In this document: positions 1-58,716 of the stretch, one piece after another
Layout: each line of letters starts with the position of its first letter
How positions within the stretch are numbered: position 1 is the first letter of the stretch
Assembly (NCBI GenBank): GCA_045643125.1
Contig: JAZUKE010000006.1
Span: 1-58,716, forward strand
Reading direction: 5' to 3'
Origin: Eubacteriales bacterium
GTDB lineage: Bacteria > Bacillota > Clostridia > Oscillospirales > CAG-382
Length of the DNA stretch: 58,716 nucleotides
The notes under the pieces: model-generated
Database searches by the model: none
Seen by the model: only the letters and a program-made list of their open reading frames with translations
What the model was told of the DNA's origin: nothing
Position numbers and translations under genes: made by a program

Positions 1-2071
1 GTGTTCTTAAATCCGTTATCGTAGCGGGAATTGTAAAATCCGTCATCATTGCGGCGATCGCCGTATTGAATTTCATCTGTTCGATATCGGAGGAGACTTT
101 CTTGACCGCCTTGTGGATCGCGCCCTCCAGTTTCGGCGTCACGCCCGTACCGGAAGCGAGATCCATGAGTCCCCAGATTCTTTCCAGAAAGCGTTTGGAG
201 CCGCGCACGCCGTTTTCCGACCACGGGGCTGCCATGGTGTAGTCGCCCATAAAGAGGACGTAGGTACGCAGTACGTCTGCGCCGTAAACTTCGACGACGT
301 CGAGCGGGTCGATAACGTTGCCCTTGGATTTTGACATCTTTTCGCCGTCGCTGCCGAGGATAAGTCCCTGAGCGGAGCGTTTTGCGTAAGGCTCGGATGT
401 GGTGGTGACGCCGATATCATAAAGGAAATGATGCCAGAATCTCGAATAGATAAGGTGACGGGTGACGTGTTCCATACCGCCGTTGTACCAGTCGACGGGC
501 ATCCAATAGTTCATTTTGTCCTTGTCGCAGAGGCAGTCGGGGTTCTTGGGATCGATGTATCTGAGGAAATACCACGAAGAGCCTGCCCACTGAGGCATAG
601 TGTCGGTCTCGCGCTTGGCGTCGCCGCCGCACTTCGGGCATTTGCAGTTCACGAACGAATCTATCTTTGCAAGCGGGCTTTCGCCGTCGGTGCCCGGCTC
701 GAAGTTTTCGAGATCGGGGAGGCGAAGCGGAAGTTCGTCATAGGGGACTGGTACCATTCCGCATTTCGGACAATGGACGATGGGGATAGGCTCGCCCCAG
801 TAACGCTGACGGTTGAACGCCCATTCCTTCATCTTATACTGAACGCCCTTTTCGCCGATGCCTTTTTCGGTAAGGACGCTTATCATCTTTTCGATGGAGT
901 CCTTTTTGTTGTCAAATCCGTTGAGGAATCCGGAGTTGATCATTTCGCCGTCGCCGGTGTAGGCTTCTTTGGAAATGTCGCCGCCCTTGATGACTTCGAT
1001 TATCTCAATGCCGAATTTCTTGGCAAAATCGTAGTCGCGTTCGTCGTGTGCGGGAACAGCCATGATCGCGCCGGTGCCGTAACCCATCATAACGTAGTCG
1101 GAAATGTAAATGGGGATCTGTTTGCCGGTTATCGGGTTGACGGCGCAGATACCGTCGAGCCTGACGCCGGTCTTGTCCTTGACGAGCTGGGTACGCTCGA
1201 ATTCGGTCTTCTTGGCGCAGACGGCACGGTAATCCTCGACCTCGTTCATATTCTTGAGCGAGGAAGCGTATTTGTCGATAAGCGGATGCTCGGGAGCCAT
1301 TACCATAAAGGTAACGCCGAACAGCGTGTCGGGACGTGTCGTATAGATGCGGAGCTTTTCGCCGACGTTGAGGTCGAAATTGACGAAAGCGCCGGTGGAA
1401 CGTCCTATCCAGTGCTGCTGCTGCTGTTTTATGTTGAGCGGGTAATCGACGTTGTCGAGACCGTCAAGCAGCTTGTCCGCGTATTCGGTTATGCGGAGAT
1501 ACCAGACGTCCTTCGATTTCTGCACGACGTCGCTGTGACAGATATCGCATTTGCCGCCCTGGGAGTCTTCGTTGGAAAGCACGACCTTGCAGTGCGGGCA
1601 GTAGTTTACGAGAGTCTTGTCACGGAAAACGAGTCCGTTTTCGTACATTTTAAGGAATATCCACTGCGTCCACTTGTAGTATTCTGGATCGGTGGTGTCT
1701 ATAACTCTGTCCCAATCGAACGAGAAGCCGACTTTTTTGAGCTGCTCGGTGAAACGCTTGATGTTTCTTTCGGTAAGGACTTTGGGATGTACCTTGAATT
1801 TTACCGCAGAGTTTTCGGTAGGAAGACCGAAAGCGTCAAATCCTATCGGGAACAGCACGTTGTAGCCGTCCATTCTCTTTTTGCGGCATATCGCTTCGAG
1901 TCCGGAATAAGCCTTGATATGACCGACGTGCATACCGGCGCCCGAAGGGTAGGGGAATTCCACAAGTCCGTAAAACTTGGGCTTGGTATAATCATCGACG
2001 GCGCTGAACGCTTTTTCGTCGTCCCATCTTTTTTGCCATTTTTCTTCAAATGCTTTGAATTCGTTTTTCAT
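1..2071 (-). CDS. leuS: Leucyl-tRNA synthetase, C-terminus cut by window edge
   Basis: Absent from the ORF track because it runs off the edge. The minus frame is open from ATG 2071..2069 to position 1. Hand translation starts MKNEFKAFEEKWQKRWDDEKAF...EFPYPSGAGMHVGHIKAY, a class I HIGH-type motif with a LeuS-like N-terminus. The long plus-strand ORF 428..2101 is its antisense shadow. Confidence 0.9.
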   Translation of the reverse strand, partial: MKNEFKAFEEKWQKRWDDEKAFSAVDDYTKPKFYGLVEFPYPSGAGMHVGHIKAYSGLEAICRKKRMDGYNVLFPIGFDAFGLPTENSAVKFKVHPKVLTERNIKRFTEQLKKVGFSFDWDRVIDTTDPEYYKWTQWIFLKMYENGLVFRDKTLVNYCPHCKVVLSNEDSQGGKCDICHSDVVQKSKDVWYLRITEYADKLLDGLDNVDYPLNIKQQQQHWIGRSTGAFVNFDLNVGEKLRIYTTRPDTLFGVTFMVMAPEHPLIDKYASSLKNMNEVEDYRAVCAKKTEFERTQLVKDKTGVRLDGICAVNPITGKQIPIYISDYVMMGYGTGAIMAVPAHDERDYDFAKKFGIEIIEVIKGGDISKEAYTGDGEMINSGFLNGFDNKKDSIEKMISVLTEKGIGEKGVQYKMKEWAFNRQRYWGEPIPIVHCPKCGMVPVPYDELPLRLPDLENFEPGTDGESPLAKIDSFVNCKCPKCGGDAKRETDTMPQWAGSSWYFLRYIDPKNPDCLCDKDKMNYWMPVDWYNGGMEHVTRHLIYSRFWHHFLYDIGVTTTSEPYAKRSAQGLILGSDGEKMSKSKGNVIDPLDVVEVYGADVLRTYVLFMGDYTMAAPWSENGVRGSKRFLERIWGLMDLASGTGVTPKLEGAIHKAVKKVSSDIEQMKFNTAIAAMMTDFTIPATITDLRT

Positions 2072-2083
2072 TTGTTTTTCCTT

Positions 2084-2455
2084 TCAGTCCTTGGGAATTG
2101 ACGCATTGACTCCGGCGTCTGCCCAGAGCTTGTCAAGCTTATAGAATTCTCTTGCTTCGCGTGTGAAAACGTGAACGATGACGCAGCCGTAGTCAATGAG
2201 TATCCACGACTTGTCGCCGATGCCTTCGACGCTTCTCGGTGCAAGACCGAGGGCTTCGTTCACCTTGAATTCGACTTCATCGGCAAGCGCTTTGATATGC
2301 GTTGACGACGTACCGGTCGCAAGAACGAAAAAATCGGCAAGGGCAGTCTGTTTTTCAACGGAAATGGCTGAGACATCGAGCGCTTTTTTGGAATCGAGTG
2401 CGCCGCTTATTATATCGGCAAGAGTTTTTGCGTATTCGTGTGTGTTTGTATCCAT
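2084..2455 (-). CDS. rsfS: Ribosome silencing factor RsfS (iojap family)
   Basis: 123 aa with ...DFFVLATGTSSTHIKALADEV...WILIDYGCVIVHVF, typical of RsfS. It lies 12 nt upstream of leuS and follows yqeK, as in Bacillus yqeK-yqeL. Confidence 0.9.
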   Translation of the reverse strand: MDTNTHEYAKTLADIISGALDSKKALDVSAISVEKQTALADFFVLATGTSSTHIKALADEVEFKVNEALGLAPRSVEGIGDKSWILIDYGCVIVHVFTREAREFYKLDKLWADAGVNASIPKD

Positions 2456-3052
2456 TTATTGTATCCCTTCTTTTATAAGGTAGTTCCTTGCTTCAAACGT
2501 GTCGCGGTGGATCATACGTTTTTCTTCGAGCAGGTCGGTTATGGTAAGATCGAGCGAATAGAGGATAGCCGAGTCGATCGGTGTCGGATAATTCTTTTCG
2601 ACGAGCATATTATAGGTGTTCCGCATGTCAACGCACGAAATGAAGGTGCGGTTTTCTTCGATATAATCGGCAAGGTAGATGATTTTTTCAAGGTCCGTCA
2701 TATCGGCTCTGCCGGTGGTGTGGTAGAGTATGGCGGTGCATACGTCGTCGTCGAGAAGGTATTCGTACTTCGCAAGCGCGTAAGCGGACTTGGCGTGAAA
2801 GAGCTTTGGCGAGAGCTTTTCACATTCGTCAAGAGAAACGCCGTATTTTTCGAATATTTCTGCGTGACGGCTGTTATCGTATTCCTTGGTGAAATCGTGC
2901 ATATAGGCGGCTTCAAGCACTTTTTCGTCGCTTATCGCGTCAAAGTGACGCTTTTTGAGCATTATCGCACATTCAGCCACGCCTTCTATATGTTTTATGC
3001 GTCTTAAATTCTGCGCATACAGATCGGTTTTTATTCTTTCAAGTGTCGTCAT
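2456..3052 (-). CDS. yqeK: HD-domain protein YqeK (bis(5'-nucleosyl)-tetraphosphatase family)
   Basis: 198 aa with an HD-domain signature (RIKHIEGV...YMHDFTK). Position between yhbY and rsfS matches the conserved yqe cluster. Confidence 0.8.
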   Translation of the reverse strand: MTTLERIKTDLYAQNLRRIKHIEGVAECAIMLKKRHFDAISDEKVLEAAYMHDFTKEYDNSRHAEIFEKYGVSLDECEKLSPKLFHAKSAYALAKYEYLLDDDVCTAILYHTTGRADMTDLEKIIYLADYIEENRTFISCVDMRNTYNMLVEKNYPTPIDSAILYSLDLTITDLLEEKRMIHRDTFEARNYLIKEGIQ

Positions 3053-3056
3053 AATT

Positions 3057-3350
3057 CTATCTCGGCAAAACGATTACCGGCTTTTCGGGGGCAGGACGGT
3101 ATAAAGTGACTTTTCTTCCTATGACCTGGACCGCTTCGCACGAAAGGGTGTCAGTCAGCTCCGCCATCACGCTTTTTGCGTCCATAGGGCTTGTTTCGAG
3201 TACCGTTATCTTTATAAGTTCTCTTGCCGTCAGTGCCGAATCCAGCGTTTGGATGAGGGTTTCTGTTATTCCGTTTTTGCCTATCTGGTACAAAGCCTCC
3301 ACGTTGTTTGCCAGCCCTCTCAGATACGCTCTTTGTTTTGTTGTTATCAT
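3057..3350 (-). CDS. yhbY: YhbY/YqeI CRM-domain RNA-binding protein
   Basis: 97 aa, MITTKQRAYLRGLANNVEALYQIGKNGIT..., the characteristic YhbY N-terminus. Confidence 0.85.
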   Translation of the reverse strand: MITTKQRAYLRGLANNVEALYQIGKNGITETLIQTLDSALTARELIKITVLETSPMDAKSVMAELTDTLSCEAVQVIGRKVTLYRPAPEKPVIVLPR

Positions 3351-4059
3351 TTTTCTTTGTCAGCTCCTTGATTTCTTCGGGTGTAAGATAACGCCAGTTT
3401 CCGCTTTCAAGCTCACCGAGCTGAAGAGGACCGACGGCAAAGCGCTTGAGCTGCATTACCGAAAGCCCGACTTCTTCGCAGATACGGCGAATTTCACGGT
3501 TTTTTCCTTCCGACAGCGTAAAGATGAACTTTGTGGCGTTGTCGTTTCTTTCGAGTATTTTTATTTCAACGGGATTTATCGGTTCTCCGTCGAGTTCCCT
3601 TATGTGCTGCATCTTGTCTATGTCGTTATTCTGGGCGTATCCCGACGTTATGACGAGGTAGCGTTTCTTGTGGTCATATCTCGGGTGCATCATCATATTG
3701 GCAAATTCGCCGTCGTTGGTCATTATAAGCAGACCTTCGCTGTTTTTGTCGAGCCTGCCGACGGGGTAAAGGCGCACGGGCAGGTCTATGAGCGAGCAGA
3801 CCGTGTCGCGTCCGAATTCGTCCGACGTGGTAGTGACGTAGCCCTGCGGCTTGTTGAGCATTATATAATATTTTTTCGTATTCTGTTTAAGCACCTTGTC
3901 GCGGTATTTTACCACGTCCTCTCCCGGTATCACCCGGTCTCCGAGGACGGCGGTAACTCCGTTGACCGTGAAAAATCCTTCCGATATGGCGTTTTCCGCC
4001 TGACGGCGCGACATAAGTCCGCAGTCGGACACGAATTTCTGGAGCTTTACGCTTTCCAT
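3151..4059 (-). CDS. rluB: 23S rRNA pseudouridine synthase, RluB/RsuA family (S4 domain plus PSU synthase core plus basic tail)
   Basis: S4 domain (KLQKFVSDCGLMSRRQAENAI) and core motifs (YPVGRLDKNSEGLLIMTNDG, GKNREIRR). Start trimmed to MESVKLQ at 4059 so that it abuts the dacB stop. The basic 66-aa tail overlaps yhbY in another frame. Confidence 0.85.
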   Translation of the reverse strand: MESVKLQKFVSDCGLMSRRQAENAISEGFFTVNGVTAVLGDRVIPGEDVVKYRDKVLKQNTKKYYIMLNKPQGYVTTTSDEFGRDTVCSLIDLPVRLYPVGRLDKNSEGLLIMTNDGEFANMMMHPRYDHKKRYLVITSGYAQNNDIDKMQHIRELDGEPINPVEIKILERNDNATKFIFTLSEGKNREIRRICEEVGLSVMQLKRFAVGPLQLGELESGNWRYLTPEEIKELTKKNDNNKTKSVSERAGKQRGGFVPDRQKRNNRNPHPNAGFGTDGKRTYKDNGTRNKPYGRKKRDGGAD

Positions 4060-4063
4060 TTTG

Positions 4064-5203
4064 TTATTTGAACAACCTTTCAAAAGTATTGTATTTCTTT
4101 GTTTCCGCGTTTTCATCCGCGTAAAGCGGGACGACGGAGACCGTTTCGTTTTCGCATATTATTTCCGCATAAGAAACGATATCGCCTTTGCTTATCGGTG
4201 AATAGAGCATAACGTTCTGCGGAACGATCATTTCGTATCTTGCGTTCTTCGGCAGAGTGACGCGGAAATCGTCGCCCGATACGGCGTTTATGACCGTTTT
4301 TTCGCTGCCGAACACGCCGCAGGCACAGCAGGCACGCGGTATGACGACGCTTTCGTAATTGGCAAAGCCGTAATTGAGGAGGGTGACGTGATCGTTCCAT
4401 TCGTTGCCGTCGTTGAGCGTCACCGCGACGAGTGTCACGCCGTTCCGTCTTGCGGCGGTCACAAGACATTTGCCCGCTTCGGGAGTGTAGCCGGTCTTTA
4501 CGCCGATCATACCTTCGTAAGTGAAGAGCAGCTTGTTTCTGTTTACGAGATATCGTTTGCCGTCCGATATCACCGCGCTTTTTTCACCGACTACCGACGC
4601 GAAAAGTTCGTTTTTCAGCGCCGACGACGCAAGAAACGCAAGGTCGCGTGCGGACGTATAGTGGTTTTCGGCGGGAAGTCCGCTCGGATTCGCAAAGGAC
4701 GTGTTTTCAAGACCAAGCGACTTCGCTTTGAGATTCATAAGAAGCACGAACTCATCCACGCTTCCCGATACCGCGTAAGCAAGCGTATTTGCGGCATCGT
4801 TGCCGGAACGCAGCATAAGCCCGAGCAGCAGTTCTTTTACCTTTATCTTTTCGCCTTCGGCAAGGTATATCGACGAGCCTTCGATATCCGCCGTCTCTTT
4901 CGGAACAGTCACCGTCGTTTCGGGATCAAGACATTCCGACGCGAGAAGGCAGGTCATTATCTTTGTGGTCGAAGCCATCGGGAGACGTACATTCTCGTTC
5001 TTTGCGTAAAGTATCCTTCCGCTGTCCGCGTCCATAAGGACGGCAGCCGACGCGGAAACGTACACGGCGTTTCTGTCGATGAAGATATTTTCGTTACTGT
5101 TAAAGACGATTTGTGCGTTTTCCTGCGTTTCGGGCGCAAAAAGAGGCAGAGACAGCAGGAGGTACGACACAAAAAGCGCAAAGACGGAAGCACGGAATTT
5201 CAT
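4064..5203 (-). CDS. dacB: Serine-type D-Ala-D-Ala carboxypeptidase (PBP5/DacB-like)
   Basis: Signal peptide, SxxK (ASTTKIMT), SxN (RSGND) and KTG (VKTGYT) motifs. Synteny with scpAB as in B. subtilis. Confidence 0.8.
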   Translation of the reverse strand: MKFRASVFALFVSYLLLSLPLFAPETQENAQIVFNSNENIFIDRNAVYVSASAAVLMDADSGRILYAKNENVRLPMASTTKIMTCLLASECLDPETTVTVPKETADIEGSSIYLAEGEKIKVKELLLGLMLRSGNDAANTLAYAVSGSVDEFVLLMNLKAKSLGLENTSFANPSGLPAENHYTSARDLAFLASSALKNELFASVVGEKSAVISDGKRYLVNRNKLLFTYEGMIGVKTGYTPEAGKCLVTAARRNGVTLVAVTLNDGNEWNDHVTLLNYGFANYESVVIPRACCACGVFGSEKTVINAVSGDDFRVTLPKNARYEMIVPQNVMLYSPISKGDIVSYAEIICENETVSVVPLYADENAETKKYNTFERLFK

Positions 5204-5255
5204 ATTTTCACCCCGTACAAGTTTATTTGAAACGGGCGTGAAATATTACCTCTGT

Positions 5256-5705
5256 CTATTCGGTCTTCTGTTCTTCGGATTTGTTTTTCGAGAAAACGTC
5301 TTTTATCTTGTTTACGAGCGACGGTGCTTTTTCGATTATTCCGTTCACGGAATCGAGCGCCTTGTTCACGGGATCATCGGGGAGACGTTCAAAAGATACG
5401 TCGTGTTTAAGGTCGAGCATCCTTACTTCGCCTTTGTTGATGACGAGGAAGCCGAGAGGCACGACTGACACGCCGGCACCGTTGCCGCCCGCGAAATGCG
5501 GAGGTCTTTCGTTGTCGGAGACGGGATTTTTTCCGTCATAGTCGGCGCCGCCCGAAGCGTAACCGACGGACACTTTGGAAAACGGGATGATGGTTATGCC
5601 GTCGGGAGTGGTTATAGGATCGCCGACCACGGTGTTCACATCGGCAACATTGCCTATTTTGGCGAGAGATGCGTCAATGACCTGTTTAAGAGGGATGTCG
5701 TACAT
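5256..5705 (-). CDS. ytfJ: Sporulation protein YtfJ (GerW family)
   Basis: 149 aa with ...GDPITTPDGITIIPFSKVSVGYASGG...GAGVSVVPLGFLV, the typical YtfJ pattern. Confidence 0.85.
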   Translation of the reverse strand: MYDIPLKQVIDASLAKIGNVADVNTVVGDPITTPDGITIIPFSKVSVGYASGGADYDGKNPVSDNERPPHFAGGNGAGVSVVPLGFLVINKGEVRMLDLKHDVSFERLPDDPVNKALDSVNGIIEKAPSLVNKIKDVFSKNKSEEQKTE

Positions 5706-5708
5706 AAA

Positions 5709-6350
5709 TCATTCGTCCTTTCCGTTAATGTGCTTGCGGTGCGGTGTTTTGCCGTCCGCCTTTGTTTTCAGTAATTTGTATTTTTTATATCCGGTGATCA
5801 GCGGCAGCAGTATCGAAAGCCCCTGCCACACTCTGACGGAAAGCGCGATATCGACGAGGATATCGGTCTTTTCGCTTATGAAATCGGGCTTTACCTCGGT
5901 GTATATGCGCCCTTTTTTCGTCGATATGTTAAGTGTGTCGATATACGTCTGCAAGGACGCCGCCGACGCGGAGACGGCTCCGTAAAGGATCGCGGTCTTT
6001 GCGGGATCGTCCGATGCCACGTTTATTCTGAGAATATATTTTTCGATTTTAAGATGCTTTTTCAACTTTTTTGCAAGGGAAGAAACGGTTTCGCGTATTA
6101 TCGGGAACAGTTCTTTGAACGGCACGCCGCTTTCTTTTTCGGTCTTTGGCTTTTTTGCCGTTTCCGCTTCCGTTTTGTCTTCGGTTTCTTCACGCTGTAA
6201 AGCCGGCTCAAACTCTTTTTTTATCGTGTAAAAGCCTATTTTCACTTCCAGAAGCAGCCCGCTGCACCACGAAAAGCGAAAAGTCAGTTTCAGAAGCAGC
6301 AGGAGAGAGAGCAGGACAAGCAGACCGCCGACGATATACAGAGCGATCAT
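5709..6350 (-). CDS. DUF2953-like membrane protein (YtfI-like, sporulation-associated)
   Basis: 213 aa with an N-terminal TM helix. Its position directly upstream of ytfJ is the usual partner arrangement in spore formers. Confidence 0.55.
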   Translation of the reverse strand: MIALYIVGGLLVLLSLLLLLKLTFRFSWCSGLLLEVKIGFYTIKKEFEPALQREETEDKTEAETAKKPKTEKESGVPFKELFPIIRETVSSLAKKLKKHLKIEKYILRINVASDDPAKTAILYGAVSASAASLQTYIDTLNISTKKGRIYTEVKPDFISEKTDILVDIALSVRVWQGLSILLPLITGYKKYKLLKTKADGKTPHRKHINGKDE

Positions 6351-6913
6351 TCGCTTGTGGCCCCGGTGCTTTGTTCTTCGAGCGAGACCTGCGACGGCTG
6401 TGTTTCTATGTCTATCTTCGGGAGCTGATTGAGCGATTCAAGCCCGAAACAGCGCAGAAATGCGTCGGTAGTCGAGAAAAGCGAAGGTCTGCCGGGCGCG
6501 TCAAGATGCCCCGATTCACGGATAAGTCCTTTGTCGCAAAGCGAATTAACTATCCCGTCGGAATCGACGCCGCGTACCGCTTCGATAAACGATTTGGTCA
6601 CGGGCTGATTGTACGATACTATCGCAAGCACTTCGAGCGACGCACGGGTAAGCGGCGGAGTTTTGCGCAGTTCGAGCGCTTTTTTGACGTATTCGGCATA
6701 GCACAGCTTGGTGCAGAGCTGATACGCGCCGTCAACGCAGATAAGTGAGATACCGCGCTGCGTTTCGTCAAGCTCGCTTGCCACTCTTTCCGCCGAATCG
6801 GCGATATCGCTCATCGGAAGATTGAATATTTCGGACAGTTTTTCGAGAGTGACGGGGGAGCCGGACGCAAAAAGCACGGCTTCAAGAGCGGCGTCAATGG
6901 GAAAAGATGCCAT
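6347..6913 (-). CDS. scpB: Segregation and condensation protein B
   Basis: 188 aa with ...LEAVLFASGSPVTLEKL...LEVLAIVSYNQPVTKSFIEAVRGVDSDG... Overlaps the neighbouring genes by 1-4 nt. Confidence 0.9.
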   Translation of the reverse strand: MASFPIDAALEAVLFASGSPVTLEKLSEIFNLPMSDIADSAERVASELDETQRGISLICVDGAYQLCTKLCYAEYVKKALELRKTPPLTRASLEVLAIVSYNQPVTKSFIEAVRGVDSDGIVNSLCDKGLIRESGHLDAPGRPSLFSTTDAFLRCFGLESLNQLPKIDIETQPSQVSLEEQSTGATSE

Positions 6914-7635
6914 TATTCATCCTCCTTGTGTTTGATAAGTGTAAGCATGACCTCGCCGTCCTCGTTTCTTGCAACGTCTATTCTGCCGTTTCTGACAAGG
7001 GCGAGCAGGGCAAGGAACGTCGCCACCGTTTCGCCTACGGTACGGCAGGACGCAAAAAGGGAATCAAAGCTGTGTCTTTTTTCGTCAAACAGAAAACGCA
7101 GCGTAAACACGACCTTTTCTTCGACCGTGTAGAATTTTTCGTTTTTCAGCTTTTCAAACAGTTCAACACGGGCTTCCGCCATATTCGGAGCGCGTCTGCT
7201 TATTTCTTCAAACGCTTTTACGAGCAGCTCGACCGAGTGCAGACGCTCGTATACGGGCGGCTCGTCAAGCTCGTCCGGCTCCTTGACGAATCTGTTATAA
7301 AACTGTTCGCTCTGCGTTTTGAGGAATTCGGCGGCTTCTTTTGCACGCGCGTATTCAAGCAGGGAATCGACGAGCGGTTTTCTCGGGTCTTCTTCCGTCG
7401 GAGCGACGGGGAGCAGCATCCTGGATTTTATATACGTCAGTTCGCTTGCCATATATATGAAATCCGAGGAAAGCTCCATATTGTATTCTTCCATCGAACG
7501 GATGTAATCGAGATACTGATCCGTGAGAGAAGCTATCGGGATATCGAAAATGTCTATTTTGTGTTTTTGTATCAGGGACAGCAGCAGGTCAAGCGGGCCT
7601 TCGTACTGTTCGAGCTTCAGATTGAGAGATGCCAT
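6913..7635 (-). CDS. scpA: Segregation and condensation protein A
   Basis: 240 aa with LKLEQYEGPLDLLLSLIQKHKIDIFDIPI, the ScpA signature. Confidence 0.9.
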   Translation of the reverse strand: MASLNLKLEQYEGPLDLLLSLIQKHKIDIFDIPIASLTDQYLDYIRSMEEYNMELSSDFIYMASELTYIKSRMLLPVAPTEEDPRKPLVDSLLEYARAKEAAEFLKTQSEQFYNRFVKEPDELDEPPVYERLHSVELLVKAFEEISRRAPNMAEARVELFEKLKNEKFYTVEEKVVFTLRFLFDEKRHSFDSLFASCRTVGETVATFLALLALVRNGRIDVARNEDGEVMLTLIKHKEDE

Positions 7636-7639
7636 ATTC

Positions 7640-8368
7640 TCATACCGCCTTTATGAACGGAAGCAGACCGATAAGCCATTCAAATGCGCTTATTATGCTT
7701 CCTCTTAACCATTCGAGCGGGGCAAAGAGAAAATCAAAGGATGAGATCCTTGAAACGATGAACAGAATGAGAATGAATACGCTTGCGTAGCGTTCAAGCA
7801 TCATATACTTATAGCCTATCCTCGGCGGAAGAACGGAGGAAAGCACCTTCGAGCCGTCGAGCGGAGGTATGGGGATGAGGTTGAACACTCCGAGGCCCAC
7901 GTTCAGCACCGTGAAATACCAGAAGAATATCTCGGCGTTTTCAAGCAGCTTCAGACCGACGGGCGCGGTCGCATAGATGTAGTAATAATTTCCGCCGACG
8001 TTCTTGCAGTAGACCGAAAGAACGATCGTCCGCATCAGCATATAGAAGAACGTGCCGATGAATGCGAGCAGAAAATTCATCCCGGGACCGGCAAGCGACA
8101 CGAGCGCAATGTCGCGTCGGGGCTTGCGCATATTCCTGATGTTTATGGGAACGGGTTTTGCCCAGCCGAATCCGGCAAAAAGCATACAGAGAAAGCCGAA
8201 GAGGTCGATGTGCTTCAGCGGATCGAGTGTAAGCCTGCCGAAATTGCGTGCGGTATTGTCTCCGCATTTGTACGCGGCGTAGGCGTGACCGAATTCGTGG
8301 CACGTCAGCGCTATCACGACCGCAAGCAGATAATACAGTATTTCGGGGAAACCCAGTTCAAAAATCAT
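7640..8368 (-). CDS. Site-2 protease family (peptidase M50) membrane metalloprotease
   Basis: HEFGHAYAAY (HExxH) in the first TM region, a multi-pass membrane protein, and a later NLIPIPPLDGSK motif. Confidence 0.8.
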   Translation of the reverse strand: MIFELGFPEILYYLLAVVIALTCHEFGHAYAAYKCGDNTARNFGRLTLDPLKHIDLFGFLCMLFAGFGWAKPVPINIRNMRKPRRDIALVSLAGPGMNFLLAFIGTFFYMLMRTIVLSVYCKNVGGNYYYIYATAPVGLKLLENAEIFFWYFTVLNVGLGVFNLIPIPPLDGSKVLSSVLPPRIGYKYMMLERYASVFILILFIVSRISSFDFLFAPLEWLRGSIISAFEWLIGLLPFIKAV

Positions 8369-9975
8369 TTACGCTTTACCATGCTCTTTTCCCAAACGGA
8401 AGGAGCTTCCTCTCCAAGCAGAGTGACTACGGTAGACGCGACGTTGGCAAGGCCGTATTCGCCGTCGATACATTCGTAGCTGTTTTCGTTGTTGTTGTCG
8501 TAGATATAAAACGGTACTTTGTTGAGCGTGTGGCTCGTTTTGAGAGCGGTCTTGCCCTCTTTGTTCTTCTTCGGCTCGCCGGTCTTCTTGTCAAGCTCGA
8601 ACATTTCGTCGGCGTTGCCGTGGTCTGCGGTGATGAGGCAGATGCCGTTCACCTTGTCAACGGCTTTGAGTATTCTCGCAAGGCAGATATCGACCGATTC
8701 GACGGCGATCTGAGTGGCGTCGAACGAGCCGGTATGACCTACCATATCGCCGTTGGGGAAATTGCATCTGAGAAAATCGAATTCGCCGGAAAGTATCTTT
8801 TCGGTGAGAACGTCGGTGATCTCGGCGCATTTCATCCAGGGACGCTGTTCAAACGGAACGACGTCGGACGGGATCTCTATATACTCTTCAAGCTCTTCCG
8901 AGAATTTGCCGCTTCTGTTTCCGTTCCAGAAATAGGTGACGTGACCGTATTTCTGCGTTTCGGATATCGCAAGCTGTCTGTAACCTTTGTTTACGAGGAA
9001 TTCGCTCATCGTATTGGTGATCTCGGGCGGGTTTACAAGGAACTTGGACGGGATGTGAGCGTCGCCGTCGTATTCGAGCATACCGGCGTAAAGCACCTTA
9101 ACGTCTTTCTTCTTCTCGAACTTGACGTCTCTGTTTTCAAACGTGCGGGAGATCTCGATGGCTCTGTCACCGCGGAAGTTGTAGAAAATAACGCTGTCGC
9201 CGTCGTTTATCGTGCCTACGGGGCAGCCGTCCTTTGCAATGACGAAAGGAGGAAGATCCTGGTCGATCTTTCCGGTCTCGGCTCTGTAAGTCGTGACCGC
9301 TTCTTCCGCGGAAGCGAACTGTCTGCCTTCGCCGAGGACGTGAGTGTTCCAGCCAAGCTCCACCATCTTCCAGTTGGCTTCGTATCTGTCCATAGTGATG
9401 ACCATACGTCCGCCGCCGGATGCTATGCAGGCATCGAAAGAATCGTCGTTCAAGGAAGCAAGGAAATCTTCAAAAGGACGGATATATTCGAGAGCGCTCG
9501 TTTCGCCTACGTCACGGCCGTCGAGCAGGGTGTGTATTCTTACTCTCTTTACGCCGTCGGCTTTGGCCTGCTTTATCATAGCCTTGAGGTGGTCGATGTG
9601 CGAATGTACGTTGCCGTCGGAGAAAAGTCCGAGGAAGTGGAGAGTCGTTCCGCATTTGACGCAGTTCCCGACAAGCTCGTTCCACGTTGAGGACTTATAT
9701 ATTTTACCCGTTTCTATCGCGTTTGAAACAAGCTTTGCACCCTGTGCAAAAACCTGTCCGGCACCGAGTGCGTTGTGACCGACTTCGCTGTTGCCCATAT
9801 CGTCATCGGAGGGAAGTCCCACAGCCGTTCCGTGCGCTTTGAGAAGGAAATGCGGGTATTTTTCGCCAAGCATATCAAGCACGGGAGTGTTTGCCGCAAG
9901 TACGGCGTTGCCCGCTTTATTCGGCGTATATCCCACGCCGTCCATAACTACTAAAACTATTGGTCTTTTTTCCAT
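8365..9975 (-). CDS. gpmI: 2,3-bisphosphoglycerate-independent phosphoglycerate mutase
   Basis: MEKRPIVLVVMDGVG...DDDMGNSEVGHNALGAGQ... Start trimmed from 10047 to ATG 9975, which is preceded by AAGGAGA. Confidence 0.9.
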   Translation of the reverse strand: MEKRPIVLVVMDGVGYTPNKAGNAVLAANTPVLDMLGEKYPHFLLKAHGTAVGLPSDDDMGNSEVGHNALGAGQVFAQGAKLVSNAIETGKIYKSSTWNELVGNCVKCGTTLHFLGLFSDGNVHSHIDHLKAMIKQAKADGVKRVRIHTLLDGRDVGETSALEYIRPFEDFLASLNDDSFDACIASGGGRMVITMDRYEANWKMVELGWNTHVLGEGRQFASAEEAVTTYRAETGKIDQDLPPFVIAKDGCPVGTINDGDSVIFYNFRGDRAIEISRTFENRDVKFEKKKDVKVLYAGMLEYDGDAHIPSKFLVNPPEITNTMSEFLVNKGYRQLAISETQKYGHVTYFWNGNRSGKFSEELEEYIEIPSDVVPFEQRPWMKCAEITDVLTEKILSGEFDFLRCNFPNGDMVGHTGSFDATQIAVESVDICLARILKAVDKVNGICLITADHGNADEMFELDKKTGEPKKNKEGKTALKTSHTLNKVPFYIYDNNNENSYECIDGEYGLANVASTVVTLLGEEAPSVWEKSMVKRK

Positions 9976-10183
9976 TGTGTCATTCTCCTTGATAGGTAAA
10001 ATCTGTCTGGTTCCGCCGTGCGATCCGAAAATGCCGACGGTACACATTTATACAATTTATGATTATACAACAACAAAAAAGAAATTGCAACGGATTTTTC
10101 AAATATTTTTGCCGTCTTTTGAAATTGATTTTATTATATTGAAGAAAATTTCAATGTTGTCGTATTTTATTTACCTTTTATTA

Positions 10184-10212
10184 TTGATTTTTCGTTTCCG
10201 GTGTGTTATTAT
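10184..10212 (+). promoter_or_regulatory. Candidate sigma-A promoter for the long plus-strand gene train
   Basis: TTGATT, 17-nt spacer, TATTAT, in the AT-rich divergent intergenic region 10048-10252. Confidence 0.35.
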
Positions 10213-10273
10213 ATGATGATACAATAAGCGTACTATAGAACGACTTTGCTGATTGCGGAAGGCGGTGACGATA

Positions 10274-11131
10274 TTGTTCGGTTATATCAGACCCGAACAG
10301 AGCGAACTGCTTGTAAAGGAAAACGAATTTTACAAGGCGGTTTACTGCGGCATCTGCCGCGAAGGCGGGAAAAAGATATCACGCTTCACGCGGTTTTTAC
10401 TCAATCACGATTTCGTGTTTCTCTGCATCATCCGTATGGCTGTCACGGGCGAAAAGCCAGAAGCGGTGCGGAAGCGCTGCCCGTACGGACTCAGAAAGAA
10501 ATGTATGGTCTGCGTCAGCCCGTCGCTCGACTATACCTGCGCATCCTTCGGGCTGCTTATGTATTACAAGGTGCTTGACGATGTGAACGATTCAAAGGGA
10601 ATAAAGAAGTTATCAAAAAAACTCCTGCTGCCGTTCGTGTCGCCTATGCGTAAAAAAGCGTCAAAAATGTGCCCCTGCCTCGAAGACTGCATTGCCGACG
10701 GTATCTCGGCACTCTCGGACACAGAAAAGGAAAACTGCCGCATCCCCGATAAAGCTGCCGATATTTTTGCGTCCCTGCTCGGTGATGTAGTGTCTTACGG
10801 CACGACGGGCGAAAAGAGAAGCATACTTTACGACTGCGGTTATCATATCGGAAGATACGTTTATCTGATAGATGCTTTCGAGGACTGCGTTTCCGACGAA
10901 AAGAAAGGCGCTTTCAACGTGCTTGTCAACCGTTTCGGCTCGGCGGAAAAGGTCATCGAAAACGCCGAAACCATACACAAAACGCTTGACGACAGTATTT
11001 CGGCTTTCTGCGCCTCGTATGAAAAGAACGAAAAGACGGCGTTCGACAGACTTATTTACAACATCGCACAGCTCGGATCGGGGAATGCCTATGCAAAGTC
11101 CCTCGACAAACTGAAAGGAACCGACAAATGA
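10274..11131 (+). CDS. DUF5685-like Cys-rich protein
   Basis: N-terminus [30 protein letters not shown] matches my recollection of DUF5685. The ORF opens at TTG 10253; I prefer TTG 10274, downstream of GGAAGG. The stop overlaps the next start (ATGA). Confidence 0.55.
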
Positions 11132-11724
11132 CTGATCCCTACAAGGTACTCGGAGTGAGCCCGTCGGCAACGGACGACGAAATAAAAAAAGCATATCGCG
11201 CTCTTGCCAAAAAATATCATCCCGACAGCTACGTCAATACCCCGTTTGCCGATATGGCAAACGAAAAAATGAAAGAAATAAACGAAGCCTACGAGATGAT
11301 ACAGAAAGCGCGTTCTTCGGGCGGAGCTTCCGGCACGTCGTACAACGGCAATTACTCCGGCGCGTATTCCGAAGGGGATATATATACCCGTGTCCGCATA
11401 CTCATACGTCAGGGCAGATATTCCGAAGCGGATATCCTGCTTTCGCGTGAAAATGCGCCGAACGATCCGGAATGGCTGTACCTTACCGGCGTCGTGTATT
11501 ATCACAAGGGCTGGCTGATGGAAGCCAGGGAAAATCTCGAAAAAGCGTGTGAGCTTGCCCCCGGCAACAACGAATACCGCGAAGCGCTGAATATGTTTGC
11601 GGCACGTTCGGCGGATTCACCGTACAACACCACGCAGATGACCACCGGCTGCTCCGGCTGTGATATTTGTATGGGACTTATGTGCGCCCAGATGTGCTGC
11701 GGCGGACGCGGAGGCTGCTGTTAG
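11128..11724 (+). CDS. J-domain protein with TPR-like middle and Cys-string C-terminus
   Basis: J domain [31 protein letters not shown] (HPD motif). The last 24 residues contain 8 Cys ([24 protein letters not shown]). Confidence 0.85.
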
Positions 11725-12240
11725 ATGAAAACAAAAACAAAACGTGTGGCACTTTCGGGTGTGCTTTCGGCAGTGGCGATACTGCTTATGTCGATAGGCA
11801 GCATCATCACCGTGCTTGATATGTCGGTCGCATTTTTGGCGGGATTCTGCGTCATAATAGCCCGTATCGAGCTTGACAGAACATCGGCGTGGGGCGTCTA
11901 CCTTGTGTCGGGTGTCCTTGCGTTCGTACTGCTGCCGAACAAATTCGTAGGCGTCGCCTTCCTCTGCTACGGCGGCATCTACCCGATAATCAAGGAACTT
12001 TGCGAAAAGATAAAAATCAAATGGCTTATGTGGGCGGCAAAGTTGGTCTCTTCCAACGTACTGCTGACTCTCATAATATGGCTCGGCAAATATTTCACCG
12101 TGGCGACGGATGACGCGCTCGGCTTCGAAATATGGATATATTTACTCGGTATCGTGATATTTATTGCTTATGACATAGCGCTGACACTCGTGATAACAAG
12201 GTATTATCAGCTGTTCAGGCGCAGAAGGAGCGGAAAATGA
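11725..12240 (+). CDS. Multi-pass membrane protein of unknown function
   Basis: 171 aa with about 5 hydrophobic helices. It starts immediately after the J-protein stop and overlaps yicC by 4 nt. Confidence 0.6.
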   Translation: MKTKTKRVALSGVLSAVAILLMSIGSIITVLDMSVAFLAGFCVIIARIELDRTSAWGVYLVSGVLAFVLLPNKFVGVAFLCYGGIYPIIKELCEKIKIKWLMWAAKLVSSNVLLTLIIWLGKYFTVATDDALGFEIWIYLLGIVIFIAYDIALTLVITRYYQLFRRRRSGK

Positions 12241-13115
12241 TAAGAAGTATGACAGGCTACGGCAGATGCAGGGAAAGCATCGGAAGCCGCGATATCACCG
12301 TTGAAATAAGGTCGGTAAACAGCCGTTACCTTGAAACCACGGTAAAAATGAACCGTCTTTACGGTGCGCTGGAAGACAGAGTGAAACGTCTTGCGTCGTC
12401 GTATATCTCGCGCGGGAAAGTCGATATCTATGTCGGCGTTGACAATACCGAGGGCGACAAGGTAGAACTTTCGCTCAACCGCGAATATCTCGAAGGCTAT
12501 ATCGGCGCGCTCAACACCATAAAACGCGATTACGGCGTGGACGGAGAGATAAACCTGCGTCTTCTTGCGGGCAAGCCCGACGTGTTCATCTCGCGCAAGC
12601 CCGATGAAGATATGGAAGAACTTTGGAAAGACGTTGAATGTGTTGCCGTCAAAGCTTTCGGCGCATATCTCGAAATGCGCGGAGTCGAGGGCGAACGCCT
12701 TAAAAACGACGTTATCGCAAGACTTGACGCGATAGAAGCAATGAGAAACCGTCTTGTCGAGCTGTCCCCCGTTTCGGTCAAGGCGGCAAACGACAAAATG
12801 ATCGAAAGAATAAAAACTCTCCTTGATGGCGTTCCCGTCGATGAATCAAAGCTGCTCACCGAGTGTGCATCTTACGCCGACAAATGCGACGTCACCGAGG
12901 AAATGGTCAGACTTCAGAGCCATATCCGTCAGTTCCGCGATATGCTCGAAAGCGACAACGCCATAGGAAAGAAAATGGATTTCCTCATTCAGGAGATAAA
13001 CAGGGAAGTCAACACTACCGGCTCCAAATGCAACGATACCGAAATGTCGCATATCGTCATCGAAGCCAAGAGCGAAATAGAAAAAATACGCGAACAGATA
13101 CAGAACATAGAATGA
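12237..13115 (+). CDS. yicC: YicC/YloC family stress-induced endoribonuclease
   Basis: MIRSMTGYGR... N-terminus and REQIQNIE C-terminus, typical of YicC. Confidence 0.9.
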   Translation: MIRSMTGYGRCRESIGSRDITVEIRSVNSRYLETTVKMNRLYGALEDRVKRLASSYISRGKVDIYVGVDNTEGDKVELSLNREYLEGYIGALNTIKRDYGVDGEINLRLLAGKPDVFISRKPDEDMEELWKDVECVAVKAFGAYLEMRGVEGERLKNDVIARLDAIEAMRNRLVELSPVSVKAANDKMIERIKTLLDGVPVDESKLLTECASYADKCDVTEEMVRLQSHIRQFRDMLESDNAIGKKMDFLIQEINREVNTTGSKCNDTEMSHIVIEAKSEIEKIREQIQNIE

Positions 13116-13132
13116 TCAAGAAGGTAAACGAA

Positions 13133-13369
13133 ATGGATTTTATTGACGTAGGCTTCGGCAATACGGTGAACACGTCCCGCGTTGTCTGCATTATGTCGCC
13201 GGATTCGCTCCCCGTGAGAAGACTCGTTCAGGACGCAAAGAACGCGAACAGAGTCATCGACGTGAGCTGCGGCAAAAAAACGAGATCGGTCATCATCACC
13301 GACAGCGATCACTACATACTTTCCGCCGAGGAAGTAAACGAACTGACCGAAAGGATAAACGGAAAATGA
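13133..13369 (+). CDS. remA: RemA/YlzA (DUF370) regulatory protein
   Basis: DVGFGNTVNTSRVVCIMSPDSLPVRRLVQDAKNANRVIDVSCGKKTRSVIITDSDHYILSA. ATG 13133 follows GAAGG; the alternative ATG is at 13112. Confidence 0.85.
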   Translation: MDFIDVGFGNTVNTSRVVCIMSPDSLPVRRLVQDAKNANRVIDVSCGKKTRSVIITDSDHYILSAEEVNELTERINGK

Positions 13370-13959
13370 AAAAAGGATTGCTTCTTGTGATATCCGGACC
13401 TTCGGGCGTCGGAAAAGGAACGATAATAAATTCGCTGCTTTGCGACGAGAATATGGCATATTCCGTGTCGGCAACGACAAGGGCTCCGCGTCCCGGCGAA
13501 GTTGACGGAGTGAACTATTACTACATAACGAAGGATGAATTCAGAACTCTCATCGACAACGGCGATGTTCTCGAATACGCCGAATATGCCGGGAACTTTT
13601 ACGGCACACCGCGTAAATTCGTCGAGCAGAAGCTGAACGAGGGCAAAAGCGTGGTGCTTGAGATAGAGACCTGCGGCGCTATGCAGATAAAAAAGAAGAT
13701 GCCGTCAGCCGTGCTTATCTTTATATGTCCGCCCTCGATGGAAGAACTCGAATCCAGACTCCGCGGCAGAGGGACCGAGACCGAAGAGGTCGTCCTCAGA
13801 CGTCTTGAACAGGCACGTCACGAAATAGGTCTTATCCCCGAATACGACTACGCCGTAGTGAACGAAAACGGCGAATGGGAAAAGGCGGCGCAGACGCTGA
13901 AGGATATCGTGAACGCCGAACAACATTCCACCGTAAGGTGCGAATATCCGAAACTGTAA
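13366..13959 (+). CDS. gmk: Guanylate kinase
   Basis: P-loop ISGPSGVGKGT, SATTRAPRPGEVDGVNYYY. Confidence 0.95.
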   Translation: MKKGLLLVISGPSGVGKGTIINSLLCDENMAYSVSATTRAPRPGEVDGVNYYYITKDEFRTLIDNGDVLEYAEYAGNFYGTPRKFVEQKLNEGKSVVLEIETCGAMQIKKKMPSAVLIFICPPSMEELESRLRGRGTETEEVVLRRLEQARHEIGLIPEYDYAVVNENGEWEKAAQTLKDIVNAEQHSTVRCEYPKL

Positions 13960-13997
13960 AAAAATAAAAAAGTAACATATATTTAAGGAGAAATACT

Positions 13998-14282
13998 ATG
14001 CTTTATCCGTCCATACAGAATCTTACCAACGACAAGCTCAACCGTTATTCACTCGTTATCGCCACTTCAAAGGGCGCACGCTGCATCACCGACAAGTCCA
14101 ATCACGAGCGTGAAGAAGCCGAAATGCGTCACGAAGAACGCGCAAAGGACGCAAAATTCGAATTCGACCTCAATAACGAAAAAGCCGTGTCTCTTGCCAT
14201 CGAAAAGATCGTTGACAGAAAATATAAAATAATCATCAATAACGAAGTCGTAGACTACGGCGACGGAAACGCTGACAAATAA
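13998..14282 (+). CDS. rpoZ: DNA-directed RNA polymerase subunit omega
   Basis: MLYPSIQNLTNDKLNRYSLVIATSKGAR. Position after gmk, with RBS AAGGAGA. Confidence 0.8.
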   Translation: MLYPSIQNLTNDKLNRYSLVIATSKGARCITDKSNHEREEAEMRHEERAKDAKFEFDLNNEKAVSLAIEKIVDRKYKIIINNEVVDYGDGNADK

Positions 14283-14293
14283 CTGCTTTTCCT

Positions 14294-16756
14294 ATGGAAA
14301 AACTCTATGCTTCCGTCCGCATACTGAACGCTTCAAACCGTTTTGACCGCGAATATACCTATTTTCTTCTGCCCGAGATGCGTAACAGCGCCCGAAAGGG
14401 TACTATGTGTTCCGTGCCTTACGGCAACTCAAACAAGCTCCGCACGGGTGTCATAGTCGGCTTTGCCGACGAATGCGAATATCCGCAGATCAAGCCGATA
14501 AGCGAGATATTCGAGTACCCCGTCAGTCTTACCGAAGAAACGATAGGGCTTTGCGCCTTTATGAAAGAACGCTGCTTCTGCACCTTCGGTTCGGCGTTCC
14601 GCACCGTGCTTCCCGCCGGTCAGGAGATAGAAAACGAAGTGTATTGCGAAGCTCTGCCTTACGATACCTCGCTTCTCAACGAAAAGGGAGCTTTTCTGCA
14701 CGAGCGTCTGACCGAGACCGGGAAGACCAAAGAAGCCGATCTCGTCCTCGAATTCGGTGACGACGTGAAACTGCTCATATCGTCGCTGTCGCGCCTCGGC
14801 GCGCTGAAAGTCACGACCGTTTCGAGAAAGCGCATCAACGAAAAGAAAACCCTCGTTTACCGCCTTTCCGATACGGACGAAGCCGCTTTTGCGTCCGAAA
14901 ACCCCGAAAGCCTCAAAAGCGAAAAGCAAAGGGCAATAGTGTCGTTCTTAAGGGACGGCGGCATCATTTCCGTTTCCGAAGCGGAGGAGATGTTCGGCGT
15001 TTCGCAGTCGGTGCTGACGACTCTTTCAAAAGCGGGCATAGTCGAAAGATACGAACGTCGTGATGAGAGAAACTATATCTCTTCTTCCGACGACGCGACT
15101 TACAACGATTCGCCGCTTTCTCCCGACCAGGAAAACGCGTTCGGCGTGATAAAAGGGCTTATGGAAAGCGGAGAAGCGAAAGCCGCGCTGCTCTACGGAG
15201 TGACCGGAAGCGGAAAGACGCGCGTCATCATCGAAGCCTGCCGCAAAACGGTGGAAACGGGGAAGAAAGCGATAGTCCTCGTGCCGGAGATAGGTCTTAC
15301 CGCGCAGGCGGTCGGCATTTACCGTCACGCTTTCGGCGACAGACTTGCCGTTCTTCATTCGATGCTTTCGGTCGGCGAAAAACTCGATACCTGCCGCAGG
15401 ATACAAAACGGCGACGTCGACGTGGTCATAGGAACGCGCTCGGCGGTGTTTGCACCGTTTCGGGATCTCGGTCTTATCGTGATGGACGAGGAGCAGGAGC
15501 ATACCTATAAATCCGAAAACACACCAAAATATCACGCCCGCGATATCGCGCGTTACAGATGCGCTTACAACAAGTGCCTTATGCTGCTTGCGTCGGCGAC
15601 TCCGTCGGTAGAAAGCTTTTACAAGGCGCAGTCGGGCATATATACGCTTATCCGTCTTGACAAGCGCTACGGCAGCGCTTCGCTTCCGACGTGTTCCGTT
15701 ATCGACGTCAGAAACGACGAAAGAACGGACGACGGAAAGATAATTTCGTCTTCTCTCGCCGAAAAGCTCAAAAAGACGGTGGAAAACGGAAGACAGGCAA
15801 TACTTTTCGTAAACAGACGCGGTTATAATTCGCATCTGTCGTGTATGAAATGCGGTCACGTTTTCACCTGCCCGAACTGCTCGGTGTCGCTGACGTACCA
15901 CGCTTACGGCGACGCTATGCGCAAAAACAAACTCGTCTGCCATTACTGCGGTTACGTCCTTAACAAGCCGGACAAGTGCCCCGAATGTGAAAGCGAGCAT
16001 ATAGGCTATTCGGGCTACGGCACGCAGAAACTGCAGGATGAGCTTGAAAACGATTTTCCGTATATCAAAGCGGTGCGTATGGACGCGGACACGACCGAAG
16101 CGAAGCATTCGCACGAAGAAATAGTCCATTCGTTCGCTGCCGGGAAATACGACCTGCTTTTCGGCACGCAGATGGTGTCAAAGGGGCTTGATTTCCCCAA
16201 AGTGTCGCTCGTCGGTGTCGTTTCAGCCGATTCGTCCCTGTTTATGAACGATTTCCGCGCAGGCGAAAGGACGTTTTCGCTTTTCACTCAGCTTGCGGGC
16301 AGAGCCGGAAGAAGCGGAGAAAAGGGAGAAGCGCTGTTCCAGACCTACACTCCCGAAAACGAAATACTCCGTCTGTCTCTCACGCAGGATTACGACAGAT
16401 TCTACAAGAGCGAGATAGCGCTGCGCAAAGCGGTACTGTTCCCTCCGTTCTGCGATATCGCCGTGTTCACGTTCTCGGCAGAGACCGAAAGCGACGTGCT
16501 TGCCTCGTCGGTCTCGATGAGCGGACTTATCGCGGGGCTGCATATCCGCAAGTATTCGTCTCTCCCGATGATAAAGCTCGGACCTTATAAAGAAGAAATT
16601 TTCAAGCTCCGCAATAAATACCGTCAAAGGATAATAATAAAATATCAGGACAAGGCGGCGTCCCGCGCTTTCCTTGCCGAAGCGTACGACGAAATAACAC
16701 GCGCTCTGCCCAAGACGGTAAAAGCGGACATAGACATAAATCCTACAATAATTTAA
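14294..16756 (+). CDS. priA: Primosomal protein N' (replication restart helicase)
   Basis: Walker A GVTGSGKT, DEEQE box, and Cys-rich zinc insert CMKCGHVFTCPNCSVSLTYH...CHYCG...CPEC. Confidence 0.9.
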   Translation: MEKLYASVRILNASNRFDREYTYFLLPEMRNSARKGTMCSVPYGNSNKLRTGVIVGFADECEYPQIKPISEIFEYPVSLTEETIGLCAFMKERCFCTFGSAFRTVLPAGQEIENEVYCEALPYDTSLLNEKGAFLHERLTETGKTKEADLVLEFGDDVKLLISSLSRLGALKVTTVSRKRINEKKTLVYRLSDTDEAAFASENPESLKSEKQRAIVSFLRDGGIISVSEAEEMFGVSQSVLTTLSKAGIVERYERRDERNYISSSDDATYNDSPLSPDQENAFGVIKGLMESGEAKAALLYGVTGSGKTRVIIEACRKTVETGKKAIVLVPEIGLTAQAVGIYRHAFGDRLAVLHSMLSVGEKLDTCRRIQNGDVDVVIGTRSAVFAPFRDLGLIVMDEEQEHTYKSENTPKYHARDIARYRCAYNKCLMLLASATPSVESFYKAQSGIYTLIRLDKRYGSASLPTCSVIDVRNDERTDDGKIISSSLAEKLKKTVENGRQAILFVNRRGYNSHLSCMKCGHVFTCPNCSVSLTYHAYGDAMRKNKLVCHYCGYVLNKPDKCPECESEHIGYSGYGTQKLQDELENDFPYIKAVRMDADTTEAKHSHEEIVHSFAAGKYDLLFGTQMVSKGLDFPKVSLVGVVSADSSLFMNDFRAGERTFSLFTQLAGRAGRSGEKGEALFQTYTPENEILRLSLTQDYDRFYKSEIALRKAVLFPPFCDIAVFTFSAETESDVLASSVSMSGLIAGLHIRKYSSLPMIKLGPYKEEIFKLRNKYRQRIIIKYQDKAASRAFLAEAYDEITRALPKTVKADIDINPTII

Positions 16757-16773
16757 TGCAAGAGGTGCATAAT

Positions 16774-17241
16774 ATGGCATTACTTAATATCGTAAAAGAG
16801 GGCGACGAAATACTGCGCAAAAAGAGCCGTCCCGTCGAAAAGATCACGCCGCGCATACTCACTCTGCTTGACGATATGCACGATACGCTCCGCGAAGCCA
16901 ACGGTGTGGGACTTGCCGCACCGCAGGTCGGCGTGCTTCGCAGAATAGTCCTTGTCGATAACGGCAGCGAAGTGCTTGAACTCATCAATCCCGAAATAAT
17001 CGCCGTCGAAGGCGAGCAGGAGGAAGTCGAAGCCTGCCTTTCCTGCCCCGGCAAATGGGGGCTCGTAAAACGTCCCGCAAAGGTCACGATAAGCGCACTT
17101 GACAGAAACGGCGTAAAACAGACCTACACCGACGTCGGACTCACCGCACGCTGCTTCTGCCACGAAACGGATCATCTTGACGGCATACTGTATATCGACA
17201 AAGCGACGCGTATGCTCGATCCCGACGAGATAGAACAATAA
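16774..17241 (+). CDS. def: Peptide deformylase
   Basis: GVGLAAPQVG, EACLSCPG and HETDHLDG motifs. Start trimmed to ATG 16774, after AGAGGTG. Confidence 0.9.
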   Translation: MALLNIVKEGDEILRKKSRPVEKITPRILTLLDDMHDTLREANGVGLAAPQVGVLRRIVLVDNGSEVLELINPEIIAVEGEQEEVEACLSCPGKWGLVKRPAKVTISALDRNGVKQTYTDVGLTARCFCHETDHLDGILYIDKATRMLDPDEIEQ

Positions 17242-17281
17242 AAAACAACAAGCATTATCACAAAAAGGTATTAATAATATA

Positions 17282-18187
17282 ATGAAAGCAGTTTTTTTCG
17301 GCACACCCGACATAGCCTCCGCCTGCCTTGAACGTCTTATCGCCGTCGGCGTTGACGTGATATACGTCGTCACCCGTGCGGACAAACCCAAGGGCAGAGG
17401 CTACAAGGTCGAATTTTCACCCGTCAAGCAGACGGCTCTCGACCATAATATCCCCGTATATCAGCCCGCGACTCTGCGTGACGGCGAAGCGTTTGAGCTT
17501 CTTTCGTCGCTCGGCGCGGACGTGTTCATCACCGTCGCTTACGGACGCATACTTCCGCCCGATATACTCGCCATCCCGCCTATGGGCTGCATCAATATGC
17601 ACGCTTCTCTGCTCCCGTATCTCCGCGGAGCGTCACCGATCAACCGCGCAATTATGAACGGCGACAAGACGGGCGGCGTCACGGTTATGTATATGGACGA
17701 GGGTATGGATACCGGCGATATCGTACTTCAGAAGACAGTGGATATCCCCGACGATATGGATTTCGGGACGTATTACGACGTCATAACTAACCTCGGATGC
17801 GATGCGCTTGAAGAATATGTAAAAATCGCGTCAAACGGCGAAGTGACACGCACGCCGCAGGATCATTCGCTTGCGACTTACGCGCCGAAAGTGGAAAAAG
17901 AAGAAACTCTGCTTGATTTCAACGACAGCCGTGAAAACGTATACAACAAGATCCGCGGACTTTCTCCGTCGCCGTGTGCATATACTTTCCTTGCCGGAAA
18001 GCGCGTAAAGATACACAAAGCCGTCAAGGGTGACGGCAAAGGCGAACCGGGAAGCGTCATTTCGGCGTCCAAACGCGGAATAGAGATCGCCGTTTCCGAC
18101 GGAAGCATCATCATCACGTCTCTCCAGCCCGAAGGCAAAGGCGTAATGGCATCTCAGGCGTTTCTTGCGGGCAACAAAGTCATTTAG
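17282..18187 (+). CDS. fmt: Methionyl-tRNA formyltransferase
   Basis: MKAVFFGTPD..., INMHASLLPYLRGASPI. Confidence 0.9.
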   Translation: MKAVFFGTPDIASACLERLIAVGVDVIYVVTRADKPKGRGYKVEFSPVKQTALDHNIPVYQPATLRDGEAFELLSSLGADVFITVAYGRILPPDILAIPPMGCINMHASLLPYLRGASPINRAIMNGDKTGGVTVMYMDEGMDTGDIVLQKTVDIPDDMDFGTYYDVITNLGCDALEEYVKIASNGEVTRTPQDHSLATYAPKVEKEETLLDFNDSRENVYNKIRGLSPSPCAYTFLAGKRVKIHKAVKGDGKGEPGSVISASKRGIEIAVSDGSIIITSLQPEGKGVMASQAFLAGNKVI

Positions 18188-18210
18188 AAATATCCGGAAG
18201 GAGCGGTTTT

Positions 18211-19473
18211 GTGGAATCCTCCCGTCTTGCCGCCGCAAGGACGGTACTCAGAATAACCAAAGATTCGGCGTATTCGTCGATAGAACTTTCAAACAATGCG
18301 TCGCGTTTTGACGGAAACGGAAGCGAAAAGGCGCTTTATGCGTCGATAGTGCGAACGGTCATCGAACGCAGAAAGACGCTCGATCACGTCATCGGTATGT
18401 TTGCGGCAAAAAAGCCCGATCCCACCGTGACGAGCCTGCTTTACGTCGGTATCGCGCAGATATTGTATCTGTCCCGCATACCCGATAACGCCGCCTGCGA
18501 CGAAACGGTAAAAGCCGCCAAAGCTCTCACCGACGCGAAACGTGCGGGCTTTGTCAACGGAGTGCTTCGCAACGTGTGCCGCAGCCGTGAAAAAGTCTGT
18601 GAAAGCATCGAAAAAGCGGGCGATGAAGTCCGTTATTCGATGGACAAAAGCATAATTGATATAATAAGAAAACAGTACGGCGAAAACGCCGATGAAATAC
18701 TCCGTTCTTCGTTCCGCAGACCGCTGATGTGCCTCAGAACGAATACGACGAAAACGACGTCAAGTGAACTTGCGGAAGAACTGACGGAAAAAGGCGTCAT
18801 CTGTGTTACGGACGGAAGCCGTATCACCGTTATGGACGGAGAAGAAAAAGTGATACCGCTGCTTGACGAAGGCAGGTTTTACGTTCAGGGTTATCCGTCG
18901 CAGTTTGCGGTAAGCCTTCTCGGAGCCGAAAAAGGGATGACCGTCATCGACGTCTGCGCCTGCCCCGGAGGCAAAACCGTCGGCGCCGCGATAGATATGG
19001 AAAACGACGGCAGAGTGATCGCGCTCGATATACACGAAAACAAGCTGTCTTTAATAAAAACGACTTCTTCAAAGCTCGGCATCGACATTATCGAAACGTC
19101 GGTGAACGATTCAAGAAAAGTGCGTGACGAATTTGTTTGCAAAGCCGACCGCGTGATCTGCGACGTTCCGTGTTCGTCGCTCGGCGTGCTTTCCTCAAAG
19201 CCGGAAATACGTTATAAAAACGCGGATGATCTTGATTCGCTGTACGAAACGCAGTACGCTATCCTCGCTTCTTCGGCTTCGTACCTCAAAGACGGCGGAA
19301 GAATGGTATATTCGACCTGCACGTTCAACGAAAAAGAAAATTCCGCACAAATACATAAATTTCTCAAAAACAACAAAAACTACTCTTTAATCGAAGAACA
19401 TCGCTTCATTCTCCGCGACGGCTGCTTCGACGGTTTTTACGCCGCTCTGATCGAAAGGAAAAACAATGATTGA
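18211..19473 (+). CDS. rsmB: 16S rRNA (cytosine967-C5)-methyltransferase
   Basis: NusB-like N-terminus, SAM site DVCACPGGKT, catalytic DVPCSSLG and TCT. GTG start after GGAAGGAG. Confidence 0.85.
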   Translation: MESSRLAAARTVLRITKDSAYSSIELSNNASRFDGNGSEKALYASIVRTVIERRKTLDHVIGMFAAKKPDPTVTSLLYVGIAQILYLSRIPDNAACDETVKAAKALTDAKRAGFVNGVLRNVCRSREKVCESIEKAGDEVRYSMDKSIIDIIRKQYGENADEILRSSFRRPLMCLRTNTTKTTSSELAEELTEKGVICVTDGSRITVMDGEEKVIPLLDEGRFYVQGYPSQFAVSLLGAEKGMTVIDVCACPGGKTVGAAIDMENDGRVIALDIHENKLSLIKTTSSKLGIDIIETSVNDSRKVRDEFVCKADRVICDVPCSSLGVLSSKPEIRYKNADDLDSLYETQYAILASSASYLKDGGRMVYSTCTFNEKENSAQIHKFLKNNKNYSLIEEHRFILRDGCFDGFYAALIERKNND

Positions 19474-20491
19474 AATAATGTCAAAAACCGAAGACGAGCT
19501 TGTGGAATACGTCACCTCGATAGGAGAAGCGGCATTCAGGGGACGTCAGCTTTTCGGCTGGCTGCAAAAAGGGATAGATTCCTTTGACGAGCTGAACAAT
19601 ATGCCCAAGTCATTCCGCGCAAAGCTCGAAGCCGACTGTCTGCTGACAACGCTCCGCATTGTAAGATGCCAGATATCCACCGACGGAACGCGGAAATATC
19701 TGTTTGAACTGTACGACGGCGAACGCATCGAAAGCGTGTTTATGAAATACAAACACGGCAACACGGTCTGCGTATCGACGCAGGCAGGCTGCCGTATGGG
19801 GTGCTCGTTCTGCGCTTCGACTTTGAACGGACTGAAGCGCAACCTTTACCCGTCGGAGATACTCCGTCAGATCATTTCGATACAGAAGGACACGGGAGAG
19901 CGCGTTTCCAACGTCGTTCTTATGGGAATGGGCGAGCCGCTCGACAATTACGACAACGTGATACGCTTTCTGCACCTGCTCAACGACGAAAAGGGGCTTA
20001 ACATCGGTTACCGTCACGTTTCGCTTTCGACCTGCGGACTTATCGAAAAAATGGAAAAACTCGCCGACGAGGGACTGCCGATAACGCTTTCGGTGTCGCT
20101 GCACGCGCCTAACGGCGAGATAAGAAAGAATATAATGCCCATCGCAAGGAAATACGCCTACGACGATCTGCTTGCGGAATGTAAAAAATACGAAGAAAAA
20201 ACCAAACGCCGCATATCGTTTGAATACGCGCTCATCTCCGGAGTGAACGACAGAGTGTGCGATGCCGAAAAACTCGGAAAAAGGCTTAAAGGAACGCTTT
20301 GCCACGTCAATCTTATTCCGTTAAACCAAACAGAACGAAAAGTTTACAAACGGAGCGAAAAAAACGCGATAGAATTGTTTACAAAAACGCTCGAAAGTTA
20401 TAAAATAACAGCAACGGTGCGGCGCAGTCTCGGCAGCGATATTTCAGCCGCCTGCGGACAGCTTAAAGCGGAGAGCGACAACATAGAATAA
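19466..20491 (+). CDS. rlmN: 23S rRNA/tRNA (adenine-C2)-methyltransferase, radical SAM
   Basis: CVSTQAGCRMGCSFCAS (CxxxCxxC), MGMGEPLDN. Confidence 0.9.
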   Translation: MIEIMSKTEDELVEYVTSIGEAAFRGRQLFGWLQKGIDSFDELNNMPKSFRAKLEADCLLTTLRIVRCQISTDGTRKYLFELYDGERIESVFMKYKHGNTVCVSTQAGCRMGCSFCASTLNGLKRNLYPSEILRQIISIQKDTGERVSNVVLMGMGEPLDNYDNVIRFLHLLNDEKGLNIGYRHVSLSTCGLIEKMEKLADEGLPITLSVSLHAPNGEIRKNIMPIARKYAYDDLLAECKKYEEKTKRRISFEYALISGVNDRVCDAEKLGKRLKGTLCHVNLIPLNQTERKVYKRSEKNAIELFTKTLESYKITATVRRSLGSDISAACGQLKAESDNIE

Positions 20492-20516
20492 AGTTCAGTA
20501 TAAAGGAAGTGACAGC

Positions 20517-21260
20517 ATGAGGTGCTTCGGCAAGACCGACAAAGGACTTAAACGAAAAACGAATCAGGACTTTTTCCGCATATATATGTGCAAGACCTAT
20601 ACGCTCGCAGTCGTATGCGACGGAATGGGCGGCGCCAAGGGCGGAAGCACGGCGAGCCGTACCGCTGCTGTCGAGTTTATGAAATCGGTCAGAAGCGCGC
20701 TTGCGCTTTCGGATATGAACCGCATAACGAGCGGTGATATCGAACGGATGCTCGTCAATTCGCTCAACAAGGCGAACGCCGCCGTTTACGAAAAAGCGGG
20801 AACGAGCGAAGCACTTGACGGTATGGGAACGACGCTTGTCGCTTTTGTATGCTGCCGCGGAAAAACGTTCGTGATAAACACCGGCGATTCAAGGCTCTAC
20901 GCCTTCCTGGACGGAAAAGCCACGCAGATAACCAAGGATCACTCGTTTGTGCAGTATCTCGTTGACAACGGAAAGATTACGGAGCAGGAAGCGGAGCATC
21001 ATCCGCAGAAGAACATAATCCTCAAAGTCATCGGTGTCAACGAAAGTGCCGAATGTGACGTATTCGCCGTGAACGATTACGATTATCTGCTGCTTTGCAG
21101 CGACGGACTTTCCAACCTCGTAACAAAAGACGAAATGGCAAACATAGTGACCGAGGAAATGGACGAAGAAACCAAAGTAAACATACTTATTGACCTTGCC
21201 AATGAAAGGGGCGGCGCGGACAATATAACCGCAGTCGTTTTTCGGAGGAATGATAATTGA
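20517..21260 (+). CDS. prpC: PP2C-type Ser/Thr phosphatase (Stp/PrpC)
   Basis: KGLKRKTNQD, VCDGMGG, DGMGTT, LLCSDGL, GGADNIT. Confidence 0.9.
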   Translation: MRCFGKTDKGLKRKTNQDFFRIYMCKTYTLAVVCDGMGGAKGGSTASRTAAVEFMKSVRSALALSDMNRITSGDIERMLVNSLNKANAAVYEKAGTSEALDGMGTTLVAFVCCRGKTFVINTGDSRLYAFLDGKATQITKDHSFVQYLVDNGKITEQEAEHHPQKNIILKVIGVNESAECDVFAVNDYDYLLLCSDGLSNLVTKDEMANIVTEEMDEETKVNILIDLANERGGADNITAVVFRRNDN

Positions 21261-24073
21261 TGGAAAAATATGAAGCTTTTATAGGAAAAATACTTGACGG
21301 AAGATACCGCATACTCGAACTTGTGGGGATCGGCGGAATGTCTATCGTCCTCAAAGCGGAAGACCTCGTTATGAACAGAGTCGTCGCCGTCAAGATATTG
21401 AACGAGCAGTACAACGGCGATGAACAGGCGGAAAAGCGTTTCATCAACGAGTCAAAAGCCGTAGCTATGCTTTCCAACAAAAATATAGTCGGCGTTTATG
21501 ACGTTGCGATCTTTCCGGATATCAAGTATATCGTTATGGAATATCTCGACGGCATCACGCTCCGCAGCTATATGGACAAAAAGAAAGCCCTCGGCTGGAA
21601 GGAGGCGTGCGCTTACACGCTTCAGATACTCCGCGCCCTTGAACACGCACACGGCAAAAACGTCATCCACCGCGATATCAAGCCGCAGAATATCATTCTT
21701 CTCAAAGACGGTGAAGTGAAGGTCACCGATTTCGGCATCGCCAAAACGCCGGATATGAGCGATGTCGCGGCAAACGACAACAAAGCGATAGGTACGGTGT
21801 ATTATATTTCGCCGGAACAGGCAAGCGGTAAGGAAACTACCTACGCTTCCGATATCTATTCCGTCGGCGTGCTTCTTTACGAGCAGGTCACGGGCGAGCT
21901 TCCGTTTACTGCGGAATCGCCGGTAACGATCGCAATGATGCAGATAAACGACACCCAGAAGGACGTAAGAAGCATCAACCCCGATATCCCTTACGGCGTT
22001 GCACAGATAATCAATAAAGCGATGGAAAAACAGCCCGAAAAACGCTTCAAGGACGCTCATTCGATGCTCAAAGCCGTCGATTACGTCGTAAAACATCCCG
22101 ACGTGGTTTTTCTTGACGAAGAACCCGCGACCGACGCTGAAAAATCCGTCACGGATAACGACGATTATGTAAACATCAACGATATCGCCACCGGTGAGAT
22201 AGGCGACTATATCGTAAAGGTCGGCGAGGAGAAAAAAGCCACGACCAAGGAAGAGAAAAAAGAAGCGAGAAAAGAAAAACGCAAAAAACGCAAAAAGGCG
22301 CAGAAAGAACGTCCGAGCCACTCGATCTTCCCCGTGATAACGGGTGTGTTCATCGCGTTCATCATCGTGGCGTTCGGGCTTGGCGCATACCTTGCGTATA
22401 AATGGCTCCCGACTCTGTTTGAAACCCCGGAAGTGGAATATTTTGACGTAAGAAACCTCAAAGACCTCGACTACACTCCCGAGCTCAGACGCGAACTTGA
22501 AGAAAGCGGATATATCATAGTCGGCATAAAGGAAGTATATCAGTCCGGCGTGCCGTTCAACAAGATAACTGCCCAGGATCCGGAACCCGGCAAAAAGCGT
22601 TTTGCCGACGGCAACTGCCGCATCACGCTGTCCGTAAACAAATATCCCGAAGACCTCACCGTTCCCGACGTCAAATATATGACGGTAACGGAAGCGGAAA
22701 AACTGCTCAAACAGTATAATCTCCGCGCCACCACGCAGGACATCACCGACGAATACGCTTACGACAAGCAGGTAGTGTATACCAACCCGAGCATAGGCGC
22801 AAGCGTCGAAGCGGGAACTACCGTAACGCTTTACGTCTGCCGCTCGAAGAATGTCGAAAGCGCAGCCACCACGCCGAACGTTGTCGGCAGAAAGATCGAC
22901 GAAGCAAGGCAGAAACTCGAAGAATCCTATTATGTGGTCGAAATCATATACGAGGATTCCGACAAGGAGCAGGATACGGTCATAGAACAGGATATCCCCG
23001 TCGGTACGCGCGGACTCAAAGCGTGGACAAAGATAACGCTCAAGGTCAGCAACTACGTCGCAAAGAAGACGGTGCGTAATTACTGCACTATGAACGTCGA
23101 AGACGCAAAAATGATAATCGAAGCCGACGGCTTCAAGGTCGGCAGCATAACTTATGAAAAATCGTTCCAGACGATAAACACCGTTATCCGTCAGAACGTC
23201 GCGCCGAATACCCAGGCAGTCCCTGGAACTGTCATCAACATCGTTGTAAGCGGCACGGGCACTTCGGTAACGTCTCCCGTTCCGGCTGTCGTAGGTCTTG
23301 ACTATCTCATCGCAAAGGATATGCTCATCACCGCAGGTTATACGGTCGAGACCGTTATGGTAACGGAAGAGGGAACTCCCGGCGTCGTACTCAAACAGTC
23401 GCTTTTCCCCGATACTTCGGGATATGAACTCGGTACCGTCATTACGCTTACCGTCAATATGAATTCCGATTACGTTATGATCTCCGACCTCTACGGCAAA
23501 ACGCTTGATCAGCTGTTTGCTTTCATCCATCAGAACAGCCTCACTCTCGGCAGCATCAGCTACGTCGAGGAGGGAATGGGCGAAGTCGGAACGATCATCG
23601 AACAGAGCCTTCAGGCGAACGACTACGTTCCCATCGGAACAAGGATAAACGTCACAGTCCTCGGCACGCAGATAGCGGCTTCCGGAGTCCCGAACGTCAT
23701 CGGAATGAAAGAAAGCGAAGCGCTCAAGCTTCTCCATTCCGGCTTGTATTCGACGACGGTTGTCTATGTCGAATCGTCGAAGCCCGACAGCACCGTGCTT
23801 GAACAAAGCCTGCTCGAAGGCATCAACGGTCTGCCCGCGGGCACTCCCATTACCATCAAGGTCAGCCGTCAGAAGACGAATTCGATAATGCCTGATCTTT
23901 CGGGCTGTACGCTCGACGAAGTAATGGACGAGCTTGAAAAAGCCAACCTCGTTCTTGAAGGCATCGACTATAAGGAATCCGACAAACCCTCCGATACCTG
24001 CATAGAACAGTCGGTAGAGCCGTTCAGCCTCGTTCCCGCAGGAACGGGTATCACGGTCGTATTTGCACAGTAA
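21260..24073 (+). CDS. prkC: Hanks-type Ser/Thr kinase with unusually long PASTA ectodomain
   Basis: Kinase motifs GIGGMSIVLKA, HRDIKPQN, DFGIA. TM helix at about aa 357-382, then 7-8 PASTA-like repeats of about 65 aa. ATG 21260 overlaps the prpC stop. Confidence 0.9.
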   Translation: MEKYEAFIGKILDGRYRILELVGIGGMSIVLKAEDLVMNRVVAVKILNEQYNGDEQAEKRFINESKAVAMLSNKNIVGVYDVAIFPDIKYIVMEYLDGITLRSYMDKKKALGWKEACAYTLQILRALEHAHGKNVIHRDIKPQNIILLKDGEVKVTDFGIAKTPDMSDVAANDNKAIGTVYYISPEQASGKETTYASDIYSVGVLLYEQVTGELPFTAESPVTIAMMQINDTQKDVRSINPDIPYGVAQIINKAMEKQPEKRFKDAHSMLKAVDYVVKHPDVVFLDEEPATDAEKSVTDNDDYVNINDIATGEIGDYIVKVGEEKKATTKEEKKEARKEKRKKRKKAQKERPSHSIFPVITGVFIAFIIVAFGLGAYLAYKWLPTLFETPEVEYFDVRNLKDLDYTPELRRELEESGYIIVGIKEVYQSGVPFNKITAQDPEPGKKRFADGNCRITLSVNKYPEDLTVPDVKYMTVTEAEKLLKQYNLRATTQDITDEYAYDKQVVYTNPSIGASVEAGTTVTLYVCRSKNVESAATTPNVVGRKIDEARQKLEESYYVVEIIYEDSDKEQDTVIEQDIPVGTRGLKAWTKITLKVSNYVAKKTVRNYCTMNVEDAKMIIEADGFKVGSITYEKSFQTINTVIRQNVAPNTQAVPGTVINIVVSGTGTSVTSPVPAVVGLDYLIAKDMLITAGYTVETVMVTEEGTPGVVLKQSLFPDTSGYELGTVITLTVNMNSDYVMISDLYGKTLDQLFAFIHQNSLTLGSISYVEEGMGEVGTIIEQSLQANDYVPIGTRINVTVLGTQIAASGVPNVIGMKESEALKLLHSGLYSTTVVYVESSKPDSTVLEQSLLEGINGLPAGTPITIKVSRQKTNSIMPDLSGCTLDEVMDELEKANLVLEGIDYKESDKPSDTCIEQSVEPFSLVPAGTGITVVFAQ

Positions 24074-24075
24074 TT

Positions 24076-24960
24076 ATGGAAAATTTGAAAAGCGGCAGAA
24101 TAATACTCAGCCGCAAAGGATTTTTCAACGTCGAGACCGAAAACGGCGTATGCGTCTGCAAAGCCGCGACAAGGCTCAGAAACGAAAACAAGGAGCCGCT
24201 TTGCGGCGATATGGCGGATTATGTTGATAACGGCGACGGCACGGGATTTATTGTCGCTCTTGGGGAAAGAAAAAACAGTTTTCCCCGTCCGTGCGTTGTC
24301 AACGCAGACGTGCTTGCCATAGTTATCGCCGCGACGGATCCCGAACCGGACTTGTTTTACGTTGACAAAATGACCTGTATCGGCGTCAAAAACAACGTCG
24401 AAACGATCATCGTGATAAACAAGACCGATCTCAACAAAAACGAAGAATATTCATCGCTTTACCGCAAATGCGGCTTTCGCGTTTTTACCGAAAGCATAGA
24501 AGCGGAAAGCGCGGTGGAGGAACTCAAAGAGTTTCTTTCCGGCAGGATAACCGTGTTCGCGGGACCTTCGGGTGTCGGGAAATCGACACTGCTCAACAGA
24601 CTTTATCCCGATTTCAAGGCAGAGACCGGCGAACTCAGCAAAAAAATTATGCGCGGCAGGAACACGACGCGGCACACCGAATTGTTCCCGACAGGGGACG
24701 GAGGCTATATCGCCGATACGCCGGGGTTCACGTCGATAGACTTTGAGAAAAACGATCTGCTCGAAATCGGCGAGCTTCCGTTCTGTTTCCCCGAAATGCA
24801 GCCGTTTCTTACCGGGTGCAGATTCAGAAAATGCGGGCACACAAAGGAGATCGGCTGCCGCATAATCGACGCCGTGAACGACGGCACGATCCCGGTCAGC
24901 CGTCACGACAGTTATGTAAAACTGTTCGGGATTCTTAAAAACAAACCATCTTATCACTAA
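24076..24960 (+). CDS. rsgA: Ribosome small-subunit-dependent GTPase A
   Basis: Circularly permuted GTPase: NKTDL precedes GPSGVGKSTLLN. C-terminal zinc knuckle CRFRKCGHTKEIGC. Confidence 0.9.
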   Translation: MENLKSGRIILSRKGFFNVETENGVCVCKAATRLRNENKEPLCGDMADYVDNGDGTGFIVALGERKNSFPRPCVVNADVLAIVIAATDPEPDLFYVDKMTCIGVKNNVETIIVINKTDLNKNEEYSSLYRKCGFRVFTESIEAESAVEELKEFLSGRITVFAGPSGVGKSTLLNRLYPDFKAETGELSKKIMRGRNTTRHTELFPTGDGGYIADTPGFTSIDFEKNDLLEIGELPFCFPEMQPFLTGCRFRKCGHTKEIGCRIIDAVNDGTIPVSRHDSYVKLFGILKNKPSYH

Positions 24961-24978
24961 GCGATTGGAGAGAGAATT

Positions 24979-25635
24979 ATGTTCATAGGATACTATAATC
25001 TGGCAAATTTCATCACATTGACGGGGCTTTCTTCCGCGGTCGGAGCAATATTTTTGGCGCGTTCCGGTTATTATAAGCTTGCGATAATGGCGATGCTGCT
25101 TGCCGGACTTACCGATATGTTCGACGGGCGCGTGGCGCGTCACGCCAACAGAGAAGACAAAAAAGCAAAGATGTTCGGTATCCAGATCGACACCGTATCC
25201 GATATGGTATCTTTCGGCGTCACTCCTGCCGTCATCGCTTACATACTCGGCTGCCGCTCCGCTCTTGACATAGTCATACTTATCTACTACGTTATATGCG
25301 GCGCGATCAGACTTGCGTATTTCAATACGCAGGCGATAACCGAGACCGAAGACCTCAATCTCAAGGTCTTCACCGGCGTTCCCATCCCGACTATCTGCTT
25401 CATCCTTCCCATACTCGTATGGCTGCTCACCTGCATTGACGGCTCCGTTATGTCATGGGTGTTCCGTGCGTCCTATCTTGTACTCGGAACGGCGTTCATA
25501 ATCAACAAAAAGATAAAGAAATTCGGACTTCTCACAAGCATAATCATCATCGTCGTTATGCTTGCCGTAGTTATCGGGCTTCTCGTTTCCGGCGATGTTG
25601 TCACCATCGGAAGCGCCGTCGGCACAATAGCCTGA
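24979..25635 (+). CDS. pssA: CDP-alcohol phosphatidyltransferase (phosphatidylserine synthase-like)
   Basis: DMFDGRVAR...GIQIDTVSD, i.e. D(x)2DG(x)2AR...G(x)3D(x)3D. Multi-pass membrane protein. Confidence 0.7.
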   Translation: MFIGYYNLANFITLTGLSSAVGAIFLARSGYYKLAIMAMLLAGLTDMFDGRVARHANREDKKAKMFGIQIDTVSDMVSFGVTPAVIAYILGCRSALDIVILIYYVICGAIRLAYFNTQAITETEDLNLKVFTGVPIPTICFILPILVWLLTCIDGSVMSWVFRASYLVLGTAFIINKKIKKFGLLTSIIIIVVMLAVVIGLLVSGDVVTIGSAVGTIA

Positions 25636-25659
25636 GATCAACTGATTTACGAGGTCATT

Positions 25660-26643
25660 ATGTCCCTTAAAAACAAGATCTGTATAGCAATAATATGCGT
25701 TCTGTGCGTTATACTTGCTTTCCTTATGGCAAAAGTTGTTTCGTCCGACGTGAACGTGGAACAGTCTGCCGAAAAAACGGCTTCAAAGGAAATATCCGTC
25801 GAAGCAGGCAGCGAAGAATCGGCCCCGGAAGAAAGCTCCGCCGACGATTCGTCGGAAGAGCCGTCAATGGATGCATCGGAGGAAGTTTCCGAAGAAAGCT
25901 CGGAAGAAGTTTCTGAAGAGATCTCGGAAGAAAGCTCGTCACAAGCACTTGACAACGGCAAAGAAAAGCCGAACTATATCAAAAAAGAAGAAGGCAAAAA
26001 ATATATAGCCTTCACGTTTGACGACGGCCCTTCGCCGCGTACTATGGAGCTTCTCGATTTCCTTGAAGAAAACGATATGAAAGCCACGTTTTTCGTGGTC
26101 GGCAACCGACTTGACGGAACTGCCGCGAAATATACCGAGGAAGTCAGGCGCGCATCGTCGCTCGGATATGAAATAGGCGTACACGCCTATACGCACGAAT
26201 ACTATTGGGACAGCTGTTCTGACACGATCTATACGCGTGAAATCGAAAAAACAGCCGAACTGATACACGAAAACGCAGGGTATTACCCCATAATTATGCG
26301 TCCTCCCGGAGGAAGCATCTCGCAGAAACGAGCCGACGAAAGCGAGTATAATATAATTATATGGAACGTCGATTCCGAAGACTGGAAGAATTCTTCGCGT
26401 TCGGACGACGCGACGATCGAAAAGAACATCAACACCATAGTGAGCAACATTATGGAAAACGCAAAGGACGGCGCGATAGTCCTTATGCACGACCTCTATA
26501 CGAATTCCGTCGAAGCCTTCAAGACAGCGTCTCTCCGTCTTAAAGAGCAGGGATATATATTCGTGACGGTCGCCGAGCTTGCCGACCTTAACGGCGATAC
26601 GACTATTGGAAAACGCTATTACAGCGAATATTTGATAAAGTGA
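25660..26643 (+). CDS. CE4 (NodB-type) polysaccharide deacetylase/esterase, signal-anchored, with acidic Ser/Glu linker
   Basis: N-terminal TM helix ICIAIICVLCVILAFLMA and an acidic linker of about 70 aa. All five NodB motifs are present: TFDDG (26011-26025), HAYTHEY, RPPGG, DSEDW, LMHD. Confidence 0.85.
   Translation: MSLKNKICIAIICVLCVILAFLMAKVVSSDVNVEQSAEKTASKEISVEAGSEESAPEESSADDSSEEPSMDASEEVSEESSEEVSEEISEESSSQALDNGKEKPNYIKKEEGKKYIAFTFDDGPSPRTMELLDFLEENDMKATFFVVGNRLDGTAAKYTEEVRRASSLGYEIGVHAYTHEYYWDSCSDTIYTREIEKTAELIHENAGYYPIIMRPPGGSISQKRADESEYNIIIWNVDSEDWKNSSRSDDATIEKNINTIVSNIMENAKDGAIVLMHDLYTNSVEAFKTASLRLKEQGYIFVTVAELADLNGDTTIGKRYYSEYLIK
25966..26643. repeat. Paralogous CE4 catalytic module, copy 1
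   Basis: Aligns by eye with 27059-27742 at both protein and DNA level. Long identical runs include gagtataatataattatatggaacgtcgattccga. Confidence 0.8.
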
Positions 26644-26650
26644 GTCACCA

Positions 26651-27742
26651 ATGAAACGTAAAATCTCTCTTATTCTTGCATCATTACTGATCCTTTCCTG
26701 CCTGTCTTCCTGCGGAAGCGAAAAGATAAACGAAAGCAGCGAGGAAGAATCTTTTACCGAAATAAGCGTTCCCGGACATTCCGAAGAAGAAACGAGCGAA
26801 GACATATCCGTTACGGATACGGAGCTTTCATCCGAGGAAGAAGAATCGTCCGAAGAGGAATCATCGGAAGAGGAATCATCCGAAGAGGAATCGTCCGAAG
26901 AGGAATCATCCGAGGAAGAATCGTCCGAAGAGGAATCGTCCGAGGAAGAATCGTCCGAGGAAGAATCGTACGAAGAAGAATCGTCCGAAGAGGAATCGTC
27001 TGAAGAGGAATCATCCGAAGAAACGTCAACCGATGACGATAAAGCAGCCAAAAAAGAAAAGCCCGCTGAAATCAAGAAAGAAGAAGGCAAAAAATACGTC
27101 GCTTTCACGTTCGACGACGGTCCCTCCATCAGAACGATGGGGCTGCTCGATTTCATCGAAGAAAACGATATGAAGGTGACCTTCTTCGTTGTCGGCAACA
27201 GGCTCGACGGCAAAGGCGACGCCGGCAAGTATGCCGCGGAAGTTAAGCGTGCGTCATCGCTCGGCTGCGAAATAGGCATCCACGCCTACACTCACGAATA
27301 TTATTGGTCAAGCTGCTCCGACGATATATACACGAGCGAGCTTCAGAAGACCGAAACTCTCATATATGAAAACGCAGGCTATTATCCGATAATTATGCGT
27401 CCTCCCGGAGGAAGCATTACCCAGCAGAGAGCCGACGAAAGCGAGTATAATATAATTATATGGAACGTCGATTCCGAGGACTGGAAAAATTCTTCGCGTG
27501 CAGACGACGCGACCATTGAAAAGAACATCAACACCATAGTGAACAACATTATGGACAACGTCAAAGACGGCTCGATCGTCCTTATGCACGATCTTTACGT
27601 CAACTCTGTGGAAGCGTTCAAGATAGCGTCCCTCAGACTCAAAGAAATGGGCTATGAATTCGTCACCGTCGGCGAGCTTGCCGGTCTTGACGGCGAGACT
27701 ACGATAGGCAAACGCTATTACAGCGAATATCTGATAAAGTAA
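26651..27742 (+). CDS. CE4 (NodB-type) polysaccharide deacetylase/esterase, lipoprotein, with (SSEEE)n linker
   Basis: Lipobox LSSCGS, then a perfect Ser/Glu repeat linker, then the same five NodB motifs. The catalytic module is a close paralogue of the upstream gene. Confidence 0.85.
   Translation: MKRKISLILASLLILSCLSSCGSEKINESSEEESFTEISVPGHSEEETSEDISVTDTELSSEEEESSEEESSEEESSEEESSEEESSEEESSEEESSEEESSEEESYEEESSEEESSEEESSEETSTDDDKAAKKEKPAEIKKEEGKKYVAFTFDDGPSIRTMGLLDFIEENDMKVTFFVVGNRLDGKGDAGKYAAEVKRASSLGCEIGIHAYTHEYYWSSCSDDIYTSELQKTETLIYENAGYYPIIMRPPGGSITQQRADESEYNIIIWNVDSEDWKNSSRADDATIEKNINTIVNNIMDNVKDGSIVLMHDLYVNSVEAFKIASLRLKEMGYEFVTVGELAGLDGETTIGKRYYSEYLIK
26831..27022. repeat. In-frame 15-nt tandem repeat, about 12 units of tccgaagaggaatcg, encoding (SEEES)n
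   Basis: Units read directly at 26849, 26864, 26879, ... 26999, with only synonymous or near-synonymous variation. Confidence 0.9.
27059..27742. repeat. Paralogous CE4 catalytic module, copy 2
   Basis: See copy 1. Both copies end in the identical IGKRYYSEYLIK. Confidence 0.8.
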
Positions 27743-27761
27743 TAATCGGAGAAGTATTGCA

Positions 27762-29171
27762 ATGGTTTTTTCTGAATTGTTTTTCCTTTTCGTCTTTTTG
27801 ATATTGTGCATAACGGCATATTTCATCGTGCCCGATATCAAAAGACGCAACATCGTACTTATCGTTTCGTCGCTTGTGTTCTACGCATGGGGCGAGCCGG
27901 CTTATATCTTTTTGCTGCTCGCATCCGTGGCGGTCAACTACTTCTGCGGGCTCGGCATAGATAAGTATCGCGATACGCCGAAAGCCAAGGCGTGTATCGC
28001 TGCTGCTCTCGTATACAATATCGGCGCACTCATATTTTTCAAATACACGGGATTTTTTATCGAAAACATAAATTCGCTGCTTTCCGTTTCGATACCCATA
28101 CCGTCGATCCGTATGCCGCTCGGCATATCGTTCTACACGTTCCAGATAACGTCGTATATCATCGACTGTTATTGGGAAAATGTCGATGTGCAGAAAAGTT
28201 ATTCAAAACTGCTTCTCTACGTTTCGCTGTTCCCGCAGCTTGTCGCAGGCCCGATAGTCAGATATTCCACCATTGAAGAAGAGATCACAGACAGAAGATC
28301 GACTTTCGAGGACGTGAGCGCCGGTATGACGCGCTTCATCGTCGGTCTTGCGAAAAAAGTAATAATCGCAAACAACCTCCATTCTCTCGTTGTCGAGCCG
28401 CTTATCGGCATCGAAGACATTTCAAGTGCGTCGTTCGTCGCTACCGTTGTTGGCGTTATCTGCTACGCGATCTATGTTTACTACGATTTTTCGGGATATT
28501 CCGATATGGCGATAGGTCTCGGACGAATATTCGGCTTCCACTTTGACGAAAACTTCCGTTACCCGTTCGTTTCCGCAAATATCACCGAATTCTGGCAGAG
28601 ATGGCATATCTCGCTCGGCAGCTTCTTCCGCGACTATTTGCTGTACGTTCCCATTTTCGGCAAAAGACGCAAGTATCTCGGTCTGTTCCTCGTGTGGTTC
28701 TGCACCGGATTCTGGCACGGCGCAAGCTGGAACTTCATTATATGGGGACTTTATTTCGGCGTATTCATCCTCTTTGAACTGCTTCTCGGCAAAAAGAGAA
28801 TGAAAAAGATACCAAAGCCGCTCTCTCATATCTATTCGCTCATCGTTATAGCGATAGGCTTCGGCATCTTCTATTTTGAGGATCTTTCGTCTCTCGGCAA
28901 CTTCTTCAAGAACCTTGTCTTCGCAAACGGAAATGCGTTTATTTCCGAAACGGCGAAGTCCGTCATCAGTCAGAACGTATTTCTCATCATCGTTTCGGCG
29001 TTCCTCAGTTTCCCCGTTCTCGATTGGTTTAAGGAAAAAGCAAAGAACAACAAGTCTCTCGACGTTCTGTTTTCGTATACGACTATTGTCACCAACGTCG
29101 TTCTGCTCGTTATCTCGGCGATCCTTCTGGTTGACAGCACGAGCAACGTCTTCCTGTATTGGAGGTTCTGA
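27762..29171 (+). CDS. MBOAT family membrane O-acyltransferase (DltB/AlgI/PatA-like)
   Basis: 469 aa multi-pass protein with N-terminus FSELFFLFVF...YAWGEP. Signature FWQRWHISLGSFFRDYLLY contains the invariant His codon at 28605-28607. Confidence 0.9.
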   Translation: MVFSELFFLFVFLILCITAYFIVPDIKRRNIVLIVSSLVFYAWGEPAYIFLLLASVAVNYFCGLGIDKYRDTPKAKACIAAALVYNIGALIFFKYTGFFIENINSLLSVSIPIPSIRMPLGISFYTFQITSYIIDCYWENVDVQKSYSKLLLYVSLFPQLVAGPIVRYSTIEEEITDRRSTFEDVSAGMTRFIVGLAKKVIIANNLHSLVVEPLIGIEDISSASFVATVVGVICYAIYVYYDFSGYSDMAIGLGRIFGFHFDENFRYPFVSANITEFWQRWHISLGSFFRDYLLYVPIFGKRRKYLGLFLVWFCTGFWHGASWNFIIWGLYFGVFILFELLLGKKRMKKIPKPLSHIYSLIVIAIGFGIFYFEDLSSLGNFFKNLVFANGNAFISETAKSVISQNVFLIIVSAFLSFPVLDWFKEKAKNNKSLDVLFSYTTIVTNVVLLVISAILLVDSTSNVFLYWRF

Positions 29172-29174
29172 GAT

Positions 29175-30719
29175 ATGAAAAACAACAAGAATTTTATCTG
29201 TTTTGTCAATATTCTGGTCGTTTCGGCGGCGTTCATAATAATCAGCTGCTATCTGCTTTTCGCAAAGCGCTCCGTCGTGTCGTCGCTTGAAAGACGCAGA
29301 CTCGAAGAATTCCCGACGTTTTCGGTCAGTTCATATTTCAGCGGTGAATATACCGTAAAACTGCAGACCTGGTTTACCGATACGGTGCCGAGCCGCGACA
29401 CCTGGAAAAAAGCCGACGTCAAGATTAGATCGCTTTTCGGTATTACGCCCGAAATGACGATCCAGGGCGATGTCACCGAAACCAGCGAAGAGGAGATCCC
29501 GAGCGGTGAAGTCAGCGATCCGTTTGAGGATTGGTCTGAACCGGAGGAATCGAGCAATGAAGAACATTCTTCCGTCATCGAGGAATCCGAAGAAACAAGC
29601 ACGTCTCAGTCTTCTGCCGAAGCAAGCGAAGAACCGAGCGCTGATGTGAGTGAAGAAATATCCGAAGAGCAAAGCGAGGAGCCGAGTGAAGAGCCGAGCG
29701 AAGAAACGAGCGAAGCGGCCGACGACGTCAGAACGGATCCTTCCGGGCTTCTTATCTTCAACAACAAGTGTATGGAACAGTTCGGCGGCACTTACGATGC
29801 CGGACAGCTCTATGCGAAGTATATCGCAAACTACAAAAACGACCTCGGAAGCAAGGTCAACGTCTATTCGATGGTCATTCCGTCCGCGTCTTCCATCTAT
29901 CTGCCCGACAAGTATTATAAGATATACGGCGGCGAGCAGATCAAGAAGATAGACTATATCTACGAGCAGTTCACGACAGGTCTGTATAAGGACGCGGGAG
30001 TTATCCCCGTAAGCATTTACGACGTGCTGAACTCTCACAAAAACGAATATATCTATTTCAACACCGAACACCATTGGACTATGCTCGGCGGATATTACGC
30101 GGCTGAAAAATTCGCGTCTGTCGCGGGACTGCCGTTCAAGAAACTGTTTGTGAACGGTACGAAGACGGTAGATACGAACAATTACACCTATGAAGGAAAA
30201 TTCAACGACGACGGATCACCCAAGCCGTTCGTAGGCTCTTTCGGCGGTCAGGTCAAAACGGACGTGCTGACCAAGCATCCCGATACATTCTTCTGGTACA
30301 GCTATACCGGCAAGTATAACGTCAGATACTACAATTACGACTTCACCGAGCTTAAAAAGGAAAGAGACACCTGCTTCCTCAAGGTCAGCGATGCCAATTC
30401 AAGCTCGTGGTATATGATCTTTATGGACGGCGATAACTATTCCATTCGCATTGATACCGACGTTCATAACGGCAGAGTCGCGGTCGTGTTCAAGGATTCC
30501 TACGGAAATGCGCTTGTCCCGATGATGCTTTCGTCGTTCGAGACGATATACTGCATCGACTTCCGCTATTTCCCGCTCGATCCCGTCGATTTCATTCAAA
30601 AAGTCGGTGCGACCGATGTCGTATTTGCGACAAGCTCGTTCCAGGTACTCGGCTCGAATTACAAGAGATTCGAGGCAATGCGCCGTCAGACAAAGAAATT
30701 CGTTGATATCGGAGAATAA
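29175..30719 (+). CDS. DHHW-family (AlgJ/AlgX/PatB-like, SGNH-type) extracytoplasmic protein, signal-anchored, with acidic linker
   Basis: N-terminal TM helix FICFVNILVVSAAFIIISCYLLFA and an acidic Ser/Glu stretch. YFNTEHHWTMLGGYYA (EHHW at 30066-30077) and downstream FKDSYGNAL. Confidence 0.75.
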   Translation: MKNNKNFICFVNILVVSAAFIIISCYLLFAKRSVVSSLERRRLEEFPTFSVSSYFSGEYTVKLQTWFTDTVPSRDTWKKADVKIRSLFGITPEMTIQGDVTETSEEEIPSGEVSDPFEDWSEPEESSNEEHSSVIEESEETSTSQSSAEASEEPSADVSEEISEEQSEEPSEEPSEETSEAADDVRTDPSGLLIFNNKCMEQFGGTYDAGQLYAKYIANYKNDLGSKVNVYSMVIPSASSIYLPDKYYKIYGGEQIKKIDYIYEQFTTGLYKDAGVIPVSIYDVLNSHKNEYIYFNTEHHWTMLGGYYAAEKFASVAGLPFKKLFVNGTKTVDTNNYTYEGKFNDDGSPKPFVGSFGGQVKTDVLTKHPDTFFWYSYTGKYNVRYYNYDFTELKKERDTCFLKVSDANSSSWYMIFMDGDNYSIRIDTDVHNGRVAVVFKDSYGNALVPMMLSSFETIYCIDFRYFPLDPVDFIQKVGATDVVFATSSFQVLGSNYKRFEAMRRQTKKFVDIGE

Positions 30720-30721
30720 TA

Positions 30722-32059
30722 ATGAAAAGAAAACTCTCGCTTTTTCTCGTGCTTGTTATGATAATTACCGTTCTTGCGTCCTGCGCCGACGAAATTGCCG
30801 TGGAACACAGCTCCGAGGAAGAGTATAAGGAAATAAGTCTCCCGTCCCATTCTTCTGCCGAGGAGACCGAAGAAGAATCGTCAATAGCCGCATCGTCGTC
30901 CGATGAACCGTCCTTGACGGAAGAATCGAGCGAGGAAGCGTCAGACGAACAGACGAGTGAGGAAATCTCAAAGGAAGAATCCAAAGAAGAGCCTTCGGAA
31001 GAAGAATCAAAGGAAGAGCCTTCGGAAGAAGAATCAAAAGAGGAACCGAGCAAAGAAGAATCAAAGGAGGAGCCGTCTGAGGAATCGTCCGAAGAACCGT
31101 CCGAGGAATCGAGCGAAGAACAGAGTGAAGAGACTTCGGAAGAAACAAGCTCCAAAGGCTATATTACCGAAGAGGGCGGAATAATCATCAACGGAACTCG
31201 CGGAATGGAGCAGTTCTACGTCGATACCTCAAGCCAGGCAGGCAAAGGACTCTGCGATACCGTCGCAAAGATACAGGAAGACCTCGGAGACAGCGCAAAA
31301 GTCTATCTTATGGTACCTCCTGCAGCGGTGGTATATTACGCACCCGATAATTACAGCTATTTCAAAAAATACGGCCCGGCTATGCAGACGTCGTTAAGAG
31401 AATACTGCAACGGCAGATTCATAAATATCGACTGCTACGGCGTTCTTGCGGAGCATACCGCCGAAGATATTTATTTCCGCACGGAGCATCATTGGGCGTC
31501 GCTCGGCGCTTATTACTGCTGCAAGGAATTTGCCTCCCTTGCGGGATTCAAGATCGGCGATCTTGACAGCGATTACACCAAAAAGTGCGTCGAAGACACG
31601 GTCGGTACTCTGTATGCGTTCTCGCACGAACCGGTACTCAAAAACAATCCCGAAGATATCGACTACTACGAGCCGCATATCGAATATAACGTCCGCGTGC
31701 TTAATGCCGATCAAAAGAATTTCGAGACCGAAGGCTTCGACAGATCTTCGATGTTCTATCCGTCATTCAGCAACTACGGCGTATTCTTCGCGCTCGACGA
31801 CTGGGCGTTCAAGATCACGATGCCGTCGAACGATACGGGCAGAACGCTCGTTATCCTCAAGGATTCCTACGGTATGAACGTCCCCGAATTCCTGCTTTTC
31901 GGCTTTGACACCATCTATATGGTCGATTTCAGATATTTCCCGCGCAACTGCGTTGAATTCTGCAAAGAAGTCGGTGCGACCGAAGTGCTTGTAATTTCGT
32001 CCGGAATGAGTACTTTCGGCACTATATGGAAAAAACTTGAATCAATGCGTACAAAATAA
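30722..32059 (+). CDS. DHHW-family (AlgJ/AlgX/PatB-like) extracytoplasmic protein, lipoprotein, with acidic repeat linker
   Basis: Lipobox VLASCADE and a long Ser/Glu/Lys/Pro linker. YFRTEHHWASLGAYYC (EHHW at 31484-31495) and LKDSYGMNV. Confidence 0.75.
   Translation: MKRKLSLFLVLVMIITVLASCADEIAVEHSSEEEYKEISLPSHSSAEETEEESSIAASSSDEPSLTEESSEEASDEQTSEEISKEESKEEPSEEESKEEPSEEESKEEPSKEESKEEPSEESSEEPSEESSEEQSEETSEETSSKGYITEEGGIIINGTRGMEQFYVDTSSQAGKGLCDTVAKIQEDLGDSAKVYLMVPPAAVVYYAPDNYSYFKKYGPAMQTSLREYCNGRFINIDCYGVLAEHTAEDIYFRTEHHWASLGAYYCCKEFASLAGFKIGDLDSDYTKKCVEDTVGTLYAFSHEPVLKNNPEDIDYYEPHIEYNVRVLNADQKNFETEGFDRSSMFYPSFSNYGVFFALDDWAFKITMPSNDTGRTLVILKDSYGMNVPEFLLFGFDTIYMVDFRYFPRNCVEFCKEVGATEVLVISSGMSTFGTIWKKLESMRTK
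30974..31081. repeat. In-frame 27-nt tandem repeat, 4 units, encoding EESKEEPSE
   Basis: Units start at 30974, 31001, 31028 and 31055. They are followed by shorter degenerate SEEPSEES units. Confidence 0.85.
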
Positions 32060-32073
32060 TACGGAGAAAAACT

Positions 32074-33849
32074 ATGTTTTCTTACCCTCTTGATCCGCAA
32101 TATCTTCTCAAAAACAAAAGAAAACTCAAAAAGCAGCTTCTTTCCGACGGAAGCAAGAGAGTTTCAAAAAAAGTTGCCATCCTTTGCGGCTCTACCGCAA
32201 ACGATATAAAAGACCTTTGCGAGCTTTTCCTGCTTGACAACGGGATACAGCCGGAATTTTATATGTCGGAATACGATCAGTATTTCCAGGACGCGGTGTT
32301 CGGGAACGAGGAATTCGAGTCTTTTGCGCCCGATATCATCTTCGTCCACACCACAACGCGGAATATAGAACGCTATTTCCCGTCGGCAAAGAGCGGAAAA
32401 GAAGAATGTGCGTCGCTGCTTAACGAAGCAAAAAATCATTTCTCGCTTATCTGGGACAAGCTCACACGCTTCAAATGCCCCGTGATACAGAACAATTTTG
32501 AACTGCCGCGTTACCGCATAATGGGCAACCGCGATGCTTTCGACGACAGGGGAGCGGTAAGATTCGTGAACAGAATGAACGAATTTATCGCCGATCACGC
32601 AAGCGAAAACGCAAACTTCTATGTAAACGACGTCGCTTACGTTTCCGCACGCTACGGTATCGACAAATGGTCGGATCAGTCGGTGTGGTATATGTATAAG
32701 TACGCGCTTGCGCTCGACGCCATACCCGATTTTGCGTTCAACCTTGCAAACATCATCAAATCCGTCTTCGGCAAAAACAAAAAGGCATTCGCACTTGACC
32801 TCGATAACACGCTTTGGGGCGGCATCGTCGGCGACGACGGAGTTGAAAACCTCTCTCTCGGCGAAGAGACCGCTGACGGTCAGGCGTATCACGATTTTCA
32901 GAAGTATATAAAAAAGGTCAGCGAGACCGGCGTAATGCTCACTATAAATTCCAAAAACGATATGGAAAATGCCATTGCCGGGCTGAATCACAAGGACAGC
33001 TGCCTCAAGCCGGATGATTTCATTATCATCAAGGCAAATTGGGAGCCGAAGAATCAGAATATGCTTGCCCTTGCCAAAGAACTGAATATAGGGCTTGACG
33101 CATTCGTGTTTGCCGGCGATAACCCCGTCGAAAGGAGCATCGTCGCTTCGTCCACGACTGCCGCGGTGCCGGAGCTTGAAAGCGTCGAAACGTATATCAC
33201 AACGCTTGACAGAAACGGATATTTCGAGATCACGTCGTTTTCCGATGACGACCTTCACCGCAACGAAATGTACAAGCAGAACGTAATGCGTGAGCAGGAG
33301 CTTGCGTCTGCCGAGAATTACGAGGATTTCTTACTCGGACTTGATATGAAAGCCGAGATAGGCGCTTTCATTCCCGTGTATATACAGCGTATCGCGCAGC
33401 TTACGAACAAATCAAACCAGTTCAACGTCACCACGCGCCGCTATACCGCATCCGAGATCGAAGAAACGGAAGCCGACGGCAAGCACATCACGCTTTACGG
33501 CAAGCTCGTTGACCGTTTCGGCGACAACGGTGTCGTTTCGGTAGTTATCGGCAGCATAAACGGCAAAGTCCTTGACGTCGATCTGTGGATAATGTCGTGC
33601 CGCGTACTCAAACGCGATATGGAATTTGCGATGCTCGACGAGCTTGTGAAAAGGGCAACTGAAAAGGGAATAGAAGAGATCAGAGGCTATTACTACCCGA
33701 CCGCTAAAAACGGAATGGTAAAGGAACTTTTCGGTACTTTCGGCTTTGACAGAGTAAGTCTTGACGACGACGGCAGCTCCGTCTGGTCGCTTAAAACGGC
33801 AGGGTATAAGAATCAGAACAGATATATTAAGAAAGAGGACACAAAATGA
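32074..33849 (+). CDS. FkbH-type HAD-IIIC phosphatase/acyl-loading enzyme
   Basis: HAD motif I FALDLDNTLWGG (Asp codons 32797 and 32803), motif II TINSKN, motif IV FAGDNPVE. The C-terminal domain has DLWIMSCRVLKRDME (Cys codon 33598-33600). The stop overlaps the ACP start. Confidence 0.75.
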   Translation: MFSYPLDPQYLLKNKRKLKKQLLSDGSKRVSKKVAILCGSTANDIKDLCELFLLDNGIQPEFYMSEYDQYFQDAVFGNEEFESFAPDIIFVHTTTRNIERYFPSAKSGKEECASLLNEAKNHFSLIWDKLTRFKCPVIQNNFELPRYRIMGNRDAFDDRGAVRFVNRMNEFIADHASENANFYVNDVAYVSARYGIDKWSDQSVWYMYKYALALDAIPDFAFNLANIIKSVFGKNKKAFALDLDNTLWGGIVGDDGVENLSLGEETADGQAYHDFQKYIKKVSETGVMLTINSKNDMENAIAGLNHKDSCLKPDDFIIIKANWEPKNQNMLALAKELNIGLDAFVFAGDNPVERSIVASSTTAAVPELESVETYITTLDRNGYFEITSFSDDDLHRNEMYKQNVMREQELASAENYEDFLLGLDMKAEIGAFIPVYIQRIAQLTNKSNQFNVTTRRYTASEIEETEADGKHITLYGKLVDRFGDNGVVSVVIGSINGKVLDVDLWIMSCRVLKRDMEFAMLDELVKRATEKGIEEIRGYYYPTAKNGMVKELFGTFGFDRVSLDDDGSSVWSLKTAGYKNQNRYIKKEDTK

Positions 33850-34088
33850 CAACGAACAAAATTTACGCAAGACTTGAAAACGTATTTGAAGAAGTGTTTG
33901 ACGAAAAGATCAAGCTCACTCCCGCTACTACCGCAGACGACGTTGACGATTGGGACTCGCTTTCCCACATAACGCTTATCGCCGCTGTCGAAGACGAATT
34001 TAAAATGAAATTCAAAATGAAAGAAGTCTCGTCTATGAAAAACGTGGGCGAAATGGCTGCCATCGTTGCCGAAAGAGCAAAAAAATAA
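33846..34088 (+). CDS. Dedicated acyl/peptidyl carrier protein
   Basis: 80 aa, acidic, DDVDDWDSLSHITLIAAVEDEF, with the phosphopantetheine-site Ser in DSL (33957-33959). ATGA overlap with the loader gene. Confidence 0.85.
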   Translation: MTTNKIYARLENVFEEVFDEKIKLTPATTADDVDDWDSLSHITLIAAVEDEFKMKFKMKEVSSMKNVGEMAAIVAERAKK

Positions 34089-34090
34089 AT

Positions 34091-34184
34091 TCAAAATTCC
34101 CGCAATAATCAAAGCGCACTTTCGTAATTTGAAAGTGCGCTTTTATAGTTGTTTTATTTGAGCGGCGTAAAGAACGAGTTTGAC
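34091..34184. repeat. Intergenic direct repeat, copy A (tcaaaattcc ... hairpin ... gcggcgtaaagaacgagtttgac)
   Basis: Shares three blocks in the same order with copy B: tcaaaattcc, the agcgcac..tgaaagtgcgct hairpin, and the identical 23-mer gcggcgtaaagaacgagtttgac. Confidence 0.7.
34111..34150 (+). terminator. Rho-independent terminator of the plus-strand gene train
   Basis: 13-bp stem AAAGCGCACTTTC / GAAAGTGCGCTTT with a 7-nt loop, running into TTTTAT. Confidence 0.6.
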
Positions 34185-34219
34185 AACTGAATACTGAGAC
34201 CGCGACAAACGAAGTTATT

Positions 34220-34276
34220 TTCGGCGAAAAGCGAGCGTCGCCGTAGCGTTCTACGGCAGTCGAGCTTTTCGTCGAA
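34220..34276. other. Long imperfect hairpin between the two repeat copies (possible small structured RNA or repeat-element core)
   Basis: Outer stem TTCGGCGAAAAGC (34220-34232) pairs with GCTTTTCGTCGAA (34264-34276), with one G-U pair. Inner stem GCCGTAG / CTACGGC (34240-34257) has loop CGTT. Confidence 0.3.
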
Positions 34277-34298
34277 GCCGTTGAAATTTTCAATAAAA

Positions 34299-34406
34299 TC
34301 AAAATTCCTATTGAAAAAACAATAAAAGCGCACCTTCGATAACATTTGAAAGTGCGCTTAATTATTGTTATTCTTTTATTTTTGCGGCGTAAAGAACGAG
34401 TTTGAC
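34299..34406. repeat. Intergenic direct repeat, copy B
   Basis: See copy A. The 23-mer at 34384-34406 is identical to 34162-34184. Confidence 0.7.
34311..34359 (-). terminator. Rho-independent terminator of the minus-strand GNAT-phosphatase-kinase operon
   Basis: On the minus strand: AAGCGCACTTTC, loop, GAAGGTGCGCTT (one mismatch), followed by TTTTATTGTTTTTT. Confidence 0.55.
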
Positions 34407-34412
34407 GCGGTC

Positions 34413-34814
34413 TCAGAACGCTTTTTTCATTGTAAAGATGTTCTTCCCGTCCTCGTAGGAATAAGAAACCTCGTCCATTGATTTTCTGACCATAAATATG
34501 CCAAGCCCGCCGATCTTTCTGTCTTCCGCCGAAAGAGTTATATCGGGTGTTTCCATTTCAAGCGGGTTGAACGGCATACCGCTGTCGATAAAAGTTATTG
34601 AAGCACATCCGTCGGAATAATCGAAAATCATTTTTACATCGCCCTTGTTTTCGCCGTAGGCATAATGCGCGACATTGACGTACATTTCTTCTACGCAGAC
34701 GGTTATCTGCATAACCGCTTTCATCGGGCAATCTACTTTTTCGAGTTCTTCTTCTATGAAACCGATAGCGTCGTTGAGCGTGTCATCGGTGGCTTCAAAG
34801 GTTCTTTCTGTCAT
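34413..34814 (-). CDS. RsbW/SpoIIAB-like anti-sigma-type Ser kinase (HATPase_c_2)
   Basis: N-box EEMYVNVAHYAY, G1 DSGMPFNP, G2 GGLGIFMVRKSMD. Start trimmed to MTERTFEAT; its ATG shares one nt with the upstream TAA (TAATG). Confidence 0.8.
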   Translation of the reverse strand: MTERTFEATDDTLNDAIGFIEEELEKVDCPMKAVMQITVCVEEMYVNVAHYAYGENKGDVKMIFDYSDGCASITFIDSGMPFNPLEMETPDITLSAEDRKIGGLGIFMVRKSMDEVSYSYEDGKNIFTMKKAF

Positions 34815-37015
34815 TATATTTTCCCTCTCTCTTTGTATTCCAGGCAAAGCATCGTGATATCGTCGAACTGCGGAGCGCTTCCTACAAATTTGTCGATATC
34901 GGCTTTGATTGCCGGAAGAAGCTCGTGAGGTTTCTTATAGGCGTTATCACCGAGCACTTTTTCAAGACGGTTCATACCGTAAAGTTCATTGTTTGCGTTC
35001 GTGGCTTCGGTAACACCATCGGTGTATTGGAAGATCTTGTCACCGGGTTCAATGATTATTTCACCCGTCTTGTATCTCATACCTTCCATACCGGCGAGAA
35101 CGAAACCGGGACGGATCTTATACGGTGCGTATTTGCCGTCTTTCTTGCAGATGAACGGCATTTCGTGTCCTGCATTGACAAAGCGGAAAACGCCGGTCGT
35201 CAAGTCAAGCACGCCTTCAAAAGCGGTAACGAAAAGCTCGCCGCTGTTGGATTCGCAAAGCAGTTTGTTTACGGTGGAGAAGACTTCGCCGAGGTCCTGA
35301 TTGGGGTTCGTGTGGTCTTTGATAAGAGTCTTTGCAATTACCATAAACAACGCAGCGGGAACGCCTTTGCCCGAAACGTCAGCCATAACAATGGCGATAT
35401 GGTTATCATCGACCATAAAGTAATCGTAGAAGTCGCCGCCGACCTCTTTTGCCGGTGTCATAGTCGCGTAAATGTCAAATTCGGTTCTGTCGGGGAAGGG
35501 CGGGAAAACGCAGGGAAGCATAGATGCCTGAATACGTGTAGCAACGTCAAGCTCCGCACTGATACGTTCTTTTTCGGCAGTGACGGCAGCAAGGTTCTTG
35601 ATATAACCGTTGAGGCTTTCCGTCATATTGTTGAATGCGTTGCCGAGGTCTTCGATCTCATCGTCGGTCTTGATGTGCAGGACGTAATTAAGGTCGCCGC
35701 CGCCGATCTTATCGACGCCGTCTTTAAGCTCAATGATAGGTGTGGTGAAGGATTTTGCAAATTTTGTCGAGATTATTATTACCGAAACAATGATAAGTAT
35801 TACCAGAATTGCGAAAATAATGAAGGCGGAAATGATTCGGTCGTTGACCTTATTGTAGTTAGTCATAATAAGATCGTCGTTAGTGCTGATAACGGTAACG
35901 AGGGTCCAGTCGTTATTTTCGAGTGCAGAGTAAGTAACGTAGCATTCCTGACCGTCAATTGTGATCGTACTTATGTTTGATTTTTCGTTGTTCTGTATTT
36001 TGCGTGCAAGTTCGACAAGACCTTTGTTTTCGCTCTTGCTGAGATCGGTCTCGATCATAACTTCGCTGTCTTTGGAGGTTTTTTCGCTTGTGTTGGGGTT
36101 GATGATGACGTTGGTCTTGTTGCGGCTTACCATAAACGAATAACCGGTCGAACCGATGGTCGAGCTTTCGACAAGATCGGCAAAGTTCGTGAGAAGTCCG
36201 CCGCTGCCGGCAACGCCGACGATTTTTCCGTCCACCACTACGGGAACGGCGCAGATCATCGAAATGCCTCTGCCGGAGCCGTCCTGAACGGGATCAGTCC
36301 AATAAACTCCCGATTTGGTAAGGGTGTTGTTCTTATATGCTTCGACTGCGCCCGTGTACCAGCCGCGCGTGCGTCCGTCGTAGCTGATCATAGCGGCGGT
36401 GAGAGGATCGCCCAGAACGTCCATTCCGCTGTCGTCAAAGCAGAAATAGGAGGCGGCAAAGCCCGTGTATGTGCCGTCGTCGTTGCGGAAATTCTCTATC
36501 TGTGCAAATTCGTTGCCGAGCAGGGAAGCCAGATAAAGCTCCTCGTTGACGGTGAATCTGCCGCCGGTAGAAGCGTCGCGGTCGATCTCGGCGAAAGTTA
36601 CCGTGCCGTTATCGTCTTTTTTGACGTTTTTGAGCAGATTATCGGGAACACGGACGTGTACCGAATACTGTCCCAGTGTGTATTTGGAATTGCAGGTAAC
36701 GTCGGGCAGGTTCAGTTCGTTGTAACCCAAAAGGTATCTGTCGGCGTTCTCAAGGATGTCGGCGGCGCCTGTTGCCACCATTATCGTCTGATTCTGAGCA
36801 AGAAGCAGCATTGAATCGGCTATCGAAGCGCGGTTTTGCGTCAGCTCGATAAGACGTTCTTTTGCGTCTGCTTCGGCAGTTTCCAACGAGTTCGTCCTTA
36901 TGTCGAGCATGGAAAAGATAGAGATACATACGGTGATCATCAGCGAAACGACACTGATTATGATTATCAGTCTCGTCAGCTTCTGGCGGATGCCGGTGTG
37001 CTTGCTTTTTTTCAT
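34814..37015 (-). CDS. Membrane sensor phosphatase: TM - dCache-like ectodomain - TM - HAMP - PP2C/SpoIIE domain
   Basis: Two TM helices flank an ectodomain of about 360 aa with a Cache-type TRGWYTGA motif. HAMP DEIEDLGNAFNNM. PP2C motifs GGDFYDY, ADVSGKGVPAALFM, YTDGVTEA, DDITML. Confidence 0.85.
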   Translation of the reverse strand: MKKSKHTGIRQKLTRLIIIISVVSLMITVCISIFSMLDIRTNSLETAEADAKERLIELTQNRASIADSMLLLAQNQTIMVATGAADILENADRYLLGYNELNLPDVTCNSKYTLGQYSVHVRVPDNLLKNVKKDDNGTVTFAEIDRDASTGGRFTVNEELYLASLLGNEFAQIENFRNDDGTYTGFAASYFCFDDSGMDVLGDPLTAAMISYDGRTRGWYTGAVEAYKNNTLTKSGVYWTDPVQDGSGRGISMICAVPVVVDGKIVGVAGSGGLLTNFADLVESSTIGSTGYSFMVSRNKTNVIINPNTSEKTSKDSEVMIETDLSKSENKGLVELARKIQNNEKSNISTITIDGQECYVTYSALENNDWTLVTVISTNDDLIMTNYNKVNDRIISAFIIFAILVILIIVSVIIISTKFAKSFTTPIIELKDGVDKIGGGDLNYVLHIKTDDEIEDLGNAFNNMTESLNGYIKNLAAVTAEKERISAELDVATRIQASMLPCVFPPFPDRTEFDIYATMTPAKEVGGDFYDYFMVDDNHIAIVMADVSGKGVPAALFMVIAKTLIKDHTNPNQDLGEVFSTVNKLLCESNSGELFVTAFEGVLDLTTGVFRFVNAGHEMPFICKKDGKYAPYKIRPGFVLAGMEGMRYKTGEIIIEPGDKIFQYTDGVTEATNANNELYGMNRLEKVLGDNAYKKPHELLPAIKADIDKFVGSAPQFDDITMLCLEYKERGKI

Positions 37016-38022
37016 TGATTATTTCCTCCGAATATATAATTTATTAAATCAAATTGATTTTCATAAAGAACGGTGCTTTTGTGATCGACGGAACAGTTAT
37101 CGCTTTGCGACATTATGATGTATTCGCCGTTAAGCGAAAGAGGCTTTATGCCGGTAAAGTAAAAACCGATTTTTTGCAGTTTTTCGTATACCGCAAGACC
37201 TTCGGAAAAGCACGCATTGATGTATGCAACGCAGGTCGAGCCGTTTTTGAGATACTCTTTGATCTTCGGCATAAACACCATATCAAAGTCTTCTGCCGGG
37301 CGCTCGATATAGAACTCTGCGGATGAATGCTTGGGCTTTTCGGAGATATTGTACATACCGATCCGACGGAGATCGTCCGGGATATCGGCGTATTCGCTGA
37401 AAGAACACGGTACACCCAATTTTTCGTATATACTTTTTATCAGTTCCTTGTGTTTCTCGGGAGCGAACAACGATACGTCTTTGTGATTTATTGCTTTGCA
37501 GTAAACTGCCTGCGACATTTTCGTGCCTTTCGGATAGTTCAGCTTCGGCACCATTATCTCGCTTTTATAAAGCATCATACGAAGCCCGCAAAGCACGAAC
37601 CCCTGACGGGTAAGCGTTTTCTGACTGATGTCATTGTGCGTCATAACGTCGGCGTAAAGCGACAGCGAATCACCGTAGTACTTTTTTACCTGATCGAGCA
37701 AGTAGTCTTCCTGCTTTGAAGCGACGCCTTTGCCGCGGTATTCCGTCAGCACGCTCCGAAGCATCAGCAGTATCGAACCGTCGAAAACGCCTTTCAGCTT
37801 CTGCGCTGCCGAAGTGCCTACGATCCTGCCGTCTTTGTTCTTTGCGAGCGTCACTATCATCGAGCCGTCGCCGGTCTTTCGGTTAAGGTATTCGGACGTA
37901 AGATAGCGGTCGTACGGATAACCTCCGCAGTAAAAATCGTTTATGCACTCAACAAATCCCGTATGATCATCGGGAGTGTATGTGCAAAACGATATTTCAT
38001 CATCTAAATCTGAAAGTTTCAA
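37012..38022 (-). CDS. Two-domain GNAT-family N-acetyltransferase (active N-terminal GNAT plus degenerate second lobe)
   Basis: 336 aa. Acetyl-CoA P-loop-like YRGKGVASK in the N-terminal half. The C-terminal half ends with a GNAT-like GFYFTGIKP...GEYIIM strand pattern. TTG start after GGAGG; the stop overlaps the phosphatase start (ATGA). Confidence 0.65.
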   Translation of the reverse strand: MKLSDLDDEISFCTYTPDDHTGFVECINDFYCGGYPYDRYLTSEYLNRKTGDGSMIVTLAKNKDGRIVGTSAAQKLKGVFDGSILLMLRSVLTEYRGKGVASKQEDYLLDQVKKYYGDSLSLYADVMTHNDISQKTLTRQGFVLCGLRMMLYKSEIMVPKLNYPKGTKMSQAVYCKAINHKDVSLFAPEKHKELIKSIYEKLGVPCSFSEYADIPDDLRRIGMYNISEKPKHSSAEFYIERPAEDFDMVFMPKIKEYLKNGSTCVAYINACFSEGLAVYEKLQKIGFYFTGIKPLSLNGEYIIMSQSDNCSVDHKSTVLYENQFDLINYIFGGNNQ

Positions 38023-38067
38023 GAGTATTCCTCCAAAAGAACGTACGAAAGAATTTAATTATTTCGC

Positions 38068-38096
38068 ATTATAACACAAATGTGCAGAGAATACAA
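38068..38096 (-). promoter_or_regulatory. Sigma-A-type promoter of the GNAT-phosphatase-kinase operon
   Basis: Minus strand: TTGTAT (38096-38091), 17-nt spacer, TATAAT (38073-38068), preceded by TG. Confidence 0.5.
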
Positions 38097-38100
38097 CAAT

Positions 38101-39360
38101 TTATTCCCAAAATATCAAAATTCTTCTTCCTTTTCTCCATATAGGGAACGCAATGATCGCGGCGACAAGACCGAGAGCGGCAACTGCCGTCCACGAAAGA
38201 ACGGTGATGCCCCAACCGAAGTTTTTGGCGATGGCGCCGATGACGACGCCGGAGATCGCGGACGCACCGTAACTGCACGCATCAAGGAATCCCGTGAACG
38301 AAGCGGCTCTGCCGACTCTTGCAAACGCCATCGGTATAAAGGTGAGCAGCAGCGTGTTCGCACCGAGCATCGACGACGTTGATATCGCAATGAACGCAAC
38401 GGCAAGCACGATGTTCACGTTTCCGAAGAAATACATCATCAGTATCCCGAAAACCGAAATGCCGAACATAACGGCAATGGTGGCGAATTCGTTTTTGAAA
38501 ATATGTCTGTCGAGCCACACCGCGACGAATGCGCCGACCAGGTTTACGACGGGAAGTATCATCATAAGCACGGACGCTTCGGAGTCGGTCACGCCTTCAA
38601 AATTCTCGACAAGATACGTCGGGAGCCACGAGGTCACGCCGTCTTTGAGTACGCCGTTGAAGCATACGCATATCGCGGAGATGAGCGCGCCCGTGGAAAC
38701 GAGAAGAGTGATGAGTTTTTTTATCGAAACACGCTCCGGGTGTACGATCTCTTTGCTTGTCGTATCGCTTTCGATATATTTCATATAAGGTTTAAGGCGA
38801 TTCATAGAGATGAACCACAGCAGAGCGACCACGAGCCCGATCGAGCCGGAGATGAAGAATACGATGCGATAGCCGCAGGAATCAAGGAACAGACCGCCTA
38901 TTCCGTAGGAAATGAGAGTGCCGACGGGTATCGTCGCCGATATCCAGGTGCCGGCAAAGGTCTTGACGCTGTCCGGCAGATATTCCGCCATAAAACGGGT
39001 AACGGGCGCCCATAACATCGAGCAGAAGAAGCCTTCACAGCACCATACGACGATGCACATCCATTTGCTTGCGGAAAGCCCCATAAGTATGTCGGCGCAG
39101 GCGGCACCCGTGACGCCTATGCCGATCATATATTTCGGATGGAATTTGTCGCCGAGCCAACCGTTTATGAGCTGACCGCAGCCGTAGCTTGCAAGAAGGG
39201 CGGTAAGTATGATACCGGCGAAGGTCTCGTCGAACATACCGTCGTTCACCATATTGTTCATACTGATAGAATAGCAGTATTTTGTTATATACGAGGTCGC
39301 GTATGCGCCCCAGCATACGAAAAAGAGAATATACGGAGTTTTTTTCGAGGTGTGATCCAT
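38101..39360 (-). CDS. MFS transporter, GlpT/UhpC (organophosphate:Pi antiporter)-like
   Basis: 12-TM pattern. The N-terminal region YATSYITKYCYS...GQLINGWLGDKFHPK resembles OPA-family signatures. Start trimmed to MDHTSKK (ATG 39360) because the longer ORF would overlap glpK. Confidence 0.7.
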   Translation of the reverse strand: MDHTSKKTPYILFFVCWGAYATSYITKYCYSISMNNMVNDGMFDETFAGIILTALLASYGCGQLINGWLGDKFHPKYMIGIGVTGAACADILMGLSASKWMCIVVWCCEGFFCSMLWAPVTRFMAEYLPDSVKTFAGTWISATIPVGTLISYGIGGLFLDSCGYRIVFFISGSIGLVVALLWFISMNRLKPYMKYIESDTTSKEIVHPERVSIKKLITLLVSTGALISAICVCFNGVLKDGVTSWLPTYLVENFEGVTDSEASVLMMILPVVNLVGAFVAVWLDRHIFKNEFATIAVMFGISVFGILMMYFFGNVNIVLAVAFIAISTSSMLGANTLLLTFIPMAFARVGRAASFTGFLDACSYGASAISGVVIGAIAKNFGWGITVLSWTAVAALGLVAAIIAFPIWRKGRRILIFWE

Positions 39361-39380
39361 TTTTTTGCGCGTCCTTGTGT

Positions 39381-40877
39381 TTATTTGATTTCCGAAAGTG
39401 TGCGTTTTATCGCGTTTTTCCATCCGTTGATGCGGGACGCACGTTCGGCGTCGGTAACGGACGGAGAATATGTTTTTGATTTTCTGACGTATTTGCAAAG
39501 CTCGTTCTTGTCGCTTATAACGCCTTTTCCGAGGAGAGCGAGGAAAGCGGCTCCCATAGCCGTCGTTTCGACGATCTCGGGACGTTCAACGTCAACGCCG
39601 AGCAGGTCGGCTTGGAACTGCATCATAAAGTCGCTGACCGAAGCACCGCCGTCAACGCGCAGCGATGCGATATCCTTGCCGCTCGCGTCCTTCATTGCGT
39701 TTACGAGGTCAAGCACCTGAAACGCGATGCCTTCGAGCGTGGCACGACAGATATGATATTTCGTCGTTCCGCGGCTTATCCCGGTTATCGTGCCGCGTGC
39801 ATACATATCCCAATACGGTGCGCCAAGCCCCGTGAACGCGGAAACAAGGTAAACGCCGCCGTTATCGGGCACTTTTTCGGCAAATTCGTCGATCTCTCTT
39901 GCCGAGGAGATGAGTCCGAGACCGTCGCGCAGCCATTGGATGGAGCTTCCGGCATTGAATACGCTGCCTTCAAGCGCATAGACGGTTTCGTTTCCTATTT
40001 TCCAGCCCACCGTGGTGATGAGAGAGCCGTCGTTTTCGGGTATTTTGCTTCCTACGTTCATAAGCGTGAAACAGCCGGTGCCGTAGGTATTCTTTACGTC
40101 GCCTATCTCAAAACAGGTCTGTCCGAAAAGGGAAGACTGCTGATCTCCGGCGACGCCGTTTATCGTAACTCCGTCAAGGAGCTTTGAAACACCCGCTTTT
40201 TCGGCGTCTATCGTTCCGAAATATCCGGCGCAGTCGCGCACCTCGGGAAGCATACACACGGGGATACCGAAAAGTTCGCAAAGCTCTTCGTCCCACGAAA
40301 GCGTGTGAATGTTGAAAAGCATCGTTCTCGAAGCGTTCGTGTAATCCGTCGCGTGGACTTTTCCGCCGGTAAGGTTGTATATGAGCCAGCAATCGACGGT
40401 ACCGCAGAGCAGTTCACCGTTTTCGGCACGGACTTTTCCGTTTTCTATGTGGTCAAGTATCCATTTTATCTTTGTCGCGGAAAAATAAGCGTCGATGCCA
40501 AGCCCCGTTTTGCGGCGTATCATATCGGCATATCCGTTTTTTATATAGTCTTCGCAGATATCCGCAGTTCTGCGGCATTGCCACACTATGGCGTTGAAAA
40601 CGGGTTTTCCGCTCGATTTCTCCCAGACTATGACGGTCTCGCGCTGATTGGTTATGCCGACCGTTACGGGACGGATGCCCGCTTTTTCAACTGCTTCCGA
40701 AGCGGCGCGAAGCTCGGTGGAAAGGATATCAAAAGGATCGTGTTCGACCCATCCGGGGGAGGGAAAATGCTGTTTAAACGGATATTGGACAGATGAAACT
40801 ATCCTGCCGTCGGGCGAAAAAAGTATCGCGCGGGAGCTTGTAGTCCCCTGGTCAAGTGATAATACGCAGTTTTCCAT
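39381..40877 (-). CDS. glpK: Glycerol kinase
   Basis: VLSLDQGTTSSRAILF, ITNQRETVIVW, GDQQSSLFGQ, VDGGAS. Start trimmed to MENCVLS (ATG 40877), after GAGG. Confidence 0.95.
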   Translation of the reverse strand: MENCVLSLDQGTTSSRAILFSPDGRIVSSVQYPFKQHFPSPGWVEHDPFDILSTELRAASEAVEKAGIRPVTVGITNQRETVIVWEKSSGKPVFNAIVWQCRRTADICEDYIKNGYADMIRRKTGLGIDAYFSATKIKWILDHIENGKVRAENGELLCGTVDCWLIYNLTGGKVHATDYTNASRTMLFNIHTLSWDEELCELFGIPVCMLPEVRDCAGYFGTIDAEKAGVSKLLDGVTINGVAGDQQSSLFGQTCFEIGDVKNTYGTGCFTLMNVGSKIPENDGSLITTVGWKIGNETVYALEGSVFNAGSSIQWLRDGLGLISSAREIDEFAEKVPDNGGVYLVSAFTGLGAPYWDMYARGTITGISRGTTKYHICRATLEGIAFQVLDLVNAMKDASGKDIASLRVDGGASVSDFMMQFQADLLGVDVERPEIVETTAMGAAFLALLGKGVISDKNELCKYVRKSKTYSPSVTDAERASRINGWKNAIKRTLSEIK

Positions 40878-40897
40878 AACAAAACCTCGTTTTCTTG

Positions 40898-40926
40898 TTG
40901 ACATCTTAAATAAAATGAATTATTAT
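40898..40926 (+). promoter_or_regulatory. Candidate promoter of the alpha/beta hydrolase gene
   Basis: TTGACA, 17-nt spacer, TATTAT. Confidence 0.4.
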
Positions 40927-40961
40927 AATTGTAAAATAAAGATAAAAAGAGGGGCGGTACA

Positions 40962-41873
40962 ATGAAATTCAATGAATTTACATATCCGTCGTCGGACGGA
41001 ATACACTCGATCCATTCTTACGAATACCTGCCGGACGGTGAGATCAAAGCCGTCATTCAGGTCTGCCACGGCATTTCCGAGCATTTCGGCAGATATAAGG
41101 AACTCTGGGAGTATATGACGAGCCGCGGCATTGCCGTCTGCGGAAACGATCATCTGGGGCACGGAAAAACGGCGGAGAAGAGCGAATACGGCTTTTTTGC
41201 CGATGAAAACGGATGGCAGCGCGTCTGCGACGACGTAGTGAGCCTTTTTGAAATAGAAAAGAAAAAGTACAATAACGCAAAATACTGTCTGTTCGGTCAT
41301 TCTATGGGCAGTTTTATTGCGCGGACGGTATTTATGCAGGGAAGCATCGACGCCGACTGCTATATCTTTTCCGGCACCGGACATCAGTCGGGCTTGACCG
41401 TAAAATCCGGAAAGCTCATCGGCAAAGCGGTGAGGAAAACCAAAAAGAGCAAGTACGATTCCGACAAATTCATAAAGCAGCTCGCGTTCGGATCGTACAA
41501 CAAAAAATTTGAAAAGCGCACCGAATGTGATTGGATATCGAGCGACAAAGCCGAAGTTGACAGATATATGAGCGATCCGATGTGCAATGCCCCGGTAAGC
41601 GTCGGACTTTTCATTGATATGCTTGACGGACTTGATATTATCAGAAAGCAGAAAAATTACGCTTCCTGCCCCAAAAAGTCACCCGTACTTTTCGTTTCCG
41701 GAACTTCCGACCCCGTCGGACAATACGGAAAAGGCGTGGAAAAGGTTTATTCTTCAATGCTCAAAGCGGGCGTGAACGCCAAAAAGTATATGTACGAAGG
41801 TCGTCACGAGTTGTTTCACGAGCCGGTCAGAGAAAAGGTGCTTGGCGATATTTACGAATGGCTTTCCGTGTAA
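40962..41873 (+). CDS. Alpha/beta hydrolase (lysophospholipase/monoacylglycerol lipase-like)
   Basis: HGISEHFGRY...NDHLGHGKT and the nucleophile elbow GHSMGS. Confidence 0.8.
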   Translation: MKFNEFTYPSSDGIHSIHSYEYLPDGEIKAVIQVCHGISEHFGRYKELWEYMTSRGIAVCGNDHLGHGKTAEKSEYGFFADENGWQRVCDDVVSLFEIEKKKYNNAKYCLFGHSMGSFIARTVFMQGSIDADCYIFSGTGHQSGLTVKSGKLIGKAVRKTKKSKYDSDKFIKQLAFGSYNKKFEKRTECDWISSDKAEVDRYMSDPMCNAPVSVGLFIDMLDGLDIIRKQKNYASCPKKSPVLFVSGTSDPVGQYGKGVEKVYSSMLKAGVNAKKYMYEGRHELFHEPVREKVLGDIYEWLSV

Positions 41874-43393
41874 ACGGGGAGCGTGAGCGTTGCTTTGAAC
41901 AAGTCGCCGTCAGCCGTTATCGCAAGCTCGCCCTGCTGAAGCTCCGCGAGGCTCGAAGCGATCGACAGCCCAAGCCCGCTTCCTTCCGTCGAACGCGAAG
42001 AGTCGCCTCTGACAAATCTTTCGACGAGTTCATCGGACGAAACGTTGAGTATATTTTTTGAAATGTTCTTGAAAACGACCTGCGCCTTTCCGTTGCCGCA
42101 CGTCATATCTATATATACTCGCGTGGACGGAAGCGAATATTTGCAGATATTGCTCATCAGGTTGTCGAATATTCGCCACAGCAGGCTGCCGTCGGCAATG
42201 ACCGTCACCGGCGTTTCGCTGCACGATACGACGGCGGTAAGCGACGAAGAATCGAATTTTTCGCTGTATTCGGCGACTGCCTGGTTGAGCAGCTCGTTGA
42301 GATTCGTCGGGGAAGCGTTTACCACGATGTTTCCCGTTATCGCTTTTGACGCTTCAACGAGATCAACTATCAGTTTTTTCAGTTTTGACGATTGACGGTC
42401 GATGACTTCAAGGTATTGTTTCCTTTGTTCCGTTGTCAGATCGTCGTGTTTCAAAAGATCGACATAGTTAATAATGGAAGTCAGCGGCGTTTTTATATCG
42501 TGCGACACGTTTGTGATAAGCTCGGTACGGAAACGCTCGCTTTTTGTTTTTTCTTCAACGGCTTTGGAAAGACCGACGTTGATGTTGTTGAGATTTTCGC
42601 TTATTTTGGTAAATTCGGAATACATACCCGTCGTGTCAATTTTGTAATTCAGTTCGCCGTCGGATATGCGTTTGGAGCCTTTTTTGATCTTGTCAATGAA
42701 TATCACGCAGGACGCGAGAAGCGCAATATATATGAACGTCACTATCGACCAAACGATTATCAGCAGAAGAGTGCGGTAATAAAATGCGTAAAACGTGATG
42801 CCGGAATAGAGGATAAGGAAGAAAAGCACCTTCCATATCGTCGCAAAATTTGTGTAAGCATCGCGTAAAAGCAGAAAGATATGCCAAAAAAGCGTCCTTT
42901 CAAGCAGGGTATCGGTTTTGTAGCGTATCGCAACGGAAACGAAGATCAGTTCAAAAAAGCACGATATAAGCAGCAGAGAAGGGCAGATGATGAACAGAGT
43001 CCATAGCGCCATACGTTTCAGAACGCGGATGCAGACATAGCAAAGCCCGTATATCAGCGCACCGTAGAAAACGACTACGAATTCAAGATATATTCTGTCC
43101 TGCTTTCGGGAGACTGCTTTTTCGCTTCCTTTGTGATACCCGGCACCAGTCATTACGAATACCAGCAGTGCAAGCGACGCTATCGCCGTTGACACGCAGA
43201 CGATGCCGAAGGCGTATTTCATTGAAATGGCGAAACTGTCGAATTTTGAAAGTTCTTCCGTCGGAGTTGTGTAAAGATCATTTCTTATGGCATACAGAAA
43301 ACCCGCCGAAGACGCGATGCAAGTCGAAAGCGTCAGACAGAAAATGCCGAACGCGGTATATTTCAAAGCGGATATCCTTGCGAGCTTTTTCAA
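41852..43393 (-). CDS. Sensor histidine kinase with multi-TM intramembrane-type N-terminus
   Basis: About 6-7 TM helices without a sizeable ectodomain. H-box SHDIKTPLTSI and HATPase G-boxes GSGLGLSIA. Confidence 0.85.
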   Translation of the reverse strand: MKKLARISALKYTAFGIFCLTLSTCIASSAGFLYAIRNDLYTTPTEELSKFDSFAISMKYAFGIVCVSTAIASLALLVFVMTGAGYHKGSEKAVSRKQDRIYLEFVVVFYGALIYGLCYVCIRVLKRMALWTLFIICPSLLLISCFFELIFVSVAIRYKTDTLLERTLFWHIFLLLRDAYTNFATIWKVLFFLILYSGITFYAFYYRTLLLIIVWSIVTFIYIALLASCVIFIDKIKKGSKRISDGELNYKIDTTGMYSEFTKISENLNNINVGLSKAVEEKTKSERFRTELITNVSHDIKTPLTSIINYVDLLKHDDLTTEQRKQYLEVIDRQSSKLKKLIVDLVEASKAITGNIVVNASPTNLNELLNQAVAEYSEKFDSSSLTAVVSCSETPVTVIADGSLLWRIFDNLMSNICKYSLPSTRVYIDMTCGNGKAQVVFKNISKNILNVSSDELVERFVRGDSSRSTEGSGLGLSIASSLAELQQGELAITADGDLFKATLTLPVYTESHS

Positions 43394-43415
43394 AACGCTT
43401 CCTCCCGTAAAATTG

Positions 43416-44102
43416 TCAGTTGCTTATTTTATATCCCTGTCCCCATACGACCTTGAGATACCGCGGCTCTGCCGGATCTATTTCGATCTTTTCGCGCAGA
43501 TGACGGATGTGTACCGCTATGGTGTTATCCGAGCCGAGCGGATTATCGTTCCATACCGCAGAATAAATGTCTGACGACGAATAGACCTTGCCGGGATTTT
43601 TCATCAGTAGTTTGAGTATCTCGAATTCGGTCGGCGTAAGGGATGTTGGCGTACCGTCAACGGTGAAAGTCTTGGCGGTGTCGTTGAGCGTCAGCCCCCC
43701 GAGCGTGATTATATCGTCGCCCGTAGGTGCGCCGCCGAAGTTCATATAGCGCCGGAGTTGTGATTTGACTCTTGCAGTCAGCACGACCGGATTGAACGGC
43801 TTTGTTACATAGTCGTCTCCGCCGATGTTCAGCCCAAGCACCTTGTCGGTGTCTTCGCTTTTGGCGGAAAGAAAGATGATGGGGATGTTTGAAGTTTTCC
43901 TTATTTCGGCGACCGTTGCTATCCCATCAAGCTCGGGCATCATAATATCCATAATTATAAGATGTACCTGGCTCTTTGAACAGACGGAAATCGCTTCCTT
44001 GCCGTTGGAACAGCCTATGACGTCGTAGCCTTCGGCGGAAAGATATATTTTTACGGCAGACACAATGTCCTTGTCGTCATCGCACACGAGTATTGTCGGC
44101 AT
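43416..44102 (-). CDS. OmpR-family response regulator
   Basis: Receiver domain ILVCDDD...LIIMDIMMPELDG, with a winged-helix C-terminus ending LKVVWGQGYK. Start at ATG 44102, after GGAGG. Confidence 0.9.
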   Translation of the reverse strand: MPTILVCDDDKDIVSAVKIYLSAEGYDVIGCSNGKEAISVCSKSQVHLIIMDIMMPELDGIATVAEIRKTSNIPIIFLSAKSEDTDKVLGLNIGGDDYVTKPFNPVVLTARVKSQLRRYMNFGGAPTGDDIITLGGLTLNDTAKTFTVDGTPTSLTPTEFEILKLLMKNPGKVYSSSDIYSAVWNDNPLGSDNTIAVHIRHLREKIEIDPAEPRYLKVVWGQGYKISN

Positions 44103-44130
44103 CGAAAACACCTCCATTATTATTCATCTT

Positions 44131-44159
44131 ATTATACTACAAAACATATCGGAAATCAA
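44131..44159 (-). promoter_or_regulatory. Sigma-A-type promoter of the two-component operon
   Basis: Minus strand: TTGATT, 17-nt spacer, TATAAT. Confidence 0.5.
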
Positions 44160-44173
44160 TACAAAATAACGTA

Positions 44174-44201
44174 TTGACTAAATTAAAAAACGTGCTATAA
44201 T
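44174..44201 (+). promoter_or_regulatory. Sigma-A-type promoter of the oxidoreductase gene
   Basis: TTGACT, 16-nt spacer, TATAAT. Confidence 0.45.
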
Positions 44202-44254
44202 AAAAAAGACGATTCAATACCGTTTGAAAATCAAAGAAAAAGGAGTATTGTATT

Positions 44255-45322
44255 ATGGATAAAAAACTCAGAATAGGAATAATCGGCTGCGGCGGTATCG
44301 CTCATTGCCATATGGCAGGCTACAAGACCTCCGACATCTGCGAAGTTGTCGCTGCCTGCGATATCGACGTTCAAAAGGCAAACGCTTTTGCAAAGGAATT
44401 CGGTATTCCGAACGTATACGAAGACTACAACGAAATGCTCGCCAAAGAAAATCTCGACGCCGTTTCGGTCTGCACCTGGAACGCTGCCCACAAGGCTCCG
44501 ACCGTTGCCGCTCTTAACGCCGGCGTAAACGTCATCTGCGAAAAGCCGATGGCTATGAACCAGACCGAAGCCCGCGAAATGGCAGACGCCGCACAGAAAT
44601 CGGGCAAACTGCTGCAGATCGGCTTCGTCCGCCGTTTCGGCAACGACGCCGCCATTCTCAAAAAGTTCATCGACAGCGGTACGATGGGCGACATCTACTA
44701 TGCAAAAGCAACATATCTCCGCCGCAACGGCTGCCCCGGCAGATGGTTCGGCGACAAGGCGTATTCCGGCGGCGGCCCGCTCATCGACCTCGGCGTTCAC
44801 GTTATGGACCTCGTGAGATATCTCTGCGGCTCGCCCAAACCCGTTTCGGCTTACGGATTTACCTTCGATAACCTCGGCTACAACCGCGCCAACGGCGGAC
44901 AGAGCTGGGTGGCTTCTGGCTCCAGCGTTGTAAAGCAGTATAAATACGACGTTGAGGACTTTGCGGGTGCAGTCATCAGGTTCGACAACGGTCTCACGCT
45001 CAACGTGGAAGCAAGCTTCAACCTCAATATCAAGAGCGACGTCGGCAATATCGAGCTTTTCGGCACCAAGTCCGGCGCAAGAATAGATCCGTCGATCGAA
45101 CTTTACACCGATATGGACGGTATGTTCGTTGACGTCAAGCCCACCGGCAATACGGCGCTTTCGTTCAACGGTCTTTTCGAGAACGAGATCCATTCTTTCC
45201 TTGCCTGCGTTGCAAACGGCGAGCCTTGCCGCGCTCCCGCGGAAGACGGCGTTATCCTTATGAAGATGATCGACGCCATCTACGAATCCGCCAAGACGGG
45301 CAAGCTTGTTGAAATAAAATAA
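44255..45322 (+). CDS. Gfo/Idh/MocA family NAD(P)-dependent oxidoreductase
   Basis: Rossmann N-terminus LRIGIIGCGGIA and EKPMA motif. 355 aa. Confidence 0.85.
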   Translation: MDKKLRIGIIGCGGIAHCHMAGYKTSDICEVVAACDIDVQKANAFAKEFGIPNVYEDYNEMLAKENLDAVSVCTWNAAHKAPTVAALNAGVNVICEKPMAMNQTEAREMADAAQKSGKLLQIGFVRRFGNDAAILKKFIDSGTMGDIYYAKATYLRRNGCPGRWFGDKAYSGGGPLIDLGVHVMDLVRYLCGSPKPVSAYGFTFDNLGYNRANGGQSWVASGSSVVKQYKYDVEDFAGAVIRFDNGLTLNVEASFNLNIKSDVGNIELFGTKSGARIDPSIELYTDMDGMFVDVKPTGNTALSFNGLFENEIHSFLACVANGEPCRAPAEDGVILMKMIDAIYESAKTGKLVEIK

Positions 45323-45334
45323 GCATATATGAAA

Positions 45335-45372
45335 GCCTCCGATTTCGATTTTGAAACCGGAGGCATTTTTTT
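45335..45372 (+). terminator. Rho-independent terminator
   Basis: GCCTCCG ... CGGAGGC stem followed by a T7 run. Confidence 0.7.
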
Positions 45373-45421
45373 GATTGCTTGGTTTTTCGTTCTGCACTGA
45401 ATGCGGCAGCCCCATCTTTCT

Positions 45422-46357
45422 CTATGCGCCGAACGGTTCTTCAGGTATCTGAATGAGCGGATTGCCGTAAAGCGTACAAACGACGCAGAAAAGTACGTCC
45501 GGCAGAACGGTCTTGTCAACGTCGGAATTGAGGTACATACCGTAACCTATCAGCTTTTCTCCGTTTTTCAAGGAGAATTTCCGCAGCGCTTTGAGCATTG
45601 CAGTCGAAATTTCGCCGTCAAGCGGTATTTCGGCTGCGATAAGAGCGGAAAGCAGGCGCGACGTCATATAAGAAGCCGGTTTGAGCGTGTCGTCCGCCAC
45701 GGCGTTGCCGCCGCCTATGGCGTTGCCGAGACAAACGAGCGCGTTATCGTGAAGGCAGTCTTCGTATCCGGCGGTCGAAACGTAATTGCGGAGCGACATA
45801 TACGCCGTCAGCACTTCGGCTGTGACGGAAATACTCGTCGGTGCGCTTTCGGTACCCGTCTGCGGATAGTCATAAAACGACCATTTTACGCTGTCCTGAC
45901 GTTCAAGCAAGCTGTCGCAGACTATTTTTCGGTCAAATTCGGCGTTCATAAGGTCAAGTGCGATCGACGCTTTTGAAAGGTCGGACGTCGAGATGGAATT
46001 TATCTGTCCAACAAAAGTTTTGAGCCTTTCGACATAAGTATCAACTGCGTAAGCGGAAACGTCGCATCTTGATTTTTTGAGAAAATAATATGAAATAAGA
46101 TATTCGCTTATTTCTTTTGCGTTATCGCCGGGCGTTTTAAGCAGCCCGTCCCACACGCAGGACGAAAAATCGAATGAAACGGCTGAAAGGGAAGCGGCTT
46201 CGAGGTAGCTTGTGAGATGCTTTCCGTTGTATAATTCGGAAAGCTCCTTAAACATTTCAAATCTTATATCGGGTTCTTCGACGTTTTCGGAAGATGAACA
46301 CGCGAAAAAGGCAAACATCATTGAAAATGCGATCAAAAGGCATATTACTTTTTTCAT
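45422..46357 (-). CDS. Hypothetical lipoprotein
   Basis: Signal peptide with lipobox FFACSS. No motif I can assign. Confidence 0.55.
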   Translation of the reverse strand: MKKVICLLIAFSMMFAFFACSSSENVEEPDIRFEMFKELSELYNGKHLTSYLEAASLSAVSFDFSSCVWDGLLKTPGDNAKEISEYLISYYFLKKSRCDVSAYAVDTYVERLKTFVGQINSISTSDLSKASIALDLMNAEFDRKIVCDSLLERQDSVKWSFYDYPQTGTESAPTSISVTAEVLTAYMSLRNYVSTAGYEDCLHDNALVCLGNAIGGGNAVADDTLKPASYMTSRLLSALIAAEIPLDGEISTAMLKALRKFSLKNGEKLIGYGMYLNSDVDKTVLPDVLFCVVCTLYGNPLIQIPEEPFGA

Positions 46358-46382
46358 TTATGCGTTACCTCGTAATAAATAT

Positions 46383-46413
46383 GGCATAATGCAGAGAATA
46401 CCTGCATTATGCC
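46383..46413 (-). terminator. Terminator hairpin downstream of rplL
   Basis: 12-bp perfect stem GGCATAATGCAG / CTGCATTATGCC with a 7-nt loop. Flanks are T-rich on both strands. Confidence 0.5.
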
Positions 46414-46454
46414 TTATTTTGAACTTTATTCGGATAAAATACAGTGACCTTGAA

Positions 46455-46835
46455 TTACTTAATGGTGACCTGGCCGCCGACTTCTTCGATCTGCTTCTTG
46501 ATGGTTTCAGCTTCTTCTTTGGAGACGCCGGTCTTAACTGCCTTAGGAGCAGCGGTAACGAGGTCTTTAGCTTCGCCGAGAGAAAGTCCGGTGATGTCTT
46601 TAACGACTTTGATAACTTTGAGTTTAGCTGCTGCGTCGAAAGCGGTGAGTTCAACGTCGAATTCAGTCTTTTCTTCAGCTGCGGGAGCGGCTGCTGCTGC
46701 GGGACTTGCTGCTACTGCAACGGGAGCTGCGGATACGCCGAATTCTTCTTCGAGAGCCTTAACGAGGTCGGCAACTTCGAGAATGGTCATAGATTTAACA
46801 AGTTCAAGAATCTGAGTGGTTTTTTCATTAGCCAT
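46455..46835 (-). CDS. rplL: 50S ribosomal protein L7/L12
   Basis: [26 protein letters not shown]...[14 protein letters not shown]...[11 protein letters not shown]. Confidence 0.95.
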
Positions 46836-46871
46836 GATGATAATCCTCCGTAATTTTAATTTTGTTGCCGA

Positions 46872-47405
46872 TTATTCGGCTGCGGGAGCTGCTTCCTCTG
46901 CGGGAGCTGCTTCGCCGTTTTTGTCTACGATAGCCTGAAGTACATAAGCCAGGCTGTAGAGAGAAGACTGCAGCGAACCGAGCATTCTGCCGATAAGAGT
47001 TTCGAAGCTGGGAGTCTTTGCAAGAACGGATACGCCTTCTGCATCGAGAAGTTCACCGTTTACAAATCCTGCTTTGATCTTATAATTATCGTGCTTGGAT
47101 GCGAATTCGTCAATGATTCTTGCTGCGGCAACGGGGTCGTTTTCGGAAAGTGCAAGAGCGGTCATACCTTCAAGCACATTCTTGAGTTCGCCGTAACCGA
47201 TAGCGTCGCAAGCCTTTGCGGTAAGGGTGTTCTTTACGACTGCGTATTCAACGCCTGCTTTTCTGAGTTCGGCGCGGAGTGCGGTGTCGTCACCAACGGT
47301 GGTACCCTTGTAGTCAACGATAACGCCTGCAATGGAATGATTCATCTTTTCAGCGAGATCGTTAACGATTTGCTTTTTCTGTTCGAGGATCTGAGCGTTT
47401 GCCAA
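46872..47405 (-). CDS. rplJ: 50S ribosomal protein L10
   Basis: VVDYKGTTVGDDTALRAELRKAGVEYAVVKNTL. TTG start after GGAGGTG. Confidence 0.95.
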   Translation of the reverse strand: MANAQILEQKKQIVNDLAEKMNHSIAGVIVDYKGTTVGDDTALRAELRKAGVEYAVVKNTLTAKACDAIGYGELKNVLEGMTALALSENDPVAAARIIDEFASKHDNYKIKAGFVNGELLDAEGVSVLAKTPSFETLIGRMLGSLQSSLYSLAYVLQAIVDKNGEAAPAEEAAPAAE

Positions 47406-47572
47406 GTATTTTCACCTCCGGGTAAATTTTGCACAGTACAACAAGAAATGCTCCCGCGTCAATGCCGTGGGAGCATAATGAAACCTTTATCGTTTCGATT
47501 GTGTCCTCGGCGGGCGGCTTTCGCCATTGAACGCGTGTACCTGCTGTCTGCGAACTATTTTGTTTTAACAAC
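47406..47572 (-). promoter_or_regulatory. 5' leader of rplJL (position of the L10 autoregulatory leader)
   Basis: About 165-nt untranslated leader between a consensus promoter and rplJ. GC-rich paired segments are visible. Assignment to the L10-leader class rests on position only. Confidence 0.45.
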
Positions 47573-47578
47573 TCGTGT

Positions 47579-47607
47579 ATTATATCACACAATACACGAA
47601 TTGTCAA
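47579..47607 (-). promoter_or_regulatory. Consensus sigma-A promoter of rplJL
   Basis: Minus strand: TTGACA, exactly 17 nt, TATAAT. Confidence 0.6.
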
Positions 47608-47624
47608 GAACTTTTTTTAATAAA

Positions 47625-48317
47625 TCAGCCGATTTTTGCGGTGTTGACTTTGATGCCGGGGCCCATCGTGGAAGCTACGGTGCAGGATTTGATATACTGA
47701 CCTTTAGCTGCGGCGGGTTTAGCCTTGATAATGGCGGTAAGAAGGGTATTGAAGTTTTCCTGGAGCTTTTCGGCACCGAAGGAAACTTTGCCGATCGGGC
47801 AGTGGATGATGTTGGTCTTGTCGAGACGGTATTCGATCTTACCGGCTTTTGCTTCTTTGACGGCTTTTTCGATATCCATCGTGACAGTGCCTGCCTTGGG
47901 GTTAGGCATCAAGCCTTTCGGACCAAGGATACGACCGAGACGGCCGATAACACCCATCATATCGGGAGTAGCGATGATCACGTCGTAGTCGAACCAGTTT
48001 TCTTTCTGGATCTTCTGAACGAGATCTTCTGCGCCTACATAATCGGAACCTGCTTCTTCTGCTGCTTTGGCTTTGTCGCCTTTTGCGAAGACGAGGGTTC
48101 TTACAGTCTTACCGGTACCGTTGGGGAGGACGATAGCGCCTCTGACCTGCTGGTCTGCGTGACGGGAGTCAACGCCGAGACGGATATGAACTTCTACGGT
48201 TTCGTCGAATTTAGCTTTGGAAATGCTGCAAGCCGTTGCGAGAGCTTCGCCGGATTCGTAAAGCTTTGCTTTTTCTACGGCTGCTGCTGCGGATTTATAA
48301 TTCTTTCCTCTTTTCAT
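47625..48317 (-). CDS. rplA: 50S ribosomal protein L1
   Basis: MKRGKNY...[14 protein letters not shown]...[12 protein letters not shown]. Confidence 0.95.
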
Positions 48318-48331
48318 TGCTCTGCCCCTCC

Positions 48332-48757
48332 TTAGTCAACAACTTCTACGCCCATACTGCGGGCAGTGCCGGCGACCATGCTCATTGCGGCTTCGACAGA
48401 AGCGGCGTTGAGGTCGGGCATCTTGAGTTCTGCGATCTTCTTGACATCTTCCTTGGAGATCTTTGCGACCTTCGCGGAGTTGGGAGTTGCGGAACCGCTT
48501 TCGATGGAGCAAGCCTTTTTGATAAGGACTGCTGCGGGCGGAGTTTTGGTAATGAACGTGAAGGTACGGTCAGCATAAACGGTGATGACTACCGGGATGA
48601 TGAGACCGATATCGTTCTTGGTGCGTTCATTGAATTCTTTTGTGAACATAGGGATTGCTACACCGTACTGACCGAGAGCAGGACCTACAGGGGGCTGAGG
48701 AGTAGCCTTTCCTGCCGGAAGCTGGAGTTTGATGTAACCGACGATTTTCTTTGCCAT
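48332..48757 (-). CDS. rplK: 50S ribosomal protein L11
   Basis: [30 protein letters not shown]. Confidence 0.95.
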
Positions 48758-48856
48758 AATTTTACACCTCCGAATGTGGTAATTTTAATTCGGGACTTTG
48801 TCCCTCCCACACGGCATTACGGAACGGCAATATTCCGTGCGCCGTTCGCCCTGAAT

Positions 48857-49387
48857 TTATACGGGCTTAACTTGTGAAACGTCAAGCTCTACCTGAGTTT
48901 CACGTCCGAAAAGCGAAGCACGAACCGTGACTTTCGTTTTGTCGGGAGAAATGTCTTCCGCGATGCCGATGAAACCGGCAAGAGGGCCGTCGATGATGCG
49001 GACGTTATCTCCGACACTGAATGCGATCTCGATGACCTTTACTTCGACTCCGAGTTTTTCTACCTCTTTATCGGAAAGGGGGACGGGACGCGATCCGGGA
49101 CCGACAAAGCCGGTGACGCCGGTAGTGTTGCGGATGATGTGCCAGCTTTCGTCGTTCATAACCATCTTGACAAGCACATAGCTGGGGAAGATCTTGCGTT
49201 CGATTTCCTTTTCTTCTGTTCCCGAAACTTCTACTACCTTTTCTGTAGGTATCTTCACGTCGAAGATCATTTCGGAAAGTCCGCGATTCTCAACGATCTT
49301 TTCGATGTTGCTCGCGACTTTGTTCTCGTAGCCGGAATAGGTGTGGATCACATACCAGCGGGGAACGGAATCAACAGGCATTCCCAT
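48857..49387 (-). CDS. nusG: Transcription termination/antitermination factor NusG
   Basis: WYVIHTYSGYENKV... and a C-terminal KOW GDNVRIIDGPLAGFIG. Confidence 0.95.
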   Translation of the reverse strand: MGMPVDSVPRWYVIHTYSGYENKVASNIEKIVENRGLSEMIFDVKIPTEKVVEVSGTEEKEIERKIFPSYVLVKMVMNDESWHIIRNTTGVTGFVGPGSRPVPLSDKEVEKLGVEVKVIEIAFSVGDNVRIIDGPLAGFIGIAEDISPDKTKVTVRASLFGRETQVELDVSQVKPV

Positions 49388-49399
49388 TGTTTCTTATCC

Positions 49400-49609
49400 T
49401 CACAGAATTTCAGCAAGCCACTGGAAGAGTTTGCTGAATCCAAGGTCCAGAAGTCCGACTGCGACTGCAACTGCGAGGACTTCAACGATAACCACGAGAA
49501 GTGATTTGTTGGTATCCTTCACAGAAGGCCAGGTGACTTTTTTTCTTTCGCTCTTAAGGTCTTTGAAAAACTTGACAATGCGATTTGTTTTCTTTTCAGC
49601 TTCTGCCAT
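49400..49609 (-). CDS. secE: Preprotein translocase subunit SecE
   Basis: FFKDLKSERKKVTWPS followed by a single TM helix. Start trimmed to MAEAEKK (ATG 49609). Confidence 0.85.
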   Translation of the reverse strand: MAEAEKKTNRIVKFFKDLKSERKKVTWPSVKDTNKSLLVVIVEVLAVAVAVGLLDLGFSKLFQWLAEIL

Positions 49610-49620
49610 GACCGTGCCCC

Positions 49621-49770
49621 TTACTTGCTCTCTTTGTGGAGAGTGTGTTTGCGGCAGAACTTGCAATATTTTTTCATTTCAAGTCTGTCCGGGTCGTTCT
49701 TCTTGTTCTTGACAGTGTCGTAGTTTCTCTGTTTGCATTCGCTGCAAACCATTGTGATTTTAACTCTCAT
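49621..49770 (-). CDS. rpmG: 50S ribosomal protein L33
   Basis: Below the ORF-track size cutoff. Hand translation gives [59 protein letters not shown]. Confidence 0.9.
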
Positions 49771-49880
49771 TTGTTCGGCACCTCCATAATTAAATGTAAC
49801 CTCCCTCTAACGTACTTCCGGCGGAAATCGTTGACCGAAAGCAGGACACAAAAATAAAAGCCCTTTGCAGAGGTGAAGCC

Positions 49881-49909
49881 ATTATATACGATTTTTCTTG
49901 GTTTGTCAA
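49881..49909 (-). promoter_or_regulatory. Consensus sigma-A promoter of rpmG-secE-nusG
   Basis: Minus strand: TTGACA, 17 nt, TATAAT. Confidence 0.6.
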
Positions 49910-49936
49910 TACTTTTTTGAAATAAAAACCGAATAC

Positions 49937-49964
49937 TTGACAAAAAAATTACGTTATGTATAAT
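49937..49964 (+). promoter_or_regulatory. Sigma-A promoter of the SLOG-family gene
   Basis: TTGACA, 16 nt, extended -10 TGTATAAT. It lies inside the over-extended ORF 49956..50348. Confidence 0.55.
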
Positions 49965-49985
49965 ATCAATAAAGAGGTGAAGCGT

Positions 49986-50348
49986 ATGAAAGTCGCAGTA
50001 GTGGGTTCAAGAACGATAAATGCGGATATTTCGGCATATATGCCCGAAGGAATAGACGAAATAATCACGGGCGGTGCCGAAGGCATCGACTCTTCGGCGG
50101 AGCGCTTTGCCGACAGAAAATTCATTTCCAAGCATATAATACGTCCCGATTACGAAAAAAACGGCAAAAGCGCGCCGATAATCCGCGACAAACGCATAGT
50201 CGAGCTTGCCGACCTTGTCGTTGCGTTCTGGGACGGCGAATCGTCCGGCACGGCATTCACCGTGAAATATGCGCGCAAAATAGGCAAGCCCGTCAAAATA
50301 TGGATGCTCAAAAAAGGCAGCCGCGATATGTTCGGCGCCTACGAATAA
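49986..50348 (+). CDS. SLOG-superfamily (DUF2493-like) protein
   Basis: MKVAVVGSRT...ITGGAEGIDSSAERFA...DLVVAFWDGESSGTAFTVKYARKIGKPV matches the GSR / GGAxGxD / AFWDGxSxGT pattern as I recall it. ATG 49986 follows AGAGGTG. Confidence 0.6.
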   Translation: MKVAVVGSRTINADISAYMPEGIDEIITGGAEGIDSSAERFADRKFISKHIIRPDYEKNGKSAPIIRDKRIVELADLVVAFWDGESSGTAFTVKYARKIGKPVKIWMLKKGSRDMFGAYE

Positions 50349-50403
50349 CGTGCGCGGATAACTTTACACATTTTTTGCGGAAGACGATATAATGGTATAG
50401 GGA

Positions 50404-50634
50404 GTGATGACAATGAACTGCACTTTCGTACTGTCTTCCGTGACTTATGCTATGAAGGCATCAAAGCTGCTTGCTTACGAGGGCATTCCGTCTTCTCCCG
50501 TAAAAACGCCCGAGGTCAGAAAAGTACGCGGCTGCGGCTACGGTATCGCCGTAAAAGGCAGCTGCGACAGAGCCAAAGCGATACTTGCAAAAAACGGAAT
50601 AAAGACGCTCGGAGTTATAGGAGAAAAGGAATAA
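50404..50634 (+). CDS. DUF3343-like putative S/Se carrier protein
   Basis: 76 aa with conserved Cys in RGCGYGIAV. Its usual neighbour, a class V aminotransferase, follows. Confidence 0.6.
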   Translation: MMTMNCTFVLSSVTYAMKASKLLAYEGIPSSPVKTPEVRKVRGCGYGIAVKGSCDRAKAILAKNGIKTLGVIGEKE

Positions 50635-50641
50635 GCGTCCG

Positions 50642-51748
50642 ATGATATATTTTGACAACGCCGCCACATCGTTCCCGAAGGACCGCGGAATGGTAAGGGT
50701 GCTGACCGAAGCAATGCTGAAATGCGGCAACCCCGGAAGAAGCGGATACAAGGCGTCTATGTACGCATCCGAAAAACTCTACGAATGCCGCGAAGCGGCG
50801 GCGGAGATTTTCGGCACACTGCCCGAAAAGGTGATACTTCTGCCGTCCTGCACCGCCGCATTGAACACCGCGATAAAAGGACTTGTGAAAAACGGCAAAG
50901 CCGTGATGTCGAACCTCGAACACAACGCGGTGTGCCGCCCGCTCTATTCTCTGCGTGACAGGGGAATTGCCGAAGTCGTGACGTTCGATGCTCTTCACGA
51001 TCCCGTCGGGAATTTCGTCAGAGCAGCCGACGGTGCGTCCGCTCTCGTCGTGACACATTCTTCCAACGTGTGCGGCGCCGTTCTTCCTGTCGCCGAGCTT
51101 GCGAGGGAAGCGAAAAGGCGCGGACTTTGCGTGATAATCGATGCGGCGCAGTCGGCGTGCCATATCCCCGTGAGCTTTGACACGATCGACGCCGACGTGA
51201 TATGTATTGCGGGGCATAAAGGTCCCGGCGGGCCGCTCGGTACGGGACTGATGCTGCTGAATCCAAACGGAAGCACGGTCTTCGATACCCTCATCGAGGG
51301 CGGAACGGGCATATATTCGCTTGACGAAGCTATGCCGGACGTCATCCCCGAAAGATACGAAGCCGGCACCGTGAACGCTCCCGCGTTTGCTTCTCTTGCG
51401 TATATGCTGAATAAATACGTCCCCTGCGGAGCGGATAAAGAGGTCTTCGGGTTTCTGTGCGATGCTCTGGCGGATATGAAAGGCGTGAAAACGTATCTTC
51501 CGCCGAAGGGGATCGAAAAGCTGCCCATATTGCTTTTCAATGCGGACGGCATAAGCCCCGACGACGTTATGACACGCCTTGCCGAAAAAGATATCTGCGT
51601 GCGGAGCGGTTATCATTGTGCGCCGCTTGCCCATAAAGCACTCGGCAGCGTAAACGGCGGAGTCAGGATCAGTCTCGGAAAAAACAATACCCTGCGCGAA
51701 GCACGGATATTCGTTGACGAACTGCAAAGAATAATCAAAAGTAAATAA
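50642..51748 (+). CDS. Class V aminotransferase / cysteine desulfurase family protein
   Basis: MIYFDNAATSFPK, PLP-Lys context IAGHKGPGGPLGTG, 368 aa. Confidence 0.85.
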   Translation: MIYFDNAATSFPKDRGMVRVLTEAMLKCGNPGRSGYKASMYASEKLYECREAAAEIFGTLPEKVILLPSCTAALNTAIKGLVKNGKAVMSNLEHNAVCRPLYSLRDRGIAEVVTFDALHDPVGNFVRAADGASALVVTHSSNVCGAVLPVAELAREAKRRGLCVIIDAAQSACHIPVSFDTIDADVICIAGHKGPGGPLGTGLMLLNPNGSTVFDTLIEGGTGIYSLDEAMPDVIPERYEAGTVNAPAFASLAYMLNKYVPCGADKEVFGFLCDALADMKGVKTYLPPKGIEKLPILLFNADGISPDDVMTRLAEKDICVRSGYHCAPLAHKALGSVNGGVRISLGKNNTLREARIFVDELQRIIKSK

Positions 51749-51755
51749 TTCCGAT

Positions 51756-51792
51756 GCGGTATGTGGTTTCGGACACATACCGCACTTTTTTT
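51756..51792 (+). terminator. Rho-independent terminator
   Basis: GCGGTATGTG / CACATACCGC stem followed by a T7 run. Confidence 0.7.
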
Positions 51793-51811
51793 ACTTTTTT
51801 CAAAATGGCTC

Positions 51812-51840
51812 TTGACTTTATCACTTTAGTGTGCTAATAT
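51812..51840 (+). promoter_or_regulatory. Promoter of the yerC-his operon
   Basis: TTGACT, 17 nt, TAATAT. The spacer contains the palindrome CACTTTAGTG (51822-51831). Confidence 0.5.
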
Positions 51841-51934
51841 GCTGAAGTATTATTCGGACACTTGAAATATCCGCTTTGCGGTCAAAAATATGTTTTGCGG
51901 ACCGTCCGATAAAGCGATGATGGGAGGGGAAACA

Positions 51935-52231
51935 ATGCCCGATTTTCATAACGGATCAACAGACAGACTTTTTAAGACGATTTCGGAGCTGAAAACCGCC
52001 GATGAATGTTATGCGTTCTTTGAAGACCTCTGCACGATAAAGGAAATTCAGGATATGGCGCAGAGATTCGACACCGCGATACTGCTTGACAAGGGATGCA
52101 GTTATCAGAAGATAGCGGAAGAAGTGGGGATAAGCACCGCGACGATAAGCCGCGTCAACCGCTGTCTTTCCTACGGAACAGGCGGCTATAAGGAAGCAAT
52201 AAACAAAATGACCGGAGAAAACAGCAAATGA
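51935..52231 (+). CDS. yerC: YerC/YecD family TrpR-like DNA-binding protein
   Basis: CYAFFEDLCTIKEIQDMAQRFDTAILL...SYQKIAEEVGISTATISRVNRCL. ATG 51935 follows GGGAGGGG. The stop overlaps the hisZG start (ATGA). Confidence 0.8.
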   Translation: MPDFHNGSTDRLFKTISELKTADECYAFFEDLCTIKEIQDMAQRFDTAILLDKGCSYQKIAEEVGISTATISRVNRCLSYGTGGYKEAINKMTGENSK

Positions 52232-53796
52232 CGATAAATGATACCATACTCACTTTCAGCGAAAAGCTGATATTCACGCTGCGCTCATTATATGAATCAA
52301 AAGGTTACAGACCGTACCGTATGAGCAAGTTCGAGGAATACGATCTGTACGCCAAGAACAAGGATTTCCTTGTGTCGGACAACGTCATCACGTTCACCGA
52401 TACCGACGGCAAACTCCTTGCGCTCAAGCCCGACGTGACGCTTTCGATAATCAAGAATTCTTCCGACGAGCCGGAAAAGCTCAATAAGGTATATTATAAC
52501 GAAAACGTGTACCGCGTTTCCAAAGGTACCGGCTCGTATAAAGAGATAATGCAGTCCGGCGTCGAGTGCTTCGGCGGACTGACGGAAAAAGACGTTTCCG
52601 ACGTCATACTGCTTGCGTGCGAAAGCCTCGGGAAAATAGAAAACGAATACGCGCTCGGCATTTCCGATATCGGACTTATCGAAAGCGTAATGGATCACCT
52701 CGGCGTGTGGAAAGAGTCACGCGGCACCGTGTATAAAGCGATAAGCGAAAAAAACGTACACGAAACGGAGCGTATCTGCAGAGAGTGCGGCATCGACGAA
52801 GAAAAGCCCGCGCTTTTCGCGTCGCTCACGTCGTTCAGAGGAAGCGTCAAGGAAGCGGAAACCAAGCTCCGCGCTCTGCTTGACGACCTCGGATGTGAAA
52901 ACAGCGGATTTTCGTCCGTCTTATCGCATCTTGCGTCAAGCCCGTTCTGCGATAAGATATTCGTCGATTTCTCCGTCATCGGAGACACGCATTATTATAA
53001 CGGCATCGTCTTCCGCGGATTCGTAAAGGGGATCCCCGATTTCGTGCTTTCCGGCGGTCAGTACGACACGCTTATGAAAAAGCTCAAACGCAATTCCAAA
53101 GCCATCGGCTTTGCCGTGTATCTCGATCTGCTTGAACGCGGTGCGTCCCCGACAGACGACGACGGATTCATCAATATCGCGCTTCCCAAAGGCAGGCTCG
53201 GCGAAAAAGTCTACGCAATGTTTGAAAAAGCGGGCTTTGAATGTCCGTCGATCCTTGAACCCAACAGAAAACTCGTATTTGAAAATAAGGAAAAGAAGCT
53301 CCGCTATTTCTGGGTGAAGCCGTCGGACGTTGCGATATACGTCGAACGCGGCGCCGCCGATATTGGAGTTGCCGGAAAGGATATACTTCTTGAATACGAG
53401 CCGGAGGTTTTCGAGCTGCTCGACCTCGGCTTCGGCGTCTGCCGTATGGCAGTCGCGGCTCCCAACGGCTTTGCCGATGACGGAGTGTCAACCTTGCGGG
53501 TGGCTACCAAGTTTTCCAATATCGCAAAGACGTTCTATCAGTCGCGCGGACGCGATATTGATATCATCCACCTCAACGGCTCGATAGAGATCGCACCTAT
53601 TCTGGGACTTTCGGACGTCATCGTGGATATCGTCGAAACGGGTGCGACGCTTCGGGAAAACGATCTTGCAGTAGTCGAAGAAATCGTCCCGATAAGCGCG
53701 CGTCTTATTGCAAACAAGGCGTCATTCGGATTCAAATTCAGACAGACGGAAAACATAGTAAACGGACTTTCAAAAATATTGGAGAACGCAAAATGA
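52228..53796 (+). CDS. hisZG: Fused HisZ (regulatory, HisRS-like) and HisG (short-form ATP phosphoribosyltransferase)
   Basis: aa 1 to about 310 are HisZ-like (RSLYESKGYRPYRMSKFEEYDLY...LALKPDVTLSI). A short linker ERGASPTDDDG follows. The rest is HisG-S-like (INIALPKGRLGEKV...GAADIGVAGKDIL...DIVETGATLREN). Single uninterrupted ORF. Confidence 0.85.
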   Translation: MTINDTILTFSEKLIFTLRSLYESKGYRPYRMSKFEEYDLYAKNKDFLVSDNVITFTDTDGKLLALKPDVTLSIIKNSSDEPEKLNKVYYNENVYRVSKGTGSYKEIMQSGVECFGGLTEKDVSDVILLACESLGKIENEYALGISDIGLIESVMDHLGVWKESRGTVYKAISEKNVHETERICRECGIDEEKPALFASLTSFRGSVKEAETKLRALLDDLGCENSGFSSVLSHLASSPFCDKIFVDFSVIGDTHYYNGIVFRGFVKGIPDFVLSGGQYDTLMKKLKRNSKAIGFAVYLDLLERGASPTDDDGFINIALPKGRLGEKVYAMFEKAGFECPSILEPNRKLVFENKEKKLRYFWVKPSDVAIYVERGAADIGVAGKDILLEYEPEVFELLDLGFGVCRMAVAAPNGFADDGVSTLRVATKFSNIAKTFYQSRGRDIDIIHLNGSIEIAPILGLSDVIVDIVETGATLRENDLAVVEEIVPISARLIANKASFGFKFRQTENIVNGLSKILENAK

Positions 53797-55076
53797 TAAA
53801 AATAATGAAATACGGCGACGTTAAGAACGAAGAAATATTTGCCCGTACCGAGCAGAGCGTGAACGTTGAGGAGATCGTTGCCGGAATAATCGAAAACGTA
53901 AAGAAAAACGGAGACACCGCGCTTTTTGAATATACAAAAAAATTCGACAAAGCCGAGCTTGAAAACATTGAAGTTTCCAAAGAGGAAATAGACGAAGCGT
54001 TCACACTCGTCGAGTCGGAATTCGTCCGCATCCTCGAGGAAGCGGCGGCGAATATCAGAAAATTCCACGAAAAGCAAAAGAGAAACAGCTTTATCATAAA
54101 CGACGAACGCGGCATCGTTATGGGGCAGAAGATAATCCCCGTTGACAAAGCAGGGCTTTATGTTCCGGGCGGGACCGCCGCATATCCTTCCACCGTGCTT
54201 ATGGACAGCATACCGGCGAAGATCGCAGGCGTGAAGACGCTCGTTATGGTAACGCCTCCGAACGCCGAAGGCAAGGTCAACCCGGTCATTCTTGCCGCCG
54301 CAAAGGTCGCCGGCATCGACAAAATATACAAGGTCGGCGGCGCCCAGGCGATAGCCGCCCTCGCATACGGCACCGAAACGATACCCAAAGTCGATAAGAT
54401 CGTAGGTCCCGGCAACGCATTCGTCGCCGAAGCGAAAAAACAGGTATTCGGCAGAGTTTCCATAGATATGATAGCAGGCCCGAGCGAAATACTCATCGTC
54501 GCCGACGGCAATACAGATCCCGCCTATGCGGCAGCCGACCTGCTTTCGCAAGCCGAACACGACAAAATGGCAAGCGCGGTGCTTGTCACCGATTCGGCGC
54601 CGCTTGCCGAAAAGGTCGCGGAAGAACTCGAAAAACAGCTTCCGCTGCTCGAAAGGGAAGACATAGCACGCGCTTCCATAGACAACAACGGCAAAATAAT
54701 CGTCGCCGATGATCTTATGCAGGCAATAGATATCGCAAACGAGATCGCTCCCGAGCATCTTGAACTTTGCGTCGATTCGCCGTTCGATTACCTCGATTCC
54801 ATACGTCACGCAGGCTCGGTATTTTTGGGCAGGAACTGCCCCGAAGCCCTCGGCGACTATCTCGCAGGCCCCAACCACACGCTCCCCACGAGCGGCAGCG
54901 CAAAATTTTCAAGCCCGCTTTCGGTCGATGATTTTATCAAAAAAACGCAGTACACCTATTTCACGTCCGAAGCTCTCGCAAATGTCGCCGACGACGTGGC
55001 GTACTTTGCGAAAAAAGAAGGACTTACCGCGCACGCGAGAAGCGCGGTCATAAGAACGGAGAAAAATAAGAAATGA
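53793..55076 (+). CDS. hisD: Histidinol dehydrogenase
   Basis: YVPGGTAAYPSTVLM, SQAEHD, GDYLAGPNHTLPT. Confidence 0.95.
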   Translation: MIKIMKYGDVKNEEIFARTEQSVNVEEIVAGIIENVKKNGDTALFEYTKKFDKAELENIEVSKEEIDEAFTLVESEFVRILEEAAANIRKFHEKQKRNSFIINDERGIVMGQKIIPVDKAGLYVPGGTAAYPSTVLMDSIPAKIAGVKTLVMVTPPNAEGKVNPVILAAAKVAGIDKIYKVGGAQAIAALAYGTETIPKVDKIVGPGNAFVAEAKKQVFGRVSIDMIAGPSEILIVADGNTDPAYAAADLLSQAEHDKMASAVLVTDSAPLAEKVAEELEKQLPLLEREDIARASIDNNGKIIVADDLMQAIDIANEIAPEHLELCVDSPFDYLDSIRHAGSVFLGRNCPEALGDYLAGPNHTLPTSGSAKFSSPLSVDDFIKKTQYTYFTSEALANVADDVAYFAKKEGLTAHARSAVIRTEKNKK

Positions 55077-56134
55077 GCGGATTTTTCAGCAGCAAATATT
55101 CTTCTCTCACGCCATACGTTCCGGGCGAACAGCCGCAGGACAGAAGCTATATCAAGCTCAACACCAACGAGTCTCCGTTTCCGCCGTCACCGCTCGCGCA
55201 GCGTCTTGCACGCGAAGAAGCGGGAAACCTTGAACTGTATTCCGATCCCGAATGCCGTTCCCTCATTTCGGCAGCCGCCGATATCATCGGTGTCGGAAAA
55301 GACGAAATACTTTTCACCAACGGCTCGGATGAGATACTCAATTTTGCGTTTATGGCGTTCTGCGACGAGTTACACCCCGCCGTCTTTCCGGATATCACCT
55401 ACGGTTTTTACAAGGTCTTTGCCGAACTGAACGGCGTGCCTTACCGCGAAATACCGTTGAGGAGCGATTTCACCGTCAATGCCGACGACTATATAAACGT
55501 CGTAGGCACGATATTCATTGCAAATCCGAACGCTCCGACGGGTATAGCACTTGAGAAGAGCGAGATCGAAAGAATTATCTCCTCCAACCCGAATAACGTC
55601 GTGGTCGTGGACGAAGCGTACGTCGATTTCGGCGGCGAAAGCTGCATCGACCTCATACACAAATACGACAACCTGCTTGTGACGCAGACGTTTTCAAAGT
55701 CGCGTTCTCTTGCGGGTGCGCGTCTCGGCTTCGGCGTCGCCGCCTCTTCGCTGATAACCGACCTCAATACCGTCAAGTATTCCACCAACCCGTACAACGT
55801 GAACAGAATGACTATGGCGGCAGGCATCGGAGCGCTCACCGATAAAGCATATTTTGAAAAAAACTGCCGTCTTATCCGCGAAGTGCGCGAAAAAACCGAA
55901 GCAAAGCTCAAAGAACTCGGCTTCACGACGACAAATTCAAGCACGAACTTCATCTTTGCGTCGCACCCGAAGATAGGCGGAAAGGAACTGTATCTCCGTC
56001 TTAAAGAAAACGGCATACTCGTGCGTCACTTCGACACACCACATCTTCGTGATTATAACCGTATCACCGTCGGCAGCGAAAGACAGATGGACGAATTTAT
56101 CTCCGTCGTAAGCAAAATCCTGGAGGAAGCGTAA
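55073..56134 (+). CDS. hisC: Histidinol-phosphate aminotransferase
   Basis: IKLNTNESPFPPSP, VVVDEAYVDFGG, TFSKSRSLAGARLG (PLP Lys). Confidence 0.9.
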   Translation: MSGFFSSKYSSLTPYVPGEQPQDRSYIKLNTNESPFPPSPLAQRLAREEAGNLELYSDPECRSLISAAADIIGVGKDEILFTNGSDEILNFAFMAFCDELHPAVFPDITYGFYKVFAELNGVPYREIPLRSDFTVNADDYINVVGTIFIANPNAPTGIALEKSEIERIISSNPNNVVVVDEAYVDFGGESCIDLIHKYDNLLVTQTFSKSRSLAGARLGFGVAASSLITDLNTVKYSTNPYNVNRMTMAAGIGALTDKAYFEKNCRLIREVREKTEAKLKELGFTTTNSSTNFIFASHPKIGGKELYLRLKENGILVRHFDTPHLRDYNRITVGSERQMDEFISVVSKILEEA

Positions 56135-56721
56135 TGAGAAAAGTCACACTTGAAAGAAAAACAGCCGAAACTGATATAAAGCTCACGCTCGACCTTGACG
56201 GAAGCGGAAAGAGCAGCATCGACACCGGCTGCGGCTTCCTTGACCATATGATGACGCTTTTTGCCTCGCACGGCAGATTCGATATCGAACTGTACTGCAA
56301 GGGCGACACTTACGTTGACTATCACCATACCGTCGAGGATATCGGCATCACTCTCGGCAAAGCGTTCAGGGAAGCTCTCGGCGAAAAACGCGGCATACGC
56401 CGCTACGGCGACAAGATACTGCCTATGGATGAAACGCTGATCCTTGCCGCAGTCGATTTTTCCGGCAGAGAATATCTCGGGTACGATCTTGAAACACCTA
56501 CCGAAAAGGTCGGCGATTTCGACACCGAACTTGTCGAGGAATTCTGGCTCGGATTCGTGCGTCAGGCTGAATGTGCGCTGCACATCCGAAAACTGGCAGG
56601 CAAAAATTCACACCATATAATCGAAGGTGCGTTCAAAGCCGTGTCACGCTGTCTGCGCGACGCCGTGAGCATAGATGAAGAATACAAAAACGAAATACCT
56701 TCGACAAAAGGAGTTCTGTAA
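56134..56721 (+). CDS. hisB: Imidazoleglycerol-phosphate dehydratase
   Basis: RKTAETDIKLTLDLDG, GFLDHMM, HHTVEDIGI, NSHHIIEGAFKA. Confidence 0.95.
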   Translation: MRKVTLERKTAETDIKLTLDLDGSGKSSIDTGCGFLDHMMTLFASHGRFDIELYCKGDTYVDYHHTVEDIGITLGKAFREALGEKRGIRRYGDKILPMDETLILAAVDFSGREYLGYDLETPTEKVGDFDTELVEEFWLGFVRQAECALHIRKLAGKNSHHIIEGAFKAVSRCLRDAVSIDEEYKNEIPSTKGVL

Positions 56722-57350
56722 TGACCGCGATAATTGATTACGGAGTCGGAAATCTGTTCTCTCTCCTTTCGTCGTTTGCGGCGATAGGCGAAGAAGCAGT
56801 CGTCACGTCGGACGAAAACGTGATAGACTCCGCCGACCGCATAATCCTGCCCGGAGTCGGTGCGTTCGGCGATGCCGCCGAAAAACTGCGTTCCTCGGGT
56901 ATGGCTGACGTGCTGAAAAAACAAAAAGAAAAAGGCAAACCCATACTCGGCATCTGCCTCGGTATGCAGCTCCTTTTTGAAAAAAGCTATGAATACGGCG
57001 AATATGACGGACTTGCGTTCATTCCGGGCGTGATAAAGCCGATATCCGATGTCGTGCCGAAAGAATACAAGATCCCACATATGGGCTGGAACAGACTTGA
57101 TTATCAGGGCGAAAAGCACCCGCTTTTCAAATACCTCGGCGACGACGAATACGTTTATTTCGTCCATTCGTATTACGCCTGCGGCTGCGGCGAATATGTT
57201 ACGGCAAACGCCGAATACGGGGAAGCGATCACCGCGTCGGTCGCCAAAGACAACGTGATGGGCTGTCAGTTCCACCCCGAAAAGAGCGGCGACACGGGGC
57301 TTGCCATACTTAAAGCGTTCTGCGAAATGAAAGAAGGAAAAATATGCTGA
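56721..57350 (+). CDS. hisH: Imidazole glycerol phosphate synthase, glutamine amidotransferase subunit
   Basis: IIDYGVGNLFSL, GICLGMQLL (Cys nucleophile), QFHPEKS. Confidence 0.95.
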   Translation: MTAIIDYGVGNLFSLLSSFAAIGEEAVVTSDENVIDSADRIILPGVGAFGDAAEKLRSSGMADVLKKQKEKGKPILGICLGMQLLFEKSYEYGEYDGLAFIPGVIKPISDVVPKEYKIPHMGWNRLDYQGEKHPLFKYLGDDEYVYFVHSYYACGCGEYVTANAEYGEAITASVAKDNVMGCQFHPEKSGDTGLAILKAFCEMKEGKIC

Positions 57351-58057
57351 TATTTCCCGCGATAGATCTGTACGAAGGACAGGCTGTCAGACTTTTCAAG
57401 GGCGACTATGCCCAAAAGACCGTTTATTCCGACGATCCCGTCAAAGTGGCGTTCGATTTCGTTTCTTCCGGAGCGACGCATATACATCTCGTCGATCTCG
57501 AGGGCGCAAAGGCAGGGACTACTCCCAATTTTGATATCGTGTGCCGCATAAAGAGCGAAACGGGACTTTTTGCCGAAATAGGCGGCGGCATCAGAGATAT
57601 GAAGGTCATCGAAAAATATCTGTCGTCGGGTATCGACAGAGTCATCCTCGGCACCGCCGCGGTGACGAGCGAAGGCTTCGTGAGTGATGCCGTAAAAGAA
57701 TACGGAGACAAGATCGCCGTCGGCATCGACATAAAAAACGGAAACGTCGCCATAAAAGGCTGGACGCAGGATTCGGGGATCGACGCTTTTGCGTTTGCCG
57801 AAAAAATGCAGGACTGCGGCGTTAAAACGCTTATCTGTACCGATATTTCAAAGGACGGCGCGATGAACGGCACAAACAGAGAACTTTATAAGGAACTTTC
57901 CGAAAAATACGATCTCGATATAACCGCGTCGGGCGGCGTTTCGTCACTCGACGACGTAAAAGCGCTCCGCTCTTTCGGTCTGTACGGAGCGATAATCGGC
58001 AAAGCATACTATACCGGCGATATTGACTTGCAAAAAGCGATAGAGGAAGCAAAATGA
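57344..58057 (+). CDS. hisA: ProFAR isomerase
   Basis: MLIFPAIDLYEGQAVRL..., HLVDLEGA, GGGIRD, GGVSSLDD. Confidence 0.95.
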   Translation: MLIFPAIDLYEGQAVRLFKGDYAQKTVYSDDPVKVAFDFVSSGATHIHLVDLEGAKAGTTPNFDIVCRIKSETGLFAEIGGGIRDMKVIEKYLSSGIDRVILGTAAVTSEGFVSDAVKEYGDKIAVGIDIKNGNVAIKGWTQDSGIDAFAFAEKMQDCGVKTLICTDISKDGAMNGTNRELYKELSEKYDLDITASGGVSSLDDVKALRSFGLYGAIIGKAYYTGDIDLQKAIEEAK

Positions 58058-58716
58058 TAACAAAAAGAATCATCCCCTGCCTTGACGTAAGAGACGGCAG
58101 GGTAGTAAAGGGAATAAATTTCACCGGACTGCGTGAGATATCGTCGCCCGTGGAGCTTGCAAAGTATTACAGCGCGAACGGAGCCGACGAGCTTGTATTT
58201 TATGACATAACCGCGTCGTCGGACGGCAGAAAGATATTTACGGATATTCTGTGCGAAACGGCGCGCAACGTCTTCATTCCGCTGACCGTCGGCGGAGGAA
58301 TAAACACCGTTGCCGATTTTGACCGTGTACTCAAATGCGGAGCCGATAAGGTAAGCGTCAATTCGGGCGCGATACGCGATCCGTCACTTATAGGCAAAGC
58401 CGCAAAGCTTTACGGCGATCAGTGCGTCGTTTTGTCGGTGGATGTAAAACGTGTGGACGGAGTGTTCCGCGTATTTGCAAAAGGCGGCAGAGAGAACACG
58501 GGACTTGACGCGATAGAGTGGATAAAGCGCGGAGTGTCCGACGGCGCGGGCGAAATAGTGCTCAATTCGATAGATACCGACGGCGTAAAAAAAGGCTTTG
58601 ACCTTGAAATGCTGAAGGCAGTCACCGAGGTCGTCGATGTCCCTGTTATAGCCTCAGGCGGCGCGGGATGTATCGCCGATTTCATCACACTGTTCAAAAC
58701 GCTTCCGAAGGTCGAT
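58054..58716 (+). CDS. hisF: Imidazole glycerol phosphate synthase cyclase subunit, C-terminus cut by window edge
   Basis: Hand translation from ATG 58054 gives MITKRIIPCLDVRDGRVVKGINF... The frame is open to the end of the window. The start overlaps the hisA stop (ATGA). Confidence 0.95.
   Translation, partial: MITKRIIPCLDVRDGRVVKGINFTGLREISSPVELAKYYSANGADELVFYDITASSDGRKIFTDILCETARNVFIPLTVGGGINTVADFDRVLKCGADKVSVNSGAIRDPSLIGKAAKLYGDQCVVLSVDVKRVDGVFRVFAKGGRENTGLDAIEWIKRGVSDGAGEIVLNSIDTDGVKKGFDLEMLKAVTEVVDVPVIASGGAGCIADFITLFKTLPKVD

Follow-up and report, generated by a model that had tools for sequence, protein, structure and literature searches.

A candidate operon for carrier-dependent MBOAT-SGNH O-acylation with an FkbH-like loader in an Eubacteriales bacterium

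Seven co-directional open reading frames on the plus strand formed an operon at positions 25660-34088 of the window (the whole stretch of DNA that was analysed, 58,716 nt). In gene order, they encoded two CE4 deacetylases (CE4a and CE4b), a membrane-bound acyltransferase of the MBOAT family, two DHHW-family proteins (DHHW-1 and DHHW-2), an FkbH-like loader, and an acyl carrier protein (ACP). The intergenic gaps measured 7, 19, 3, 2, and 14 nt in this order, and the last junction was an ATGA overlap. The operon was closed by a terminator-like hairpin with a 14-bp stem (34111-34143, plus strand), located 22 nt past the ACP stop codon, and the next gene (34413-34847) was found on the minus strand in convergent orientation. 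Long minus-strand ORFs over the region were rejected as antisense artefacts of GAA-rich Ser/Glu linker repeats. No PKS, NRPS, or KS genes were detected in the profiled flanks. This layout, including the tight packing and the absence of such genes nearby, agreed with a preliminary description of the locus, whose motif coordinates all proved correct on checking. Profile-HMM assignment likewise bore out its classification of the MBOAT, the two DHHW proteins, the two Polysacc_deac_1 proteins, and the FkbH-like protein, with the PP-binding match falling marginally below the cut-off.

CE4a (25660-26643, plus strand, 327 aa) and CE4b (26651-27742, plus strand, 363 aa) matched Polysacc_deac_1 (PF01522) with 97 and 86 bits, respectively, and all five CE4 motifs (TFDDGP, HAYTH, RPPGG, DSEDW, and LMHD) were present in both. 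CE4a contained an acidic Ser/Glu linker and is predicted to be a membrane-anchored or secreted PgdA/PdaB-like polysaccharide deacetylase. CE4b, with an N-terminal region ending in LSSC, is a predicted lipoprotein, and a 15-nt unit repeated in tandem 12.3 times (26837-27021) encoded its (SSEEE)n linker. The catalytic domains shared 83% identity and, judged from these sequences, the pair is a recent tandem duplication. Apart from the closest relative (L001), a CE4 gene adjoined the other genes in just one of 80 species-representative loci (L086), so the CE4 genes are probably lineage-specific neighbours outside the core system. Their restricted adjacency and their recent duplication both spoke against the earlier suggestion that they serve the system as erasers or prepare its acceptor.

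The third gene (27762-29171, plus strand, 469 aa) encoded a PatA/AlgI-type MBOAT that matched PF03062 with 82 bits; its score against the DltB model TIGR04091 (159 bits) was below the cut-off of 375, and its best PDB match was DltB (6BUG, 1e-24). The invariant histidine was confirmed as the catalytic His282 (codon 28605-28607). Two extra hydrophobic helices preceded the extreme C-terminus, where the sequence FLYWRF (29151-29168) corresponded to the FXYXXF acyl-shuttle motif with Tyr466 as the shuttle residue. This tyrosine motif has been defined previously, and PatA/AlgI-type MBOATs carry it in place of DltX (PMC12148441). The lack of a DltX-like small ORF in the operon, correctly noted before from the small gaps, is explained by the MBOAT carrying its own C-terminal motif.

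Both DHHW proteins matched PF14286, DHHW-1 (29175-30719, plus strand, 514 aa) with 188 bits over the full model and DHHW-2 (30722-32059, plus strand, 445 aa) with 98 bits, and they were 34% identical to each other. DHHW-1 contained EHHW (30066-30077), KDSYG with the nucleophile Ser442 (30492-30506), and DFRY (30558-30569); the equivalent motifs of DHHW-2 were located at 31484-31495, 31859-31873, and 31925-31936, so that the pair of EHHW and KDSYG motifs seen earlier in each paralogue was confirmed and extended by DFRY. PDB matches of DHHW-1 included 4NZK (8.5e-48) and PatB1 (5V8E, 1.9e-7), and in the alignment with PatB1 the segments TEHHW, KDSYGNA, and IDFRY were placed opposite TDHHW, KDSFANA, and LDLRH. 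DHHW-1, as a member of the DHHW family (circularly permuted SGNH-like), is a predicted ecto-acyltransferase anchored in the membrane at its N-terminus, and DHHW-2, with an LASC lipobox, is a predicted lipoprotein.

The FkbH-like loader (32074-33849, plus strand, 591 aa) scored 271.5 bits against TIGR01686 (FkbH domain; cut-off 146.65) and also matched FkbH_N and HAD-IIIC. From N- to C-terminus, it comprised FkbH_N, a HAD-IIIC phosphatase domain, and a GNAT-like domain with Cys509; it contained DLDNT (32797-32811), SKN, GDNPVE, and SCRV (Cys509 codon, 33598-33600). When aligned with ZmaN and a tetronate-type FkbH, the FkbH-type catalytic residues were intact, the invariant positions including D242/D244/T246, S293-K294-N295, D349, S508-C509-R510, and NQFN. 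Identity to characterised-type FkbH homologues was 27-29%, and the FkbH-like subfamily of gut Clostridia formed a well-conserved group of its own (50-70% identity). The AF2 model (pLDDT 82.8) showed the N-domain, the HAD domain, and the GNAT-like domain; in Foldseek it matched 3SLR (TM 0.87) and GNAT folds, and Cys509 is surrounded in the model by a GNAT-like fold of the pantetheine-binding type. One substitution in HAD motif IV, D348G, was unique to this loader (GDNPVE versus DDNPAE in 30 of 30 relatives) and might weaken the phosphatase step. The last gene (33846-34088, plus strand, 80 aa) encoded a protein that scored 20.4 bits against PP-binding (PF00550), just short of the 20.8 cut-off, and matched PDB 2LML, a putative ACP (E 1.2e-15). 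Its phosphopantetheine serine, Ser38 within WDSLSH, was confirmed at codon 33957-33959 in the DSL motif; in sequence terms, the protein is a dedicated acyl carrier protein.

The FkbH-like subfamily was found in at least 587 species-representative genomes, and neighbourhoods were surveyed in the best 80 of these. Among these 80 loci, a carrier gene lay beside the FkbH-like gene in 75 and an MBOAT within the flank in 63; where at least 5 kb was available on both sides, an MBOAT was present in 37 of 46 loci. The retrieved flank lacked an MBOAT in 17 of the 80 loci, about 7 of them on truncated contigs, and in S. variabile the order was FkbH-ACP-MaoC-SDR, and no MBOAT lay within 9 kb. The genes were arranged in at least three orders (MBOAT-DHHW-FkbH-ACP, FkbH-ACP-MBOAT-partner, and FkbH-ACP-MaoC-SDR-MBOAT), and about 17 of the 80 clusters included a MaoC dehydratase, alone or together with an SDR, often between the carrier and the MBOAT. 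The arrangement MBOAT-DHHW-DHHW-FkbH-ACP was kept at 57-70% identity among differing flanking genes, the second DHHW copy being restricted to some lineages, and nearly all FkbH-linked MBOATs ended in F-[LI]-Y-x-x-F. Cultured carriers include Ruminococcus flavefaciens 007c and Eisenbergiella tayi DSM 26961; in the latter, the genes were located among GT2, DUF6056, YdjC, and GDSL genes, a context suggestive of a surface-glycan locus. The conserved unit is the MBOAT, one or two DHHW copies, the FkbH-like loader, and the 80-aa carrier, and it recurs in different contexts; of the cluster first proposed as a unit, this core was retained and the CE4 genes were not.

Based on homology and synteny, we lean, with moderate confidence, towards a function of the MBOAT, DHHW-1, DHHW-2, FkbH-like, and ACP genes in carrier-dependent MBOAT-SGNH O-acylation of an extracytoplasmic envelope glycopolymer with a glyceryl-type C3 unit. 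From family membership and the conserved catalytic residues, 1,3-bisphosphoglycerate (1,3-BPG) would be loaded in the cytoplasm onto Cys509 of the loader, the HAD domain would strip the 3-phosphate, and the adjacent ACP would take up the glyceryl group on its phosphopantetheine arm. By analogy with PatA and DltB/DltX, glyceryl-S-ACP would then dock with the MBOAT from the cytoplasmic side, in the manner of DltC and DltB, and His282 would drive acyl transfer through the membrane onto Tyr466 of FLYWRF. The acyl-Tyr peptide may in turn deliver the group to the nucleophilic serine of membrane-anchored DHHW-1, as homology to PatB1 suggests, and DHHW-1, the lipoprotein DHHW-2, or both, sharing the work much as AlgJ and AlgX do, would esterify a hydroxyl of wall polysaccharide, teichoic acid, or peptidoglycan. 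The MaoC insertions in related clusters, with or without an SDR, imply that the ACP-bound C3 unit may be tailored there before export, for example to pyruvoyl or lactyl. The operon thus suggests an undescribed cell-wall ester decoration that is recurrent in many related species.

The assignment of all five genes to one pathway was weighed against a division into two modules, in which the MBOAT and DHHW proteins would carry out acetyl-CoA-dependent O-acetylation (PatA1/PatB1- or CcsH/CcsI-like) and FkbH/ACP would provide glyceryl-ACP for another step of the same polymer, such as a glycerate residue, their co-location reflecting only action on one shared glycan. MBOAT and DHHW pairs carry out O-acetylation in B. 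cereus, with the same function predicted in Clostridial cellulose loci, some genomes have FkbH-ACP without an adjacent MBOAT, and C. difficile lipoteichoic acid is known to contain glyceric acid as a building block (PMC13558421). Moreover, acetyl-CoA is the donor known so far for PatA-type MBOATs with a fused tyrosine motif (PMC12148441), and its use by the operon MBOAT is therefore also possible. However, the FkbH-ACP-MBOAT linkage outlasts several gene orders and is also found in loci without other glycan genes (e.g., L002 and L005), tailoring genes are placed between the ACP and the MBOAT in many loci, and the operon contains no KS, condensation domain, or glycosyltransferase that could consume glyceryl-ACP. 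We consider the two-module division possible but rather unlikely, and the comparative evidence supports a genuine coupling of the FkbH-like loader and carrier to the MBOAT/SGNH-type pair.

The single pathway could also handle a different group, either because another acyl phosphate is loaded or because 3-phosphoglyceryl is retained, giving a charged or different ester. The low identity of the subfamily to characterised-type FkbH homologues, the D348G substitution, and the MaoC/SDR variants, which show that the ACP-bound unit is alterable, would fit this option, but the remaining HAD residues and the Cys motif common to ZmaN and tetronate-type FkbH are invariant and all FkbH-family enzymes characterised so far, to our knowledge, use 1,3-BPG, which makes a non-glyceryl group improbable. 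FkbH/ACP pairs canonically serve secondary metabolism, but it appears very improbable that the present pair supplies a tetronate or methoxymalonyl polyketide pathway whose genes lie elsewhere in the genome: the MBOAT is the consistent partner, the loader is less than 30% identical to PKS-associated homologues, and neither the profiled flanks nor related loci with called genes contained a KSIII, PKS, NRPS, FkbG/I/J/K-type dehydrogenase, or methyltransferase.

With FkbH, OzmB, ZmaN, and tetronate FkbH-like loaders, the protein shares TIGR01686, the invariant DxDxT, SKN, NQFN, and SCR (Cys) motifs, an adjacent stand-alone ACP, and, as in tetronate-type proteins, an FkbH_N domain; it differs in having an envelope MBOAT as partner instead of downstream polyketide enzymes. 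In FkbH-DH-KR loading, as for the bryostatin D-lactate starter, a dehydratase and a reductase turn glyceryl-ACP into lactyl-ACP. The MaoC dehydratase and SDR that follow FkbH-ACP in sister clusters resemble this logic, although in those clusters each activity is a separate protein and the genes lead on to an MBOAT, not to a PKS module; the present operon lacks the MaoC and SDR genes.

As in DltABCD/DltX, a dedicated small carrier would receive a C3 acyl group in the cytoplasm, an MBOAT would move the group across the membrane, and an FXYXXF acyl-tyrosine shuttle would pass it to an SGNH-type ecto-transferase. In contrast to Dlt, the operon has an FkbH-type loader (HAD and Cys/GNAT-like) instead of the adenylating enzyme DltA, the shuttle motif forms part of an MBOAT scoring far under the DltB equivalog cut-off and there is no DltX microprotein, the ecto-transferase is of the DHHW family and not DltD, and the predicted group is a hydroxy-acyl (glyceryl) unit rather than D-alanyl. 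The fused C-terminal FXYXXF and the DHHW-family (PatB1-like) transferases with conserved Ser, His, and Asp-x-Arg motifs are instead shared with PatA1/PatB1, which O-acetylates the B. cereus secondary cell wall polysaccharide, and with PatA/PatB, AlgI/AlgJ/AlgX, and CcsH/CcsI; the pairing of an anchored SGNH-like protein with a second one that is a lipoprotein recalls AlgJ and AlgX. Those systems use acetyl-CoA and have no carrier or loader, whereas here the ACP and FkbH-like genes are conserved partners. Of the preliminary view of a Dlt-like operon with FkbH in place of DltA, the loader-carrier coupling stands and the Dlt framing does not: since the MBOAT has its own C-terminal FXYXXF, the system is better described as a PatA1/PatB1-type machine with a Dlt-style carrier supply. 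Such a carrier-fed system would depart from the literature searched, in which non-Dlt MBOAT/SGNH pathways operate without a carrier protein (PMC12148441).

The seven co-directional ORFs at 25660-34088 (+ strand) encode proteins of 327, 363, 469, 514, 445, 591, and 80 aa, corresponding to two CE4 proteins (CE4a and CE4b), an MBOAT protein, two DHHW proteins (DHHW-1 and DHHW-2), an FkbH-like loader, and a carrier protein (ACP). Successive genes are separated by 7, 19, 3, 2, and 14 nt, the last two overlap by ATGA, and a terminator-like hairpin with a 14-bp stem (34111-34143) closes the operon. Upstream lies a housekeeping array (YicC, Gmk, PriA, Def, Fmt, RsmB, RlmN, PP2C, PASTA kinase, RsgA, and a CDP-alcohol phosphatidyltransferase), and partner-switching and two-component regulators, a GNAT protein, an MFS transporter, and a sugar kinase are encoded downstream on the opposite strand. 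Neither profiled flank contained a PKS, NRPS, or ketosynthase gene, in line with the preliminary description, whose family assignments agreed with the profile searches for all seven genes and whose motif coordinates were all correct on rechecking.

The gene for the 218-aa CDP-alcohol phosphatidyltransferase (24979-25635) ends 24 nt before CE4a. The order PrkC, RsgA, CDP-alcohol phosphatidyltransferase, CE4, and MBOAT is also kept in L001, the closest relative (70% identity), which suggests that in this lineage the cluster may be co-transcribed with a lipid or teichoic-type gene. A partner-switching pair converges on the operon end (34413-37015, - strand): the gene for a 144-aa RsbW-like HATPase_c_2 anti-sigma kinase overlaps that for a 733-aa phosphatase of the SpoIIE/PP2C type, whose sensor domains are Cache and HAMP, and a 336-aa GNAT-domain protein comes after the pair. 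All four exported proteins (CE4a, CE4b, DHHW-1, and DHHW-2) contain long, acidic, Ser/Glu-rich low-complexity linkers, with up to 98% S/E/D/T over 60 aa, encoded by 12-27-nt tandem units at 25876-25938, 26837-27021, 29663-29715, and 30974-31121. These repeats produce long spurious antisense ORFs, such as 25939-27279 on the - strand, and linker length could vary between strains.

The MBOAT protein matched PF03062 with 81.6 bits (cut-off 27), and its catalytic His282, located within FWQRWHISL, aligned to the His motif of DltB. DltB was its nearest solved structure (E 1e-24) and also its sole NCBIfam match (TIGR04091), with 159.1 bits against an equivalog cut-off of 375. The C-terminus of the protein is FLYWRF (aa 464-469), preceded by two additional hydrophobic helices absent from DltB (residues ~400-424 and ~432-466). 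A C-terminal FXYXXF hexapeptide defines the fused acyl-shuttle subclass; PatA auto-acetylates the Tyr of this motif, and the Dlt pathway carries it on a separate microprotein, DltX (PMC12148441). Carrying the hexapeptide on two transmembrane helices that DltB lacks, the window MBOAT is of the PatA/AlgI type. The preliminary description had noted that the 2-19-nt gaps are too small for a DltX-like ORF, and this absence stands; the explanation, which it had left open, is supplied by the shuttle motif on the MBOAT's own C-terminus. Nearly all MBOATs linked to FkbH and ACP genes likewise end in this motif.

Both DHHW proteins belong to PF14286 (187.6 bits for DHHW-1 and 97.7 bits for DHHW-2) and keep the (E)HHW, KDSYG, and DFRY motifs, with Glu instead of Asp as the first residue of the DHHW motif. 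These motifs align to TDHHW, KDSFANA (containing the nucleophile Ser337), and LDLRH (the Asp-x-Arg oxyanion block) of PatB1. DHHW-1 covers the full Pfam model and has an N-terminal membrane anchor; DHHW-2 carries the lipobox LASC and is missing the N-terminal portion of the model. The nearest structure was 4NZK, an uncharacterised protein of Eubacterium siraeum (E 8.5e-48).

The loader matched the FkbH model TIGR01686 with 271.5 bits (cut-off 146.65), as well as FkbH_N and HAD-IIIC. It was aligned with ZmaN of the zwittermicin cluster (L008) and with an FkbH-like protein of Streptomyces encoded between KSIII and ACP genes (L010); a plasmid search was the source of ZmaN, of this tetronate-type reference, and of a variant from S. 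variabile. Residues D242, D244, T246, S293-K294-N295, D349, P351, and E353, together with N448-Q449-x-N451-x-T453, D480, G483, G486, and S508-C509-R510, were invariant in the three proteins, so that the FkbH-type catalytic Cys and HAD residues named in the preliminary description are retained on proper alignment. In the AlphaFold2 model of the loader (pLDDT 82.8, pTM 0.76), the first ~380-400 residues matched 3SLR, which comprises the N-domain and phosphatase of B. fragilis BF1531 (target-normalised TM 0.87), and the C-terminal part, in which Cys509 sits, resembled GNAT acetyltransferases (TM ~0.7). GNAT-like folds typically bind pantetheine arms. HAD motif IV reads GDNPVE in the window loader (Gly348, 33115-33117) and DDNP(A/V)E in all 30 aligned relatives, including two at 89-90% identity. 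Judged from this alignment, D348G, found in the window loader alone, is a single-residue, strain-specific change adjoining the invariant Asp349. Asp349 itself is kept, and GDxxxE resembles other variants of HAD motif IV, but the phosphatase efficiency of the Gly348 loader could differ.

The carrier protein scored 20.4 bits on the PP-binding model PF00550, just below the gathering score of 20.8, and its orthologue from Eisenbergiella tayi scored above it (24.7 bits). Its DSL serine, Ser38, lies in WDSLSH, which is shared with the NMR structure 2LML ("putative acyl carrier protein"; E 1.2e-15). The nearest solved structures of the DHHW proteins, the loader, and the ACP are all uncharacterised proteins: 4NZK (E. 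siraeum EUBSIR_00411), 3SLR (BF1531), and 2LML, which we take to be structural-genomics entries. They appear to be relatives of DHHW, of the FkbH N-domain plus HAD, and of the ACP, respectively, and their native neighbourhoods may represent the same kind of system.

CE4a and CE4b matched PF01522 (97 and 86 bits), and TFDDGP, HAYTH, RPPGG, DSEDW, and LMHD were present in both. Their catalytic domains are 83% identical, and among related loci a CE4 gene adjoins the core genes only in L001 (one copy) and L086. The pair is a recent tandem duplicate of a neighbouring gene, and the earlier proposal that the CE4 enzymes are components of the system was rejected on grounds of synteny and recent duplication.

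A homologue search with the FkbH-like protein scored at least 8000 candidates, the best 120 of which were 57-90% identical to it. Three homologue contigs showed the succession MBOAT, DHHW, DHHW, FkbH-like protein, and a 78-83-aa ORF within three different sets of flanking genes. When one genome per GTDB species was considered, an FkbH-like relative was found in at least 587 genomes, and the best 80 of these loci were mapped with the window proteins plus a small number of additional queries. These 80 came from Oscillospiraceae, Lachnospiraceae, Ruminococcus, Christensenellaceae, and other Clostridia, and included the cultured strains Ruminococcus flavefaciens 007c, E. tayi DSM 26961, and Lachnospiraceae bacterium YSD2013. 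The co-occurrence of MBOAT, DHHW, FkbH-like, and ACP genes across Clostridia, on which the preliminary description depended, was borne out in this set: a carrier gene lay beside the FkbH-like gene in 75 of the best 80 loci, and an MBOAT gene was present within the retrieved flank in 63 (37 of the 46 loci having at least 5 kb on both sides). About seven of the 17 loci without an MBOAT were on truncated contigs.

Three gene orders recurred. Order A, the window type, consists of MBOAT, one or two DHHW genes, FkbH, and ACP, the second DHHW copy being limited to some lineages. In order B, FkbH, ACP, and MBOAT are followed by a membrane-anchored protein of about 350 aa, or a GDSL protein is encoded nearby. 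Order C, with ~17 representatives among the best 80 loci, contains a MaoC-type dehydratase with or without an SDR, often between ACP and MBOAT; such genes lie next to FkbH-ACP in L026 (12035-13185), L036 (12012-12431), L009 (11139-12409), L043, L048, L086, and L087. In order A the shuttle motif reads NPFLYFRF; in orders B and C it is FIYxxF. S. variabile has FkbH-ACP-MaoC-SDR with no MBOAT nearby, and in L037 (7129-12014) and L070 (7361-11995) the succession DHHW-DHHW-FkbH-ACP was found with no detectable MBOAT in the 7 kb upstream; these two genomes may have lost the MBOAT or encode it at another site. In E. tayi DSM 26961 (L053, 4961-17307), FkbH-ACP-MBOAT is surrounded by three DUF6056 genes, two GT2 genes, a YdjC-like gene, and a GDSL gene, a context that we read as a surface-glycan locus. 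A second, divergent MBOAT is encoded there on the opposite strand (18890-20362). The linkage of loader, carrier, and MBOAT outlasts these changes in gene order and context, a persistence characteristic of a functional unit.

The protein following the MBOAT in order B (~340-375 aa, TM-anchored; L040 13534-14601, L074 8886-9902, L041 13622-14689, L036 13955-15022) had no Pfam match, gave nothing in a PDB profile search, and aligned to DHHW with 4.5% probability (hhalign). It has an N-terminal TM segment, a conserved D-x4-G-x-S motif near the N-terminus (DVV.IGSS, IGSS-like, in two of four sequences), and D...H near the C-terminus, features that would suit an unclassified SGNH or DltD-like ecto-transferase family. 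Several copies are present in some loci (L035 and L056).

Characterised FkbH enzymes convert 1,3-BPG into glyceryl-S-ACP (PMC9057759, PMC7489565). Starting from the observed domain families, catalytic motifs, operon structure, and conserved linkage, we propose that the loader would form glyceryl-S-ACP in the same way. The MBOAT would accept the acyl-ACP, as DltB accepts D-alanyl-DltC, and move the acyl group to its own Tyr466, from which it would pass to the DHHW serine; the DHHW proteins would then esterify an envelope glycopolymer. Glyceryl, like lactyl and D-alanyl, is a small C3 acyl group with a substituent at position 2, so a DltB-like tunnel could plausibly carry any of the three. In order C clusters, MaoC dehydration would turn glyceryl-ACP into a pyruvoyl group, and later reduction by the SDR would yield lactyl. 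These clusters suggest that the carrier-bound C3 unit is an intermediate open to tailoring before export and support a role for the ACP in feeding the MBOAT.

The MBOAT and DHHW proteins might instead constitute a plain O-acetyl system that merely lies next door to FkbH-ACP. Fused-motif MBOATs do use acetyl-CoA where tested, which speaks for this explanation; however, the conserved linkage to FkbH and ACP argues against simple PatA1/PatB1-type membership, and we regard it as improbable. We give roughly even chances to the joint proposal that a second, hitherto unrecognised carrier-dependent MBOAT-SGNH pathway, fed from glycolysis by FkbH and producing C3 hydroxy-acyl wall esters, exists in Clostridia of the gut and rumen (Oscillospiraceae, Lachnospiraceae, Ruminococcus, Christensenellaceae, and others). 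Under the carrier-dependent proposal, the acyl group would be glyceryl in window-like clusters and pyruvoyl or lactyl in sister clusters with MaoC with or without SDR, and the ecto-transferases (DHHW, GDSL, or the unclassified ~350-aa family) would be interchangeable.

MBOAT-SGNH pathways such as Dlt, PatAB, AlgIJX, and PatA1B1 govern surface charge, resistance to lysozyme and antimicrobial peptides, phage and lectin recognition, and S-layer anchoring. If the proposal is true, a PatA-type MBOAT working with an ACP and an FkbH loader would break the dichotomy between the Dlt carrier and acetyl-CoA, glyceryl and lactyl esters would be expected as new decorations on the walls of abundant gut commensals, where they might influence recognition by the host immune system, FkbH enzymes would gain a primary-metabolism role beyond polyketide biosynthesis, and a family of envelope modifications would be new to chemical description. 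Since cultured carriers exist (R. flavefaciens 007c and E. tayi DSM 26961), the pathway is directly testable. The system is widespread, and we rate its novelty as high but not categorical. In the open-access literature searched, no description of the FkbH-ACP-MBOAT-SGNH combination was found, and subscription journals may hold one; a carrier protein appears there in Dlt only, all other MBOAT/SGNH systems working without one and with acetyl-CoA according to a 2025 mechanistic paper (PMC12148441). The nearest hints are the FkbH-domain gene cj1302 in the flagellar glycosylation locus of Campylobacter and the lipoteichoic acid of C. difficile, which has glyceric acid among its building blocks (PMC13558421).

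Among known systems, a true Dlt operon was rejected, since the MBOAT falls short of the DltB cut-off (159.1 versus 375) and DltA, DltD, and DltX are absent; none of the seven window genes matched the AMP-binding (DltA) or DltD families. A methoxymalonyl or tetronate glycerate-utilisation operon, and with it a polyketide role for FkbH-ACP, was rejected for lack of KS and PKS genes nearby: no FkbG/I/J/K-type enzymes, FabH-like KSIII, or PKS were found in the cluster or the profiled flanks, unlike the Streptomyces locus L010 with its KSIII-FkbH-ACP arrangement. The window system resembles PatA1/PatB1 in combining an MBOAT bearing a fused shuttle Tyr with a DHHW protein, but PatA1/PatB1-type systems use acetyl-CoA as donor without a carrier, whereas here an ACP and an FkbH-like gene are conserved partners. 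The dedicated carrier protein recalls Dlt, and the loader has been taken over from the biochemistry of tetronates and polyketide extender units. The system works like a hybrid, with a PatA1/PatB1-type chassis and a Dlt-like supply line.
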